Below the pieces are notes generated by a model, which was given only the letters and a program-made list of their open reading frames with translations, was not told the origin of the DNA and made no database searches. Shown here one piece after another: positions 1 to 64,000 of a stretch of DNA of 64,000 bases (within the stretch, counting starts at the first letter, position 1; every line of letters begins with the position of its first letter). Origin of the DNA: an uncultured Chloroflexia bacterium (GTDB lineage Bacteria; Chloroflexota; Limnocylindria; Limnocylindrales; CSP1-4). The position numbers and the translations under genes are program-made. The stretch covers positions 192,001 to 256,000 of the forward strand of contig CAVVNQ010000004.1 of the NCBI GenBank assembly GCA_963749705.1, in the 5' to 3' direction.

Positions 1-227
1 ATCGCGTCGATCACGCGGCGGTCGCCGTGGCCGATGTTGACCGACATCAGCTGGGCGTTGAAGTCCAGGATCCGCTTGCCTTCCGGCGTGTACAGGTAGA
101 CGCCTTCGGCGTGATCGATGGCGATCGGGTCGATGGCGCCCTGCACGGACCACGAGAACAGGGTGTGAGCCCGGGACAGGGAGACGATCTCCTCACTGGT
201 CATGCCCGGCGCGGCGCTGATGCCCAT
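1..227 (-). CDS. Class III (omega-amino acid) PLP aminotransferase, N-terminal part; runs off the window edge
   Basis: Manual translation gives MGISAAPGMTSEEIVSLSRAHTLFSWSVQG...AEGVYLYTPEGKRILDFNAQLMSVNIGHG, a typical class III N-terminus. GGAGGA RBS at 231-236 (minus strand). Not in the ORF track. Confidence 0.88.
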   Translation of the reverse strand, partial: MGISAAPGMTSEEIVSLSRAHTLFSWSVQGAIDPIAIDHAEGVYLYTPEGKRILDFNAQLMSVNIGHGDRRVIDA

Positions 228-670
228 GAATCCTCCGATCCGGGCCGCGGTGGCCGGCCCGTGTTCAGGTGACGTCGAGAGCCCCGTGGCGGGACGTGGC
301 ACGCGGGGGCACGGTCGTTGCGGTCATTACAGCACACGGCCGCCGCCGTGACAGGGCCGGACGCCGGGAGCCGGCCCGGGTCGATCGGCCTGAGATCGAC
401 ACCGGCCCCGCGCTCACTGCTGGCTTCTCGCCTCGTTGCCGCTGTTCCGCTGCTCGCCTCGCTTCCGCCGCTCACCTCCGCCGCTCGCCTGACGGAATCG
501 CTGCCCCCTGTCAGATGCCCACCTCGCGAGCGTTGGCCACCGGATCCGTCCGAGTCGACCATCGCGCGTGCCAATACGGTCCCTGGTGCCCGGGAGACGA
601 GCGCGTGTCATGCGGAGGTCGCACAAGGATCCTCGGGCACCGGCGAGTGCTCGCCTGGTGGACAGATGGC

Positions 671-767
671 AGGCGATCCGGACGGCACGGGCGATCCGTA
701 CGCGGAGCAGGCGATCCGGACGCGAACGGGCGATCCGACGCGAACGGGCGATCCGACGCGAAACGGG
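671..767. repeat. Degenerate 18-21 bp tandem repeat (core GGCGATCCG, about 5 copies) just downstream of the decarboxylase stop
   Basis: GGCGATCCG(G/T/-)ACG recurs five times; the last copies read GGGCGATCCGACGCGAA. Confidence 0.75.
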
Positions 768-2195
768 CTATCCCGACGCGGACAGGCCGGCGAGCCCGCG
801 GATCACCGCGATCGAGGCCTCGACGTCGGCCTCGGTCGTCGACCAGCCCGAAACCGAGATCCGCATCGCGCGCCTGCCGTGCCACGTCGTCCCGCCCAGC
901 CACAGCGTCCCGTCGCGCTGGACGGCGGCGATCACGGCGTCCGTTCGGGCATCCCCGGCCGCGTCGTCACCGGACGGGTCGTCGAACCGGACCAGCACCT
1001 GGTTGAGCACGACGTCGTTGAGCACGCGAGCTCCCGCCGTCCCGTCGAGGCCGCTCGCGAACCGGCGGGCATGGTCCGAGGTCCGAGCCACCAGGTCGGC
1101 GACGCCACGACGCCCCAGCGAGCGGAGCGCGGCCCACACCGTGAAGCCGCGCGCGCGCCGCGATGACTCGGCGACCCAGTTGTAGGGATCGCGCTCGGCA
1201 CCGGTCGTCTCGACGTAGTACGCCGCCCCGAGGGTCATCGCGGCCTGGTGGGCCGACGGGTCGGCGACAAACGAGACGCCGGAGTCATAGGGCACGTTGA
1301 GCCACTTGTGCGCGTCGGTCGTCCACGAGTCGGCGAGCCCCACGCCCTCGACCAGGTGGCGGCGCGCCGGATCGGCCGCGGCCCACAGCCCGAACGCCCC
1401 ATCGACGTGCAGCCAGCCGCCGTTCGCCCGGACGGCATCCACGATCGGCGGCAGCGGATCGAACGCGCCCGTGTTCACGTTGCCCGCCTGCGCGCAGACC
1501 AGCGCGGGCCGGTCGAGCGCGGCGAGCACGTCCGCCAGGGCATCCGGGCGCATCCGGCCCTGCTCGTCGGTCGGGATCCGGATCACCCGGTCGCGGCCGA
1601 GACCCAGCATCTGCAGGGCGGCGAAGATCGTGACGTGCAATTCGTCGCTCACGATGACCGGGATCTCCGGCGCGCCGAACAGGCCCTGCCGCTCGACGTC
1701 CCAGCCCGCCCGGCCGAGCAGCGCATGGCGACCCGCGGCGAGGCCGGTGAACGTGGCCATCGTCGCCCCGGTCGTGAACCCAACGCTCACCGTCGGCGGC
1801 AGCCCGAACAGCTCCGCCATCCACGCACCCGCCACCTCCTCGGCGACGGCCGCGGCAGGGCCGATGACGTACAACCCGGCGTTCTGGTCCCAGGCGGTCG
1901 TCAGCCAGTCCGCGCCGACGGCGGCGGGCAGTCCCCCGCCGATCACGAACCCGAAGTACCGCGGACCGGCGCTCGCGATGATGCCGCCGTCCGCGTTCGC
2001 CGCAAGCGCCTCGATCACCGCGACCGGGTCCTCGGGCTCGTCGGGCAGCGCGCCGCCGAAGCGCTCCCTGAGCGTCGCGAGGGAGGATGTCGCGTGCACG
2101 GGTCGCTCAGCCAGCGTCTGCACGAACTCGCGCGCCAGCTCGGCGGCACGTGCCATCGCCGCGTCGGTCTCGGTCGGCCCCTGGACCCGGGTCAT
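768..2195 (-). CDS. Group II PLP-dependent decarboxylase (aromatic-amino-acid/glutamate decarboxylase family)
   Basis: PRYFGFV, HVDGAFG and DAHKWLNVPYD (PLP lysine) motifs; 475 aa. Confidence 0.92.
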   Translation of the reverse strand: MTRVQGPTETDAAMARAAELAREFVQTLAERPVHATSSLATLRERFGGALPDEPEDPVAVIEALAANADGGIIASAGPRYFGFVIGGGLPAAVGADWLTTAWDQNAGLYVIGPAAAVAEEVAGAWMAELFGLPPTVSVGFTTGATMATFTGLAAGRHALLGRAGWDVERQGLFGAPEIPVIVSDELHVTIFAALQMLGLGRDRVIRIPTDEQGRMRPDALADVLAALDRPALVCAQAGNVNTGAFDPLPPIVDAVRANGGWLHVDGAFGLWAAADPARRHLVEGVGLADSWTTDAHKWLNVPYDSGVSFVADPSAHQAAMTLGAAYYVETTGAERDPYNWVAESSRRARGFTVWAALRSLGRRGVADLVARTSDHARRFASGLDGTAGARVLNDVVLNQVLVRFDDPSGDDAAGDARTDAVIAAVQRDGTLWLGGTTWHGRRAMRISVSGWSTTEADVEASIAVIRGLAGLSASG

Positions 2196-2283
2196 TCCTG
2201 GCTCCTTCGCTCAGCGCCGACCCGGACGCCATCGGCCGGGACGAGCCGTCGAGATCATCGCCTGCGCCCGGGCGACACGCAAG

Positions 2284-2396
2284 GCGCCCGGGCAGGCGTA
2301 CGGCGCCGGGTCGACGCGCAAGCCGTGGACGACGCGCAGCACCCCCGGGCAAGGCCACGGCGCCGGGTCGACGCGCAAGCCGTGGACGACGCGCAG
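2284..2396. repeat. Two-copy direct repeat with 57 bp period (40 bp identical) in a divergent intergenic region
   Basis: ACGGCGCCGGGTCGACGCGCAAGCCGTGGACGACGCGCAG at 2300 and 2357. Confidence 0.9.
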
Positions 2397-2448
2397 GTCG
2401 CCCGGACGACGTGCGGAGCGCCTCGCGAGCCGCTAGCCTTCGGCGACC

Positions 2449-3705
2449 GTGATGACTCCATCGCTCTGGCGACACGCCGACTTCCTCAAGCTGTGGGCGG
2501 GTCAGACCGTGTCCGAGCTCGGCTCGGTCGTGACCCGGACCGCGGTGCCGCTCGCCGCCCTGCTGGTCCTGGGCGCAGGCCCCTGGGAGATGGCCGCGCT
2601 GGTGGTGTCGGCGAGCCTCGCCGTGCTCCTGGTGGGGCTGTTCGCCGGGGCGTGGGCCGATCGCGTCCGCCGCCGCCCGCTGCTGATCTGGACCGACGCG
2701 CTGCGGGCGCTGCTCCTGGCGTCGATCCCGATCGCCTACGTGGCCGGGGTCCTGCGGATCGAGCAGCTGTACATCGTGACGTTCATCGAAGCCAGCCTGG
2801 GCGCCCTGTTCGATGCCGCGTACCCCGCGTACGTGCCCTCGCTGATCGGGATCGAGCGGGTCGTCGACGGCAACAGCAAGCTGGCGACGAGCTCGTCGCT
2901 CGCGGAGATCGGTGGGCCGGGGCTGGCCGGCGCGCTCGTCCAGGCCGTGAGCGCCCCGTTCGCGCTGTTCGTCGACGCGGTGTCGTTCGCGTTCTCGGCC
3001 GTGAGCCTGCTCCTGATCCGGACGCCCGAGCCCGCACGACCGGTCCGGACGACGGCGACGCCCATCCGCGGCGAGATCGTCGAGGGGCTGCTCCTCGTGC
3101 GTCGCCATCCGGTCCTGCTGCCGATCGCGGCGCGCTCGGTCATCGCCCACATCGCGGGGTCGTTCTACGGCGTCCTGTACACGATCTACCTGATCCAGGA
3201 CCTCCATCTGACGCCGTTCCTGCTGGGCATCGTGGTCTCCGCGGGCGGCGTGGGGTCGCTGATCGGGTCGTTCTTCGCTGCCCGCGTCATCCGGGCCTAC
3301 GGGCTGGGGCCCAGCCTGATCGGGACCGCGACGCTGGCGGCGGTGCTGGGCGTCCTCACGCCGCTCGCGCAGGGGCCGATCCTGGTGGCAACGGCGATGG
3401 TGTTCATCCCGCAGCTGGTCGGCGACGGGCTCCAGACGATCGAGGGCGTCGCCGAGATCTCGCTCATCCAGGGCCTCAGCCCGGACCGGATCCTGGGGCG
3501 CGTGAACGCCACGCTCGAGGTCGTGTCGCACGGGATCGCCTACCCCATCGGGGCGCTCCTCGCCGCGGCCGTCGCAGGCTGGATCGGCGTCCGGGGCGGG
3601 ATCGCGATCGGCTGGGCCGGGATGGCCGTCTCGATCCTGCTCCTGGTCCGGTCCCCACTGCCCCGCGTCCGGCAGGTGTCGGACGTGCCCGAGGTCGAAG
3701 GCTGA
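2449..3705 (+). CDS. MFS transporter (DHA3/enterobactin-exporter-like)
   Basis: About 12 hydrophobic segments; FLKLWAGQTVSELG start; GAWADRVRRR motif A. Confidence 0.9.
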   Translation: MMTPSLWRHADFLKLWAGQTVSELGSVVTRTAVPLAALLVLGAGPWEMAALVVSASLAVLLVGLFAGAWADRVRRRPLLIWTDALRALLLASIPIAYVAGVLRIEQLYIVTFIEASLGALFDAAYPAYVPSLIGIERVVDGNSKLATSSSLAEIGGPGLAGALVQAVSAPFALFVDAVSFAFSAVSLLLIRTPEPARPVRTTATPIRGEIVEGLLLVRRHPVLLPIAARSVIAHIAGSFYGVLYTIYLIQDLHLTPFLLGIVVSAGGVGSLIGSFFAARVIRAYGLGPSLIGTATLAAVLGVLTPLAQGPILVATAMVFIPQLVGDGLQTIEGVAEISLIQGLSPDRILGRVNATLEVVSHGIAYPIGALLAAAVAGWIGVRGGIAIGWAGMAVSILLLVRSPLPRVRQVSDVPEVEG

Positions 3706-3751
3706 GCGCCGGTCGGGTCGCCGCGCCGCCGCCGCGCCTCCGTCGCTTCAC

Positions 3752-3792
3752 TTGCGCCGTAACCATAAGGTGGCACAATACCGGTTACGGCG
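3752..3792 (+). promoter_or_regulatory. Sigma70-like promoter flanked by a perfect 10-bp inverted repeat (candidate operator)
   Basis: TTGCGC (3752), 16 nt, then CACAAT (3774); CGCCGTAACC 3755-3764 pairs with GGTTACGGCG 3783-3792. Confidence 0.55.
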
Positions 3793-3826
3793 GCGCGGAC
3801 AGCGCCGCACCACGGAGGCCCGGAGC

Positions 3827-4183
3827 ATGACCCACGACGACGCGGCGCGCTGGCTGGACGGCTACATCGAGGCCTGGCGGAGCTACGATCCCGACGCCAT
3901 CGGCAACCTGTTCAGCGAGGATGCCGAGTATCGCTACCACCCGTGGGACGAGCCGGTTCGCGGGCGGGCCGCGATCGTCGCATCGTGGCGCGACAACCAG
4001 GATCAGCCCGGCAGCTGGGAGGCGGAATACCAGCCCTGGGCGGTCGACGGCGATCGCGTGGTCGCCACCGGGATCAGCCGCTACCCGCACGAGCAGCGCA
4101 CCTATCACAACGTGTTCCTGTGCCGGTTCGATGCCGACGGCCGATGCCGCGAGTTCACCGAGGTGTTCGCGAAGGAGCGCTGA
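3827..4183 (+). CDS. SnoaL/NTF2-like family protein
   Basis: WLDGYIEAWRSYD...LFSEDAEY...GRAAI...F pattern; ATG at 3827 after GGAG. Confidence 0.85.
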   Translation: MTHDDAARWLDGYIEAWRSYDPDAIGNLFSEDAEYRYHPWDEPVRGRAAIVASWRDNQDQPGSWEAEYQPWAVDGDRVVATGISRYPHEQRTYHNVFLCRFDADGRCREFTEVFAKER

Positions 4184-4300
4184 CCCCAGCCGGCGCCCGC
4201 GCCACCGGCGTATCCTTCGCTCTCTTGCCGGGCACGGACGGCCCGGGTCGTATCTCGCGCGCCACCGTGCACGGCGCGCGCCGTGGAGGAGGCTGACGCG

Positions 4301-5149
4301 ATGCCCCGTATCGTCCGAGGCGCGCTCCTGCAGGCAACCTGGACCGGCGACAAGGAGTCGATGATCCAGAAGCACGAGGGCTACGCGCACGAGGCGGCCA
4401 AGCAAGGCGCCCAGGTGATGCTGTTCCAGGAGCTGTTCTACGGCCCCTACTTCTGCCAGGTGCAGGAGCCCAGCTACTACAGCTACACCGAGCTCATCCC
4501 CGACGGCCCCACGACCAAGCGCATGCAGGCGCTGGCCAAGGAGACGGGCATGGTCCTGGTGGTGCCGATGTACGAGGAGGACGGCACGGCCTCGGGCATC
4601 TACTACAACACCGCGGCCGTGATCGATGCCGACGGGTCGTACCTGGGCAAGTACCGCAAGACCCACATCCCGCACGTGAAGGGGTTCTGGGAGAAGTACT
4701 ACTTCCGCCCGGGCAACCTCGGCTACCCGGTGTTCCAGACCGCGGTGGGCAAGGTGGGCGTGTACATCTGCTACGACCGCCACTTCCCCGAGGGCGCGCG
4801 GGCGCTGGGGCTCAACGGGGCCGAGATGGTGTTCATCCCGAGTGCCACCAGCCGCGGCCTGTCCGAGTACCTGTGGCGGGTGGAGCAGATCAGCCACGCG
4901 GTCGCCAACGGCTACTTCGTGGGCACCATCAACCGGGTGGGCATCGAGCCATTGGGCGATGACGACTTCTACGGCCAGAGCTACTTCGCCGATCCGCGGG
5001 GCCAGATCATCGGCGGTGCCGGCTCCGCGCACGACGAGGAGCTGATCATCCGCGACATGGACCTCGACCTCGTGACCGAGGTCCGCCAGACCTGGCAGTT
5101 CTACCGCGACCGCCGTCCCGACCAGTACGGGGACCTGGTGGCGCCGTAA
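4301..5149 (+). CDS. Nitrilase-family carbon-nitrogen hydrolase, beta-ureidopropionase-like
   Basis: E-K-C triad (FQELF, YRKTHIP, ICYDRHFP); FWEKYYF motif; GGAGGA RBS. Confidence 0.9.
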   Translation: MPRIVRGALLQATWTGDKESMIQKHEGYAHEAAKQGAQVMLFQELFYGPYFCQVQEPSYYSYTELIPDGPTTKRMQALAKETGMVLVVPMYEEDGTASGIYYNTAAVIDADGSYLGKYRKTHIPHVKGFWEKYYFRPGNLGYPVFQTAVGKVGVYICYDRHFPEGARALGLNGAEMVFIPSATSRGLSEYLWRVEQISHAVANGYFVGTINRVGIEPLGDDDFYGQSYFADPRGQIIGGAGSAHDEELIIRDMDLDLVTEVRQTWQFYRDRRPDQYGDLVAP

Positions 5150-5170
5150 GAAACAGGCCGATCAGCACGG

Positions 5171-5262
5171 TCGACATCGGAACCGGATCCGGTATCATCC
5201 CGCGCGGCTCGGCTGCCAGGAGGAGGGCAGCCGAGCCCCTTTGATTCTCCGGAGGCGGAGAG
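5171..5262 (+). promoter_or_regulatory. Promoter and structured 5' leader of the LLM gene
   Basis: TCGACA (5171), 16 nt, then TATCAT (5193); perfect 12-bp stem GGCTCGGCTGCC/GGCAGCCGAGCC at 5206-5237. Confidence 0.55.
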
Positions 5263-5275
5263 CAGGAGGACCTCG

Positions 5276-6286
5276 ATGCAGTTCGGGTTCACGCTGAAAC
5301 CTGACCACACGATCGAGCGCACGATCGCCCTCACGAAGCAGGCCGAGGCGGCCGGGTTCGAGTACGGCTGGCTGTTCGACAGCCACGTCCTGTGGCGGGA
5401 TCCGTACCCGCTGCTGACGCTGATGGCCCAGGCCACGACCACGATGCGGCTGGGCACCTGCGTGACCAACCCCGCCACGCGCGAGCCGTCCGTGACGGCG
5501 TCCGCGCTGGCCGTGATGGACGAGCTCTCGGGCGGGCGGATGGACCTGGGCATCGGCCGCGGCGACTCCGCCCGACGCGTCCTGGGCAAGAGCCCCACGA
5601 CGATGAAGGACCTCGAGCAGGCGGTCCACGTGATCCGGGCGCTGGTCGAGAGACGGCCGATCGAGTTCGAGGGCACGATGCTCGAGCTGCCCTGGAGCCC
5701 GGGGCATCGGCTTCCGGTGTGGATCGCCGGCTACGGCCCGGTTGCCCTCAAGCTCACCGGGCGGATCGCGGACGGGGCGATGCTCCAGATCGGCGATCCG
5801 GACCTCATCCGCTGGTTCGTGTCGCAGGTCCGTACGTCGGCCGCCGAGGCGGGTCGCGACCCGGACTCGATCAGGGTCATGTCGGCCGCCCCGGCGCACG
5901 TCGGCGACCTGGCCGAGGGCCGCGATCGGACCCGATGGTTCCCGGCCATGGTCGGGAACCACGTCGTGGACCTGGTCAACAAGTACCCTCGCGACGACCT
6001 GCCCGAGGAGCTCACCCAGTACGTCCGGAACCGCGAGGGCTACGACTACCTCCACCACGCGGAGGTGGGCAGCTCAAACGCCTCGTTCGTGAGCGACGAC
6101 ATCGTCGACCGGTTCTGCGTGCTGGGCTCCGTGGATCAGCACATCGAGCGGCTGCGGGCGCTGGCCGAGGCGGGTGTCAGCCAGTTCAACGTCTACCTCA
6201 TGAACGGCAACGAGGAGGAGCTGCTGGAGATCTACGGCCGCGAGGTGATCCCGGCCGTTCGCGATGTTCCGCCCGCGATCGGCTGA
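5276..6286 (+). CDS. LLM-class (probably F420-dependent) oxidoreductase, TIGR03842-like
   Basis: FDSHVLW, CVTNPATR, GIGRGDSA and MVGNHV motifs; adjacent to the ureidopropionase-like gene. Confidence 0.85.
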   Translation: MQFGFTLKPDHTIERTIALTKQAEAAGFEYGWLFDSHVLWRDPYPLLTLMAQATTTMRLGTCVTNPATREPSVTASALAVMDELSGGRMDLGIGRGDSARRVLGKSPTTMKDLEQAVHVIRALVERRPIEFEGTMLELPWSPGHRLPVWIAGYGPVALKLTGRIADGAMLQIGDPDLIRWFVSQVRTSAAEAGRDPDSIRVMSAAPAHVGDLAEGRDRTRWFPAMVGNHVVDLVNKYPRDDLPEELTQYVRNREGYDYLHHAEVGSSNASFVSDDIVDRFCVLGSVDQHIERLRALAEAGVSQFNVYLMNGNEEELLEIYGREVIPAVRDVPPAIG

Positions 6287-6384
6287 CCACCGGCACCGCC
6301 CGGACCTTGGTCAGGGGTCGGATGTCAGGCTCGACGAAGGGGGCACATCGGCGCACACTCGAGCGACTCCAGGAGGTGCCCCCG

Positions 6385-6594
6385 ATGCCGTCGATCTCGC
6401 TGCTCCGTCGCCGTGACCCATGGTGGGAGGCGGACGGACCCGCCGCCCGCCGGGAACGTCGCCGGCAGCGGTTCGTGGCCGCGTTGGCGTTCATGGCAGC
6501 CCTGACCGCGGTCGGCGCCGCGACCATCGCGTGGGCCATCGAGCTGGGCGTCGCGGCCGGCTTCGGGGTGCGGGTGACGCTCGGGATCGGCTGA
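6385..6594 (+). CDS. Small single-pass membrane protein (69 aa), hypothetical
   Basis: AGGAGG RBS before the ATG; basic stretch followed by a hydrophobic helix. Confidence 0.6.
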   Translation: MPSISLLRRRDPWWEADGPAARRERRRQRFVAALAFMAALTAVGAATIAWAIELGVAAGFGVRVTLGIG

Positions 6595-6625
6595 TCCCCG
6601 GCAGATGCGACCGAGCCGCCGGCGG

Positions 6626-7036
6626 TCAGCGCACGCCGGCGAGCTCCGAGTTCTCGAGCCCCAGCGCCCGGCGCGCGGCCATCTCATCGTCGACGCACAG
6701 GGTCAGCTCCATCATCGTTCCCTGACGTCCCACGGGCAGCACGCCGACGACGTTGACCCCCGCGGCCGCGAGCCGCTCGCTCACGTCGGCCAGGCCGCCC
6801 GGGCAATCCTCGACGCTCACCCGGATCGGCTCGCCCTCCATGTACAGGGCGCCCAACCCGTGGAGCACCTCGCGCGCTGCGTCGTCGTCGCTGGTCGTCA
6901 CGAACATGCACGCGAATGGCCCGGCTCCCGCACACGCAACCTGGTGAAGGTCGATGCCGCGCGCCGCGAACGCCCTCGCCACGTGGGCGAGCTCGCCCGG
7001 GTGGTTGCGGAGCTGGATCACGAACTGTCGCGCCAT
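6626..7036 (-). CDS. Tandem ACT-domain protein
   Basis: NHPGELA and DCPGGLA...L...GVNV ACT motifs; AGGAGG RBS. Confidence 0.85.
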   Translation of the reverse strand: MARQFVIQLRNHPGELAHVARAFAARGIDLHQVACAGAGPFACMFVTTSDDDAAREVLHGLGALYMEGEPIRVSVEDCPGGLADVSERLAAAGVNVVGVLPVGRQGTMMELTLCVDDEMAARRALGLENSELAGVR

Positions 7037-7225
7037 CGTCCACCTCCTGCCGCACGCCCATGCCCGCGCCCGGTCGAACGGAGCGTGCTCGTGCGGCGCG
7101 ACGGCGGCCAGTGCCGGAGGTCGATCCGTGGCGCATCGTCCGGCCGGTCGCAGATGGCCATCGACCTGCCCCGCGCACGAACGTCCTACGATCAGGGCTG
7201 AAGCTCAGGCGAAAGGGAGCCAGCG

Positions 7226-7534
7226 ATGTTCGTCAACCTCGTCCACGTCCACGTCAAGCCCGAGCACATCGATGCGTTCATCGACGCCACACGGGCCAAC
7301 CACGAGGCATCGACGCGCGAGCCGGGCAACCTCCGGTTCGACGTCCTGCGCTCGGTCGATGACCCCGACCGGTTCCTGCTCTACGAGTGGTACGTGGACG
7401 AGGATGCCGCGCAGGCGCACAAGCTGACCCCCCACTACGACGCCTGGCGCGAGGCCGTGGCCGACTGGCTGGTCGAGCCGCGTCACGGCGTCCGGTACAC
7501 GGGGCTGTTTCCCGAGACGCCGGTGTCCGAGTGA
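7226..7534 (+). CDS. ABM/LsrG-like antibiotic-biosynthesis-monooxygenase domain protein
   Basis: EPGNLRFDVL...F.LYE.Y...AHK.TPHY motif. Confidence 0.88.
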   Translation: MFVNLVHVHVKPEHIDAFIDATRANHEASTREPGNLRFDVLRSVDDPDRFLLYEWYVDEDAAQAHKLTPHYDAWREAVADWLVEPRHGVRYTGLFPETPVSE

Positions 7535-8802
7535 CCGACGCGGCCCCGAACCTCGCGCACGGCGCGCCGCCGACGAGCCACCCGGAGCTCCCGCCCGCAC
7601 ACGCGGTTCCGCCGTTCACGCTCGGGCGGCTGCCCAGGATCCTGTTCGGCGCCGGCACCGTCGAACGGGTGCCTGCGGTCGTCGCCGGCCACGGCCGGCG
7701 CGCGCTGCTGGTCACCGGTGGCCGCTCCCTGGCTGCGTCGGGGCGCCGGGATGCCCTCGTGGCCGGGCTGGCGGCAGCGGGCGTCGAGATCGTGGGCGAG
7801 GTGACCGTCTCGGGCGAGCCCGGCCCCGCGCTGGTCGACGGCGCGGTCGACGCCCACCGTGACGCGGCCGTCGAGGTGGTCCTCGCCGTGGGCGGTGGCA
7901 GCGCGCTCGACGCGGCCAAGGCGATCGCCGGGCTGCTGCGCACCGGAACCTCGATCCTCGACCACCTCGAGGGCGTCGGGCCACAGGTCCCCTACCCCGG
8001 ACCCGGGGTGCCGCTGGTCGCCGTGCCGACCACGGCGGGCACCGGGAGCGAGGCCACCCGCAATGCCGTGATCAGCGAGCGCGGCCCGGGCGGCTTCAAG
8101 CGCTCGTTCCGCGACGAGCGGCTGGTCGCGGCTGACGCCATCGTGGACCCGGACCTGCTGGACGGGGCGACGCCCGATCACATCGCCGCCAACGGCATGG
8201 ACGCCCTGACCCAGCTGCTCGAGTCGTACGTGTCGCTCCGGGCTGGACCCGTGACCGATGCGCTTGCGATCGCCGGGCTCGAGGCCGCGCGCGACGGGCT
8301 GCCCGCATGGCATGCCGAGCCCGACGGGCCGGGCGCCCCTGCCGCCCGCGAGCGGATGGCGCTGGCCGCCCTGCTTTCCGGGATCTGTCTCGCCCATGCC
8401 GGCCTGGGCGCGGTCCACGGGCTGGCGTCGCCGCTCGGTGCGCTGTTCCCGGTCCCGCACGGCGCCGCCTGCGGATCGACCCTCGCCGCCGTGACCGCGG
8501 TCAACATCGGCGCGCTTGCGGAACGCGATCCCGACGCCCCGGCCCTTCGCCGGTACGCGGTCCTGGGCCGGTTGTTCGCCGGGCTGCCGGACACGTCGAG
8601 CGACCAGGAGGCGCGCGGCGCCCTGGTGATCGCGCTCAGCGAGCTCACCGCGACGCTGGCGATCCCCCGGCTGCGCGAGTTCGGGATCGGCGAGGACGAC
8701 ATCCCGGCCATCGTCGCGGGTTCGCGCGGGAGCTCGATGCGTACCAACCCGGTGACGCTCACGGACGAGGAGCTGGCCGCGATCCTGCGGGCGACCCGCT
8801 GA
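7531..8802 (+). CDS. Iron-containing alcohol dehydrogenase
   Basis: GGGSALDAAK, PTTAGTGSE, DALTQLLE and HGL...PHG motifs; GTGA overlap with the upstream gene. Confidence 0.9.
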   Translation: MTDAAPNLAHGAPPTSHPELPPAHAVPPFTLGRLPRILFGAGTVERVPAVVAGHGRRALLVTGGRSLAASGRRDALVAGLAAAGVEIVGEVTVSGEPGPALVDGAVDAHRDAAVEVVLAVGGGSALDAAKAIAGLLRTGTSILDHLEGVGPQVPYPGPGVPLVAVPTTAGTGSEATRNAVISERGPGGFKRSFRDERLVAADAIVDPDLLDGATPDHIAANGMDALTQLLESYVSLRAGPVTDALAIAGLEAARDGLPAWHAEPDGPGAPAARERMALAALLSGICLAHAGLGAVHGLASPLGALFPVPHGAACGSTLAAVTAVNIGALAERDPDAPALRRYAVLGRLFAGLPDTSSDQEARGALVIALSELTATLAIPRLREFGIGEDDIPAIVAGSRGSSMRTNPVTLTDEELAAILRATR

Positions 8803-8938
8803 CCCGCTGGGACGCCGCGCGGCGAATCGCTACGATGGCGGCCGGGCCGCGAGGCTCGTCGGCCCGATGCCGGCCGGCTCCCACGTGCGAGGTTCACCGT
8901 GCGCCGCTCCACGTCCGCGGATACCGTCGAGGGATCGC

Positions 8939-9412
8939 GTGGCTGACCGCGACCCCCATCCGGCACCGGCGCCCCCGTCAGGCTCCACCCTGCGCCTCGA
9001 TGTCGACCCGGCGCACCTGGCGGAGGTCCGCGCGTTCGTCCGCACGACCTCGGCCGCGCTCGGCGCCGACGACGAGGCCATCGGCGATCTCGTCCAGGCC
9101 GTCGACGAATGGGTGACGAATGTCGGCCGGCACGGGTATCGTGGCAGCCGCGGTCCGGTCGAGATCGAGCTCGGTCGAGACGGGGCGGAGATCGTGGTCC
9201 AGGTCCGGGATCGGGCACCCGTGTTCGACCCCGCCGATGCACCTCCGTTCGACCCGTCGGTCCCGCTGGAACGGCGTCGCCCGGGGGGCATGGGCATCTA
9301 CCTGATGCGGGATCTGATGGGGTCGATCGGGCACCGTCATCGCGATGGCGGTGGCAACGAGGTCACGCTGCGCCGGGCTCGCCGGTCCGTGAACGCTGGA
9401 GGCAACGCATGA
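8939..9412 (+). CDS. RsbW-like anti-sigma/serine kinase (HATPase_c)
   Basis: DEWVTNVGRHG N-box, VRDRAPVFDP, GGMGIYL G-box; start uncertain (8867 or 8939). Confidence 0.85.
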   Translation: MADRDPHPAPAPPSGSTLRLDVDPAHLAEVRAFVRTTSAALGADDEAIGDLVQAVDEWVTNVGRHGYRGSRGPVEIELGRDGAEIVVQVRDRAPVFDPADAPPFDPSVPLERRRPGGMGIYLMRDLMGSIGHRHRDGGGNEVTLRRARRSVNAGGNA

Positions 9413-9825
9413 ACACGACGGTGGACCAGCCCTCTCCCACGGTCGCGGTGATCGGCCTCGAGGGCGAGCTCGATGCGTCGAACTTCGCGGACCTGATCGC
9501 GACCGGGCGGCAGCTGTACGTCGGCGGGGCGCGGGTGCTGGTCCTCGACCTCGCCGGGCTGACGTTCATGGCCAGCTCGGGCATCGTCGCGCTCCACAGC
9601 CTCGCCCGGGTGTTCCAGGGACACGAGCCGCCCGACCTCGAGGCGGGCTGGCAGGCGATCCATGACATCGGCACGGACATCGACGGCGGGGCATCGCTCG
9701 ATCACGTGCGCCTGGTGGCGCCAGGTCCGGCCGTCGATCGCGTCCTCGACCGCACCGGGCTCAAGCGCCTGATGCCGGTGTTCGAGACCCGGGACGCCGC
9801 GCTGGCGGCTGGTGGCGCCGGCTGA
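9409..9825 (+). CDS. STAS-domain anti-sigma antagonist (RsbV-like)
   Basis: GELD...DLAGLTFMASSG phospho-Ser motif; ATGA overlap; GGAGG RBS. Confidence 0.88.
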   Translation: MNTTVDQPSPTVAVIGLEGELDASNFADLIATGRQLYVGGARVLVLDLAGLTFMASSGIVALHSLARVFQGHEPPDLEAGWQAIHDIGTDIDGGASLDHVRLVAPGPAVDRVLDRTGLKRLMPVFETRDAALAAGGAG

Positions 9826-9865
9826 CCGCGGCTCGCGACGCCCAACGAGAACGGACGCGCGGACG

Positions 9866-10906
9866 ATGACCGCGTCCAAACCAGGCGCCGACGCGGCGCT
9901 CGACACGACCGAGATCGCGGAGCTGCTGGCGCTCGCCTCGTCCGTCGCGGGCGGCGAGCCGATCGCGCTGGTCGACGTGGATGGCCGCGTCGTCGCGGGC
10001 CGGTCGCCGGGAGAGGCCCCCGGCCGGGCCCACGCGATGATCCGCGACGGCCGGCCGGCCGGGGCCGTCCGGGGCACGGCCGCCGTCGAGCCCGCGCTGC
10101 TCGAGCTCGTCGCCCGCAGCCTCCAGCTGGTCGAGGCGCATGCGGACGACCGCGCGGCGCGGGCGCGACTGGACCACGAGCTCGCCATCGGGCGCCGGAT
10201 CCAGCTGGCCCTGGTCCCGAGGCGCTTCCCGGTCATCGCCGGCTGGACGTTCGCGGCGGCCTACGAGCCGGCGCTCGAGGTCGGTGGCGACCTGTTCGAC
10301 GCGTTCCCCGTCCGCGGCCAGCTGGATCGGGTGGGGCTGCTGGTCGCGGATGTCACCGGCAAGGGCATCGCGGCGGCGCTGCTGATGGCGGACGTTCGCG
10401 CCCTGCTCCACGCGGCGACCGACAACGCCCCGGGTCCCGCCGACGCCCTTGCCCGCGTCAACCGGATCCTCGTGACCGAGCGCGCGACGGCGCTCATGGT
10501 GACCGCGGTGCTCCTCGTCCTGGACACGGCGACGGGCGTCGTCCGCTACGCAGGGGCCGGGCACGAGGCGCCGCTCATCGCCCGCTGCACCGGCGGGGTT
10601 GAGCCACTCGAGGCGGGCGGGACGATCCTGGGGCTGGCCGGCGATACGACCTTCGTGGAGCAGGAGGGCCGGCTGGATCCGGGCGATGCCCTCGTGATGT
10701 ACACCGACGGGGTCACCGACGCACGCGATCGGGACCGCGGGTTCTACGGCGATGATCGCCTGCTGGCGATGGTGGGCCGTGCGTGCGGGCGATCGGCCGA
10801 CGTGATCGTGGACACGATCATGGACGACGTCCGAACCTTCCGCGGCGAGGCCCCGCCGTTCGACGACCTGACCCTGCTCGTTGTGGAGCGGCGCCGGGAC
10901 GGTTGA
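9866..10906 (+). CDS. PP2C/SpoIIE-family serine phosphatase (RsbU-like)
   Basis: VGGDLFD, ADVTGKG, AGH, YTDGVTD and DDLT motifs; start uncertain (9812 or 9866). Confidence 0.9.
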   Translation: MTASKPGADAALDTTEIAELLALASSVAGGEPIALVDVDGRVVAGRSPGEAPGRAHAMIRDGRPAGAVRGTAAVEPALLELVARSLQLVEAHADDRAARARLDHELAIGRRIQLALVPRRFPVIAGWTFAAAYEPALEVGGDLFDAFPVRGQLDRVGLLVADVTGKGIAAALLMADVRALLHAATDNAPGPADALARVNRILVTERATALMVTAVLLVLDTATGVVRYAGAGHEAPLIARCTGGVEPLEAGGTILGLAGDTTFVEQEGRLDPGDALVMYTDGVTDARDRDRGFYGDDRLLAMVGRACGRSADVIVDTIMDDVRTFRGEAPPFDDLTLLVVERRRDG

Positions 10907-10982
10907 GGTCCGCCTCCCGCGGCGCCCCGTGGTTCGACCCGCCGGCGCAGCCGGCACCTTCGCCCGCGGGAGCTGCGATCCC

Positions 10983-12521
10983 CTACCGCGTGTGCGGGAA
11001 GCCCAGGTCCACCGATGACGTGCCCGGATCGGGCCAGCGCGAGGTCACGACCTTCGACCGCGTGTAGAACTGGATCCCGTCGGGCCCGTACATGTGCAGG
11101 TCGCCGAACAGCGACGCCTTCCAGCCGCCGAAGCTGTAGTACGCGACCGGCACCGGGATCGGCACGTTGACACCGACCATGCCCACGTTGACCTCGAACT
11201 CGAACTGGCGGGCCGCGCCCCCGTCGCGGGTGAAGATCGCGGTCCCGTTGCCGTACGGGTTGTCGTTGATCAGCCGCAGCCCGTCCTCGTAGCTGTCCAC
11301 CCGGGTGACCGTGAGCACGGGCCCGAAGATCTCGTCGCGATAGCAGTCCATCTCGGGCCTGACGTCGTCGATCAGCGAGACCCCGAGGAAGAATCCGTCG
11401 GACTCCCGGAACAGCGGGTGGTCGCGCCCGTCGGCGACGATGGTCGCGCCCTGTGCCGTTGCACTGTCGAGGTACGAGGCCACCTTGTCGCGATGCTGCC
11501 GGGTGACCAGCGGCCCCATCTCGGCGGCTCCGTCCGACCCCGGGCCGACGGTGATCCTGGGCAGCCGGGCGCGGATCGCCTCGACCAGCGGATCCGCGAC
11601 GCCGCCCACCGCGACGACCGTGGCGATCGCCATGCACCGCTCGCCCGACGACCCGAATGCCGCCGAGACCGCCGCGTCGGCCGCCATGTCGATGTCCGCG
11701 TCGGGCAGCACCAGCATGTGGTTCTTGGCCCCGCCCAGCGCCTGGACCCGCTTCCCGTTGCGCGTCCCGGTCTCGTAGATGTAGCGCGCGATGGGCGTCG
11801 AGCCGACGAACGAGACGGCCGCGATGTCGGGGTGCGCCAGGATCGCGTCGACGGCCACCTTGTCGCCCTGGATGACGCTGAACACGCCCTCGGGCACGCC
11901 GGCGTCGCGCAGCAGCTCGGCCATCAGCATGGACGCGGACGGGTCCTTCTCGGACGGCTTGAGCAGGAACGTGTTGCCGCACGCGATCGCGTTGGCGAAC
12001 ATCCACATCGGCACCATCGCCGGGAAGTTGAACGGCGTGATCCCCGCCACGACGCCCAGCGGCTGGCGGATCTGCTTGACGTCCACGCCGGTCGACGCCT
12101 GCTCGCTGAAGCCGCCCTTGAGCAGGTGCTGGACGCCACACGCGAACTCGAGGTTCTCGACGCCTCGTGCGATCTCGCCCAGGGCATCGGAAGGGACCTT
12201 GCCGTGCTCCGCGGTGAGCAGCGCCGCCAGGTCGCGACGATGCTGGTCGACCAGGTTCCGGATCCGGAACAGGATCTCCGTCCGCTTTGACAGCGAGGTG
12301 GCGCGCCAGGCCGGATACGCGGCCTTCGCGGCCGCGACCGCAAGATCCACCTCGTCGGTGGAGGCGAAGTCGACCCACCGGGTCTGGGCGCCCGTCGCGG
12401 GATCGAACACGGGGCCCTGCCGGCCGGACGAACCCGCTGCGGGGTGTCCGCCGATCCAGTGGCCAACGGTGGGAAGGGTCTGGGATGCGGGAGAGCCCGC
12501 GGGGACGGCGAGCTGGGTCAT
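10983..12521 (-). CDS. mmsA: CoA-acylating (methyl)malonate-semialdehyde dehydrogenase
   Basis: ITPFNFPAM, KPSEKDP, GGAKNH, GERCMA, EIFGP and C-terminal RW motifs. Confidence 0.93.
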   Translation of the reverse strand: MTQLAVPAGSPASQTLPTVGHWIGGHPAAGSSGRQGPVFDPATGAQTRWVDFASTDEVDLAVAAAKAAYPAWRATSLSKRTEILFRIRNLVDQHRRDLAALLTAEHGKVPSDALGEIARGVENLEFACGVQHLLKGGFSEQASTGVDVKQIRQPLGVVAGITPFNFPAMVPMWMFANAIACGNTFLLKPSEKDPSASMLMAELLRDAGVPEGVFSVIQGDKVAVDAILAHPDIAAVSFVGSTPIARYIYETGTRNGKRVQALGGAKNHMLVLPDADIDMAADAAVSAAFGSSGERCMAIATVVAVGGVADPLVEAIRARLPRITVGPGSDGAAEMGPLVTRQHRDKVASYLDSATAQGATIVADGRDHPLFRESDGFFLGVSLIDDVRPEMDCYRDEIFGPVLTVTRVDSYEDGLRLINDNPYGNGTAIFTRDGGAARQFEFEVNVGMVGVNVPIPVPVAYYSFGGWKASLFGDLHMYGPDGIQFYTRSKVVTSRWPDPGTSSVDLGFPHTR

Positions 12522-12672
12522 CAGGGCAAACCTCACGGGACGATGAAGCCGGCGACCCTGCCACTCTACCGCGAAGCACAAATCGGGCCCTGCCGGAGGG
12601 GCCTCGAAGCCATCGGGCGCGGCCACCGCCGAGCGCGGCGGATCGTCGCGCGTCGCCGTCGCGCGCGGCGGA

Positions 12673-13620
12673 TCAGAACCTGGGCCGGCTCTCCGGCTCG
12701 GGCCAGTCCGGACCGCGCCCCGGGCGTTGCGCCGGGCGTTGGGCGCGCCGCCGCCGCAGGACCCGGGCGATCCAGCGCGCAACGAACACCAGCGCGGCGA
12801 CCGTGGCGATCCCGATCGAGATCAGCTGGTCGGCGTTGAGCGGTCCGAGCACGGCCGGGTCTCGCCACGTCGTCGCAACCGCCGCGCGCGCGGCTGCCCA
12901 CAGCCCGATCCCGACCACGAACGCGGCGCCCGTGCCCCGCCAGAACCGTCCGCCGGCGAGCAGCCCGATCACGACGACCAGCACGCCGGCGGTGGCCAGC
13001 GCCTCGTACAGCTGCGCCGGATGCGAGGGGATCTCGGGTGCCAGCGATCCCCACGGTCCGGGTCCGACGTACGCGGTCGCCCAGGCTCCATCGAACGGCA
13101 GTCCCTGGCCGTCGCCGCCGAGGATCATGGCGGCCTTGCCGGCGGCGAGGCCGAACAGGAGGGGAAGGATCAGCGCGTGCATCCAGCGCCGGACCGGCGC
13201 ACCCAGGAGGGCGGCGATGATCGCCGCCGTGAATGTCCCGCCGACCACGGCCAGCGACAGCTGGAAGGCGCCCTGCGTGGGGTCGAGGACCGCCGACGGG
13301 TTGGCGCCGTAGTAGTCGAGATGGGTGAGCACGTAGCCGAGCCGTCCGCCCGCGACCGCGCCCGGCAGCGACGCCACGGCGATGTACAGCAGGTCGTCGG
13401 CGCGGAGGTGGTTGGCCTCGACCTCCTCCGTCTCGGGGTCATCGGGAGGAAGGAACGGGTCGACCGGCGTGCGGCGGGCGATCAGGACCGCCAGCACGAG
13501 CGTGGCCAGGATCACGACCGCCAGCGCGATCGTCTCGAGGCGAACGTGCCAGTCCCCGATCGTGACGATGGGGACGAACGTCAGCTTGATGACCGCGGTC
13601 AGGGGGATCAGGGGATGCAC
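12673..13620 (-). CDS. Divergent prolipoprotein diacylglyceryl transferase-like protein
   Basis: GGRLGYV and HPAQLYE retained, but the GRxGNFxN signature is replaced by GKAAMILGG. Confidence 0.75.
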   Translation of the reverse strand: MHPLIPLTAVIKLTFVPIVTIGDWHVRLETIALAVVILATLVLAVLIARRTPVDPFLPPDDPETEEVEANHLRADDLLYIAVASLPGAVAGGRLGYVLTHLDYYGANPSAVLDPTQGAFQLSLAVVGGTFTAAIIAALLGAPVRRWMHALILPLLFGLAAGKAAMILGGDGQGLPFDGAWATAYVGPGPWGSLAPEIPSHPAQLYEALATAGVLVVVIGLLAGGRFWRGTGAAFVVGIGLWAAARAAVATTWRDPAVLGPLNADQLISIGIATVAALVFVARWIARVLRRRRAQRPAQRPGRGPDWPEPESRPRF

Positions 13621-13703
13621 GACGGCGAGTCTACCGGTCGGCTGAACCGTCGAGCGCCTGCGCCTGCAGGCGGCACCGGCGCCGTCGGGTCACGAGCGAA
13701 TCG

Positions 13704-13732
13704 CGAGGCCCCCGGCGGTGCCGGGGGCCTCG
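13704..13732 (-). terminator. GC-rich hairpin downstream of the S8 protease (probable terminator)
   Basis: CGAGGCCCCCGGC-GGT-GCCGGGGGCCTCG, a perfect 13-bp stem about 50 nt after the stop; weak U-tract. Confidence 0.6.
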
Positions 13733-13783
13733 GTCTTCAGGTCGGCTGGAGCGTCCGTCGGGCGACGGACGCCGGCTTGGCAG

Positions 13784-16700
13784 CTACTTGACGCTGATGA
13801 TCGTGGAGCCGATGTCGTTCGTGCCGTCGCTGTACACGATCTGGCCCAGATACCACGCGCCCGGCGTGAGGCCGGTGAACGTGAGGCCGACATCGACGGT
13901 GCCACCGACCGTGGCCGTCGCCGTCGCGGGGAGGACGACGTTGCCCTCGTCCGCCATTGGCACCAGCCACTCGAAGAGCGTGAAGTCGGTGCTCGCGCCC
14001 GCGGTGTTGAAGCCGTGGACGTAGACGGTGTAGTCGCCGGCGGCGGGTGCCTTGAGGGTCACCATCTCGTTGGAATCACCGTCGGCCGACTGGCCGACGA
14101 GCTTGTCGGCCTTGTACAGGAAGACGTCCAGATCCGTCCCCGGGTTGGCGATCGCGCTCTCGTCGATGCCCACCCGGAGCAGGCTGGTGCCCGCCGGAAC
14201 CGAGAACGTCATGGCGTAGGTCCCGGTCGAGTCGGCCGGGTCGAACGTCTGGTCCGGATCCTGGGTCACGTTCGCGGCCGTCTCCTCCGCAGCGGCGAGG
14301 CCGCGAGCGGCGAACTCGAGCGTGCCGGCGTAGCCGGTCACGACCGAATAGCTGACGGCGTCCGCCGAGCCCGCGACCTCCGCCGGAGCGGCGATCGGGA
14401 CCGGCCGGATGACCATCGGGACGCGCACGTTGTGGGTGCCGTCGGTCCAGGTCAGCTGGCCGCCCGTGTACGTGCCGAGCGGCGCGCTGTCCTCGGTGAA
14501 GGTGACGGTGAACGTCCCGGTCTCGCCGGGCTTGAGCGTCAGCGATGCGGGCGACACCGAGGTGTCGATGCCGGTCATCCCGAACACGGACGCCGTGTAG
14601 GTCGCCTTCGCGCCGCCGACGTTGGTGACCCGGCGGGTCACGGTCTGGACGCCGGCGAGATCGCCGATGGCGATCGAGGCGCTGTTGTAGTCGCTCAGGT
14701 CGGTCGAGTACCCAAGGCCCTGGAGGGCGCTGCAGGTTCCGGCACCGACGGCCGACGAGCCGCCGCACAGGAATGCCAGCCAGTCATTCCAGCCTGCGTC
14801 GTACACGAGGCCGGGATCCGCCGCGGAGTTCGGGGCGACGTGCCCCGCGCCCTGGCGGAAGATCAGGATCGGGTTGTCGCTGGGGGCCGGCGTGCCGCCG
14901 TCGAGCACGTCATACGCCGAGGTCATCAGCGCCGACTTGACCGCCATCGGCGACCAGCTCGGGTGCAGGTCCATCAGCAGCGCGGCGATGCCGGCCACGT
15001 GCGGGCTGGACATCGAGGTGCCGCTGTAGAGGTTGAAGTCGAAGCCGTGGTTGCCTGGCGGCGCGACCGCGGCGAGGATGTCCTGGCCTGGCGCGATGAC
15101 GTCCGGCTTGAGCACGTCGCCACCACCGGCGGCCAGCGGGCCACGGGACGAGAACGACGCCGTGAACGGCGCCGGTGCGTCGTAGACGATGGTGGCCTGG
15201 TTGATCGTCGCGGTTGCCCCCGCCGTTGCGGCGTACGCCTCGACGGCAGCACGATCGGTGTCCTCGAGGTGCACCGACGGCACGAAGTGGAAGTCCGCGT
15301 TGATCGAGTTCGGGCTGGTGTTGACCAGGATCATGCCGACACCGCCGGCTTCCTGGACGGCCAGGCTCTTGTTGACCCGGGCCGTGACGCCGCGCTCGCA
15401 CACGACGATCTTGCCCGCGACCTTGGCCGGATCGAGGGCGTTGCCATCCGGATCGGCCGAGCTGTAGCACAGCGCGACGTGCGTCGGGTCGGCACCGGAC
15501 AGGCCGGCGTCGGTGGCGTTGATCAGGGGCGCGGGGCCAACCGCGGTCGCCACTGAGGCGCCGTCGTAGGTCTCACCGTTGCCAAGCGTGACCGAGCCCT
15601 GGCCGTCACGGTTGTGGGTGCCCGCGGCGACCGTGGTCGTCCACGGCGACGGGTGCGCGACGGTGCCGCTGGTCGGACCGCTGTTGCCGGCGGACTCGGC
15701 GACGAAGATGCCGGCGTCCGCGGCGAACAGGAACGAGATCTCGACCGGGTCGGCGAAGTTCGTCGTGGTGCCGCTGATCGAGTAGTTGATGACGTCGACG
15801 CCGTCATGGACGGCGGCATCGATGGCGGCCACGAGGTCCGAGGTTGAGCCGCTCGCGGTCGAGGCATCCTCGGTCGACCACAGGGCCTTGTACATCGCGA
15901 TCCGCGCCCGCGGCGCCATGCCGCTGATCGGGCCGAACGCCGCTGCGGGCCCGGTGGTCGGGGTGTTGTAGTTGCCGCCGGCGGTGGACGCGGTATGCGT
16001 GCCATGGCCGTTGTAGTCGCGCGGAGAGTTGAACTCCCAGGGCTTGGTCGCATCGACGCCGGCGTCGCCGCCCAGCGACGCGTTGAAGTACTGGGCGCCG
16101 ATCAGCTTCTCGTTGCAGTCGGAGGTCTTCTTGAAGTCCTCGCCGGACACGCACTTGCCGTGCCAGCCGGGAACCTGGTGGTAGGCGAGCTTGGCGCCCG
16201 GCGCGTTGCTCGGCTGGCCGGTGTACTTGTCGACGCGGTCGCTGAAGCTCAGCGACTCGGGCCAGATGCCGGAGTCGACGTCGCCGATGATGATGTCCTC
16301 GCCGGCGCTCTTGACACCGCCGAGCTGATCCCACAGGCCACCGGGGGCCGTGAGCCCGAGGAAGGCGGGCGTCGAGGACGTGTCGGCCGTGCGGATCTCG
16401 TCGGGCGAGATGGCGACGACGCCGGCGTCGTGGGCCAGCTTGTTCGCCTGGGCCGCCGTCAGCCGCGCGGCAAAGCCGTTGTAGGTGTAGACGTAGTCGT
16501 AGACCTTGTTGCCGCCGACCGCCTTGACCTTGGCGTCGTGGCGGCCCTTGAGGAAGGCCGAGTAGGCGACGACCGCGGCCGAGGTCGGATCGATCTTCCT
16601 GGCCTGGCCCGGCGCGGTCGCCTTGAGGCCCTTGATGTCGCCCTTGTACGCCACCACGGGCATCTCGGCGAGCTGGACGATGTAGATCCCATCCTTCGTG

Positions 16701-16801
16701 AAGCGGCCGGCATCGGCGGACTTCGCGATGACCGCGGTCGGCATCAGCGCTGCGAGCAGCAGCAGCGTGCCGGCGACAGAGGCGAGCGCTCTCCGGTTCA
16801 T
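13784..16801 (-). CDS. Secreted subtilisin-like S8 serine peptidase (signal peptide, I9 propeptide, PA domain, Fn3-like and C-terminal domains)
   Basis: DSG, HGTHTAST and SGTSMSSP catalytic triad; signal peptide MNRRALASVAG...; AGGAGG RBS. Confidence 0.95.
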   Translation of the reverse strand: MNRRALASVAGTLLLLAALMPTAVIAKSADAGRFTKDGIYIVQLAEMPVVAYKGDIKGLKATAPGQARKIDPTSAAVVAYSAFLKGRHDAKVKAVGGNKVYDYVYTYNGFAARLTAAQANKLAHDAGVVAISPDEIRTADTSSTPAFLGLTAPGGLWDQLGGVKSAGEDIIIGDVDSGIWPESLSFSDRVDKYTGQPSNAPGAKLAYHQVPGWHGKCVSGEDFKKTSDCNEKLIGAQYFNASLGGDAGVDATKPWEFNSPRDYNGHGTHTASTAGGNYNTPTTGPAAAFGPISGMAPRARIAMYKALWSTEDASTASGSTSDLVAAIDAAVHDGVDVINYSISGTTTNFADPVEISFLFAADAGIFVAESAGNSGPTSGTVAHPSPWTTTVAAGTHNRDGQGSVTLGNGETYDGASVATAVGPAPLINATDAGLSGADPTHVALCYSSADPDGNALDPAKVAGKIVVCERGVTARVNKSLAVQEAGGVGMILVNTSPNSINADFHFVPSVHLEDTDRAAVEAYAATAGATATINQATIVYDAPAPFTASFSSRGPLAAGGGDVLKPDVIAPGQDILAAVAPPGNHGFDFNLYSGTSMSSPHVAGIAALLMDLHPSWSPMAVKSALMTSAYDVLDGGTPAPSDNPILIFRQGAGHVAPNSAADPGLVYDAGWNDWLAFLCGGSSAVGAGTCSALQGLGYSTDLSDYNSASIAIGDLAGVQTVTRRVTNVGGAKATYTASVFGMTGIDTSVSPASLTLKPGETGTFTVTFTEDSAPLGTYTGGQLTWTDGTHNVRVPMVIRPVPIAAPAEVAGSADAVSYSVVTGYAGTLEFAARGLAAAEETAANVTQDPDQTFDPADSTGTYAMTFSVPAGTSLLRVGIDESAIANPGTDLDVFLYKADKLVGQSADGDSNEMVTLKAPAAGDYTVYVHGFNTAGASTDFTLFEWLVPMADEGNVVLPATATATVGGTVDVGLTFTGLTPGAWYLGQIVYSDGTNDIGSTIISVK

Positions 16802-17086
16802 GGTCCTCCTCAGGCGATGCCTGGACTCCTCCCGACCCGGCGCGCGCCGCTGCGCTGGCGACATGACCGAACGCCCGGGCTCAGGAAATCGGCGGCCCTC
16901 CAGCCACGCGTACCCGGAAGGTACCGTGGGCCGACAGCCGGTGTCACCGTCCTTTCGGCATCTCCCGGGCAGGAGGGCACGAAACGTTGCCCCCGCGCAC
17001 CACGAACGCGTCCGCCCGGGGACGCGCGCGGTCGCCGGGCCGCTGGAGCAATCGGCCGACCGCGGCGGGCGTGGCCGCCGCGCGGG

Positions 17087-18016
17087 TCAGGCGGGAAGCG
17101 CGGCGACCAGGTCCTTGACGGCCGCCACCGAGCGGTCGAACGCGACGCGCTCCTCGTCGGTGAGCGTGATCTCGAACACCCGCTCGAGCCCGCCCTTGCC
17201 GAGCACCACCGGCACGCCCACGAACAGCCCATCGACGCCGAACTCGCCCTGGAGGTACGTGGCGCACGGCAGGACGCGCTTCCGGTCGCGCAGGATGGCG
17301 TCGACCATCTCGAACGTCGACGCCGCGGGGGCGTAGTACGCGGAGCCCGTCTTGAGCAGCGCCACGATCTCGGCGCCGCCGTTCGCGGTCCTGGCCTCGA
17401 GCGCCTTGACCCGCTCGGCCGGCAGCAGCTCCGTGATCGGCACGCCCGCGACGGTCGAGTAGCGCGACAGCGGGACCATGGTGTCGCCGTGACCGCCGAG
17501 CACGAACGCGTGAACGTCCTCCACGGACACACCCAGCTCCATCGCGATGAACGTCCGGAACCGGGCGGAGTCCAGCACCCCGGCCATCCCCAGCACGCGC
17601 TCGCGCGGGAACCCGGACGCGCGCATCGCCACGTGGCACATGACGTCGAGCGGGTTGGTGACCACGATCAGGATCGCGTCCGGCGAGACCGCTGCGGCGG
17701 CCTTGACCACGCCGCCCACGATGCCCGCGTTGGTCGCGATCAGGTCGTCGCGGCTCATGCCCGGCTTGCGCGGGATCCCGGACGTGACGACGATGATGTC
17801 GGACCCGGCCGTGTCCGCATAGTCGTTGGTGCCCAGGATCCGCGCGTCGTGCCCCACGACCGGGGCTGCCTCGGCGAGGTCGAGCCCCTTGCCCTGCGGC
17901 AGGCCGTCGACGATGTCGACGAGGACGACGTCGGCCAGCCCTGCTTCCGCGATCCGCTGCGCGGTGGTGGCGCCGACGTTGCCTGCGCCGATGACGGTGA
18001 CCTTGTTGCGTGCCAT
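17087..18016 (-). CDS. mdh: Malate dehydrogenase (LDH-like)
   Basis: [23 protein letters not shown] and GGHG motifs. Confidence 0.95.
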
Positions 18017-18123
18017 GACTCGAGCGCCTCCTTGGGCCTGGTGGATCGCGGCCGCCGGACCCGTGGCCCGGCCCGCCGCGCGTGCGTGTGCGTCGCTCCC
18101 CGCGTCCCCGGTGATCTCCTCCG

Positions 18124-19722
18124 TCAGCCCGCGGGCTTGCTGGCGTCGAGCGGGACCGGCCCGGCCTCGCGGATCGCCACGCTGACGCCGTCGGCGTACT
18201 TCGCGAAGTTGTCGTGGAACATCGTGGCGAGCTTCCGGGCGGCCGCGTCGTAGGCCGCCGGATCGGGCCAGTTGTTGCGCGGCACGAGGACCTCATCGGG
18301 TACGCCGGGCACCGCCACCGGGACGGCGATCCGGAAGATCGGGTCATCGACGGTCTCGACGCCTTCGAGCTCCCCGCTCAGCGCTGCCCGGACCATGTTC
18401 CGGGTGTGGTCGATGTTCATCCGGTGGCCGGTGCCGTAGGGTCCGGCCGTCCAGCCCGTGTTGACCAGCCAGACGGGAACGTCAAACTGCTCCAGACGGC
18501 TCACCAGCATGTCGGCGTACTCCCCCGGGTGGCGGGGCAGGAAGGGGGCACCGAACGCGGCCGAGAACGTCGCCGACGGCTCCTTGACGCCGATCTCGGT
18601 GCCCGCGAGCTTGGCCGTGTATCCGCTGATGAAGTGATACGCCGCCTGCTCCCGGGTGAGCCGGCTGATCGGCGGCAGCACGCCGAACGCATCGGCGGTC
18701 AGGAACACGACGTTGCGCGGACCGCCGGCCACCCCGGTGGGATCCGCATTGCCGATGAAGTGCAGGGGGTAGGCGCCGCGGGTGTTCTCGGTGAACCGCT
18801 CCGAGTCGAGGTCCAGCTCGCGGGTGGCGGGGTCGATGTCGACGTTCTCGAGGATCGTCCCGAAGCGCTTCGTTGCCGCGAAGATGTCGGGCTCGTACAT
18901 CGACGACAGGCGGATCGTCTTGGCGTAGCAGCCGCCCTCGAAGTTGAACGTGTAGCCGTCACCCCAGCCATGCTCGTCGTCGCCGATCAGGCTGCGCATC
19001 GGATCGGCGGACAGCGTCGTCTTGCCGGTGCCCGAGAGGCCGAAGAACACGCATGCGTCACCGGCCTTGCCGACGTTGATCGAGGAGTGCATCGGGAGCA
19101 CGCCCTCGTCGGGCATCAGGTAGTTCATGACCGTGAACGCGGACTTCTTGATCTCGCCCGCGTACATGGTCCCGACGATGATCACCTCCATCCGCTGCAG
19201 GTGGAGCAGGATCGCGGTCGAGCTGCGGGTGCCTTCGGTCGTCGGGTCGGCCTCGAAGCTGGGCACGTTGATGATCGTGAAGTTGGGCGTGAAGCCCTCC
19301 AGGTCCTCGCGCGGCGGCCGGCGGAACAGGTTGCGCGCGAAGATGCTCGCCCACGCCGTCTCGGTGTACACGCGCAGGCTGCGCCGGTGCGACGGGTGGG
19401 CGCCGATGTACATGTCCTGCGCGTACAGCTGCTTGTCCGCGACATACGCCATCAGCCGCTCGCGGAGCCGGTCGTAGTGTGCCTCGCTGATCTCGTGGTT
19501 GACCTCGCCCCACCAGACCTTGTCCTGGCTCCAGGGCTCGCGGACGACGAACTTGTCCTTGGGCGAGCGACCGGTGTGCTGCCCGGTCCGCACGACGAGC
19601 GGACCCTCGGCCGCGATCTCGCCCTCACCGGCCGCGATCGCCCGCTCGTAGAGCTCGGCGGTCGAGAGGTTGGTCAGCAGGCTGCCGCCGATCCGGGACG
19701 TTGGAGAGGTCGTGATCGCCAT
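18124..19722 (-). CDS. pckA: Phosphoenolpyruvate carboxykinase (ATP)
   Basis: [34 protein letters not shown] and NFEGGCYAK motifs. Confidence 0.96.
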
Positions 19723-19830
19723 GCTTGGTACCTCGACTGCGGTGCGGGCCTGCGGCCCGCGCTGGGGCACGTGACCGGCCGCGCGTGACGGGCGGATCGC
19801 CCGGGAGTCGGCTTTCGCAGTCAAGGGTTG

Positions 19831-19861
19831 CGAATCGGTTTCGGTGCATTGTAACCGTTCA
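19831..19861. promoter_or_regulatory. Two LacI/cre-like operator candidates and a TACAAT box upstream of pckA
   Basis: CGAATCGGTTTCG (19831-19843) and TGTAACCGTTCA (19850-19861); TACAAT on the minus strand at 19848-19853. Confidence 0.4.
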
Positions 19862-20167
19862 TTCGGACCGCCGGCCAACGGCCGAAGGTCACGTCTCGCA
19901 CGCGGCCCCGGGACCAGGCGCTGGGTTGCCGGCGTTCGACGAGCGTCCTCGGCGCCGACGTCCGGCGTTCCCCTCGCCGGCGCGATCACCCGCAGGCGTC
20001 ACCAAGCGGCCGATCGCGTCGTCGTGATGCGCCCCAGTGGTCAATCCGACCCGTTATGCCCGTCCCGGCGTCGTGCTGATCGGTGTCAGACATCATCACG
20101 ACAAACGGCCGCCCATCGTGACGCCGCCGGGTCATCGCCCGATCGCGCGCCTGCGGACCGAGCCGAC

Positions 20168-21355
20168 TCAGCCGCCGAACCACCAGTCGACGAGCGTGCC
20201 CGTCCAGGGCGGCGTCGGTTCGAGCCACAGGTCCTCGGCAAGGACCGTCCGCCCGCCATCCGCCGCAATCCCGACGACGAACGACGCGGTCGTGATCCGG
20301 TCACGCGGGTGCGGCAGCGACCACGACAGGTCGACCGTCGGCGCGCTGCGGGCCGAAACCACGAGCAGCGGCGCGGAGCCGAACCGGACGACGCCGTCCA
20401 CGTCGACGGCAGGCCAGACCTCGACCTTCAGCGTCGGATAGCGGGTCACCAGGACGGAAGCCTCCGGGCCGAGGTCGATGCTGACCTGCCCGTACCCGTC
20501 GCCAAACGCCGACCACGAGAGCTGGGCGCCGGTGTTCGCCACGTCGGCGGCCGGCGGCGCTGCGCCGATCGGCGACGTGTCGGCCGTCCAGCCACCGCGA
20601 TCGGAGTCCGTGGTCGTGGCAAGCGCGACGAGCGTCATCGGGATCACCAGGGCCAGGGCCAGCACCGCGGCAGGCAGGAGCCCGACCCGGATCGTCGGGC
20701 GCTCGGGTGCGCGGAGCGCGGCGACGGCGAAGGCGAACGGCGCCAGCGGCAGGCCGACGGCCAGGACCGGATCCATGGCGAGCGGGACGAGCAGCCACGT
20801 CCCTGCCGACCCGATCGCAAGACCCAGCGCCGCAACGACCGCGCGCACGCCCCGCACCGAGCGCACCGCCGGACCGGCAACGCGCGCGGGCACGATCCAT
20901 CCCAGGTATGCGAATCCAAGGCCGGTGGCGACGACCGTGACCAGGCTGCCCACCGGCCCACCGAAGTAGCTCGATGTCGACCGGCCCAGCGCATGAAGCA
21001 CCGTCGACGCAATCGGGATGGCAAGGATCGAGGCGATCGCGAGGACGAAGAGCGCGAACAGGTACGTCCGGAATCCCTCGACCAGGACCACCCGAGCCCC
21101 GCCACCGATCGCCGCCAGCACCTGCCGGCGGCCACGATGCGCGCGGCCCATGGCCGCGGCGAGCTGCCGCGGATCGCCCATCTGCCGGATCGCGCGCCGG
21201 TCCGCGTCGCCCGCCTCGTAGCCGGACGCGCGCAGGGCAGCCACGGCATCGTCGAGGTGGCCCGCGAGCTCCTCGAGGACGTCGCCGGCGATCGGTGCCG
21301 GGAGGTCCAGCCGGGCGCGGACCTCGGACAGGAAACGTTCGCGTTCCTCAGGCAC
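20168..21355 (-). CDS. Membrane protein with N-terminal HAAS/permease-prefix-like domain (PadR partner)
   Basis: E.L.GHL.D...A...A...MG.P..LA N-terminal pattern followed by about 6 TM segments; overlaps the PadR stop. Confidence 0.75.
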   Translation of the reverse strand: MPEERERFLSEVRARLDLPAPIAGDVLEELAGHLDDAVAALRASGYEAGDADRRAIRQMGDPRQLAAAMGRAHRGRRQVLAAIGGGARVVLVEGFRTYLFALFVLAIASILAIPIASTVLHALGRSTSSYFGGPVGSLVTVVATGLGFAYLGWIVPARVAGPAVRSVRGVRAVVAALGLAIGSAGTWLLVPLAMDPVLAVGLPLAPFAFAVAALRAPERPTIRVGLLPAAVLALALVIPMTLVALATTTDSDRGGWTADTSPIGAAPPAADVANTGAQLSWSAFGDGYGQVSIDLGPEASVLVTRYPTLKVEVWPAVDVDGVVRFGSAPLLVVSARSAPTVDLSWSLPHPRDRITTASFVVGIAADGGRTVLAEDLWLEPTPPWTGTLVDWWFGG

Positions 21356-21713
21356 CGGACACCTCCGGGGACGCGCCCGCGACGCGTACGATCGCGTCGC
21401 TGAAGTCGTCCCACTCGCGGGCGTGGCTCGCGAGCATCGCGCTTCCGGCCTGGGTGATGCGATACCACCGGCGGCGCGGTCCACGGTCGCCCGCGCGCCA
21501 GGTGGCCGTCAGCGCCCCCTCCGTCTCCAGCCGATGCAGCGTCGGGTAGAGCGAGCCTTCGCTGGGCACGAAGGCACCCTCGCTCCGGTCGCGGATCAGG
21601 GCGGCGATCTGGTAGCCGTAGAGCTCGCCGTCGCGCAGCACCGAGAGCACGAGGTAGGCCATCGCGCCCTTGAGCAGCTGGCTGCGCAGGGGATCCCGGT
21701 TCACAGACGCCAC
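21348..21713 (-). CDS. PadR-family transcriptional regulator
   Basis: YGYQI...EGSLYPTLHRLE...G...RRRWY.IT..G motif. Confidence 0.92.
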   Translation of the reverse strand: MASVNRDPLRSQLLKGAMAYLVLSVLRDGELYGYQIAALIRDRSEGAFVPSEGSLYPTLHRLETEGALTATWRAGDRGPRRRWYRITQAGSAMLASHAREWDDFSDAIVRVAGASPEVSGA

Positions 21714-21765
21714 CTACATCGGATTACGACATAGCAATGGTGCGCCGCGCCGGCACGGGTGTCAA
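21714..21765 (-). promoter_or_regulatory. padR promoter with a downstream imperfect palindrome (likely autoregulatory operator)
   Basis: TTGACA (21760-21765), 17 nt, then CACCAT; CTACATCG-N5-CGACATAG at 21714-21734. Confidence 0.6.
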
Positions 21766-21832
21766 TCGGTGGCGCGAGCGTCTTCCGGTGGCGCGAGGGT
21801 CTTTCGCCGGCGCGCCGTCCCCGACCGCGCGC

Positions 21833-23065
21833 CTACGCCCGGTCGAGCGCCTGCGCGAGATCCGCGACGAGGTCGTCCGCAGCCTCGATGCCGACCGAGA
21901 GCCGCACCAGCGCCCCGTCCACCTCGAGCGGCGACGACGCCACCGACGCGTGGGTCATGGCGGCGGGCAGCTCGATCAGCGACTCGACGCCGCCGAGCGA
22001 CTCGGCGAGCGTGAACAGGCGCGTCGAGCCGCACACGACCGTTGCGCGCTGCGCGGCGGTTCGCCGGTGCGGTCCGCCCTCGGTCGGGATGAACGAGACC
22101 ATGCCACCGAACGCCGGCTCGCCGCCCAGCCGCATCTGGCGAGCCGCAACCGCGGCCTGCGCATGGGCGTGGGGGCCATCCACCAGGCCGGGATATCGCA
22201 CGACCGCCACGTCCGCTCGACCCGCCAGGAACGCGGCAACGGCCATGGCATTCGCACTGTGCCGCTCCATGCGGAGGGCCAGGGTCCGGAGCCCGCGGAG
22301 CACGAGGAAGCAGTCGAACGGACCGGGAACCGCGCCCATCGCGTTCTGGAGGAAGCGGAGGCGCTCGGCAATGGCGTCGTCGTTGGTCACGACCACGCCG
22401 ACGATCGCGTCCGAGTGTCCGCCCAGGTACTTGGTCGCCGAGTGGAACACGATGTCGGCACCCAGCTCGAGCGGTCGCTGCAGCGCCGGCGACGCGAACG
22501 TGTTGTCGACGACGAGCCGTGGCTTGTCGCTCCCCGCCTGATCGGCCCACTCGCGGATCGCCCTGGCCGCGGCCGCGATGTCCGTGACCTTGAGCAGCGG
22601 GTTGGACGGCGTCTCGAACCACACCAGGCGGGTCCGCCCGTTGAGCCCCTCCCAAACGGCCTCGGGCTTGCCGGCCAGGTCGACGTATCGCGCGTTCCCG
22701 GATCCCGCCGGCCGGTGGACACGCTCGAAGTAGCGGAACGTGCCGCCGTAGACGTCGTCGCCGACCAGGATCTCCTCACCGGCGGCGGCCAGCTGGGCGA
22801 TCGCGGCCGTCGCCGCCGAGCCGCTCGCAAACGCGATCCCGTGGCGACCGCCCTCGAGATCCGCGACGGCCCGCTCGAGCCGCTCCCGGGTCGGGTTCTG
22901 GGTTCGGGCGTACTCGTAGCCGCGGCGCGGCTTCCCGACGCCGTCCTGGGCGTAGGTCGAGGTCTGGTAGATCGGCGGAGCCACCGCACCCGTCAGCTCG
23001 TCGGGCTCCTGGCCGGCATGGACGGTGCGGGTGGCAAAGGCGTCGCGAGCGTCGGCGTCGGGCAT
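21833..23065 (-). CDS. Cystathionine gamma-lyase/synthase (Cys/Met metabolism PLP enzyme)
   Basis: YARTQNPT, ETPSNP, DNTF, SATKYLGGHSD and ESLGGVESL motifs. Confidence 0.92.
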   Translation of the reverse strand: MPDADARDAFATRTVHAGQEPDELTGAVAPPIYQTSTYAQDGVGKPRRGYEYARTQNPTRERLERAVADLEGGRHGIAFASGSAATAAIAQLAAAGEEILVGDDVYGGTFRYFERVHRPAGSGNARYVDLAGKPEAVWEGLNGRTRLVWFETPSNPLLKVTDIAAAARAIREWADQAGSDKPRLVVDNTFASPALQRPLELGADIVFHSATKYLGGHSDAIVGVVVTNDDAIAERLRFLQNAMGAVPGPFDCFLVLRGLRTLALRMERHSANAMAVAAFLAGRADVAVVRYPGLVDGPHAHAQAAVAARQMRLGGEPAFGGMVSFIPTEGGPHRRTAAQRATVVCGSTRLFTLAESLGGVESLIELPAAMTHASVASSPLEVDGALVRLSVGIEAADDLVADLAQALDRA

Positions 23066-23137
23066 GGCGTGATCATCGCACGCACGTTGCCGCAGCCGGC
23101 GCCGCACGCACCAGGTGCCGGCCGGGGAGGCGGCGCC

Positions 23138-24556
23138 TTACCCCTTGCGGTGCGCGAGGTGCTCGAGCAGGTCGAGCTTGGTCACGACGCCCATCGGGCG
23201 CCCGTCGCGGACCGCGAGCAGCGCCGGCGCCCCGTCCGACAGCAACGCGAACGCCTCGTCGACCGACGCCGCCACGTCGAGCGTCGGCAGCGGCGCGTCC
23301 ATCACCTCGCCGACCGTCCGCTCCACCAGCTCCGGGTTCCGATACGCGCGCTCGAGCAGGCCCTTCTCGCTCACGGAGCCGACGATCCCGGCCAGCGCGG
23401 TGCCGTCAGGCTGTTCGGACACGGGCAGCTGGCTGATCCCGAAGCGCTGGAGCAGCTCGATCGCCTCGCCCACCCGGTCGGTCGTCCGGGCCAGGACGAC
23501 ATCCGGGATGTCGCCTTCGTGGTAGCGCTCGCGCAGCAGCTCCGCGACGTGCGTGACGGCGCCGCTCGTGGTGAGCAGGCCGTTGGCCCGCATCCACTCG
23601 TCGTTGTACAGCTTCGACAGGTAGTTGCGACCGCCGTCGGGCAGGAGCACGACCACGACCGCGTCCGGCGCCGAGTCGGGCTCGTCGCGCATGATCCGGC
23701 CGACCTCGTCGAGCGCTGCGAGCATCGCGGTCCCGCACAATTCGCCGGCCAGGATCCCCTCCTCGCGGGTGATCCGGCGCGCCATCGCGAACGCGTCGCG
23801 GTCGCTCACGCGGACCCATCGATCGACGACCGCCGGGTCATGGGTGCCGGGCATGAAGTCCTCGCCCACGCCCTCGGTCAGGTACGGGCGCGCGGCATCG
23901 CCCGACAGGACGCTGCCCTCGGGATCGGCGCCCACGATCCGGATGCCCGGGTTCTGCCCCTTGAGGTAGTGGCCGATCCCCGAGATCGTGCCACCGGTGC
24001 CCGCCGACGCCACCAGGTGCGTGATCCGGCCGTCGGTCTGGGCCCAGATCTCGGGGCCCGTGGTCCGCTCGTGGGCCGCCGGGTTCTCCATGTTCCAGTA
24101 CTGGTCCGGCTTGAACGCGCCGGGGATGTCCCGGGCAAGCCGGGCCGCGACCGAGTAGTAGCTCTCGGGGGACTCGGGGTCGACGTTGGTCGGGCACAGG
24201 ACGACCTCGGCGCCGTACGCACGGAGCAGGGCCTGCTTCTCGGCCGACTGCTTGTCCGCCATCACGAAGATGCAGCGGTAGCCCTTGAGCGCGGCCGCGA
24301 TGGCGAGGCCATGGCCGGTATTGCCCGACGTGGGCTCGATGATCGTGCCGCCGGGCCTGAGCAGGCCGGCGCGTTCGGCGGCCTCGATCATCGGCAGCCC
24401 GATCCGGTCCTTGACCGACCCGCCGGGGTTGAGCATCTCGAGCTTGGCCAGGAGCAGGGGCCGGCGGTCCGCAGGCCCGAGGTCACGAGTGAGGCGGGAG
24501 ATCCGGACGAGCGGGGTGTTCCCGACCAGGTCGATGATCGATTCGGCGTACTGCAT
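23138..24556 (-). CDS. cbs: Cystathionine beta-synthase with C-terminal CBS domains
   Basis: NPGGSVKDR, EPTSGNTG, GTGGT and PDGGRNYLSK motifs; CBS pair at the C-terminus. Confidence 0.9.
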   Translation of the reverse strand: MQYAESIIDLVGNTPLVRISRLTRDLGPADRRPLLLAKLEMLNPGGSVKDRIGLPMIEAAERAGLLRPGGTIIEPTSGNTGHGLAIAAALKGYRCIFVMADKQSAEKQALLRAYGAEVVLCPTNVDPESPESYYSVAARLARDIPGAFKPDQYWNMENPAAHERTTGPEIWAQTDGRITHLVASAGTGGTISGIGHYLKGQNPGIRIVGADPEGSVLSGDAARPYLTEGVGEDFMPGTHDPAVVDRWVRVSDRDAFAMARRITREEGILAGELCGTAMLAALDEVGRIMRDEPDSAPDAVVVVLLPDGGRNYLSKLYNDEWMRANGLLTTSGAVTHVAELLRERYHEGDIPDVVLARTTDRVGEAIELLQRFGISQLPVSEQPDGTALAGIVGSVSEKGLLERAYRNPELVERTVGEVMDAPLPTLDVAASVDEAFALLSDGAPALLAVRDGRPMGVVTKLDLLEHLAHRKG

Positions 24557-24602
24557 CCGCCGGAGCATACCCGGCGGACCGGGCTCCGGCGCTCGCGGCA
24601 CG

Positions 24603-25505
24603 TCAGGCGCCTTCGAGATCGCGGTCGAGTCGCCCGCGTCGCAGGAGCAGCCACGTCAGACGCCGGCGGAGGCGGCGCGGGCGTTCGGGCGGATCCACCG
24701 TGCCGGGGTACAGCGCCTCGACCGCGGGGCCGAGCCGAGCCTCGAACGCTGCCGTGACCCGGCGGGCGAGGTCGAGCTCGTCGCGCGATCCCGGCGCCGG
24801 GAGCGTGCCGTCCCACGTGTCGCCGAGCAGGTCGCGGGCGCTGGTAGGCGGGAGGACGCGGGACGCCATCCGCCGCCCGATGTACAGCTCCTCCGTGCCG
24901 GCCATCGCCAGCAGCACGATCGGCGCGCCGGTTCGCAGCGCGATCAGCGCGGCGCCGTTGCGGAACGGCCCGATCCGCCCGGGCGGCCCGCTCACCGTGC
25001 CCTCGGGCATCTGGACGAACACGCCGCCGTTGCGGATGACCGCCTCGGCCGATGCCACGTGGTGATCGACTCCGATGCCGCCTCGCCACACGGGCAGCAG
25101 GCCGCCGAGCCGGTGGATGAGGACCTCCCGCCAGCGGGCGGTGAACGTCGAGGGCGCCGAGCCCAGGAACCAGCAGCGTGGCTCGCCGGGCAGCGCGTGC
25201 ATCGCCACGAACGGGTCCATCCAGCCGCGGTGGGCCGCGGCGATCAGGAAGTAGCCGCCGGTCCGCGGCAGGTGCTCCTGTCCGGATGTTTCGATCCGGA
25301 ACCGGAACACGCCGAACAACAGGAGCCGGGCGACCAGGCGGATCACGCGGTACAGCATCGACGCGCGCGATTCCGGCGCGCGGCCCAGCCAGGCGAGCCC
25401 CTCGCGAGCGTTGCCGCGCGACGCCGCCATGGCCTCCGGAGCGATCCGGGCGGGGGGCGGCCGTCGCCTGCGGGAGTCGGGCGCGGGCAGGTCGGGTTCG
25501 GTCAC
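24603..25505 (-). CDS. 1-acyl-sn-glycerol-3-phosphate (lysophospholipid) acyltransferase, PlsC-like
   Basis: HRGWMD (HxxxxD) and MPEGT motifs. Confidence 0.85.
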   Translation of the reverse strand: MTEPDLPAPDSRRRRPPPARIAPEAMAASRGNAREGLAWLGRAPESRASMLYRVIRLVARLLLFGVFRFRIETSGQEHLPRTGGYFLIAAAHRGWMDPFVAMHALPGEPRCWFLGSAPSTFTARWREVLIHRLGGLLPVWRGGIGVDHHVASAEAVIRNGGVFVQMPEGTVSGPPGRIGPFRNGAALIALRTGAPIVLLAMAGTEELYIGRRMASRVLPPTSARDLLGDTWDGTLPAPGSRDELDLARRVTAAFEARLGPAVEALYPGTVDPPERPRRLRRRLTWLLLRRGRLDRDLEGA

Positions 25506-25559
25506 GTCCGGCGCCGGAGCGTCGGGGGCCGGAGCGTCGGGGGCCGGCGCGTCGGCGGG

Positions 25560-26666
25560 TCAGGCGTCGGTCGCGGTACGCCCATCGGTGTCGGAGGCAT
25601 CGTCGCCGCCGGCTCCCTCGTCGTCGTCGCCCTCGTCGTCGTCGCCCTCGTCGTCGTCGCCCTGGTCGTCGTCGCCGTCGTCGTCGGTTCCCTCGTCGCC
25701 CTCGTGGCCGTCGTCCGGTCCGTCGAACCCGCCGTCGTCGTCGTCGACCTCGACCCAGTCCTCGCCATCCTCGGGCTCGGGCGGTTCGCCCCAGCGATCG
25801 GCGTCCGCCGCGCTGGGCCGATGCCGGATGGCGAGCACGATCAGCGAGCCGGCAATCGCGAGCAGCGAGATCACGATCGCCGTCGGCACCCCGAAGAACG
25901 TCCAGTTGCCCGTGCGCAGCGTCTCGAGCGCCATCCGGACCACCGCGTACCAGATCAGGAAGATGAGCAGCAGGTCGCCCGGGCGCATGCGCCGTCCGTA
26001 CCGTCGCGCGATCCACAGCAGCGCGAACGCCCCGATCACGCCGCTCAGCGACTCGTACAGGAACAGCGGATGGAACGCCGTGGTCGCGGCCGGGTACGCA
26101 TCACACGGGAACTCGGCCACCCGGTGGGCACAGTCGATCGCGATCCCCCACGGCGCGTTGGTCGGCGGCCCGTACAGCTCCTGGTTGAAGAAGTTGCCCC
26201 AGCGCCCGATCGCCTGCATCACGAACAGGCCGGGCGCGATGACGTCCGCCCAACGCCAGAACGACTGCTTCCAGTACCGGGTGAGGACCCACGCGGCCAG
26301 CACGCCGGTGAAGATGCCGCCGTAGACCCCCAGGCCCGTGTACGGCGGCAGGACGATCTTGAGCAGGTCGTCCTGGTAGAGGCGCCACTGATCGATGACG
26401 TGGTACATCCGGCCGCCGATCAGCGCCGCGACGGCGACGATGATGATCCCGTTGTCCACGAGCCGGGCATCGAGACCTCGCCGGCGCGCCTCACGGGTGA
26501 TGACCACGTAGCTCGCAGCGATGCCCACCGCGTAGCAGATCCCGTACCAGAACACCGGGACGGGCCCGAGATGGATCGCGATCGGCTCGGGAGTCCACGA
26601 GATGATGGCCAGGACCGATACCAGGGCGGCCAGCGGGACAGATACGGCGAACGAGATCGGGGGCAT
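25560..26666 (-). CDS. lgt: Prolipoprotein diacylglyceryl transferase with an acidic C-terminal tail
   Basis: WYG, GGRMYHV, GRWGNFFNQELYG and HPLFLYE motifs. Confidence 0.92.
   Translation of the reverse strand: MPPISFAVSVPLAALVSVLAIISWTPEPIAIHLGPVPVFWYGICYAVGIAASYVVITREARRRGLDARLVDNGIIIVAVAALIGGRMYHVIDQWRLYQDDLLKIVLPPYTGLGVYGGIFTGVLAAWVLTRYWKQSFWRWADVIAPGLFVMQAIGRWGNFFNQELYGPPTNAPWGIAIDCAHRVAEFPCDAYPAATTAFHPLFLYESLSGVIGAFALLWIARRYGRRMRPGDLLLIFLIWYAVVRMALETLRTGNWTFFGVPTAIVISLLAIAGSLIVLAIRHRPSAADADRWGEPPEPEDGEDWVEVDDDDGGFDGPDDGHEGDEGTDDDGDDDQGDDDEGDDDEGDDDEGAGGDDASDTDGRTATDA
25617..25690. repeat. 15-bp tandem repeat encoding (GDDDE)n in the Lgt tail
   Basis: CCTCGTCGTCGTCGC units, about 4 copies. 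Confidence 0.85.
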
Positions 26667-26854
26667 GTCGGCGCAGTGTAGCCCGCGATCGGGTCCCCCG
26701 GGTTCGGTCGCCCGGGGGTCGGATCGCCGGTCACCCGACGATGGCCGGGGGCGAGGCCCGACGCCCACGTGCGGCCCGATCGCGAACGGCGCTCCGGTCG
26801 AGTATCCTCGGGCCCGATGCACGCCTGTCCGACCTGTCGCCCTGAGAGACCCCG

Positions 26855-27400
26855 GTGAGCGCCGAGTTCAACTGGTGGCTGCTGATCGTCGGGCTGATCG
26901 CCGGTGGTGCGCTGACCTGGCTGGTCCTCGCCGACTCGACCCGGCGAGAGCGGGAGGTCGGCGACGAGGAGCTCGCCGCGGAGGCCGGCTGGATCGCCCG
27001 CGCGCTGCAGCTTCCGGCGGTCGACGGCGAGGTCGCCCGCGCCGTGCTCCGGGCACACCGCAGGTACCTCGGGTTCCCGCCGCCCGACACGCTCGTTGAC
27101 CCCGACGAGCTCGCGCTTGCCGATGCCCCTGTCGAGGCCGCGGCGGCCGACCAGGAGGTCGAGGCCAGGGTGGTCGGCGACCAGGCCGCAGCCGCGATGG
27201 ACGACGATCCGGCGGCGACGGATGTCGACGCACCGGCCACGGCCCCTGCAGCCGATGCCGAGCGCGCGTTGCGGGCCGACCCGCCTGCATCGGGCGACGT
27301 GCCTGCGCCGGGCGACATGCCTCCGCCGGGCGACGTGCCTCCGCCGGGCGATGTGCCGCCCCGGCCCGCGACACCCCCGGGATCGGACGGGGCCGCCTAA
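26855..27400 (+). CDS. Hypothetical single-pass membrane protein with a Pro/Ala/Asp-rich tail
   Basis: N-terminal TM segment WWLLIVGLIAGGALTWLVL; GC3-consistent codons. Confidence 0.7.
   Translation: MSAEFNWWLLIVGLIAGGALTWLVLADSTRREREVGDEELAAEAGWIARALQLPAVDGEVARAVLRAHRRYLGFPPPDTLVDPDELALADAPVEAAAADQEVEARVVGDQAAAAMDDDPAATDVDAPATAPAADAERALRADPPASGDVPAPGDMPPPGDVPPPGDVPPRPATPPGSDGAA
27291..27362 (+). repeat. 18-bp coding tandem repeat x4 (GD[VM]PxP)
   Basis: CGGGCGAYRTGCCxxxxC four times. Confidence 0.85.
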
Positions 27401-27532
27401 CCGCGATCGTGCGGCGCCGCGCTCCCGCCGTGACGCATGGGATGCATCAAAGGCAACGTCAACGTGGCGGTTCCGGGCCACGAAGACGCGAACCTGGTCC
27501 GAAACCCCGTTGCAGGCGACGAATTGACGCGC

Positions 27533-27635
27533 CGGGTGAGTCGGCACGTGCGGGTGAGTCGGCACGCGCCGGGTGAGTCGGCACGTGCGGGTGAGTCGGC
27601 ACGTGCGGGTGAGTCGGCACGCGCCGGGTGAGCCG
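27533..27635. repeat. 18/19-bp intergenic tandem repeat, about 5.5 copies
   Basis: CGGGTGAGTCGGCACGTG (A) and CGGGTGAGTCGGCACGCGC (B) in the order A-B-A-A-B-partial. Confidence 0.92.
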
Positions 27636-27654
27636 TCGGTCCGGCGTCGGACCC

Positions 27655-28500
27655 TCAGAGCCTCCCGGTCAGCACGGGCGTCGCGTCAGCGCCGCCACCC
27701 ACCGGGCCGAGCGACACGCCGAACACGGTGCCGGCCGGGAGATCTGCAAGCCCGGCGGCCGATCCAGCCCAGGAGGCGACATCGCCGCCCCAGTACATCC
27801 GGCCCAGACGCCGCCGCTCGCCGTTGACCTCCACCCAGCAGCCGTACTCCTGCCCCGCGCCCTCGGCCGGTAGCCCGGTCGCGATCACCACCAGGTCGCC
27901 GGTCGCCGGCGAGAAGGCAAGCGCCCCCGCGGCGCCGCTGCCGTTCGTGGTTGCGGCGAGCGACACGGATCGGGCATCCGGCTGCGACTCGATCCGCATC
28001 GTGACGGTCGTGGTCTGGCGGAGGACGGCGATCTGGCCGTCGCGGCTGGCGACCGCGTCACCCTGGAACGCTCCGCCGACGGCAAGCCCGATCGCAACGG
28101 CCGCGACCAGCGCCGCCGCGATCCCGCCCGCCCATGCGAGCCGCACCGGGCGCCGGAGGGACCGGGTCCGGGCATCGGCCACGGACAGCGGCAGCGGGAG
28201 GTCCGGCCCGGCTCCGGCCCGCGACGCGGCGATTCCCGTCCGTTCGCGTCCGACCGTCCGCACGAACGCCAGCGTCCGCTCGCGGAGCGCCGGGTCCGGC
28301 TGCTCGGCGATGACGTCGCGCGCGATCGCTGCGGTCCGGCCGATCCTGCCCAGCTCGGCCGTGCACGACGGGCAGCCGGCAAGATGGCCGGCGACCGCGG
28401 CCGCGTCGGGCGTATCGCCCGCCATCAGCCGCTCGAGGCCATCCGGCTCCACCGCCGCGATCTCGATGCGCTCCAGCGCCTCAGCGTGTTCCATGACCAT
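27655..28500 (-). CDS. ZAS-type anti-sigma factor, RskA-like
   Basis: HLAGCPSC (HxxxCxxC), one TM segment, C-terminal Y.CW...GVSL domain; overlaps the sigma stop. Confidence 0.85.
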   Translation of the reverse strand: MVMEHAEALERIEIAAVEPDGLERLMAGDTPDAAAVAGHLAGCPSCTAELGRIGRTAAIARDVIAEQPDPALRERTLAFVRTVGRERTGIAASRAGAGPDLPLPLSVADARTRSLRRPVRLAWAGGIAAALVAAVAIGLAVGGAFQGDAVASRDGQIAVLRQTTTVTMRIESQPDARSVSLAATTNGSGAAGALAFSPATGDLVVIATGLPAEGAGQEYGCWVEVNGERRRLGRMYWGGDVASWAGSAAGLADLPAGTVFGVSLGPVGGGADATPVLTGRL

Positions 28501-29158
28501 CCATCCCGCGAGATGCCGAGCCCGACCCGATCGGACCGTCATCCCCTTCCAGTGCCGTTCGCAGGTGTGCCAGCGCGCGGCGCGTTCGCGTCTTCACCGT
28601 GCCCAGCGGCCAGCCGAGCCGTTCCGAGATCTCGGACTGGGTCAGCCCGTCGCGATACGCCAGCAGGATGACGCGTCGTTCGAGGTCCGTCATCCCGGCG
28701 AGCGCCGTGTCGATGGCGGCCCTGACCGCGGCAGCCTCCGCGGCCGCCTCCGGGCCCGGCTCGGGCGCCACCCCTCCGAGCACGACGGCATCGGGCGACA
28801 GGCGCTCGAAACCGGCGTCGGCGTCGTCCGCCTCCCCGTATCCGGGCAGCGACACGAGCGACGGCCGACGACCCGCCGCACGAAGGCGGTCCACCGTGCG
28901 ATTGCGAGCGATCGCCCGAAGCCACGTGGCCAGCGAGGCCACGTTCGGATCGAACAGCTCGGCCCGGTTCCAAAGGGCGAGGAATGTCTCCTGCACGACC
29001 TCCTCGGCGATCTGCCGATCGCGTGTCAGCCGAAGCGCAACGGCGTGGATGCCGCCTGCATGGCGGTCATAGAGCGCCGCGAGGGCCTCCTCCGAGCCGG
29101 TAGCCACAGCCTGGACGAGCGCGACCTCATCGGCCACGTCCACCCGGCGCTCCGACAT
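28481..29158 (-). CDS. ECF RNA polymerase sigma factor (SigK-like)
   Basis: AEEVVQETFL.LW, WL..IARN and PLGTVKTR motifs (regions 2 and 4). Confidence 0.92.
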   Translation of the reverse strand: MSERRVDVADEVALVQAVATGSEEALAALYDRHAGGIHAVALRLTRDRQIAEEVVQETFLALWNRAELFDPNVASLATWLRAIARNRTVDRLRAAGRRPSLVSLPGYGEADDADAGFERLSPDAVVLGGVAPEPGPEAAAEAAAVRAAIDTALAGMTDLERRVILLAYRDGLTQSEISERLGWPLGTVKTRTRRALAHLRTALEGDDGPIGSGSASRGMDGHGTR

Positions 29159-29161
29159 CCC

Positions 29162-29671
29162 TTACGTCATCCTTTCGCCGGCGGTTTCGGGTGCATCGTC
29201 GTCCGCGTCCACCAGCGGCAGCGGCCGGCCCTCGAACCCTGTCGTGAACACGACGTCCGTCTCGGTCGAGAACACATGACGGGTGGTCTGGACCGCCCGC
29301 ACGACCCGCTCCAGGTGATCCATGTCGCGCGCCCGGATCTTGAGCAGGTAGTCCGCCTCGCCTGCGATGTGGTGGCACTCCTCGATCTCCGGGATCGTGG
29401 CGAAGTCGGCTGTGAGATCGGTGGCGATCGTCCCGGGCGCCTGGGTGACCCACGTGTACGCCAGCACGATGAACCCGACAGCGGTGGGATCCACGCGCGC
29501 GGCGTAGCCACGGATCACGCCCCGTGCCTCGAGCTTCTTGACGCGTTCGTGCGCTGACGGCCCCGCCATGCCCAGGTCCGTGCCGAGGTCCGCGTACGAC
29601 CGGCGGCCATCCGTCTGCAGGATGGCAAGGAGTCGGGCATCAGTCTTGCTGAGATGGTCGTTCTGGCTCAT
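29162..29671 (-). CDS. Lrp/AsnC-family transcriptional regulator
   Basis: LQ.DGR.SY..L...RVKKLE..GVI.GY HTH; ECHHIAGE.DYLLK. Confidence 0.92.
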   Translation of the reverse strand: MSQNDHLSKTDARLLAILQTDGRRSYADLGTDLGMAGPSAHERVKKLEARGVIRGYAARVDPTAVGFIVLAYTWVTQAPGTIATDLTADFATIPEIEECHHIAGEADYLLKIRARDMDHLERVVRAVQTTRHVFSTETDVVFTTGFEGRPLPLVDADDDAPETAGERMT

Positions 29672-29698
29672 CTGGTACCTATTCGTTAGGCGATGCGA

Positions 29699-29727
29699 TT
29701 GCTGAGCCTACGATTCATAGGTATACT
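29699..29727 (+). promoter_or_regulatory. Near-consensus sigma70 promoter, divergent from lrp
   Basis: TTGCTG (29699-29704), 17 nt, then TATACT (29722-29727). Confidence 0.75.
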
Positions 29728-29818
29728 CGGTGATGCAAGGGGCATCTGGATGCCGACCCCGCCGGACAGTCCGACGGGACCCCCAAAGGTCCGCGGCAAT
29801 CCTCGCAGCGAAAGGTGC

Positions 29819-29959
29819 ATGAAGATGGTCATCGTTGCCGTATTCGCGCTCCTCGCGCTGTTCTCGATGATCAGCATTGTGCTGAGCGCCGAGGAGCCGC
29901 GAGGCTATAACGACCCGCACGACAATCCCTTCCTCTGGGCAGCGCTCGGCCGCCACTGA
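29819..29959 (+). CDS. Small (46 aa) membrane protein, hypothetical
   Basis: AAAGG RBS, hydrophobic N-terminal half, own promoter and downstream hairpin. Confidence 0.7.
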   Translation: MKMVIVAVFALLALFSMISIVLSAEEPRGYNDPHDNPFLWAALGRH

Positions 29960-29987
29960 TCCCGCGGCACTCAGCGTAACCCACGAA

Positions 29988-30011
29988 ACGCCCCGGTCTC
30001 GGCCGGGGCGT
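29988..30011. terminator. Hairpin between convergent genes (probable terminator)
   Basis: ACGCCCCGGT-CTCG-GCCGGGGCGT. Confidence 0.6.
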
Positions 30012-30057
30012 CGTCGTGTCCGGCGCATCGCCGGGCGATCGCTGCCCTCGGCCGTCG

Positions 30058-30375
30058 CTACCAGTCCCCCGCCGGAATGTGCCGCACCTGCTCGAGCCGG
30101 CCCGCGGGCAGGTGCGCCTCGAGGCACGTCACGCCGTCGACCCCGACCCGCGCATCGTGGGCCGTTCCCGCGGGCAGCTCCAGCCGGTCACCGACGGCGA
30201 GGGCGACCTCGTCGCCGCGGGCCGGAAGGCCGAACCGGATCGATCCGGCTGCGCACACGAGGACCTTGTCGTAGTCGTGCGCGTGGGCCGAGTACCGGTC
30301 GCCCGGACCGTTCGACCAGGCGCCCGGGGCCAGGCCCTCCGCCCGAAGCCGGTCGCCGAGGCCGTCGCGGGTCAT
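30058..30375 (-). CDS. Cupin-domain protein
   Basis: HAHDYDK...G...GD...P.G..H cupin motifs. Confidence 0.8.
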   Translation of the reverse strand: MTRDGLGDRLRAEGLAPGAWSNGPGDRYSAHAHDYDKVLVCAAGSIRFGLPARGDEVALAVGDRLELPAGTAHDARVGVDGVTCLEAHLPAGRLEQVRHIPAGDW

Positions 30376-30406
30376 CGGTCGCGGCCGTGGCCCATCACCT
30401 GGCCGC

Positions 30407-31609
30407 TCACCCCGCGACGCCGACCCCGATGATGCTGCCGACGGTGTACGTGACCGCCGCCGCAGCGGCGCCGAGGCCCAGCTGGCGGAAGCCCGAGAAC
30501 AGCAGGCTGCGACCCGTGAGCAGGCTCACGGCCGCTCCGACGCCGAACAGCGCGACCAGGCTGATCCCGAAGCTCACGCCGAAGATCACCGCGCCCCCAC
30601 CGAACAGGTACGGGATCACCGGAACGCTCGCGCCGACGCAGAACGACAGGAACGAGCCTGCGGCCGCACCCCATGGCGAACCGAGCTCGTCGGGATCGAG
30701 GCCCAGCTCCTCCCGGATCAGGGCGTCGAGCGCCGTGTCAGGATCCTCGAACATCCGGGCCGCGACGTGCTCTGCCTCGTCCCGCGGGAAGCCCTTGGCC
30801 GCGTACAGCGCCGCCAGCTCCTTCTGCTCCTCGTGGGGCATGGCCTCGAGCTCCGCGCGCTCCAGCTCGATCTGGCGCTCGAACAGCTCGCGCTGACTCT
30901 GCATCGAGATGTACTCGCCGGCCGCCATGCTGAAGGCTCCCGCCAGCAATCCGGCGATCCCCGCAAGCAGGATGAAGCCGCCCTGCCCGGACGCGCCGGC
31001 AACGCCCATCACCAGCGACAGGTTGGACACGAGCCCGTCCGAGACGCCGAAGATGCTGGCCCGGAGGGTCCCCGAGCGCGCGCTGCGATGCCACCGCTCC
31101 CCGCTCGCGATCTCGTCGGCCGCGTCGGGCGAATCCGTGTCGATCGTCGGGTGCTCCATCGAGCGAACGACCTCGGTGGCCCGGCCGGCCCGCTGTCGCT
31201 GCCCGTTGCCCGTCTGCTTCTGCGCATCGAGCCGCTTCCAGATCTCGGCGTGCTCGCGCTCGTCGGCGGCGATTGCCTCGATCTCGGGCGCCTGGGCCTG
31301 ATCTGCGTAGACGGCCTCCTCGTCGCCCTCGAGGGCCTTGACCAGGTCGGAGACCGCTCCCGTGCCGAAGGCTCGGGCGAGCAGGATGATCAGCCGGATC
31401 CGGACGCGGGGAGGACCGGCGGGGGGCACGATCGCCCCGAGCTCGGTGAGGCGACCGGCCCAGATCTCGGCATGCCGTCGCTCGTTGCGTGCGATCTGGC
31501 GGAAGGCGGCCGCCCGGCGACCATCCTTCTCGATCGCGGCGAGCGCGTCGTACAGGACGATGGCGTCCTGCTCGAGCTTGAGGTTTTCGAGGCTCTGCGC
31601 GATGTTCAC
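30407..31609 (-). CDS. VIT1/CCC1 iron transporter with N-terminal ferritin/rubrerythrin-like domain (MbfA-like)
   Basis: ExxH di-iron motifs (ERRH, EREH); FGVSDGLVSN and SMAAGEY motifs. Confidence 0.88.
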   Translation of the reverse strand: MNIAQSLENLKLEQDAIVLYDALAAIEKDGRRAAAFRQIARNERRHAEIWAGRLTELGAIVPPAGPPRVRIRLIILLARAFGTGAVSDLVKALEGDEEAVYADQAQAPEIEAIAADEREHAEIWKRLDAQKQTGNGQRQRAGRATEVVRSMEHPTIDTDSPDAADEIASGERWHRSARSGTLRASIFGVSDGLVSNLSLVMGVAGASGQGGFILLAGIAGLLAGAFSMAAGEYISMQSQRELFERQIELERAELEAMPHEEQKELAALYAAKGFPRDEAEHVAARMFEDPDTALDALIREELGLDPDELGSPWGAAAGSFLSFCVGASVPVIPYLFGGGAVIFGVSFGISLVALFGVGAAVSLLTGRSLLFSGFRQLGLGAAAAAVTYTVGSIIGVGVAG

Positions 31610-31730
31610 CCGTTCAAGGTACCCAACCTTGTCACGAGGCGGGGCGCGGGCGCGACGCTCGGTGCGAGGCCGCTCCGCACGGATCGACCTCGGGATGAGC
31701 GCTTTCGGCCGGGGGCCTACACTCGAGACC

Positions 31731-32732
31731 ATGAGCACGCTGGCGCCGATCCGCTACCTGTCTTCGTCCGACGTGACCGCGGCGATGCCGGCGCTGCCCG
31801 AGCGACTCAAGCTTGCGGAGATCGTGCTGCGCGGCCTCGCCGGACCCGCCGACCTGCCGCCCAAGATCGGGGTGCATCCGCGCCCGACGGGCGCCTTCGC
31901 CCACGCGATGCCGGCCTTCCTGCCGGGCCTGCGGCCGGATGGCTCCGATGACCGGCTGGGCATGAAGTGGGTGCTCGGGTTCGCGACCAATGGCTCGCTG
32001 GGGCTGCCGGCGATCCACGGGCTGCTGCTCCTCAACGATGCGCAGACCGGCCTGCCGACGGCGATCCTCGATGCCGGGCCGATCACCGCACAGCGGACCG
32101 CCGCCGTGTCCGGGGTCGCAATCCGGGCGTTTGCGCCCGCGGTCGTCGGACGGGCGCCGAGGGCGGCGCTCATCGGCGCCGGGGTGCAGGGCACGAGCCA
32201 CGTCCCGGTGCTGGGGCACGTCCTGCCCGGGGTCGAGCTGTCGGTGTTCGACCGAGACCCGGATCGCGCGGCCGCGCTGGCCGCGCTGGCTCGCACCACG
32301 CCCGGGATCGGCGCCGCGCAGGTCGCCGCGTCCGCCCGGGACGCGGTCGAGGGCACCGATGTGGTGGTCAGCGCGGCGTCGTTCGTCGCCCCACCGGAGC
32401 GCCAGGTCATGACCAACGCCTGGCTCACGGCCGAGGCACTGGTCGTGCCGGTCGACTACGCGACGTACTGCTCGGCGGCGGTCGCCCGCGGTGCGGGGCT
32501 GTTCCTCGTGGACCACACCGAGCAGTTCCTGGCCAATCGGGACGCGGGCAACTTCGACGGCTACCCCGACCCCATGGCGATGATCGGCGAGGCGCTCGCG
32601 GCCGGAACGGCACGGCCGCGCGGACGCGTCGTGGTCACGCACCTCGGGACCGGGCTCGCGGACGTGGTGTTCGGCGGCGCGATCCTGGAGACCGCGACGA
32701 CGCTCGGCCTGGGGACATTGCTCGACCGCTGA
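31731..32732 (+). CDS. Ornithine cyclodeaminase/mu-crystallin family imine reductase
   Basis: HAMPA, GMKWV, TAQRTAA, GAGVQG and G.GLAD motifs. Confidence 0.88.
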   Translation: MSTLAPIRYLSSSDVTAAMPALPERLKLAEIVLRGLAGPADLPPKIGVHPRPTGAFAHAMPAFLPGLRPDGSDDRLGMKWVLGFATNGSLGLPAIHGLLLLNDAQTGLPTAILDAGPITAQRTAAVSGVAIRAFAPAVVGRAPRAALIGAGVQGTSHVPVLGHVLPGVELSVFDRDPDRAAALAALARTTPGIGAAQVAASARDAVEGTDVVVSAASFVAPPERQVMTNAWLTAEALVVPVDYATYCSAAVARGAGLFLVDHTEQFLANRDAGNFDGYPDPMAMIGEALAAGTARPRGRVVVTHLGTGLADVVFGGAILETATTLGLGTLLDR

Positions 32733-32824
32733 ACCGCGGCGCACGGCGCCGGCCACCGGGGTCGAGGCGTGACGCCGATCGGACGCCGCCGGCAAACGGC
32801 GGCCCGCCGGTACCATGGGCCGCC

Positions 32825-33790
32825 ATGCGCCGCGATCGAGCCTTCGTCGTCGGGACCACCGCCGCCGTGGCCGGGGCCACCATGTTCGGAAGCCTCGGCC
32901 CCCTGTCCCGGTTCGCGGCGGACGCCGGGGTGGACGGCGTCGCATTCACCGCGTGGCGCGCCGTGCTGGGCGTTGCGTGCCTGGCGGTCCTGATCGTGCT
33001 GCGGGGCCGCGTCCGGACATCAGCCACCGCGCTCCGGAACCTGGGCGGCCGCGGGCGGCTCACGCTGACCGTCGCCGCGCTCATGGGCCTGACCCTCAAC
33101 GTGGCCATGTTCACCGCATTCGGGCGGATCCCGATCGCGCTCGCCCTGATGATGTTCTACACGTACCCGGCGGGGGTCGCATTCCTGGACGTCGTGCTCG
33201 GGCGGGAGCGGATCACGCCCTCGCGGATCGGTGCGCTCGGCCTGTCGTCGGTGGGCGTGGTCCTCGTGCTGGCCGGTGGCATGGACACCACGGCGGGGAT
33301 CACCGTCGACCTCCTGGGCATCCTGCTGGGGCTCTCGGCCGCCGCCAGCCAGGTCGTGTTCGTGACGATCAGCCGGAACGGATATCGCACCGTCCCGGCC
33401 GATGCCGCGACGCTGCTCATCCTGGTCACGTCGGCCGTCGGCGGAGCGCTGCTGGCGATCGTCGTCGGCCAGGCGGACGGCCTGGCCGCGCCGTTCCGGT
33501 CCCCCGATCCGTGGCCGGTGCTGCTGCTGGCCGGCATCGTGGCGGCGGGCATCGCATCGCTGCTGTTCCTCACCGCGGTCCGCTCCATCGGCGGCACCCG
33601 GACCGGGATCCTGATGCTCTGGGAGCCGGTGGTCGGCGTGCTCCTGGCCGGGCTGCTGCTGGGCGAGGCGCTGACCCCGATCCAGGCCCTGGGCGGCGTG
33701 CTCGTCCTGGCCGGTGCGCTCGTGCTCCAGCTGCGCTCCGATCCGGAGCTCGAGCCGGTGATCGAGCAGGGCGCCGGCCCGATCCTCTGA
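32825..33790 (+). CDS. EamA/DMT family transporter
   Basis: 10 TM segments; YTYPA and WEPV motifs. Confidence 0.88.
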   Translation: MRRDRAFVVGTTAAVAGATMFGSLGPLSRFAADAGVDGVAFTAWRAVLGVACLAVLIVLRGRVRTSATALRNLGGRGRLTLTVAALMGLTLNVAMFTAFGRIPIALALMMFYTYPAGVAFLDVVLGRERITPSRIGALGLSSVGVVLVLAGGMDTTAGITVDLLGILLGLSAAASQVVFVTISRNGYRTVPADAATLLILVTSAVGGALLAIVVGQADGLAAPFRSPDPWPVLLLAGIVAAGIASLLFLTAVRSIGGTRTGILMLWEPVVGVLLAGLLLGEALTPIQALGGVLVLAGALVLQLRSDPELEPVIEQGAGPIL

Positions 33791-33960
33791 GCCTCACGGC
33801 CTCAGGTCACCGCCCCGCTGCCGATGCACGCGCCGGTCCGAGGATCTACCGTAGACACGCTCGACGCCGCAGGCGCCGCCCGGCAACAGCTTCCGGCTCC
33901 GCAGGTCCGTCCCGCCGCCACTCGTCCAGATCGATCCGAAGCCGCATCCAGGAGGATCCG

Positions 33961-34668
33961 TTGATCCACGTCGAAGGGCTCGCGGGCCGCGTCGCGGTCG
34001 TGACCGGTGCAGGGCGCGGGATCGGCAAGCGCATCGCCGAGGTGCTCGCGGCGAACGGCGCGCTCGTGGCGGGGCTCGACCTGACCGCGCCCGAGCACGA
34101 GGGGGTGCTGGGCATCGAGTGCGACGTGAGCGACGAGACCGCCGTCGACGCCGCGTTCGCCGAGGTCGAGGCCCGGCTGGGCACGGTGTCGGTGCTGGTC
34201 CTCAATGCGGGAATCCTTCCCGTCGGGCCGTTCGTCGAGACCTCGACGGAGCTGTGGGAGCGAACCATCGCGATCAACCTCACCGGGGCGTTCTTCACGC
34301 TCCGCCGCGGGATCCCGGGCATGCGCTCGCTGGGCTACGGCCGGATCGTCGCCGTCGGCGCCGCGGCCGGCAAGTCGGGCGGGGCACGCTCGGCGGCGTT
34401 CGCGGCGTCGAAGGCAGGGCTGATGACCCTGACCAAGTCGATCGCCAGCGAGTTCGCTCGCGAGGGCATCACCGCCAACGCCGTCGCCCCCGCGCTCATC
34501 GATACCGACGTGATCGCGAGCACGCGCGAGCTTGCGGACCGGGTGCCGGTCGGCCGCCTGGGAACGACCGACGAGGTGGCCGCGGCGGTCGCGTTCCTGT
34601 GCTCCGAGCACGCCGGCTACATCACGGGCGAGATCCTGGACATCAACGGCGGCACCCTGATCGACTGA
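33961..34668 (+). CDS. SDR-family protein (FabG-like fold) lacking the catalytic Tyr and Ser
   Basis: TGAGRGIG, NAG and NAVAP motifs; FAASK instead of YxxxK; TTG start after AGGAGG. Confidence 0.85.
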   Translation: MIHVEGLAGRVAVVTGAGRGIGKRIAEVLAANGALVAGLDLTAPEHEGVLGIECDVSDETAVDAAFAEVEARLGTVSVLVLNAGILPVGPFVETSTELWERTIAINLTGAFFTLRRGIPGMRSLGYGRIVAVGAAAGKSGGARSAAFAASKAGLMTLTKSIASEFAREGITANAVAPALIDTDVIASTRELADRVPVGRLGTTDEVAAAVAFLCSEHAGYITGEILDINGGTLID

Positions 34669-34674
34669 CGGGCG

Positions 34675-35019
34675 TCAGGCGTCCTCGTTGACCTCGAGTG
34701 GGCCGTCGCCGACCTCGATCAGGACGCGGTCGCCATCGACGACGACGGGATACACGGCCAGTGGCAGCTCGGCCGGTGGATCGAGCGCCTCGCCGTCGGT
34801 CAGGTCGAACCGCGACAGGTGGAGCGCGCAGGTGAGCGTGCCGGCCGTCAGGAAGCCCCGGTCGAGCTCGAAGTACTCGTGCGAGCACGTCCCCTGGAGC
34901 GCGTGGAACTCGCCGTTGACGTGCACCACGAGCACGGGATCGCTCTGGTCGACCCACACCATGCGCATCTCGCCCTCGGCGACCTCATCGACGCCGATGA
35001 GGTCGATTCGCCGGCTCAC
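34675..35019 (-). CDS. Rieske [2Fe-2S] ferredoxin
   Basis: CSH...CALH Rieske motif; follows sufD. Confidence 0.9.
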   Translation of the reverse strand: MSRRIDLIGVDEVAEGEMRMVWVDQSDPVLVVHVNGEFHALQGTCSHEYFELDRGFLTAGTLTCALHLSRFDLTDGEALDPPAELPLAVYPVVVDGDRVLIEVGDGPLEVNEDA

Positions 35020-35050
35020 GCGAGCATCATGACGCGGGCGCGCTCCCGGA

Positions 35051-36451
35051 TCAGGCTGCGGTGGTGGCGCCGGCGCCGAAGCCCGACGTCCACTTCGCCT
35101 CGAGCGCGTCGCGGAGTCGCTCCTGCGCGTCCGCGAGCGGGACGCGCGCGACGACGGGCTCGAGGAAGCCCAGGACGATGAACTTCCGCGCCTCGTCGGG
35201 CGGGATCCCGCGGCTCTCGAGGTAGAACAGCTGGGTCTCGTCGATCGGGCCGACCGAGGACGAGTGTGCCGCGCGCCGGCAGTCCGGCTGGTCGATCTCG
35301 AGCGACGGGATGGCCACGGCACGCGCCGACTTCGACAGGTTCATCCCGAACTCGCCCAGGTAGCTGTCGGTGCCGACCGCCGACCGCTCGATCGTGATCA
35401 GGCCCTTCATGAAGCTTCGCGAGCGGTCCATGAGGGCGCCCTTCGACAGCAGCTGACCCGTGGTATCGCGTCCGAGGTGGCGCGTGTACGAGGTGAGGTC
35501 GTGGAGCTGCTCGCCGGCGCCGAACACGATCTCGGCCTGCTCGACGACGCTCCGGTCGCCGGCCAGCACGTTGTCCACCCGCGAGCGGACCAGCCGGCTG
35601 CCCAGCTGGGCGAGCGCCCAGCGCAGGTCCGCGGCCTCACCCAGCTCGGCGCGGCGCTGCTGGAACAGGACGTGATCCGGGCCGAGCTCCTGGAGGCTGG
35701 CCATCGCCAGCCGCGCATGGGCGCCCAGCCGGATCTCGGTGGTGCTCGAGAGCAGCGCCTGGGCACCGGCCACGACCCCGTCGGATGCGACGAGCTCCTC
35801 GACCACGGACGCCTCGGCGCCGTCGCCGAGCACGATCAGCGTGCGCGCGATGAGCGTGCGCGGTGCGCCAACGACCCAGCGCAGCACGATCGGGTGCTCG
35901 AGGCGGACGCCGGCCGGGACCAGCACGACGACGCCCTGCGACCACGCGGCGCGAGAGAGCTGCGCGAGCTTCTCACCGGCAGGGAGGAGGTTGCCGCCGG
36001 CGAGGAGCTCGCGCGCGAGGCCATCGTCGGTGCGCACCAGCTCGCCCAGGGTGAGGAGCCGGACGCCGGCCGCGCGGGCCTCGTCCGACAGCGCCGCGAT
36101 GGCGACCTCGGCCTCGTTGAGCTCGAGCAGCCCGGCGACGTCATCGGGGATCCCGGCGGCGCTGGCCGCATCGGCCGACGCCGCCTGCACGTACGGCGCC
36201 GCCGCGTCGAGGTCGGCTGCCCGCAGGTCCAGGTATGGCGTGTACAGCCGGTTGCTCTCGACGGCCAGCTCCTCGAACGCCGCGAGGGCGGCAAGGCGGT
36301 CATCACGCAGCCAGCGCGGCTCGTCGTGCGCGTCGGCGACCGATTCGACCAGCTCGCGGGTGACGAACGAGAACGGCAGGTCGGCCGGTCCTCGCCGGCG
36401 CGGCCTCGCGGCGCGACCGGCGGAGGTCGAGGGGTCCGCGACCTCCGTCAT
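35051..36451 (-). CDS. sufD: Fe-S cluster assembly protein SufD
   Basis: PSLEI...AHSSSVG...LFYLESRGI; ATGA overlap with sufB. Confidence 0.88.
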   Translation of the reverse strand: MTEVADPSTSAGRAARPRRRGPADLPFSFVTRELVESVADAHDEPRWLRDDRLAALAAFEELAVESNRLYTPYLDLRAADLDAAAPYVQAASADAASAAGIPDDVAGLLELNEAEVAIAALSDEARAAGVRLLTLGELVRTDDGLARELLAGGNLLPAGEKLAQLSRAAWSQGVVVLVPAGVRLEHPIVLRWVVGAPRTLIARTLIVLGDGAEASVVEELVASDGVVAGAQALLSSTTEIRLGAHARLAMASLQELGPDHVLFQQRRAELGEAADLRWALAQLGSRLVRSRVDNVLAGDRSVVEQAEIVFGAGEQLHDLTSYTRHLGRDTTGQLLSKGALMDRSRSFMKGLITIERSAVGTDSYLGEFGMNLSKSARAVAIPSLEIDQPDCRRAAHSSSVGPIDETQLFYLESRGIPPDEARKFIVLGFLEPVVARVPLADAQERLRDALEAKWTSGFGAGATTAA

Positions 36452-37851
36452 CCGAGCGAGCCGTCCATCTCGAGCTTGACGAGGCGGTTGAACTCGATCG
36501 CGTACTCCATCGGGAGCTCCTTGGTGAACACCTCGAGGAACCCCTGGATCACGAGGTTCTGGGCCTCGTTCTCGGTCAGGCCGCGGCTCATCAGGTAGAA
36601 GATCTGGTCGGCCGAGATCTTGCCGACGGTGGCCTCGTGGGTCATCGTCGTGTCGTCTTCCTGGATGTCGATGTACGGGTAGGTGTCGCTGCGGCTCTCG
36701 TCGTCGAGCATCAGCGCATCGCAGCGCACGCTGGCGGTGACCCCGGTCGCGCCCGGCGCCACCTTGAGCTGGCCGCGGTACGTCGCCCGCCCGCCATCCT
36801 TGGACACCGACTTGGACACGATCCGCGACGTCGTGTTGGGCGCCAGGTGGATGGCCTTGGCGCCGGTGTCCTGGTGCTGGCCACGGCCCGCGACCGCGAC
36901 CGAGATGACCTCGGCCCGGGCACCCTCGCCGCGCAGGTAGATCGCCGGGTACTTCATCGTCAGCCGGGAGCCGGTGTTCGCGTCCACCCACTCGACCGTG
37001 CTGTTGGCGTGCGCGTGGGCGCGCTTGGTCACCAGGTTGTAGACGTCGTTCGACCAGTTCTGGATCGTCGTGTAGCGGACCTTCGATCCCGGCAGCGCGA
37101 CGACCTCGACGACCGCGGCATGGAGCGAGTCCGTGGCGTAGATCGGCGCCGTGCAGCCTTCGATGTAGTGGACCTTGGCGCCCTCGTCGACGACGATCAG
37201 CGTCCGCTCGAACTGGCCGGTGTTCTCGCCGTTGATCCGGAAGTACGCCTGCAGCGGCAGCGGGACCTCGACGCCCTTGGGGACGTACACGAAGCTGCCG
37301 CCCGACCACACGGCGGAGTTCAGGGCGGCAAACTTGTTGTCCTCGGGCGGGACGACGGTGCCGAAGTGGGCGCGGAAGATCTCCGGGTATTCCTTGAGCG
37401 CCTGGTCCGTGCCCATGAACACGACGCCGATCTTGCTCAGCTCCTCGCGCACCGAGTGGTACACGACCTCGGAGTCGTACTGGGCGCCGACGCCGGCAAG
37501 GAACTTGCGCTCCGCCTCGGGGATCCCCAGCTTCTCGAACGTCGCCTTGATCTGCTCCGGGACATCGTCCCAGGACTTCTCCTCGCGCTCGGACGGCTTC
37601 CGGTAGTAGACGATCTTGGCGAGGTCGATGTCGTCGAGGCGTCCGCCCCAGCTGGGCATCTTCCGCTTCATGAAGTGGTCGTAGGCGCGGAGACGGAACT
37701 GGAGCATCCAGTCCGGCTCTTCCTTGAACCGGCTGATGTCCTCGACCGTGTCGCGCGTCAGCCCGCGCTTGGTCTCGCGCAGGTAGACGATGTCGTCATG
37801 GAAGGCGAACTTGTCGCGTTCGTCCTGGACGATTTCGCGGGTCGAGGTCAT
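36448..37851 (-). CDS. sufB: Fe-S cluster assembly protein SufB
   Basis: GQFERTLI, EGCTAP, RCDAL, HEATVG and FYLMSRG motifs. Confidence 0.96.
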   Translation of the reverse strand: MTSTREIVQDERDKFAFHDDIVYLRETKRGLTRDTVEDISRFKEEPDWMLQFRLRAYDHFMKRKMPSWGGRLDDIDLAKIVYYRKPSEREEKSWDDVPEQIKATFEKLGIPEAERKFLAGVGAQYDSEVVYHSVREELSKIGVVFMGTDQALKEYPEIFRAHFGTVVPPEDNKFAALNSAVWSGGSFVYVPKGVEVPLPLQAYFRINGENTGQFERTLIVVDEGAKVHYIEGCTAPIYATDSLHAAVVEVVALPGSKVRYTTIQNWSNDVYNLVTKRAHAHANSTVEWVDANTGSRLTMKYPAIYLRGEGARAEVISVAVAGRGQHQDTGAKAIHLAPNTTSRIVSKSVSKDGGRATYRGQLKVAPGATGVTASVRCDALMLDDESRSDTYPYIDIQEDDTTMTHEATVGKISADQIFYLMSRGLTENEAQNLVIQGFLEVFTKELPMEYAIEFNRLVKLEMDGSLG

Positions 37852-37939
37852 CGCTGCTCCGATCGCGGCGCGCCGCCGCGGGCTGCTGGGTGTCGGTGGT
37901 CCGGGAACGCCGCGACCGCCGGGGACGTGGGTCGCGGGC

Positions 37940-37982
37940 TAATCCCTAGTGGAATTATCGGAATTACCGGGCGATCCGTCAA
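37940..37982 (-). promoter_or_regulatory. suf promoter with an overlapping AT-rich imperfect palindrome (Rrf2/IscR/SufR-type operator candidate)
   Basis: TTGACG (37977-37982), 17 nt, then GATAAT (37954-37959); TAATCCCTAG-N7-ATCGGAATTA. Confidence 0.7.
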
Positions 37983-38336
37983 TCGAGGGTCACCTGGCAG
38001 CGCCGGAGCGGGCGGGCGGACGGACAGACGGGCGGGCGGCGTGCGCCCGGTCGGGCGGCGGGACCGCCTGCGGGACCTCGGTCCCTTTGTCCCTTCGCCC
38101 CTTCCAATCCATGACACATGTCCAGGACGCGAACGATGGCCATCGCGGGGGCGCCGTCGTGGCGGAAATCGTGCGGCGCCGTGCCGCTTCGCGCGCCGCG
38201 AGGCGCCGTCCTGCTGACGATCGCCCGCCAGGCGGTCATCTGGCAGGGACTGCGGCGCTGCAGACACGGAGCGGGTCGCGTCCGAACCAGGTTCCGGCGG
38301 CGAACGCTCGCCTCGCGGTCATCTGGCAGGAAGCGG

Positions 38337-38418
38337 CGGCGAGGAAGGGCGCCGCGCCCGCCGGCGAGGGAGGGCGCCGCGCCCGCCGGCGAGGAAGGGC
38401 GCCGCGCCCGCCGGCGAG
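38337..38418. repeat. 25-bp tandem repeat x3.3 downstream of eis
   Basis: CGGCGAGG(A/G)AGGGCGCCGCGCCCGC at 38337, 38362 and 38387. Confidence 0.9.
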
Positions 38419-38429
38419 CCCCTCCCCGA

Positions 38430-39656
38430 TCAGAAGAACGTCGAGCACCAGGGCTCGTCGAGCACCCGGAACAGCGCGTCGGCGCGGGCCAGTGCCCCGG
38501 CGACGTGCTCGTCGACGCCGGTCGCGAGCACCGCCCGGCGCAGTGGCGATCCGCCGAGGTAGGCGGCGCCCAGTGCCGCGACGGGGAGCGTCAGGTCGGG
38601 CGTTCGATCCGTCGGCCGGCAGGTGGCGCCGTCCGGTGACGCGTCCAGGACCAGCCGGATCGGGCCGTTGAGCTCGCCGTCGATCACCTCGAGCACCAGC
38701 TCGTCGGTCCGTTCGTACGCGCGCGCCTCGAGCGCCCGCGCAACGTCGAACAGGCGCACCCACATCCCCTCGCCCACCCCCGAGGCGACCGCCGCGCGCG
38801 CGTTGGTCAGCAGCCACGGCAGCGGGTCCGACGGGCTGCGGCCGGGAGCCACCACGGTCGACACGAGGTCCGTCTCGGCAAGGAAGCGCCACAGCGCGAG
38901 CCTTGCCGCATCGGTCAGGGCATGCAGGTCGTTCACGCGCAGGATGTTCCGCGGCTGCCGGTCGTCCCAGCGCTCCTCGGCGAGGTAGCGGGCGTAGCCG
39001 TCTACCGCGCCCGTTTCGTCGCGATGGAGCGCGAGGAACCCCTTCCACGTCCGCCCCCACGGTGGCTCCGTCAACCCCAGCTCATCGCCCCAGCGGAACG
39101 GATTTCGCCGGATCTCGCCGGCCTGGCGCCGCCGCCACGCCTCGAACACGGCCAGGACCGCGTCCCGGCTCGCCGGCCCGGGCGTGACCAGCTCGACGCC
39201 GGAGGTAGGCGCTCCGTGGAACCCCGTCGCGAATGCGTCGATGGTCCACGTCGCCAGCCGGCAGCCGGGCCCGTACCCGAACCGGCCGTAGATCCCGTAC
39301 TCGGACGCGTACAGCAGGCCGACGGCCTCGCCCCGTTCGCGGATCGCTCCATGCTCGGCGGCGGTGAGCGCGCTCAGGATCCCGCGCCGCCGGTGGGTCG
39401 GCAGCACCGCCACGCCCGCGACGGCGGCTGCGGGCAGCCGGCCGCCACCCGGGACGGTGAGCTCGGTGGCCCATGATCGGAACGTTCCGCAGGCACGATC
39501 GCCCTCGAACGCACCCCAGGTGCGTGCCGGATCCCAGCGCTCCCTGACGATGCCGGCGACGCGCTCGACGTCGGGACGCTCGAGGAAGGCGGTGGTCATC
39601 GCCTCCAGCAGGGCGCCGAACTCGTCCGGCCGGGCATTGCGGATCTCGACCGTCAT
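38430..39656 (-). CDS. Eis-family GNAT acetyltransferase (with SCP2-like C-terminus)
   Basis: VAVLPTHRRRG, ASEYGIYGRFGY and C-terminal PWCSTFF motifs; own -10 (TACCCT) 7 nt upstream. Confidence 0.88.
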   Translation of the reverse strand: MTVEIRNARPDEFGALLEAMTTAFLERPDVERVAGIVRERWDPARTWGAFEGDRACGTFRSWATELTVPGGGRLPAAAVAGVAVLPTHRRRGILSALTAAEHGAIRERGEAVGLLYASEYGIYGRFGYGPGCRLATWTIDAFATGFHGAPTSGVELVTPGPASRDAVLAVFEAWRRRQAGEIRRNPFRWGDELGLTEPPWGRTWKGFLALHRDETGAVDGYARYLAEERWDDRQPRNILRVNDLHALTDAARLALWRFLAETDLVSTVVAPGRSPSDPLPWLLTNARAAVASGVGEGMWVRLFDVARALEARAYERTDELVLEVIDGELNGPIRLVLDASPDGATCRPTDRTPDLTLPVAALGAAYLGGSPLRRAVLATGVDEHVAGALARADALFRVLDEPWCSTFF

Positions 39657-41030
39657 CGCCGCGAGGGTAGCATCGGGCCGGCGGCGCGGCGCCCCGGCGG
39701 GCGTCCCGGTGGCGCGCGACGGCCGCACTTGCCGGGCGGAGCGCGGTGACGGGCCGAGCCGGTCCCGAAGGGCGGTTGACAGCGCCCGGTGCCGCGCAAC
39801 CCGGGGCATGGCCACCCTCGCCAGGTCCGCGAACGCCAGGTGAGCCCGGAGCGCGTCGGCGAACGCATCGACGAACCCGGGGTTCGCGCCGGACAACGGG
39901 TCGAAGCCGTCTTCCCACCACAACCCGAGGATGCGCAGCGTGCCGCTCCGGCGATCGATCCGCGGCTCGATCCGGCCCACGAACCGGTCCCCGTACAGCA
40001 GCGGGAGGACGTAGTAGCCCCAGCGCCGCTTCGCGGCCGGCACGTACACCTCCCAGCGGTAGTCGAAGCCCCACAGCCGGAGCAGCAGGTCGCGGTCCCA
40101 GGCCAGCGGATCGAGCGGCGCCAGGAATGCCGCGCCGGGCTCCCTGTCGCCGGGTCGCGGCGGCGCGCCGGCCGCGGACTCCGCCGCGACCTCTGCCTCG
40201 GCCGAGTCGAGCACGGGCAGCTCATCCGCCAGGATGAACCGGGGCGTCCTGAACCCCTCGACCTCGACCGGCACGATCGCCCCCGCGTCGACGAGCTGCG
40301 CGTGGACCACCGCCCGGCGCGGCGCCTTGCCGATGCCCATCCACAACGTGTAGTCGCCGGTCGCCGCCAGCAGCCCGTTGCCGCGATAGCGGGACAGCAG
40401 CTTGTGGCGCAGCTGCTCGTCCTCGGGGGGCCGGCGGGCCAGGAGCTCCGCCGGGAACAGCCGCTCCGACAGGTCGTACACCCGCCGATTGCCTTCTCGC
40501 CGGGCGATGGCCACGATGCCGGCCTCGGCCAGCGCTTCGAGCAACGCGCGCACCTGGTTGGTGGGCCGCCAGTACCAGTCGATGGCCGCACGCGGCGCGA
40601 TGTCCGTCGATGACAGCGGGCCACGCGCCCGCATCGTCTCGAGCAGCTCCTCGACCAGCGGAGCGTGCTCGTCGAACGCGCCGCCCCGGTGCCCGTCGTG
40701 ACCCTGGTCCCAGGTCAGCCGATACCAGGGCAGCTCCGCGGTCGGCACCAGCGACAGCTGCTTGTTGTACGTCTCGTACAGCTCCCGCGTGTCGTACAGC
40801 AGCGCGTCGGTCCACGACCGCCGGTATCCGGCCACGCGGGCGAGCAATGTCAGGTCATGGTTCCGCCCGGCGACCTCGAGCGGATCGAACTGGAGGGAAC
40901 CCAGCCGCTCGACCACGCGCATGACCGACGCCGGCTCGGCGGGCAGCGATCGCGGCGGTGCGAGCAGGTGGCGCAGGACGAGGAACCGTCGCGCGACGGG
41001 TCGTGACACGGGCCTGGGCTGGGGAGGCAC
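39657..41030 (-). CDS. YcaQ/AlkZ-family winged-helix DNA glycosylase (no in-frame stop; reads into eis)
   Basis: LQFDP (QxD), LAPLDPLAWDR and YRWEVYVP..KR.WGYY motifs. Confidence 0.85.
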
Positions 41031-41174
41031 CCGCGGATGGTAGGCGAGACCGCGCCGAACCGGTACCTCCGGCCGTCGAACGGCCTATGCGCGGCCGGCG
41101 CGGATTCGCGATATCGTCAGGGCGAATTGGTACGGTGTAACCGAAGCATCCGTCACAACCGAAGGAATTTCGAG

Positions 41175-41666
41175 ATCGATCCCACGCACCACAACCGCGC
41201 CGATGTGCTCGACGAGGTCATCAACGGCTACGAGGCGCTGATGCAGCGGCTGGCCGACAGCCACGCGCCGGAGTTCCTCGAGATCGCGGTGACGATGCCC
41301 CAGGCCAAGCTGCTGTACCTGGTCGGGACGGCGGGCGAGCTCCACATGTCGGACCTCGTCCAGCGCCTCGGCGTCTCGCTGTCCACCGTGAGCGGCCTGG
41401 TCGACCGGATCGTGGACCAGGGGTACGCCTACCGGCGCGAGGACGCGGTCGATCGCCGCCAGGTCGTCGTCGGCCTGACCCCGGCCGGCGGCGAGTTCCT
41501 CGACCGGTTCCGGGAGCTCAACGCACGCCAGATGCGCGAGCTGCTCGAGCTGCTTGCGGACGACGACCTCGACATCGTTCGCCGTTCGCTCGTCGCGCTC
41601 ACCGCCGCCGCCACACGCCTGAACCCGACCGACCCCGAGCCATCCGCCCGAAAGGACCGTTCATGA
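41175..41666 (+). CDS. MarR-family transcriptional regulator (start uncertain)
   Basis: SLSTVSGLVDRIV..G...R..D..DRR...LT..G motif; ATGA overlap with the RND gene. Confidence 0.88.
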   Translation: MDPTHHNRADVLDEVINGYEALMQRLADSHAPEFLEIAVTMPQAKLLYLVGTAGELHMSDLVQRLGVSLSTVSGLVDRIVDQGYAYRREDAVDRRQVVVGLTPAGGEFLDRFRELNARQMRELLELLADDDLDIVRRSLVALTAAATRLNPTDPEPSARKDRS

Positions 41667-44600
41667 GCCGCCTGTCCGCGTTCGCCGTCAGCAAGCGGAG
41701 CGTCACGCTCCTGCTGGCGGCGGCCCTGTTCGTCGCCGGCCTGGCTGCCTGGGGCAGCCTCAAGCAGGAGCTGCTGCCGGACATCGAGTTCCCGGTGCTG
41801 ACGGTCATCGCGCCGCTCCCGGGCGCCGGTGCCGCCGACGTTGCCGAGCAGGTGACCAAGCCCATCGAGCGCGCGATCTCGGGTGTCCCCCGACTGGAAT
41901 CGCTGCAGTCGACGTCGGCCAACTCGATCGCGCTCGTGATCGCCCAGTTCTCCTACGGCACCGACGTCAAGGAGGTCCGGGCGCAGATCGAGCAGAACAT
42001 CCAGGCGGCGAACCTGCCCAGCGGCGTGACCCCGCAGGTGAGCGCGCTCAACATCAACGCCTCACCGGTGATCATCGCGTCGATCGCGGCAACCTCGGAG
42101 GACGGGCTGGCCGAGGCCGCCCGGATCGCGCAGACGGAGATCAGCCCGGCGCTGCTCGGCCTCGAGGGCGTCGCCAGCGTGGACATCACCGGCGGCGAGA
42201 CGCAGCGAGTGCTGGTCACGCTCGACCCGGCCAAGCTCACCGCGAGCGGCATCTCCGCATCCCAGGTGTCGAGCGTCCTGAGCGCCAACAACCTCACCTT
42301 CCCCGCCGGCCAGATCCAGGCGGACGGGACGAAGATCCCGGTGTCGACGATCGGCGCGTTCACCAGCGTCGACCAGATCCGATCGCTGGTGGTCGGCGTT
42401 GCGGCCGCGACCCCGGCCGCCGGGGCATCGGGTGCCGGCGCGACGCCGGGCGCCTCCGCAGCGCCCGCCGCGCCGGCGGCGCCGAAGCTGGTCACGATCG
42501 GCGACCTCGGCACGGTCGAGGTCGCAGGCGTGCCAACCACCGGCTACGCGCGGACCAACGGCCAGCCGGCCCTCTCGCTGTCGGTGTCCAAGACGTCGGC
42601 CGCGAACACGGTCCAGGTGGCCGAGGAGGTGACCGCCAAGCTCAAAGAGATCGGCGACCGCAACGGGTCCAGCGTCTCGATCACGATCGTGTCCGACCTG
42701 TCCTCGTTCATCATCGAATCGCGTGACGGCCTGCTCCGCGAAGGCGGCACCGGGGCCCTGTTCGCGGTCCTCACCATCTTCCTGTTCCTGTTCAGCCTGC
42801 GCTCGACGCTGGTGGCCGCGGTCAGCATCCCGCTGTCGCTGCTGACCGCGCTGGTCGTCATGCAGTTCAGCGGGATCTCGCTCAACATCATGACCCTGGG
42901 CGGGCTCGCGGTGGCGGTCGGCCGGGTGGTCGACGACGCGATCGTGGTCCTCGAGAACATCTATCGCCATCGATCGCTTGGCGAGAGCCGGCTCACGGCC
43001 GCGATCAACGGCCCCCGCGAGGTGGCCGGCGCGATCACCGCAGCCACGGTGACCACCGTCGGCGTGTTCCTTCCGCTGGGCTTCGTGGGCGGGCTGGTCA
43101 GCCAGTTCTTCCTGCCGTTCGCGCTCACGGTCACGTTCGCGCTGCTCGCCTCGCTGGTATGCGCGCTGACCGTGGTCCCGGTGCTCGCCTACCTGATCAT
43201 CGACCGCGTCAAGCTCAACGTGGACCAGGGCGGCGAGCCCCGGAACTCGTTCTGGATCCGCGCCTACACGCCGTCGATCAGTCTGGCGCTGCGCAACCGC
43301 TGGACCAAGTTCGGCGTGCTCGGGATCTCGATCCTGCTGTTCGTGTCGACGGGCATCATCGCGCCCCTGCTGCCGACCCAGTTCATCAACGCCGGGTCGG
43401 AGAAGATCGTCAGCGTCACGCTGGCGCCGCCGGCCGGGGTCAGCTCCGATGCCGTGCTCGAGCGCACCAAGCAGGCTGAGGCCATCCTCCAGGCCGACCC
43501 CAAGGTGCGGCTCGTCCAGAGCAGCGTCCCCGGGGAGGGAGACTCGGGCCTGCAGTCGATCACCGCCGCGTTCAGCGGCCGGCCGGCCAACAGCGCCCGG
43601 ATGACGGTACGGCTCGACGACGACGTCGATCTCACCGAGTACTCGAAGGTCCTCGCCGACGAGCTTGCGCCCGTCAGGACCGACGGCTACGACATCGCGG
43701 TATCGCAGGCCGCCGGGTTCACGTCCAACAACCTCAACGTGATCGTGTCGGGCAGCGACGCCGCACAGGTCGCCAAGGTGAACGACCTCGTGGTCGAGGC
43801 CCTGGGCGCCAACACCGCCCTGCTCAACCTCAAGTCGGACCTGTCCAAGGCGACGCCCGAGATCCAGGTCCGGCCCGATCCCAACAAGGCGATCCTGGTC
43901 GGCCTCACCGCGGCGCAGGTTGCCGGCGAGGTCCGCGGCGCCCTGGTCGGCTCCGTGGCCACGCACGTCCAGCTCGCCGACCAGCCCGGGCCGCTTGACG
44001 TGTTCGTCCAGCTGGACCCGACCCAGGTGACCACGCTCGCGCAGCTCCGCGCGCTGCCGGTCGGAACCGCGGCCAAGCAGCCTCTGGGCGCCATCGCGGA
44101 TGTCGAGCAGGTGGAGACGCAGGGTTCGATCACCCGGATCGATGAGTCGCCTGCGGCATCCATCAGCGCCGAGATCGCCTCGGCCGACACCGGCAAGGTC
44201 AGCCAGCAGGTGCAGCAGGCGATCAACGACCTGCGCACGGCGGGGTCGATCCCCGATGGCGTCGACGTCCGGCTGGCGGGTGTCACCCAGCAGCAGAACG
44301 AGGCCTTCGGTGGCCTGTTCTTCTCGATGGGCGTGGCCATCCTGGTCGTCTACCTCGCGATGGTCCTCACGTTCAACTCGCTGATCACGCCGTTCATCAT
44401 CCTGTTCAGCCTGCCGCTGGCCACGATCGGCGCCTTCCCGGCGCTGCTGCTCACCGGCCGCCCGATCGGCGTCAGCGCCCTGATCGGGTTCCTGATGCTG
44501 ATCGGCATCGTCGTCACCAATGCGATCGTCCTGCTCGACCTCGTCGAACGGCTGCGCTCGCAGGGGATGTCCACGCATGACGCGCTGATCGAGGGCGGAC

Positions 44601-44872
44601 GGACGCGGGTGCGGCCGATCCTGATGACCGCGATCGCCACGATCCTGGCGCTGATCCCGCTCGCCGCGGGCTTCAACCAGGGCTCGATCATCGCCGCCGA
44701 GCTGGGCACGGTCGTCATCGGTGGCCTGTTCAGCTCCACGTTCCTGACCCTGCTCCTGATCCCGGTCCTGTACTCGCTCGTGGACGGCGTCCGGCGTCGA
44801 TGGAGCGAACGCGGCGGCCGGGACGCCGCCGACGGCTCCGATGCCGCCGGTGGCACGGCCATGGCAACCTAG
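41663..44872 (+). CDS. RND (AcrB/HAE1-like) efflux permease
   Basis: 1069 aa; GRVVDDAIVVLEN, GIVVTNAI and R.RPILMT motifs. Confidence 0.93.
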   Translation: MSRLSAFAVSKRSVTLLLAAALFVAGLAAWGSLKQELLPDIEFPVLTVIAPLPGAGAADVAEQVTKPIERAISGVPRLESLQSTSANSIALVIAQFSYGTDVKEVRAQIEQNIQAANLPSGVTPQVSALNINASPVIIASIAATSEDGLAEAARIAQTEISPALLGLEGVASVDITGGETQRVLVTLDPAKLTASGISASQVSSVLSANNLTFPAGQIQADGTKIPVSTIGAFTSVDQIRSLVVGVAAATPAAGASGAGATPGASAAPAAPAAPKLVTIGDLGTVEVAGVPTTGYARTNGQPALSLSVSKTSAANTVQVAEEVTAKLKEIGDRNGSSVSITIVSDLSSFIIESRDGLLREGGTGALFAVLTIFLFLFSLRSTLVAAVSIPLSLLTALVVMQFSGISLNIMTLGGLAVAVGRVVDDAIVVLENIYRHRSLGESRLTAAINGPREVAGAITAATVTTVGVFLPLGFVGGLVSQFFLPFALTVTFALLASLVCALTVVPVLAYLIIDRVKLNVDQGGEPRNSFWIRAYTPSISLALRNRWTKFGVLGISILLFVSTGIIAPLLPTQFINAGSEKIVSVTLAPPAGVSSDAVLERTKQAEAILQADPKVRLVQSSVPGEGDSGLQSITAAFSGRPANSARMTVRLDDDVDLTEYSKVLADELAPVRTDGYDIAVSQAAGFTSNNLNVIVSGSDAAQVAKVNDLVVEALGANTALLNLKSDLSKATPEIQVRPDPNKAILVGLTAAQVAGEVRGALVGSVATHVQLADQPGPLDVFVQLDPTQVTTLAQLRALPVGTAAKQPLGAIADVEQVETQGSITRIDESPAASISAEIASADTGKVSQQVQQAINDLRTAGSIPDGVDVRLAGVTQQQNEAFGGLFFSMGVAILVVYLAMVLTFNSLITPFIILFSLPLATIGAFPALLLTGRPIGVSALIGFLMLIGIVVTNAIVLLDLVERLRSQGMSTHDALIEGGRTRVRPILMTAIATILALIPLAAGFNQGSIIAAELGTVVIGGLFSSTFLTLLLIPVLYSLVDGVRRRWSERGGRDAADGSDAAGGTAMAT

Positions 44873-44938
44873 GGGGGAGCGTCACCGACCCGCGCGCATC
44901 GGCGCCAGCGGGCGCCCCACGAGCAAGGAGAAGCATCC

Positions 44939-45382
44939 ATGGGCATCACGCGTTTTGCCGAGACAACCTGGGCCGGCGACCTGGTCAGCGGAACGGGCTC
45001 GATCAACTACGTGAGCTCGGGCTCGATCACGCGGCTGCCGGTGACTTGGGCGTCGCGCACCGAGGAGCACAACGGGCGGACCAGCCCCGAGGAGCTGATC
45101 GCCGCGGCGCACGCCGCCTGCTTCTCGATGGCGTTCAGCAACGGGCTCGCGAAGAACGGCACGCCGGCGACGAAGCTCGACATCAGGTGCGTCGTGTCGT
45201 TCGACAAGGGCGATGCCGGCTGGGGGATCACCAGCAGCGCGCTCACCGTCAGCGGCACGGTGCCGGGGATCGACCAGGCGAAGTTCGCCGAGCTCGCCGA
45301 CGCGGCCAAGAACGGCTGCCCGGTGTCGCAGGCGCTCAAGGGGAACGTCGCCCTTTCGGTGGAGGCCACGCTCACCGACTGA
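44939..45382 (+). CDS. osmC: OsmC-family peroxiredoxin
   Basis: SPEELIAAAHAACF and AK.GCPVS motifs. Confidence 0.9.
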   Translation: MGITRFAETTWAGDLVSGTGSINYVSSGSITRLPVTWASRTEEHNGRTSPEELIAAAHAACFSMAFSNGLAKNGTPATKLDIRCVVSFDKGDAGWGITSSALTVSGTVPGIDQAKFAELADAAKNGCPVSQALKGNVALSVEATLTD

Positions 45383-45487
45383 GCGGCGGCTCGGACCTCG
45401 GCCGCCAACCTGGAACGATGTCCCCGGGTGCCCGGACGGGGGTGCCCGGACTAGGGGGCCCGACGTCGTGCGCCGGTGCACCGAAGG

Positions 45488-45518
45488 TTGTCGAAAACTG
45501 AACCACAGCTTGTCGAAA
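45488..45518 (+). promoter_or_regulatory. Direct repeat TTGTCGAAA x2, 22 bp apart (regulator-binding candidate)
   Basis: TTGTCGAAA at 45488 and 45510, upstream of a GCAAC...CGTT ECF-like promoter. Confidence 0.45.
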
Positions 45519-45562
45519 CCTCGATCGACGCGTGCGCAACCGCAGATGCAGACTCTGCCGTT

Positions 45563-45660
45563 GGCAGGGTGGCTGAACCGCTCGGGGGCGGGTTCCACCA
45601 GCGCGGCGTCCCCATCCGGTCGCCAAGACCGCGCTGGGCCAATGGCGAGACCGACCCTGT
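45563..45660 (+). ncRNA. c-di-GMP-II-like riboswitch variant in the 5' UTR of the secreted protein gene
   Basis: P1 GCAGGG/CCCTGT; P2 GGC/GCC; P3 CCAGCGCGG/CCGCGCTGG; pseudoknot GGTCGCCA/TGGCGA-GA-CC; the 3' strand GCCAATGGCGAGACCGACC parallels the class II GUUAGUAGUGCAACCGACC. Confidence 0.62.
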
Positions 45661-45700
45661 GTACCCGCGGGACGAACCGCGAGAGAAAGGGTCAGCGCTC

Positions 45701-46483
45701 ATGGAGAGAGCCATACGCTTCAGGATCCTCGGATCCCTTGCCGTCGCGGCAGCGCTTGTGCTGCCAGCTGGGCCAGCGATGGCTGCCGGGCCAAAGGCGG
45801 CACCCGCGATCACGTGCTCCGGTGGTGCCATCTCATCAGGCACCTACCGCAGCGTCACGGTCACCGGCTTCTGCGGCGTTGCGCCGGACGCCGTGATCAC
45901 CATCGTCGGGAACCTGAACGTCGAAGCCGGTGCCTTCCTCGATGCGCAGAGCGCGCCGTCGACGATCACCGTCGGCCACAACGTCACCGCGGCGGCGGGT
46001 GCGCTCATGGGCCTGGGCTGCCAGCCGACCTCGCTGGTCCACAACACGGCACATCCGTGCACCGTCGAGCCGGACGGGCATTCGATGATCACGGTCAACG
46101 GGAACGTGACCGCCAATGGCGCGAACACCGTGCTGCTGAACGGGATCACGGTCAAGGGGAACGTCACGCTGACGGGAGGAGGCGGCGACATTCCCTGGTC
46201 GATCAAGAACAACGCGATCAGCGGCAACCTCACGGTGACCGAGGTGACGGCCGACTGGCTCGGCGTCCTGTTCAACACGATCGGCAAGAACGCGACGCTG
46301 ACCAAGATCACCGTGACCGATCCGGGCGACGAAGGCCGCCTCGCGTTCGTCGTTCAGAACACGATCGGGCGGAACCTCAGCTGCATGGGCATTGACCCCG
46401 GTGTGGCCGGAGGCCTGTTCCCCGGCGAGCCCAAGAACGTCGTCGGCGGTCACGCGCTCGGTCAGTGCGCATCACTGGTCTGA
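45701..46483 (+). CDS. Secreted hypothetical protein with TVxGNxT repeats (beta-helix-like) and paired Cys
   Basis: Signal peptide ...PAGPAMA; repeated T(I/V)xGN(L/V)T(V/A/L); GAAAGG RBS. Confidence 0.8.
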   Translation: MERAIRFRILGSLAVAAALVLPAGPAMAAGPKAAPAITCSGGAISSGTYRSVTVTGFCGVAPDAVITIVGNLNVEAGAFLDAQSAPSTITVGHNVTAAAGALMGLGCQPTSLVHNTAHPCTVEPDGHSMITVNGNVTANGANTVLLNGITVKGNVTLTGGGGDIPWSIKNNAISGNLTVTEVTADWLGVLFNTIGKNATLTKITVTDPGDEGRLAFVVQNTIGRNLSCMGIDPGVAGGLFPGEPKNVVGGHALGQCASLV

Positions 46484-46808
46484 CCTAGCTCGAACCTTGC
46501 CGTCCGCCTCCCGCTGGCACCAGCGGGCGGCGGGCGGGCGCTGTCACTCGTCAGCGCGGCCACCTTGAAATCCGGTGGTCCTGGCCGCCCCGAATCCCGG
46601 ACCCTCGTCGTGAGATCCGATGCGCCTGCCTCGTCCGTGTCGCCCGCGTGTACCCGGGCGGCGCGCGAGGATGTCCGCTCCGGTCCGCCATCCCGCGAGG
46701 GGAAGGACCATCGGTGACAGCACCGAGTGCCAACGGGCACTTGCCCGGCCGTGGCGCACCCGGATGATGCCTCTGGCGTCCGAGCCGGCGGATCGGAGAC
46801 CACGACCG

Positions 46809-48293
46809 ATGACCTCAGCACCGAGGATCCCGTTCGCACGCGTGCCCGTGCTCGCGATCGCGGGCCTGGTCGTGATCGGGCTGCTGGTGCTCTCGCCGCT
46901 GTACGGGTTCCACCGCGACGAGCTCTACTTCATCGTCGCCGGGCAGCACCCGGCACTCGGCTACGACGACCAGGGGCCATTGACGCCGCTGCTCTCGGCG
47001 GCTGCGGTCGCGCTGCTGGGCGCGTCGCCGACGGCCATCAGGATCCTGCCCGCGCTCGCGGTGGGTGCCTGTGTCGTCCTGGCGGGACTCCTCGCGTGCG
47101 ACCTCGGCGGCAGCCGGCGTGCCCAGGTGATCGCCGCAGCCACGCTCGCGGCCTCCGGGTACCTCGCCGCGGGACACCTCGACTCGACCACGACCTTCGA
47201 CCTCCTGGCCTGGACCGTGGTCCTGTGGCTCGTGGTGCGCCTGCTCGCCGGTGCCGACCCGCGGCTGTGGCTGGCGGTCGGCGTGACCGTGGGCGTCGGG
47301 CTGGAGAACAAGCTCATCCTGCTGTTCCTCGGCGCCGGTCTGGTCGGCGGCCTCGTGCTGGCGCGCCGCTGGGACATCCTGCGGTCGCCCTGGGCCTGGG
47401 CCGGGCTCGCCATCGCCGTCCTGATCTGGGTCCCCAACCTGGCCTGGCAGGCGTCGAACGGGTTCCCGCAGCTGGAGATGGCGGGGCGCATCAGCGGCGG
47501 GTCGGACAGCCGCGTCAAGCTGGTCCCGGAGATCCTCCTGCTCGCCGGTCCGCTGCTGTTCCCGATCTCGTTCGCGGGAGCGTGGTGGCTGGCACGCGAC
47601 CCCGCGGCGCGACCGTGGCGGGCCGTCGGCTATGCCGTCCCGCTCCTGCTGCTGCTGGTCGTCGCAACCGGTGGCAAGAGCTACTACGTCGCCGGGACGT
47701 ATGCGCCGCTGATGGCCGGCGGCGCCATCGTCGTCGACCGCTGGCTGCCCCGCGGGCGGCCGTTGCTGCGACGGGGTGCGCTTCTGGCGTCAGGGACGGC
47801 ATCCCTCGCCATCACCGCGGTGCTGGTGCTGCCGATCCTGCCGCCGGCGACGTTCGCCGCGTCGCCGGTCCCCGACATCTACGCGGAATCATCGGAGCAG
47901 CTCGGCTGGCCCGAGCTCGTCGACACGGTCGCACGCGTCGCTGCGGACCTGTCGGCGGATCAGCGCGCTCGGGCCGTGATCCTGACCGACAACTACGGGG
48001 AGGCCGGGGCGATCGAGCTGCTCGGATCCGGGCTGCCGCCGGTCTACTCGGGCCATAACGCGTACGCCCGCTGGGGCCCGCCCTCGGACGACCGGACGAC
48101 CGCGATCGTGGTCACCCATGCGACGAGCTCGGACTTCGCAACCTACTGGGACCTCGGGACATGCCGACTGGTCGCGAACGTCGACAACGAGCTCGATCTC
48201 GCAAACCAGGAGCAGGGCGTGGGCGTCTGGGTCTGCCCCGAGGTGACCGTCCCGTGGTCCGGGCACTGGGCGCGGATCGCACACCTCGACTGA
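46809..48293 (+). CDS. GT-C glycosyltransferase (GT39/ArnT-PMT_2-like)
   Basis: FHRDELYF...GY.DQ.PL, ENK, WQ..NG.P and NYGEAGA motifs; multiple TM segments. Confidence 0.85.
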   Translation: MTSAPRIPFARVPVLAIAGLVVIGLLVLSPLYGFHRDELYFIVAGQHPALGYDDQGPLTPLLSAAAVALLGASPTAIRILPALAVGACVVLAGLLACDLGGSRRAQVIAAATLAASGYLAAGHLDSTTTFDLLAWTVVLWLVVRLLAGADPRLWLAVGVTVGVGLENKLILLFLGAGLVGGLVLARRWDILRSPWAWAGLAIAVLIWVPNLAWQASNGFPQLEMAGRISGGSDSRVKLVPEILLLAGPLLFPISFAGAWWLARDPAARPWRAVGYAVPLLLLLVVATGGKSYYVAGTYAPLMAGGAIVVDRWLPRGRPLLRRGALLASGTASLAITAVLVLPILPPATFAASPVPDIYAESSEQLGWPELVDTVARVAADLSADQRARAVILTDNYGEAGAIELLGSGLPPVYSGHNAYARWGPPSDDRTTAIVVTHATSSDFATYWDLGTCRLVANVDNELDLANQEQGVGVWVCPEVTVPWSGHWARIAHLD

Positions 48294-48391
48294 CGCGCCC
48301 GGAGCCGCGCACGACGACGAGCCCGTGGCCCGCGACGGGCGTCCCGTCGGTTGACGCATCCCCCGAGCCCGGATCGGCCGGGGTGTGTCGG

Positions 48392-49258
48392 TCAGGCTGG
48401 ACCCTCGGACGGAACGTAGCCGAGACGGCCTCGGGTCGCGACGATCAGGACCACGGACAGCGAACCCAGCGCGAGCAGCCCGACGGCGAGGGCCGAGCTC
48501 GCCACGACGAAGGCCGCCAGCGCCGCGTTGATGCTCGCGTGCGCCAGCATGACGAGCAGCAGGCTGCCCTGCGTGCGGTTGAACAGCCAGGTCATGACCG
48601 GCGCGATCGCGACGACCATGACCAGGAACGTGACGATCAGGACCGGGTCGAGACCGCCATTCTCATCGGCCCACTCCGGCACCAGGTACTGGGGCAGGTG
48701 CCACGCCGCCCACAGGGCACCGAGCACCAGCGTCGCACGCAGGGCTCCCATCCGGGCCTGCATGCGAGGCAGGGCAAATCCGCGCCAGCCCGGCTCCTCG
48801 AACAGCGGCCCGCTGAAGAAGCCCACGGCCATGTAGACCAGGAACTCGATGGCCGGCTTCACGACCGACGCATCCCCCAGGCCGATGAGCGCCCCGGGAA
48901 TGACCATCGCAGCCAGGATGGAGGCCGCCGGGATGCCCAGCAGCGCGAACGCATACCAGCGGCGCGCGACCCGCCAGATCCGGATCCGAGCCAGGAGGCG
49001 ACGCCGACCTGCCGGTCCGTCGAGCATGCCGGCCATCACCAGCGCCGCAATCGTGGGGCCCAGCGTCTGGAGCAGGATGACCAGGGCCGCCGGCAGCCCC
49101 AGCAGCCCGTACAGGACCAGCAGCATCGCCCACGAAACCGCGTACGCGAGCGCAAAGAACGCGACGATGGGGTGCCGGCGCATGACCGAGGTCAGCGCGG
49201 CCGACCCGAGCAGGGAATGCCGACCCGAGACCGGGACGGGGGAGGCGTGTGTGTTCAC
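48392..49258 (-). CDS. CPBP (Abi/CAAX) intramembrane metalloprotease
   Basis: EEPGWRG, W..WH and HASIN motifs. Confidence 0.9.
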   Translation of the reverse strand: MNTHASPVPVSGRHSLLGSAALTSVMRRHPIVAFFALAYAVSWAMLLVLYGLLGLPAALVILLQTLGPTIAALVMAGMLDGPAGRRRLLARIRIWRVARRWYAFALLGIPAASILAAMVIPGALIGLGDASVVKPAIEFLVYMAVGFFSGPLFEEPGWRGFALPRMQARMGALRATLVLGALWAAWHLPQYLVPEWADENGGLDPVLIVTFLVMVVAIAPVMTWLFNRTQGSLLLVMLAHASINAALAAFVVASSALAVGLLALGSLSVVLIVATRGRLGYVPSEGPA

Positions 49259-49280
49259 CGCAGTCGCTCCATCGATTCCG

Positions 49281-50030
49281 CTACATGGTCCGGTACACGA
49301 GCACCAGGGCGAGCAGGCCGACGACGTCGGCGGCGTAATGGGTCGCCCAGGTGACCAGCAGGTTGTGGGTCTTCGCGTAGATCAGCCCGAAGAAGACGCC
49401 GTCGAGCGTGACCCCGGCGATGTCGGCCAGCACGGCCGCCGGGCTGCCGGAGGTGCCGACGGCGTGCGCCAGCCCGAACAGGACGGCCGCCAGGAGGATC
49501 GCCGCCGGGGTGCCGACGAACGAGCTCAGGTACTCCTGGATCGTGGCCCGATAGACGATCTCCTCCACCAGGGTGAGCACGAGCGCGAGCGCCAGCAGGC
49601 TCCCGACGGCGGCCAGCCCGGCCCCGGAGCCGACATCGACCGGGAGGCGCGCCGTGATGTGGTCGACGAGCTCGCCCCCATGGCCGAACAGGAACGCGAT
49701 CCCGAGGGCCGGGGGCAGCACCTGAAACACGACCGCGTCCAGCGTGGCCAGGTGCCAGACGCGCCTGAGGTCACCGACGAACCCGCGCTTGACGCCGAGC
49801 TCGCTCCACGGGCGGCCGTAGCGTCGCGGCCCGCCCACCGCATACGAGGCGATCATGATGTAGGCGAAGATGAACACGTCCTGGCCGTTGAGCAGCGACA
49901 CCGCCAGGGTGATCAGGAACAGCACCAGCAGCCCGGCCGGGACCCAGCGGATCCGGCGCTCGTGGGACAGACGGCGCCGTCCGGGAGCGGCGCCATAGGG
50001 TAGCGATCCAGCCGGATGGCTCATGCCCAA
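49281..50030 (-). CDS. CPBP (Abi/CAAX) intramembrane metalloprotease
   Basis: EEIVYR, FGLAH and H...D motifs. Confidence 0.85.
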   Translation of the reverse strand: MGMSHPAGSLPYGAAPGRRRLSHERRIRWVPAGLLVLFLITLAVSLLNGQDVFIFAYIMIASYAVGGPRRYGRPWSELGVKRGFVGDLRRVWHLATLDAVVFQVLPPALGIAFLFGHGGELVDHITARLPVDVGSGAGLAAVGSLLALALVLTLVEEIVYRATIQEYLSSFVGTPAAILLAAVLFGLAHAVGTSGSPAAVLADIAGVTLDGVFFGLIYAKTHNLLVTWATHYAADVVGLLALVLVYRTM

Positions 50031-50212
50031 CCTCCACCGCGGAGGTTCCCCGTGCAGGGCGCGCGCAGCAAAGTGCCGAACGATGGAAATGGACGGGAGA
50101 TCGCGCCCGGCGCCGGGGAGGCGAGCGGCGCACCGCGGCGCCGCGCGCCGGCGTCACGCCTCCCGAGACCCGCGACTCAGGGCGGTGCCTCTGCTGCGAT
50201 ACAGTTCAGGCA

Positions 50213-51058
50213 ATGATCCAGGGCGAGGCCTTCGGGCAGGCGTGGAGCGCGTCACTCCGCCGCGCAAGCGTCGATGAGTTGCGCGCATGGCTCGATTTCG
50301 CTCATGCGTCGGCCGATCTGGCGGACGACATCGCCCGCTCGTCGTTCCGGCGCGAGCTCGCGATCTCGACCAAGGCCGATGGTTCATCGGTCACCGACGC
50401 GGACCTCCGCATCGAGGAGCTGATCCGAGCTCGGATTGCGTCGAGCTTCCCTGGCCACCGGATCACGGGCGAGGAGCACGGACGCGACGAGGACGATGAC
50501 GGCGTTCGCTGGTATGTCGATCCGATTGACGGCACGCACAACTTCATTCGGGGAATCCCCCTGTTTGCGACCCTGATCGCGGCAGAGTGTGGTGGCGAGA
50601 TCCAGGTCGGACTCATCAGCGCGCCGGCGCTCCGCCAACGGTGGTTCGCGGCGCGGGGTCTCGGGGCCTGGATGACGGATGGTCCGGACGTCAGGCGCCA
50701 GCTCGCCGTTTCCGGTGTCGACGTATTGACGCACGCATCGGTGCAGTTCCGCTCGATCACGGACATGGCCGCCTCACGCGTGTCCGATGGTTTCGATGCG
50801 CTGCTGGCTGAGGTCGACCACGCGGGCGGCCTGGGCGACTTCTTCGGCTACACCCTCGTCGCGGGCGGTTCCGCCGAGGGCATGATGGAACAGGACCTGG
50901 GACCCTGGGATCTCGCTGCGCCGTGGGTCATCGTGGAGGAGGCGGGCGGACGGATCACGGACTTCGACGGCCGCCGGAGCCTCGAGCGGGGCGAAGGGTT
51001 GGCCACCAACGGGATCCTCCACCGGCCCATCCTGAGCGTCCTCCGAAGCGGCAGCTAG
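50213..51058 (+). CDS. Inositol monophosphatase family protein (HisN-like)
   Basis: K.D.S.VT.AD, GEE, DPIDGT and WD motifs. Confidence 0.88.
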   Translation: MIQGEAFGQAWSASLRRASVDELRAWLDFAHASADLADDIARSSFRRELAISTKADGSSVTDADLRIEELIRARIASSFPGHRITGEEHGRDEDDDGVRWYVDPIDGTHNFIRGIPLFATLIAAECGGEIQVGLISAPALRQRWFAARGLGAWMTDGPDVRRQLAVSGVDVLTHASVQFRSITDMAASRVSDGFDALLAEVDHAGGLGDFFGYTLVAGGSAEGMMEQDLGPWDLAAPWVIVEEAGGRITDFDGRRSLERGEGLATNGILHRPILSVLRSGS

Positions 51059-51112
51059 CTTCGCGGCCCCGGGGCCGAACCGACGGCTCAGCAGGCATGG
51101 TCCCAGGCCGTC

Positions 51113-51141
51113 TTGACGCGATGCAAGATGTCTGACATCTT
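51113..51141 (+). promoter_or_regulatory. gntR promoter overlapped by the perfect palindrome AAGATGTC-T-GACATCTT (GntR operator candidate)
   Basis: TTGACG (51113), 17 nt, then CATCTT; 8-1-8 palindrome at 51125-51141; leaderless ATG at 51148. Confidence 0.75.
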
Positions 51142-51147
51142 ACGACG

Positions 51148-51963
51148 ATGCGATCAGGAACGATATCCGCAGAGCGCCGGCAGCCACTGTTCAACGAGAT
51201 CCGCGACCGGCTCCTCGCGGAGATCTCGGGAGGTCGCCTCGCTGTCGGCATGCGCCTGCCCTCGGAGCCGGAGCTCGCACTCAACCTGCAGATCAGCCGG
51301 CCGACCCTGCGAGAGGTCCTGAGGAGTCTCGAAGCCGACGGCATCGTCAGTCGCGTTCACGGGGTCGGCACCTTCGTGGCACGGAAGGAGCCACTCGTCC
51401 GTACCGCACTTGACCTCGACGTCGGCGTCACGGAGGCCGTTGCGGCGGCCAATGCGACCCTCGGCATCGAGATCGTGCGAATCGCGAATCAACCAGCGCC
51501 GCCGTGGGCAGGATCGGCGCTTGGGCTTGCCCCGGATGACCCCGTCCTGCATGTCGAGCGGATCATCAGGGCGAACGGAGTCCCCGCCGTTCATGGCGTC
51601 GACGTGATCCCGCTCGCCGTTACCGAGACGGCAAAGACGACCTACGACGGGGGGTCGGTCTATCGGTATCTGGAGCACGACTGTGGGATCGAGCTGGCGG
51701 GTGGCATTGCCGAGGTCACCGCCGTTTCGGCCACGGCACATCTCGCCAGGTGCCTTGGGACCCGAGGTAGCACCCCCCTGCTCCGCCTGGACCAGGTGGA
51801 GAAGGAGACCTCGGGACGCCCGGTCCTGTTCTCGAGAGAGCACTACGCCCCGGGTGTCTTCGGCCTGATGGTCCGCCGGACGCGAAATCAACGGGCCGAC
51901 CTGACAGCCGACGAGGTCGATGTCATCGATCCGCGGAGGCCCGACGTCGCCAACCCAGCGTGA
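51148..51963 (+). CDS. GntR (HutC/UTRA) transcriptional regulator
   Basis: LPSEPEL...SR.TLR...G...R.HG.GTFV motif plus UTRA domain. Confidence 0.92.
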   Translation: MRSGTISAERRQPLFNEIRDRLLAEISGGRLAVGMRLPSEPELALNLQISRPTLREVLRSLEADGIVSRVHGVGTFVARKEPLVRTALDLDVGVTEAVAAANATLGIEIVRIANQPAPPWAGSALGLAPDDPVLHVERIIRANGVPAVHGVDVIPLAVTETAKTTYDGGSVYRYLEHDCGIELAGGIAEVTAVSATAHLARCLGTRGSTPLLRLDQVEKETSGRPVLFSREHYAPGVFGLMVRRTRNQRADLTADEVDVIDPRRPDVANPA

Positions 51964-53135
51964 ATCTCAACTCGTCGTTGGCCGACCAGCGTCCCATCGC
52001 CGCCTGTTACGGAGCACCAGTGACCATCCAGCTCGATTCCTTCGTCCGCCCCGGTCTTGCGACCGTGGCGCCGTACAACGCGACGCATCACGACTTCGCC
52101 TGGCAGCATCGTGAGCTCGCCAGGCTGATGTCGAACGAATGCCCACTTCCGCCGTCCGAAGCCGTCGTCCGTGCGGTGATGGACGCGATGGCCGTCTCGA
52201 ACCTCTACCCGTATTCCGGAGAGGATCTGAGCTCGGCCCTGGCTGCGTTTGCGGGCGTCCCACGCGAATCCCTGGTGCTCGGCAACGGGTCCACCGAAGT
52301 GCTCGATGTCCTCGTCAGGGTGCTTGTCAGCCCTGGCGACGAGACGATCATCCCGACGCCGACTTATGCATTCTTCGAGTCCCAGACTCGTCTCAATGGG
52401 GGGACGCCAGTCTTCGTTCCCCTGACCGACTCGTGGGGTCTGGACGTGCCGGCGATCCTCCGCGCCGTGGGCTCCAGGACCAAGGCCATCTTCCTGTGCA
52501 GCCCGAACAACCCCACCGGGAACGGCTGGACCGGAGACGAGGTCCGGGCAGTGCTCGAGGCTGGCGTCCCGACGATCATCGACCAGGCGTACCTCGAGTG
52601 CGGCTACGCCGAGTCGTTCGCTCCGCTCGTCGCAGCGCACCCCAACCTGATCATCACCCGCACCATGTCCAAGGGGTTCGGGCTGGCAGCCCTCCGGATC
52701 GGCTACGCGATTGGTGACCCCTGGCTCATGGATGTCGTGAAGCGCGTACGGATCCCGTTCAGCCTCACCCTGATGTCGATCTGGGGTGGGCTCGCCGCCA
52801 TTGGCGAACCTCAGGAGCTCGAGCGGCGGCGGGCCTACATCAGCAGCGAGCGGGCTCGCCTCTACACCCAGCTGCAGGAGATGCCGGGTATCGTCCCGTT
52901 CCCGTCAGAGGGCAACTTCCTGCTCGTTGACATCTCGCGTACGGGACGTACGGCGCCGGAGGTGGTCGACTCGCTTCGGGCGGAGGATGTGCTGATCCGG
53001 GCGATGACAGCGCATCGGCTGCAGGGCTCGCATGTCCGGGTCACCGTCGGGACCACGGAGCAGAACACGCGCTTTCTCGAGCTGTTCCCCCAGGCCCTCG
53101 GCATCGAGGCGCCGGCGTCCCGGAAGCCGGCGTGA
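51960..53135 (+). CDS. HisC-like class I/II PLP aminotransferase
   Basis: GNGS.E, SPNNPTG, DQAY and RTMSKGFGLA.LR.GY motifs; alternative start at 52020. Confidence 0.88.
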   Translation: MNLNSSLADQRPIAACYGAPVTIQLDSFVRPGLATVAPYNATHHDFAWQHRELARLMSNECPLPPSEAVVRAVMDAMAVSNLYPYSGEDLSSALAAFAGVPRESLVLGNGSTEVLDVLVRVLVSPGDETIIPTPTYAFFESQTRLNGGTPVFVPLTDSWGLDVPAILRAVGSRTKAIFLCSPNNPTGNGWTGDEVRAVLEAGVPTIIDQAYLECGYAESFAPLVAAHPNLIITRTMSKGFGLAALRIGYAIGDPWLMDVVKRVRIPFSLTLMSIWGGLAAIGEPQELERRRAYISSERARLYTQLQEMPGIVPFPSEGNFLLVDISRTGRTAPEVVDSLRAEDVLIRAMTAHRLQGSHVRVTVGTTEQNTRFLELFPQALGIEAPASRKPA

Positions 53136-54640
53136 CGGGCGACCGGATCCTCGCCCTCGACGTGGGCACTGCCAGCGTCAAAGCGATCGTCACCGACCGG
53201 GACGGCCGCATCGTCGGCGGCTCGGCACGATCCTATGGCGTCACCACCCGTGATGCGGGCTGGATCGATCAGGATCTGGACGACATCCTCGCGGCATCGT
53301 CGGATGCGATCAGGTCACTGCTCGCCGGCCTGCCTGGGGGCGGCCACGAGATCGCCATCGTGTCGGTCACGGGCCAGATGTTCAACCTCGTGGCGGTCGG
53401 CACTGACGGGCGGCCGCTGATCCCGATGCTCAGCTGGCTCGACCAGCGGTCCGAGCCAAACGCCAGAGCGCTTGCCGCGACGATGCCCCCGGATGTGCAG
53501 TACCAGATGCTCGGGGCCGTCGTTTCGGGCAAGGACATCCTCCCGAAGATCCTCTGGCTGCGCGACCAGCGGCCGGAGGTCTACCGGGCCACGGCGAAGC
53601 TCCTCGACTGCAAGGAAGCTGTCGTCATGCATCTCACGGGCCGGGCGACCATCGATTTCGCGGGCGCATCTGCCTTTCGGCTCGTCGACCGTCGGACTCG
53701 AGAGTGGGATGACGCGGTCTGTCGCGAGATCGGGGTGTCCCGGAGGCTCCTGCCGGACCTGGCACCGGCGACGGCAATCGGAGGCGTGATCACGAATCCG
53801 GTCGCGCATGACACGGGGTTGATCGCGGGGACGCCCGTCGTCGTGGGCGCAGGCGATGTCGCGGCGAGCCAGGTCGGCGCGGGAGCGGTGAGGATCGGCG
53901 ACACGCACGTCAGCCTCGGCACCGCGGTCTACTTCGGCGTGACCCTTGCCGAACCATTGCCGGACCCAAACGGCCAGCTCGGGGTGCTGGGCCACATGGA
54001 CCGCGACGCGTGGATCCTGTGGCTGGAGATCGCGACCGGCGGAGGCGCCCTGAATTGGATCGCGAGGAGCATCGGCGCACTCGGCGCGAGCACGCCCGTT
54101 GACTACGGAGAGATCGAACGGCTCGTCGCCGGGTGTGTCGACGAGATGGACGAGCTGCTGTTCGCCCCCTGGCTCAGCGGCGAGCGGGTCCCGGTCTTTG
54201 ACGATCGCGTCCGGGCAGCCTTTGTCGGCCTCAGCCTCAAGCATGGCCCGTCCCATCTGCTCCGCGCCGTGATGGAGGGCGTGGCCTTCCAGATGCGATG
54301 GGCGCTCGAATATGGCCTGGCCTTTGGGCAGTCGATCAACGAGATCCGTGCTGTCGGCGGCGGGGTCATGGGTGCTGCCTGGACACAGCTCATCGCCGAC
54401 ATCCTCGGTCGTCCGATCCACGCGGTACGGCAACCGCAGGATGCCGCCGCGGTCGGAGCCGCTGCGTGCGGGATGGTCGCGCTCGGCCTGCGACCGGACT
54501 TCGAGTTTGCCCGGGACCTGGCAGTCGTCGATCACGTCTACCTGCCCGACCAGCAGCGGCGGGCGTTGTACGAGGAGCGGTACGGCCGATATCGCCAGCT
54601 GTACGAGGTCCTTTCGCACCTGCGTCGCCCGGTCGCCTGA
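53132..54640 (+). CDS. FGGY-family carbohydrate kinase (xylulokinase-like)
   Basis: DVGT.S.K, GQM, W.D.R, GERVP and EG.A motifs. Confidence 0.9.
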   Translation: MTGDRILALDVGTASVKAIVTDRDGRIVGGSARSYGVTTRDAGWIDQDLDDILAASSDAIRSLLAGLPGGGHEIAIVSVTGQMFNLVAVGTDGRPLIPMLSWLDQRSEPNARALAATMPPDVQYQMLGAVVSGKDILPKILWLRDQRPEVYRATAKLLDCKEAVVMHLTGRATIDFAGASAFRLVDRRTREWDDAVCREIGVSRRLLPDLAPATAIGGVITNPVAHDTGLIAGTPVVVGAGDVAASQVGAGAVRIGDTHVSLGTAVYFGVTLAEPLPDPNGQLGVLGHMDRDAWILWLEIATGGGALNWIARSIGALGASTPVDYGEIERLVAGCVDEMDELLFAPWLSGERVPVFDDRVRAAFVGLSLKHGPSHLLRAVMEGVAFQMRWALEYGLAFGQSINEIRAVGGGVMGAAWTQLIADILGRPIHAVRQPQDAAAVGAAACGMVALGLRPDFEFARDLAVVDHVYLPDQQRRALYEERYGRYRQLYEVLSHLRRPVA

Positions 54641-54641
54641 C

Positions 54642-55385
54642 ATGAGCCGTAGTGAGACCCGATCGGGGATCGAACAGCTGGCGTGCGAGCGCGTGACGGG
54701 CAGGCGTCCCGCGCGCGGCGTCGTATTCGACCTGGACGGAGTCCTGGTCCTGTCAGAGCACCTCTGGGACGAGGGCTGGACCGCGTATGCCGCGGCGCAC
54801 GGCTACGCCTGGCAGGTCGACGACACGCGGTCCTGCCAGGGGATGAGCGTCGGCGAGTGGAGTGCCTACCTTGCCGAACGGTCGTCGGGGACGAGCGAGG
54901 ACGCGGCGAGAGCGGTCATCGGCCACGTCATCGAGTGCTACGAGACCGGCCGGGTCATCCTTCAGCCTGGCGCCGGAGCGCTGGTCTCGAGCGTGGCGGC
55001 CCGCGTACCGATCGCCCTTGCCTCATCCGCGCCACGCGCGGTCATCGATACGGCAATGGAGTCGATGGGGCTCAAGCCATTCTTCTCCGCGACCGTCTCC
55101 AGCGCCGAGGTCGCGCGAGGGAAGCCAAACCCTGACGTCTACGCCGAGGCGATTCGCCGGCTGGGTGTCAGTTCGACGGAGAGCATCGCCGTCGAGGACT
55201 CGAGCAACGGGATCCGGTCGGCAACGGCGGCCGGTCTTCGGACGATCGCGATCCCGAGTCGCGAGTACCCGCTCGCCGACGATGCCAAGGCGCTCGCGGT
55301 GAGCATCCAGTCGTCGCTCACCGGGGTCGGCGAGGAGATCGGTCGAATGCTTGATCTGCATCCAGGAGGGGCGGGCGAGACATGA
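54642..55385 (+). CDS. HAD-family phosphatase (beta-PGM-like)
   Basis: FDLDGVL.LSE, SS, KPNPD and EDS.NG motifs. Confidence 0.88.
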   Translation: MSRSETRSGIEQLACERVTGRRPARGVVFDLDGVLVLSEHLWDEGWTAYAAAHGYAWQVDDTRSCQGMSVGEWSAYLAERSSGTSEDAARAVIGHVIECYETGRVILQPGAGALVSSVAARVPIALASSAPRAVIDTAMESMGLKPFFSATVSSAEVARGKPNPDVYAEAIRRLGVSSTESIAVEDSSNGIRSATAAGLRTIAIPSREYPLADDAKALAVSIQSSLTGVGEEIGRMLDLHPGGAGET

Positions 55386-57154
55386 CCCGTGTGTTCAATT
55401 CTGAGCGGACCTTCAAGGATGAGTACGTCGAAGGGCTCGTGTCAGCCTATTCGAGGTACCTTCGCCGCGTTCCGGACGCGTCGGGGGTCATGTCCATCAC
55501 GGCTCCCATCGCCGGGCGTGCGTCCGTGATCATCGGCGGCGGGTCTGGCCACTACCCCGCCTTCGCCGGGCTCGTCGGCCCTGGCCTGTGCGACGGCGCG
55601 ATCATCGGCGACATCTTCACCAGCCCGTCGGCCGAGCAGGCGTACCGCTGCATTCGAGCCCTCGACGGTGGCGCCGGGGTCCTGCTCGCCTTCGGGAACT
55701 ACTCGGGCGACGTCATGAACTTCGGACTCGCAGCCCAGCGAGCGAGGTCGGACGGGATCGACGTCAGGATCGTGCTCGTGACGGACGACGTCGCCAGCGC
55801 CCCCTCGGAGCGGCGGCGAGCTCGACGAGGCGTCGCCGGCGGGTTCTTCGTCTATCGAGCCGCAGCTGCGGCTGCTCATGCGGGCCTTCCGATCGCGGAG
55901 GTCGAGGGGCTCGCTCGCCGCGTCAACGAGGCGACATTCAGCTTCGGGGTCGCATTCGGTGGATGCACCTTCCCCGGGCGCACGGAGCCGCTGTTCGTGG
56001 TTGCACCCGGACGGATCGACCTCGGCCTCGGGATCCACGGAGAGCCCGGGATCGAGACCATCGACTGGGTGCCGGCGGAAGCGCTTGCTGCCGTGATCCT
56101 GGGGCCGATCCTGGCTGAGCGACCCAGCGGTGCGACACGGATACACCTGCTGCTCAATGGCCTGGGGAGCACGAAGTATGAGGAGCTGTTCGTCCTCTAC
56201 CGTTCGATTGGCCGGCTGCTCTCCGACGCAGGCGTCGATGTCGTTGACGCGGAGGTCGGGGAGTTGGTCACGTCGCTCGATATGGCGGGCTGCTCGCTCA
56301 GCGTTTGCTGGCTGGACGACGAGATCGAGGATCTGCTCGCCGCGCCGGCGAGCTCGCCCGGCTATCGAACCGCCAGCTACGCTGGCCCCGAACCTCGCGC
56401 GGCAGCTTCCGCTGCCGGCCTCCCGGCAGTCGAGCGACCCTCGTCGCGCCACCAAACGACATCCGCACCCGCCTCAACCTTCGCGCGGACCATCGCGCAG
56501 GCATTCGATGCGATGAGAGTCGCCATCGAGGCCGCGGACGAGAGCCTCGCCCGCCTCGACTCGGTGGCCGGCGATGGCGATCACGGCGCTGGCATGGTTC
56601 GCGGGATGTCAGCGGCCGCGGCCGCCGCGGCCGCGGCCGGGCCACTCGGAGCCGACGTGATCAAGGCCGCCGGACTCGCGTTCAGCGACGCTGCCGGCGG
56701 GGCGTCCGGAGCGCTGTGGGGAGCGGGGCTGCTGGCTGCCAGCGACTGCATCGCCACCCTGGACGAGCCAGCCCGGCGGTTGGTGGAGGATGCGCCGGAC
56801 GTCGCGTCCCTCCACGCGATGCTGCGTGCCGCCCTGGATGCGATCGCGAGCCTTGGCGGGGCCAAGCCAGGCGACAAGACCATGGTGGACGCCCTTGCGC
56901 CATTCGTCACGGAGCTCGGCGGATCGGCCGGAGGGTCGGTCACAGAGGCGTGGGTGGCGGCGGCGGCCGTTGCTCGCCAGGCCGCCGCGGACACGGCCGG
57001 CATGTCCAGCCGGCGTGGCCGAGCCGCGGTCCACGGTGACCGCAGTCGCGGCACGCCCGACCCGGGCGCTGTATCGATGGCGATCGCCCTGACCGCCGTC
57101 GGGCAGTTCCTGCATGACCAGCGGGGGTCAGCGATGGCCGGAGATCGGTCGTGA
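55382..57154 (+). CDS. DhaK-DhaL fused dihydroxyacetone/erythrulose kinase family protein
   Basis: GGSGHYP, NYSGD, GIHGEPG, GDGDHG, GDKTM.D and DPG motifs. Confidence 0.9.
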   Translation: MTRVFNSERTFKDEYVEGLVSAYSRYLRRVPDASGVMSITAPIAGRASVIIGGGSGHYPAFAGLVGPGLCDGAIIGDIFTSPSAEQAYRCIRALDGGAGVLLAFGNYSGDVMNFGLAAQRARSDGIDVRIVLVTDDVASAPSERRRARRGVAGGFFVYRAAAAAAHAGLPIAEVEGLARRVNEATFSFGVAFGGCTFPGRTEPLFVVAPGRIDLGLGIHGEPGIETIDWVPAEALAAVILGPILAERPSGATRIHLLLNGLGSTKYEELFVLYRSIGRLLSDAGVDVVDAEVGELVTSLDMAGCSLSVCWLDDEIEDLLAAPASSPGYRTASYAGPEPRAAASAAGLPAVERPSSRHQTTSAPASTFARTIAQAFDAMRVAIEAADESLARLDSVAGDGDHGAGMVRGMSAAAAAAAAAGPLGADVIKAAGLAFSDAAGGASGALWGAGLLAASDCIATLDEPARRLVEDAPDVASLHAMLRAALDAIASLGGAKPGDKTMVDALAPFVTELGGSAGGSVTEAWVAAAAVARQAAADTAGMSSRRGRAAVHGDRSRGTPDPGAVSMAIALTAVGQFLHDQRGSAMAGDRS

Positions 57155-57624
57155 GGATCGCCCTGGGTGCCGACGACCTCGGCTACCCGCTCAAGGAGAC
57201 GGTCAAGGCACACCTCGCCGCACTCGGCCACGACGTGGTCGACTATGGCGCCTTCGACACGGCTCCGACCGATTACCCGGACATTGCCGTCACCGTCGCG
57301 CGGGACGTTGCGGATGGCACCGTTCCCCGAGCGCTCCTGTTCTGTGGCACCGGCATCGGCATGGCGATGACCGCCAACAAGGTGGCCGGTGTGCGGGCTG
57401 CGTCGGTCAGCGATCCCTATTCGGCCGAGCGGGCCCGCAAGTCGAACGACGCTCAGATCCTGTGCCTGGGAGCACTCGTCGTCGGGCCGAGCGTCGCCAC
57501 GATGCTCGTGGACATCTGGCTCGCCGCGGAGTTTCAGGGTGGGGCGTCTGCGCGTAAGGTCGGCAAGATCCAGGAGCTGGACACCGATCGCTCGAGCGCG
57601 ATTGTCCAGGACGCGGGCTCGTAG
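57151..57624 (+). CDS. RpiB/LacAB-family sugar-phosphate isomerase (DerI-like)
   Basis: CGTGIGM...ANK..G.RA motif; SAERARKSN. Confidence 0.9.
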   Translation: MRIALGADDLGYPLKETVKAHLAALGHDVVDYGAFDTAPTDYPDIAVTVARDVADGTVPRALLFCGTGIGMAMTANKVAGVRAASVSDPYSAERARKSNDAQILCLGALVVGPSVATMLVDIWLAAEFQGGASARKVGKIQELDTDRSSAIVQDAGS

Positions 57625-57689
57625 CTCCGACCAGCTGTCCCGTGGCGACCTGGCTGATCGCTACGGACCGACGGCCACCTGGGTAGCGC

Positions 57690-58544
57690 TCACCCTTGGT
57701 CCCCCGGGCTCGAGCTGGGATCCCAGTCCATCAGCCAGGCGTGGTCTGGATCCAGCGTGAAGTGCCACAGGCGGGTCGGGCCGGCCATCACGTTGAGGTA
57801 GTAGCAGTCGTAGCCGGCTGGACAGCCAACAGGATGGAAGCCGCGAGGCACCAGCACGACGTCACCATTCATCGGCGTGAGGGCATCGTCCAGCGATCGG
57901 TCGGTCGTGTAGATGCGCTGGAGAGCGAAGCCCTGGGGCTTCTCGAACCGGTAGTAGTACAGCTCCTCGAGGAGGCTCTCGCGCGGTTGATCCTCGGTGT
58001 CGTGCTTGTGGGGCGGGTAGCTGGACCAATTGCCGCCCGGCGTGACGACTTCGACCAGAATGAGTCGCCCGGCATCGGCGTCGGGCGGCAGCAGGTGGCG
58101 GACCGTCCGGAAGGTACGACCCGCGCCCCGAGCCTCCACGCGCATCGTTGCGGGTTCGATGAGCCTGGTCTGCAGCACGTCGCCACCAGGCGCGCCGGCG
58201 ATCGCAACCAGGGCTGGCGTGACCGCGCGGACCTGGAACGGCGTTCCGGGCGCGACCAGCACGACCGGGGCTGGAACGTCTTCGAATACGGAGCTCCGGC
58301 TGCCGACGTTGTTGAATACGAGCGAGCCCGCGACGATCCCAACGGCCCCCTCGAGCACGACGACAGCGACCTCGCGTTCGTCGCCCGACCGATTGATGGT
58401 CTGACCCGGGATCATCGTGTGAGCGACGAACGAAATCCAATGCCATCCGCGGTGGGCAAGGGTCGGAGGTTCAGCCGATGGATCGATGACAACGCCAACG
58501 CCATCGCGGCCCGACGATACCGATCGACGGAGGAGCCTGCTCAT
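57690..58544 (-). CDS. iolB: 5-deoxy-glucuronate isomerase
   Basis: GNWSSYPPHKHD, LEELYYY, GFHP and YYLNVMAG motifs. Confidence 0.92.
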   Translation of the reverse strand: MSRLLRRSVSSGRDGVGVVIDPSAEPPTLAHRGWHWISFVAHTMIPGQTINRSGDEREVAVVVLEGAVGIVAGSLVFNNVGSRSSVFEDVPAPVVLVAPGTPFQVRAVTPALVAIAGAPGGDVLQTRLIEPATMRVEARGAGRTFRTVRHLLPPDADAGRLILVEVVTPGGNWSSYPPHKHDTEDQPRESLLEELYYYRFEKPQGFALQRIYTTDRSLDDALTPMNGDVVLVPRGFHPVGCPAGYDCYYLNVMAGPTRLWHFTLDPDHAWLMDWDPSSSPGDQG

Positions 58545-58670
58545 CCGTCGGCTTGCGCGAGCAGAGGCTCGCTGGTGGCAGGCGTGGTCCTGCACGGGCG
58601 ACCCTGCGAGCCAGGTGCCGATTTCGGGCCCGTCCCGCCGCCCTCCGGTTGGCCGGCAGTAGCGCGAGTC

Positions 58671-60548
58671 TCACACAAGCCGTCGCTCCGTCGCTACGCG
58701 CTCCTCGTACGCTCGGCGGGCCTTGCGCACCGATGAGAAGCCGCTGACTTCCGCGACCGGGACATCCCACCACGACCCGTACGCCTGGACGCTCACGGTT
58801 GGGTCGATCTCGACGACGATCACCGTGGTCCGGTCCGAGGTTCGCGCATCCGCGAGGGCGCCCGCAAGCTCATCGGGCGTGTCGGCTCGCAGGACGCGCG
58901 CGCCGAGGCTCCTGGCGTTGGCTGCGAAGTCAATCGGCAGGTTGGCTCCGGTCAGGCGGCCGCTCGCGGAGTCTCGGAAGCGGAACGAGTTGAACTCATT
59001 GTGGACGCCGCAAGCGCTGGCGAGGTTCTTGATGCACTGGAACCCATGGTTGTCGAGGACGACGACCGTGAGCCGGATCCCCTCCTGGACCGAGGTCAGC
59101 AGCTCTGACGACAGCATCAGGTAGGAGCCATCACCCACGAGGACGAAGACCTCCGAGTCAGGCGATGCCATCTTCGCCCCGAGGCCGCCCGCGATCTCGT
59201 AGCCCATGGTCGAGTAGCCATACTCGACGTGATAGTCACCCGGCCGGGACGTGCGCCAGAGCTTGTGCAGGTCCCCGGGCAGTCCCCCGGCGGCCTGCAC
59301 CAGGACATCCCCGGGGCGAGCCGCACGATTGACGATCCCGATCACCTCCGGCTGGGACAAATGGTCGTGGCCACGCATCATCAACACGCGGTCCACCTCC
59401 AGCTGCCATGCCTCCCGGAGCGTGGCCATATGGCTGCGCCGCTCGGTGGTGGCCCCAGCCCAGCCGCGCGCCTCCAGCGCCGTCTGCAGGTCGGCCAGGC
59501 CGGATCGCGCGTCCGCGACCAATCCGATGGCCGCGGCCTTCGCCGCGTCAAGCTCAGCAACGTTGAGCGCGATGAATTGGACCCCCGGGTCCTGCCAGGC
59601 CGTCCAGCTCGCGGTCGTGAAATCGGCAAGTCGCGTCCCGATCGCCAGGACGAGATCGGCGTCGCGCGCGGCCGCGTTGCCGGCCGAGCCACCGGTCACC
59701 CCGATCGCCCCGAGCTGCATCGGATGATCCCAGGGGAGCGCGCCCTTGCCACCTTGCGTCTCGACGACCGGCAGCCCGAACCGTTCCGCGAACATGCCCA
59801 ACTCGGCGCATGCATCGCTGTACAGCACCCCGCCCCCGGCAATCACCAGCGGCCGTCGGCTCGAGATCAGGAGGTCCGCCGCGCGCACGAGCGCCGCTTC
59901 ATCGGGGCGGGGGCGGGGAATGTGGTGGACACGCCGCTCGAACAGCTCGACCGGGAAGTCGAATGCCTCCGCCTGTACGTCCTGCGGCAAGGCAAGGGTG
60001 ACCGCTCCAGTCTCGGTTGGGGAGGTGAGAACGCGCATGGCGGCCGGCAACGCGGAGATCAACTGTTCCGGGCGGTTGACGCGATCCCAGTATCTCGATA
60101 CGGGACGCAGACAGTCGTTCACCGAGATGTCCTGCGTCTCCGGCCGCTCCAGCTGCTGGAGCACGGGCGCCACGCGGCGTGTCGCGAAGATGTCGCCGGG
60201 CAGGAGCAGGACGGGAAGCCGGTTGACCGTGGCGGCAGCCGCCCCGGTCACGAGGTTTGTCGCCCCAGGCCCGATCGAGGTGGTGCACGCGAACGCCCCG
60301 AGCCGGCGTCGTCGCTTGGCAAAGGCGACGGCCGCATGCACCATCGCCTGCTCGTTGCGCGCCTGGATGAACCGGATCCGATCCTGTGTCGCATGGAGTG
60401 CCTCGCCCAGACCGGCGACGTTGCCGTGCCCAAAGATCCCAAACACGCCATGGAAGAAGGGGGCTTCGGTCCCGTCACGTTCCACGGACTGCGCGATCAG
60501 GAACTCGATCGTCGCCCGGGCCGCCGTGACCCTGCGTGTCCTGTGCAT
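58671..60548 (-). CDS. iolD: 3D-(3,5/4)-trihydroxycyclohexane-1,2-dione acylhydrolase (ThDP-dependent)
   Basis: GIFGHGN, RNEQ.M.H, LPGDLHKLW, EYGYS.MGYE, GDGSYLM and WWDVPV motifs. Confidence 0.93.
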   Translation of the reverse strand: MHRTRRVTAARATIEFLIAQSVERDGTEAPFFHGVFGIFGHGNVAGLGEALHATQDRIRFIQARNEQAMVHAAVAFAKRRRRLGAFACTTSIGPGATNLVTGAAAATVNRLPVLLLPGDIFATRRVAPVLQQLERPETQDISVNDCLRPVSRYWDRVNRPEQLISALPAAMRVLTSPTETGAVTLALPQDVQAEAFDFPVELFERRVHHIPRPRPDEAALVRAADLLISSRRPLVIAGGGVLYSDACAELGMFAERFGLPVVETQGGKGALPWDHPMQLGAIGVTGGSAGNAAARDADLVLAIGTRLADFTTASWTAWQDPGVQFIALNVAELDAAKAAAIGLVADARSGLADLQTALEARGWAGATTERRSHMATLREAWQLEVDRVLMMRGHDHLSQPEVIGIVNRAARPGDVLVQAAGGLPGDLHKLWRTSRPGDYHVEYGYSTMGYEIAGGLGAKMASPDSEVFVLVGDGSYLMLSSELLTSVQEGIRLTVVVLDNHGFQCIKNLASACGVHNEFNSFRFRDSASGRLTGANLPIDFAANARSLGARVLRADTPDELAGALADARTSDRTTVIVVEIDPTVSVQAYGSWWDVPVAEVSGFSSVRKARRAYEERVATERRLV

Positions 60549-60565
60549 GGTCGCTCCCCTCCTGC

Positions 60566-61324
60566 TCACCGCGCCCCGGGTTCCGCCTCAGGACCGCAGA
60601 TGTACGGTCGTCGTCGAGGTCCGGGAAGCCCTCCCTCATCGACCCGGTCGCGCAGCCATGCCTCCACGTCCTCGAAGGTCGACCAGGGCTCGAAAGCCAC
60701 CCCCCGCTGGCGGCAGATGGCCACCAGGTTTCCCTTGGCGAAGACGGTGTCCGCATAGGCGACCGCGTACTGATCGCTGAAGCCATCGCCGACGAACACG
60801 ACGTGACGGCCGGCCGCCTGCTGCGCCAGGACCCGGGATCGCTTGCAGGTACCACAGACGGGACAATCGGGGTTGCCCGCGGGGAAGCTGATCCTCGGCC
60901 TCGCACCCCCGAACTCGATGCTTGCCGTGAACACCGGGATCTCGCCCAGGCCGAGTGCAGCCACCGCCGGCGACACGAAGAATCCGAGCCCGTCGCTAAC
61001 GATCTCGATGACCGCGCCGAGGTCCCTGGCGGCGGCCACGAACGGGCCGAAGGTCGGGTCGTGTCCCTGATTCCGCAAGACCTCGCGAAGCGTCGATGGG
61101 TCCTGCGGCAGGAGGCCTGCCTCCGCCTCGAGGAGAGCGCGAGTCCCGATGGTTCCGGCACGGTACGCCTGCTCCAGGTCAAGCCATGCTCGCTCCGACG
61201 AGGCGACACGGACCAGCTCGTCGGTCACGTCGATGGTCGCGATCGTGCCGTCGTAGTCGATGAGGAAGGCCAGGTCGGGCGCGCGCTGACCGGGATCGCC
61301 GCTGGCGAGTTCGGAAGTCGACAT
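60566..61324 (-). CDS. MtnX-like HAD-IB phosphatase
   Basis: DYDGT, SDG, CPVCGTCK and GDGFSD motifs. Confidence 0.85.
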   Translation of the reverse strand: MSTSELASGDPGQRAPDLAFLIDYDGTIATIDVTDELVRVASSERAWLDLEQAYRAGTIGTRALLEAEAGLLPQDPSTLREVLRNQGHDPTFGPFVAAARDLGAVIEIVSDGLGFFVSPAVAALGLGEIPVFTASIEFGGARPRISFPAGNPDCPVCGTCKRSRVLAQQAAGRHVVFVGDGFSDQYAVAYADTVFAKGNLVAICRQRGVAFEPWSTFEDVEAWLRDRVDEGGLPGPRRRPYICGPEAEPGAR

Positions 61325-61437
61325 GTCGAACGAACGATCCTTGTCGGCTGGGACGGGCCCGGGAGTAAGACTGGCTCACGTCGGCGGTGGGCCGACACAC
61401 GGTCGGCCCACCGCCATTTGACGCGGCGCCGGTGAGA

Positions 61438-62662
61438 CTACTTGAGCAGGACGTTCTTGGTGTACTCCTGAGCAAGCTCGGTCTTGTACGGAGCGGGGAT
61501 CCAGGCGACGCCGTTCTGCGCCCGGTCCGCCTCGGAGATGATCGAGGGGATGCTGGTGAGGTCGGTCCGCGACGGGATCGAGCCCACGGTCTGGTTCATC
61601 AGCGTCTGGATCTCAGGGCTGGTGAGGAACTCGAGGAACAGGATCGCACCGGCCTTGTTGTGGGCATTCTTGACCACGCCGGCGGTATCACCACCGCCCG
61701 GAAGACCGAACGCGGGGATGTACATCTTGGTGCGCTGTGGAAGGGTCCCGTTGGCGACCGCAGCCTGCGAGTCGTCATCCCAGGCGACCGCCATCGAAGC
61801 GGAGCCCTGGTTGATCATGTCCATGTCCTCGCCGTTGGACAGCGTGACGTTCATGTTCGGGTTGTTCGTCTTGAGCCAGTCCCACGCCAGGTTCCAGTTC
61901 GCGATCTTCGCCGGGTCGACTTCCGTGTCGCCCACGTACTTGTCGAGCCCGCCGGTGAGGGCGCCGATCACGGACTGGACGAAGCCCCCGCCGGCGCCGC
62001 CCTTGTTCGGATCCGGATAGGCGAAGCCCTTCGGGTTTGCCGCAACCCAGGCGGCGAACTCATCCCAGGTCTGCGGCGGGGTTCGGGACGGCGGTGGGGT
62101 CATACAGCATGCCGATCTGGTTGCGGTAGATCGGGACAAGATAGCCACCCGTCTGGACGCCTTCCTGGACGGCCGCGAGCTTGGGATCGATGAGGCTGTG
62201 ATCCGGCAGGGCGTCGTACACGGGGCCGTACCAGAGACCGGCGTCGATGGACGTCTTGACGTCCGCCCCGCCGATCAGCTGGACGTCGATCGTCCCCTGG
62301 TCGCGGTCCTTCTCGGCCAGGATCTTGTCGATCGCGTTGTTGCCGATCAGGATGCGCGCCTCGACCCCGTACTTCGCGGTGAACTGCTTGGCGACTTCCT
62401 TCCAGAAGCCCTCTCCCCACCAGGCCCCGAAGACAACGTCGCCTTCAACCTTGGCGGCCTCGAGCAGCTGATCCTGCGACATGGTCAGGTAGTCGGGAGC
62501 AGCACTCGGCGCTGCGCTGGACTCAGCCGCCTGGGAGGCGGCCGGTTCGGAGCTGGCCGGCGCCGTCGGAGTGCTCGCGGGCGTGCTGGAACATGCGGCG
62601 AGCGAAAACACGATCACGAGGGCGGCGCCGAAGTTCAATCTCTTGTGCACGATTCCCTCCAC
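61438..62662 (-). pseudogene. ABC transporter substrate-binding lipoprotein split by a +1 frameshift (real or sequencing error)
   Basis: Lipobox LAAC in the 62060..62662 ORF; removing one G from GGGG at 62078-62081 gives VPNPPQTWDEFAAW and joins the 61438..62148 frame. Confidence 0.8.
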
Positions 62663-62785
62663 AACGTTGGGACACCTCTGGCGGGGCTCGCGAGGATGGG
62701 CCTCGCCCCGCAGAGCAGCGATCAGGTGATTCAGTGGCTTCGTGAGGCCATCCTCCTTTCGGTGAAGTGACCGGTCACGCCGGGG

Positions 62786-63616
62786 TCATGGCGACTCGGT
62801 GGCTCCGGGGCGCGATCGATTCCGCGGGTTGCCGGCTGGCATGTCCCACCGGATCGCAGAGTCAGGACCTGCATCCAGGTGAGGACCCCGACGGTGGATG
62901 ACGAACTCGAACACATCTGACGCGTAGTGCTCCCAGGTGAGCAGCAGCCGCCGCTCAGCCGCGTCTCGGTCGATCTGCTCGATCACGAAGATCAGCGTTC
63001 CCGGCTCGACGTTGAGGCTGCTCGCCAATGACGTCGAGGCGATGTCGGGGCGGATCCAAGCGGTGCCGTCGACGACGGACAGACCGAGGCGCTCGGCCAT
63101 GAACCGGTAGACCGACAACCCGTCCGCACGCAGGTCGTCCGGGTCGACGCCCGCCGCAGTGAACAGGGACGATGGAAAGACATCTCGCGTGAAGACAACG
63201 GGCCGACCATCGGCCGTGCGAACGCGCTCAAGCACGATGACGGGAGCACCGTTCTCGAGTCCCAGGCGCTCGGCCTCGTGCGCGGTCGCAGCCTGCCGTT
63301 GCAGGCGCAGATCGCGCGTCCCTGGCACCATCCCGTGCGCCCGGATCAGCTCCGTCGCGCTGAGGTTCACATCGAGGCTGCTGTGGAGGACATGGAGCGA
63401 CCGGCGCACGAACGTTCCGTGCCCGTGGCGCCGGATCAACAGGCCGTCCTGCTCGAGCTGCATCACGGCCTCGCGCAGCGACGTGCGGCTCACGCCAAGG
63501 GCTCGAGCGAGCTCGATCTCTGGCGGGAGCTGGCTCCCCGGCGCCAGCTGGCCGTCGACGATGCGGGCCCGTAGATCCTCACGAACTTGTGACGTCAAAC
63601 TTGACCGTGCTACCAT
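62786..63616 (-). CDS. GntR (HutC/UTRA) transcriptional regulator
   Basis: LPPEIEL...GVSR.SLREA...RRHG.GTFV motif plus UTRA domain. Confidence 0.92.
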   Translation of the reverse strand: MVARSSLTSQVREDLRARIVDGQLAPGSQLPPEIELARALGVSRTSLREAVMQLEQDGLLIRRHGHGTFVRRSLHVLHSSLDVNLSATELIRAHGMVPGTRDLRLQRQAATAHEAERLGLENGAPVIVLERVRTADGRPVVFTRDVFPSSLFTAAGVDPDDLRADGLSVYRFMAERLGLSVVDGTAWIRPDIASTSLASSLNVEPGTLIFVIEQIDRDAAERRLLLTWEHYASDVFEFVIHRRGPHLDAGPDSAIRWDMPAGNPRNRSRPGATESP

Positions 63617-63660
63617 TCGCCACCAAAGGTATGATGTCTAAGGTCTGAGGTCCGGACAGT
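63607..63660. promoter_or_regulatory. Divergent promoter region with GntR-box-like repeats
   Basis: Plus strand GTGCTA, 17 nt, then TATGAT (63630); GATGTCTAAGGTCTGAGGTCCGGAC resembles half-sites of the 51125 palindrome. Confidence 0.55.
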
Positions 63661-63710
63661 AGCAGCGGCCGGACCGTCCTGTCAACGCCGACAACGAGGG
63701 ATCGAGGCGA

Positions 63711-64000
63711 GTGAGCTTGTCGTGGATCCGGCCTGGGCGGCCGCTGGTCGTGGCGCATCGAGGGCTCCGAGCGCGGATCCCTGAGCAGACGATGCCGTCG
63801 TTCCGCGCGGCCATCGAGCACGGCGCCGAGATGATCGAGGCCGATGCCCTGCTCAGCGCCGACGGAGAGCTCGTCCTGATGCATGACGACACGGTCGATC
63901 GGACCACCGACGGGCGCGGCCGCGTGGCGGAGATGTCATGGGACGAGCTGGCGCGCCTCGACGCCGGGACCTGGTTCGGACCGGAGTTCGCCGGCCTGCG
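63711..64000 (+). CDS. Glycerophosphodiester phosphodiesterase (GDPD), N-terminal part; runs off the window edge
   Basis: Manual translation: VVAHRG...PEQT...IEAD...DGELVLMHD.TVDRTTDG. Not in the ORF track. Confidence 0.9.
   Translation, partial: MSLSWIRPGRPLVVAHRGLRARIPEQTMPSFRAAIEHGAEMIEADALLSADGELVLMHDDTVDRTTDGRGRVAEMSWDELARLDAGTWFGPEFAGL

Follow-up and report, generated by a model that had tools for sequence, protein, structure and literature searches.

A probable c-di-GMP-II-GAG–type riboswitch candidate in which a hairpin takes the place of the kink-turn

Results

Pairings of the Window Element

Positions 45564 to 45660 of the window, as we call the whole 64-kb stretch of DNA that was analyzed, most probably represent the aptamer of a c-di-GMP-II-GAG–type riboswitch candidate in which a hairpin is found instead of the kink-turn and translational control is likely. 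The riboswitch candidate class to which we assign the element is known and still orphan, and we regard the element as a new structural form within it. Sequence comparisons indicate that the hairpin type is conserved as a structural subtype in a bacterial lineage rather than being a peculiarity of this locus. The pairs that the original prediction had listed for P1, P2, P3, a pseudoknot, and a GAACC/GGUUC hairpin are all present in the window, in the following arrangement.

45564–45569 (+): 5′ strand of P1, GCAGGG, pairing with 45655–45660
45570 (+): J1/2 nucleotide, U
45571–45573 (+): 5′ strand of P2, GGC, pairing with GCC at 45638–45640
45575–45595 (+): extra hairpin, named P2a, occupying the kink-turn site
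45598–45606 (+): 5′ strand of P3, forming a perfect 9 bp with 45629–45637
45607–45616 (+): 5′ part of the P3 loop, with a conserved UCCCC run
45617–45625 (+): 5′ strand of the pseudoknot, CGGUCGCCA (CGG-UCGCCA), in the P3 loop, complementary to 45643–45648 and 45651–45653
45629–45637 (+): 3′ strand of P3, pairing with 45598–45606
45638–45640 (+): 3′ strand of P2, GCC, directly after P3, the kink-turn GA being absent
45643–45653 (+): 3′ strand of the pseudoknot, UGGCGA-GA-CCG, whose GA bulge (45649–45650) is the signature of the GAG variant
45655–45660 (+): 3′ strand of P1, CCCUGU, pairing with GCAGGG at 45564–45569, with one G-U pair

Within P2a, the basal stem consists of GAACC (45575–45579) and GGUUC (45591–45595), and the upper part is GCU/GGC with a bulge in the minimum-energy fold. 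The 3′ pocket strand carries the GAG signature GGCGAGACC at 45644–45652. Folding of the element as a single sequence gives no signal by itself (z +0.38), which is expected because the RNA is pseudoknotted and the DNA is ~72% G+C.

Assignment to the c-di-GMP-II-GAG Class

The c-di-GMP-II-GAG variant was reportedly defined by Weinberg et al. in PNAS in 2017. At the Rfam gathering thresholds, no RNA family matches anywhere in the 64-kb window. When 45400–45760 was searched with permissive filters, the sole Rfam match, at 45575–45665, was RF03169 (c-di-GMP-II-GAG), which scored higher there than the rest of its clan and covered all 86 model positions, with 37.6 bits (E 6.2e-6) for a gathering cutoff of 40. 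The proposed class II–type aptamer of the GAG variant is supported, RF03169 being the only match.

In the alignment to RF03169, the pocket strand, the pseudoknot strand, and P3 agree almost letter for letter, a two-position deletion falls at the consensus GA of the kink-turn, and P1 is drawn from bases of the hairpin with five nonstandard pairs. The score stays below the cutoff because the kink-turn (a 3-nt bulge plus tandem G·A pairs) is missing and the model has no room for a hairpin. We rejected this placement of P1 inside the hairpin on account of its nonstandard pairs, whereas the P1 formed by 45564–45569 and 45655–45660 covaries.

The window element resembles RF03169 in 1) a closing helix P1 with GG/CC by the junction, a single-nucleotide J1/2, and P2 GGC/GCC, 2) a P3 hairpin with a pseudoknot strand in its loop, 3) a putative pseudoknot that would join CGGUCGCC and GGCGA..CCG, with a GA bulge, and 4) its position in a 5′ leader. 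In contrast to RF03169, the window subtype has no kink-turn: a hairpin of 17 to 32 nt replaces the 3-nt bulge and the 5′ GA, and, where the consensus reads uauGA...GA, the 3′ GA is deleted, likewise in the 76 homologues described below. Most hairpin-type members also differ in having a longer P3 with a conserved UCCCC after it. As for canonical c-di-GMP-II (RF01786), the overall fold plan is the same, but the canonical element has a bulged AA where the window has GA, a kink-turn where the window has a hairpin, and a GCAC/GUGC pseudoknot where the window has UCGCC/GGCGA, so that all the pairs are exchanged. Since the bulge is GA and not AA, binding of c-di-GMP by the window element cannot be assumed. 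By two tests, the sub-cutoff score and the absence of a kink-turn, the element is not a textbook GAG member; it is presumably derived from, and would work like, the c-di-GMP-II-GAG class.

A single canonical c-di-GMP-II element, which RF01786 scores at 54.0 bits for a cutoff of 53.5, occurs in the genome to which the window belongs (3.6 Mb in 22 contigs). It lies at G000:C5:20637-20719 (−) (locus L002, 1500–1584) and carries a bulged AA and a GCAC/GUGC pseudoknot. The same genome has, at G000:C18:97057-97118 (−) (locus L003, 1501–1562), a weak match of the GAG kind (22.2 bits). That match contains the kink-turn GA and the pocket strand, with 13 nt where P3 and its loop span 38 model positions, and it may be a decayed or minimal copy.

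What Takes the Place of the Kink-Turn

In the parts of PMC4316175 that deal with the canonical class II aptamer, for which the solved structure is PDB 3Q3Z, the kink-turn is described as a standard simple k-turn whose C helix splays apart and forms part of the ligand site, and whose NC helix mediates the loop interaction that makes the rest of this site. In the window element, the hairpin is inserted on the strand that bears the kink-turn bulge (5′), both G·A pairs are lost, and on the 3′ strand P2 follows P3 with nothing in between. The idea that a hairpin replaces the kink-turn, which dates from the original prediction, is upheld by the RF03169 alignment and by the conservation and covariation of this hairpin in the homologues. 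P2, the hairpin, and P3 would meet as a three-way junction, which presumably provides the sharp bend that brings the P3 loop back onto the 3′ tail.

Three-way junctions at kink-turn sites have a precedent in the k-junction, which, in the portion of PMC10573300 devoted to it, has its third helix on the nonbulged strand and keeps the G·A pairs. The k-junction of the TPP riboswitch, as far as the relevant parts of PMC4005666 and PMC10573300 describe it, is similar to our case in being a three-way junction at the kink-turn site of a riboswitch, and different in that the window helix is on the bulged strand, without G·A pairs. Its helix being on the bulged strand and its G·A pairs lost, the window element shows the kink-turn replaced rather than elaborated, and hence is not a k-junction. 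We found no description of a hairpin-for-kink-turn variant in the literature searched, although members with a hairpin may already figure in the paper in which the GAG variant was defined.

Homologues and Distribution of the Hairpin Type

A blastn search with the window leader in 70 genomes of the genus recovered ~30 leaders of the same architecture. They share the order P1, one junction base, GGC, one or two junction bases, a hairpin that varies, A, P3, and 3′ strand, with a P3 that begins with CC and a 3′ strand identical to that of the window type. By comparison, kink-turn–type siblings in the same genus read GGC-NNN-GA, P3, GA-GCC. We aligned 29 of 31 leaders with MAFFT (alignment A1) and built from A1 a covariance model with the nested helices (R1); of the two leaders omitted, L061 has a kink-turn and the 3′ strand of L052 is shortened. 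A cmsearch with R1 over 79 loci gave 80 matches of 46 to 111 bits, of which 76 are distinct and were aligned as A2. These conserved and covarying homologues substantiate the earlier claim of a structurally distinct subtype.

R1 matches 57 of the 70 genus genomes (E 1e-3 or better) and, at E 1e-6 or better, 66 of the 151 family genomes sampled, spread over 34 of 49 genera. In an order-wide draw, it matched 53 of 108 family genomes and none of 42 genomes of the sister family. In a phylum-wide draw, 8 of 151 genomes were matched. Among these matches, one of 51.7 bits comes from another class, and a second family of the same class contributes two that are strong and span the full length (103.9 and 88.1 bits). 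These thresholds also let in the best kink-turn–type elements, which measure ~88 nt and for the most part stay under 47 bits, while hairpin-type matches are 100 to 131 nt long.

RF03169 itself matches in 55 of 60 other genomes of the genus, with up to 23 matches per genome, and in none of 40 genomes of the small-genome sister family. When it was scored on 21 hairpin-type elements from 20 loci, values ranged from 26.9 to 47.5 bits; since only 3 of them reach 40 and 18 fall below, the curated Rfam cutoff misses most of this type.

Two further arrangements were seen in relatives. Several RF03169 matches occur within a few kilobases at, for example, G058:C10:2342-6726, G021:C243:25692-34213, and G027:C7:2913-8259, and such clusters look like arrayed riboswitch–gene cassettes. 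At locus L074, both types stand side by side in divergent orientation, ~200 nt separating a kink-turn–type GAG element (1808–1892, +, 61 bits) from one of the hairpin type on the other strand.

Covariation of the Helices

Three helices of the proposed structure covary among the 76 homologues of A2. In P1, all seven pairs keep pairing through two-sided changes (83% of cells paired); in the P2a hairpin, all six modeled pairs have changed on both sides with pairing kept (88%); and in P3, this is the case for 10 of 11 modeled pairs (91%). None of 500 column shuffles reached any of five whole-structure measures, and sliding the partners by one to three columns lowered pairing from 89% to 36–48%. 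P1, the hairpin, and P3 thus exceed chance.

A2 was fitted to R1 and is therefore biased toward the modeled structure. Two checks are independent of this fit. RNAalifold, run on the unfitted MAFFT alignment A1, predicted the hairpin base, some of P1, and P3, and in a mutual-information scan over every pair of columns, the hairpin and P1 pairs came out on top. Of the hairpin segments folded alone, 74 of 76 reached at least −4 kcal/mol in stability (median −10.5).

P2 (GGC/GCC) is 99% paired in A2, nearly invariant, and shows no covariation. The main pseudoknot is fully complementary in the window, 93% paired in A2, and invariant within the subtype. Being near-invariant, both are uninformative either way within the subtype, and the only support for the pseudoknot comes from the comparison with the canonical copy in the window's genome, relative to which all its pairs are exchanged. 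The window has every subtype-invariant position intact. Its J1/2 U, which had been singled out as unusual, is real and is a minority state that recurs among the 76 homologues (A in 59, U in 14, G in 2, gap in 1).

The Proposed Second Pseudoknot

The most striking part of the first reading was that this is a double-pseudoknot subtype, in which pairing of the hairpin loop (45584–45590) with the C-run after P3 (45607–45613) would reshape the pocket and change its ligand specificity. The complementarity does exist: GGGGGCG at 45584–45590 can pair over 7 bp with CGUCCCC at 45607–45613, and the pairing is feasible, since the isolated duplex is worth −12.2 kcal/mol, against a cost of ~2.9 kcal/mol for melting the three upper hairpin pairs. 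G-rich loops of the CUCGGGG kind are also found in L088, L132, L133, L134, and L084, with L132 and L134 able to form six contiguous pairs with their own P3-loop segment, and the conserved UCCCC is otherwise without explanation.

The homologues, however, speak against a feature of the family. Hairpin loops are of 4 nt in 48 of 76 and of 3 nt in 11, mostly of the UUCG, CGCG, UGCG, and GCGA kinds, and these 59 cannot form the second pairing. The longest contiguous complement between hairpin and P3-loop segments averages 4.75 bp, against 4.55 in shuffles. At least 7 bp are reached in 4 of 76 homologues, for 3.3 expected and 8 in a physically impossible, reversed-orientation control, and 7% of shuffles of the window hairpin segment do so as well (P ~0.07). 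L088 and L133 do not get beyond 5 and 4 bp, with part of these best matches inside stems, the C-run is retained where the G-rich loop is absent, and a mutual-information scan of the 76 homologues found no covariation between the hairpin and A2 columns 75–87. Loop lengths, shuffles, the reversed control, and the mutual-information scan led us to reject the second pseudoknot as a family feature and to give a double-pseudoknot subtype very little probability. What stands of this part of the original prediction is the 7-bp complementarity in the window, which is not above chance and is probably a fortuitous match of a G-run and a C-run.

A small residual probability attaches to a loop/C-run contact specific to the group of five leaders to which the window belongs (L087, L088, L132, L133, and L134), which have longer G-rich loops and orthologous downstream genes; these five related leaders vary too little to decide the matter.

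The UCCCC run after P3 (45607–45613; A2 columns 75–78) is itself well conserved, with T in 66 of 76 homologues followed by C in 65, 70, and 67. The mutual-information scan of A2 found no partner for it. Pairing with the G-rich 5′ arm of the hairpin was considered and rejected, because the hairpin covaries internally and no covariation joins the two. Pairing of UC with GA at 45627–45628, as an extension of P3, is found in 74% of cases with almost no covariation, and these pairs may extend P3.

Promoter and Expression Platform

The features that flank the aptamer are as follows.

45549–45554 (+): −10-like hexamer CAGACT, a putative promoter element ~10 nt 5′ of P1
45653–45658 (+): candidate anti–Shine-Dalgarno, GACCCU, shared by the pseudoknot/P1 and an alternative helix
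45666–45681 (+): linker hairpin CGCGG/CCGCG, enclosed by the alternative helix
45686–45693 (+): Shine-Dalgarno region, AAAGGGUC, lying 9 nt ahead of the ATG
45701–46483 (+): putative regulated gene for a 260-aa protein without Pfam family, with its ATG at 45701, 40 nt after P1

A scan for the sigma-70 consensus finds nothing. At the place equivalent to the CAGACT hexamer, 21 of 31 related leaders have CA[TGC]ACT or TACAAT, most relatives having CATACT, which suggests that the transcript starts just 5′ of P1. The element would then lie at the 5′ end of the mRNA for the 260-aa protein, which appears to be secreted. In one metatranscriptome run, contigs fall on 45300–45503, 46029–46273, and 46452–46600 and none on 45520–46003; these contigs bear neither way on transcription.

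In the fold of 45641–45712, GACCCU (45653–45658) pairs with AGGGUC (45688–45693), at −25.5 kcal/mol (z −2.31; 4 of 200 shuffles are as stable). In the aptamer, the G of GACCCU belongs to the pseudoknot, its A to the junction, and its CCCU to the beginning of the 3′ strand of P1; since the same six bases take part in both helices, the two states are mutually exclusive. The duplex between tail and Shine-Dalgarno region is worth −11.3 kcal/mol in the window and −7.7 for shuffles. As a family-wide statistic this complementarity is weak (mean z −0.39 over 60 homologues, 23% below −1), and the test has low power because shuffled purine-rich Shine-Dalgarno regions still pair with the pyrimidine-rich tail. 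No terminator-like site was found in 45350–45760, and transcription termination was rejected as the mechanism for this reason. According to the model that we favor, GACCCU would pair with the Shine-Dalgarno region in the absence of ligand, while ligand binding would hold it in the pseudoknot and P1 and leave the ribosome-binding site free. We put the odds that the expression platform is such a translational ON switch at about even.

Downstream Genes

The original prediction had placed a secreted-protein gene 40 nt downstream, and this agrees with the ATG at 45701 and with an N terminus that looks by eye like a signal peptide, with basic residues, a hydrophobic run, and AMA-A. The 260-aa protein resembles only clusters of hypothetical proteins, mostly from Actinomycetota. 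Orthologues with 61 to 65% protein identity follow the same subtype in four genomes (L088, L132, L133, and L134). Around relatives of the protein at 40 loci in other, mostly actinobacterial genomes, the element never adjoins the gene, the sole match (20.8 bits, L145) being >1 kb upstream. The gene upstream of the element (44939–45382, +) encodes an OsmC-like protein (PF02566, E 2.6e-19), and the one downstream of the 260-aa protein gene (46620–48293, +) encodes a PMT_2 glycosyltransferase-family membrane protein (PF13231, E 5.3e-15).

For a wider view of the regulated genes, we took after each element the first frame with a Shine-Dalgarno–like motif, a GC3 of at least 0.8, and a start 5 to 70 nt after the element. 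Of the 76 distinct hairpin-type elements, 60 passed this filter and 16 were dropped; for the kink-turn type (31 elements at 30 loci), 28 frames passed. Pfam assigns the 60 hairpin-type proteins to DUF6176 (16), SnoaL (10), SCO4226-like (5), Polyketide_cyc2 (2), NosD/Beta_helix (2), and collagen repeats (2), plus singletons. The 28 kink-turn–type proteins, most of which have by eye hydrophobic, signal-like N termini, include SnoaL_2 (6) and NosD, Beta_helix, DUF642, and GDSL lipase (2 each). Small cytoplasmic proteins weigh more in the hairpin type. The overlap in SnoaL-like, NosD/beta-helix, and collagen-repeat proteins suggests one regulon and one ligand.

Pocket Bulge and Ligand

The likeness of the bulge to the GAG variant, already pointed out in the first reading, extends to the homologues: of the two bulged bases, the first is a G in 73 of the 76, and the second (45650; A2 column 130) is mostly A (51), otherwise U (18) or C (6). 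The second base differs with the downstream gene. Among the 19 elements linked to DUF6176 it is U in 14, C in 4, a gap in 1, and never A, whereas it is A in 50 of the 56 others.

These figures bear on whether all or some members of the three-way-junction subtype respond to a ligand other than that of the kink-turn GAG type and are specificity variants too. The shift of the regulon toward DUF6176, SnoaL, and SCO4226-like proteins, the signal-like N termini encoded by most kink-turn–type genes, and the U or C found in 18 of the 19 DUF6176-linked elements would all fit such a change. We consider it unlikely, as the two types do not otherwise differ in their pocket-forming strands, SnoaL-like, NosD/beta-helix, and collagen-repeat genes are found downstream of both, and the U/C state may be one inherited change in orthologous loci. 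The sharing of downstream gene families argues, weakly, for the same ligand. A split within the hairpin subtype, with the DUF6176-linked U/C elements and the A-type elements sensing different signaling molecules, seems to us just as doubtful, and this reading rests on the second bulged base contacting the ligand as in class II. If true, the strong difference between the two regulons (small cytoplasmic DUF6176, SnoaL, and SCO4226-like proteins vs. secreted proteins) would give a handle on the GAG ligand.

We found no ligand assigned to the GAG class in the literature searched; the GAG variant of class II is an orphan riboswitch candidate. It could be argued from this, and from the presence of a single such element in the window genome when relatives have up to 23 RF03169 matches, that the element is not a small-molecule sensor at all and is a protein-binding leader, an RNA thermometer, or a decayed, functionless copy. 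We think this highly improbable. The window keeps every invariant position of the subtype, the element precedes orthologous genes in four other genomes, and its architecture is that of a solved class of ligand-binding aptamers. The genome also has 17 GGDEF-domain matches, which together with one diadenylate cyclase domain indicate that cyclic-dinucleotide signaling is present and do not identify the ligand.

Discussion

The second pseudoknot should not be carried forward. The replacement of the kink-turn amounts to a natural experiment on the role of this motif, in which a three-way junction has been swapped in and the pocket kept. The subtype adds a large set of covarying natural sequences, mostly missed by the Rfam cutoff, and a wider list of regulated genes from which the ligand might be guessed, comprising DUF6176, SnoaL-like, SCO4226-like, and secreted beta-helix proteins. 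It also fills or corrects an annotation gap across a bacterial family, in which it was found in 53 of 108 sampled genomes.
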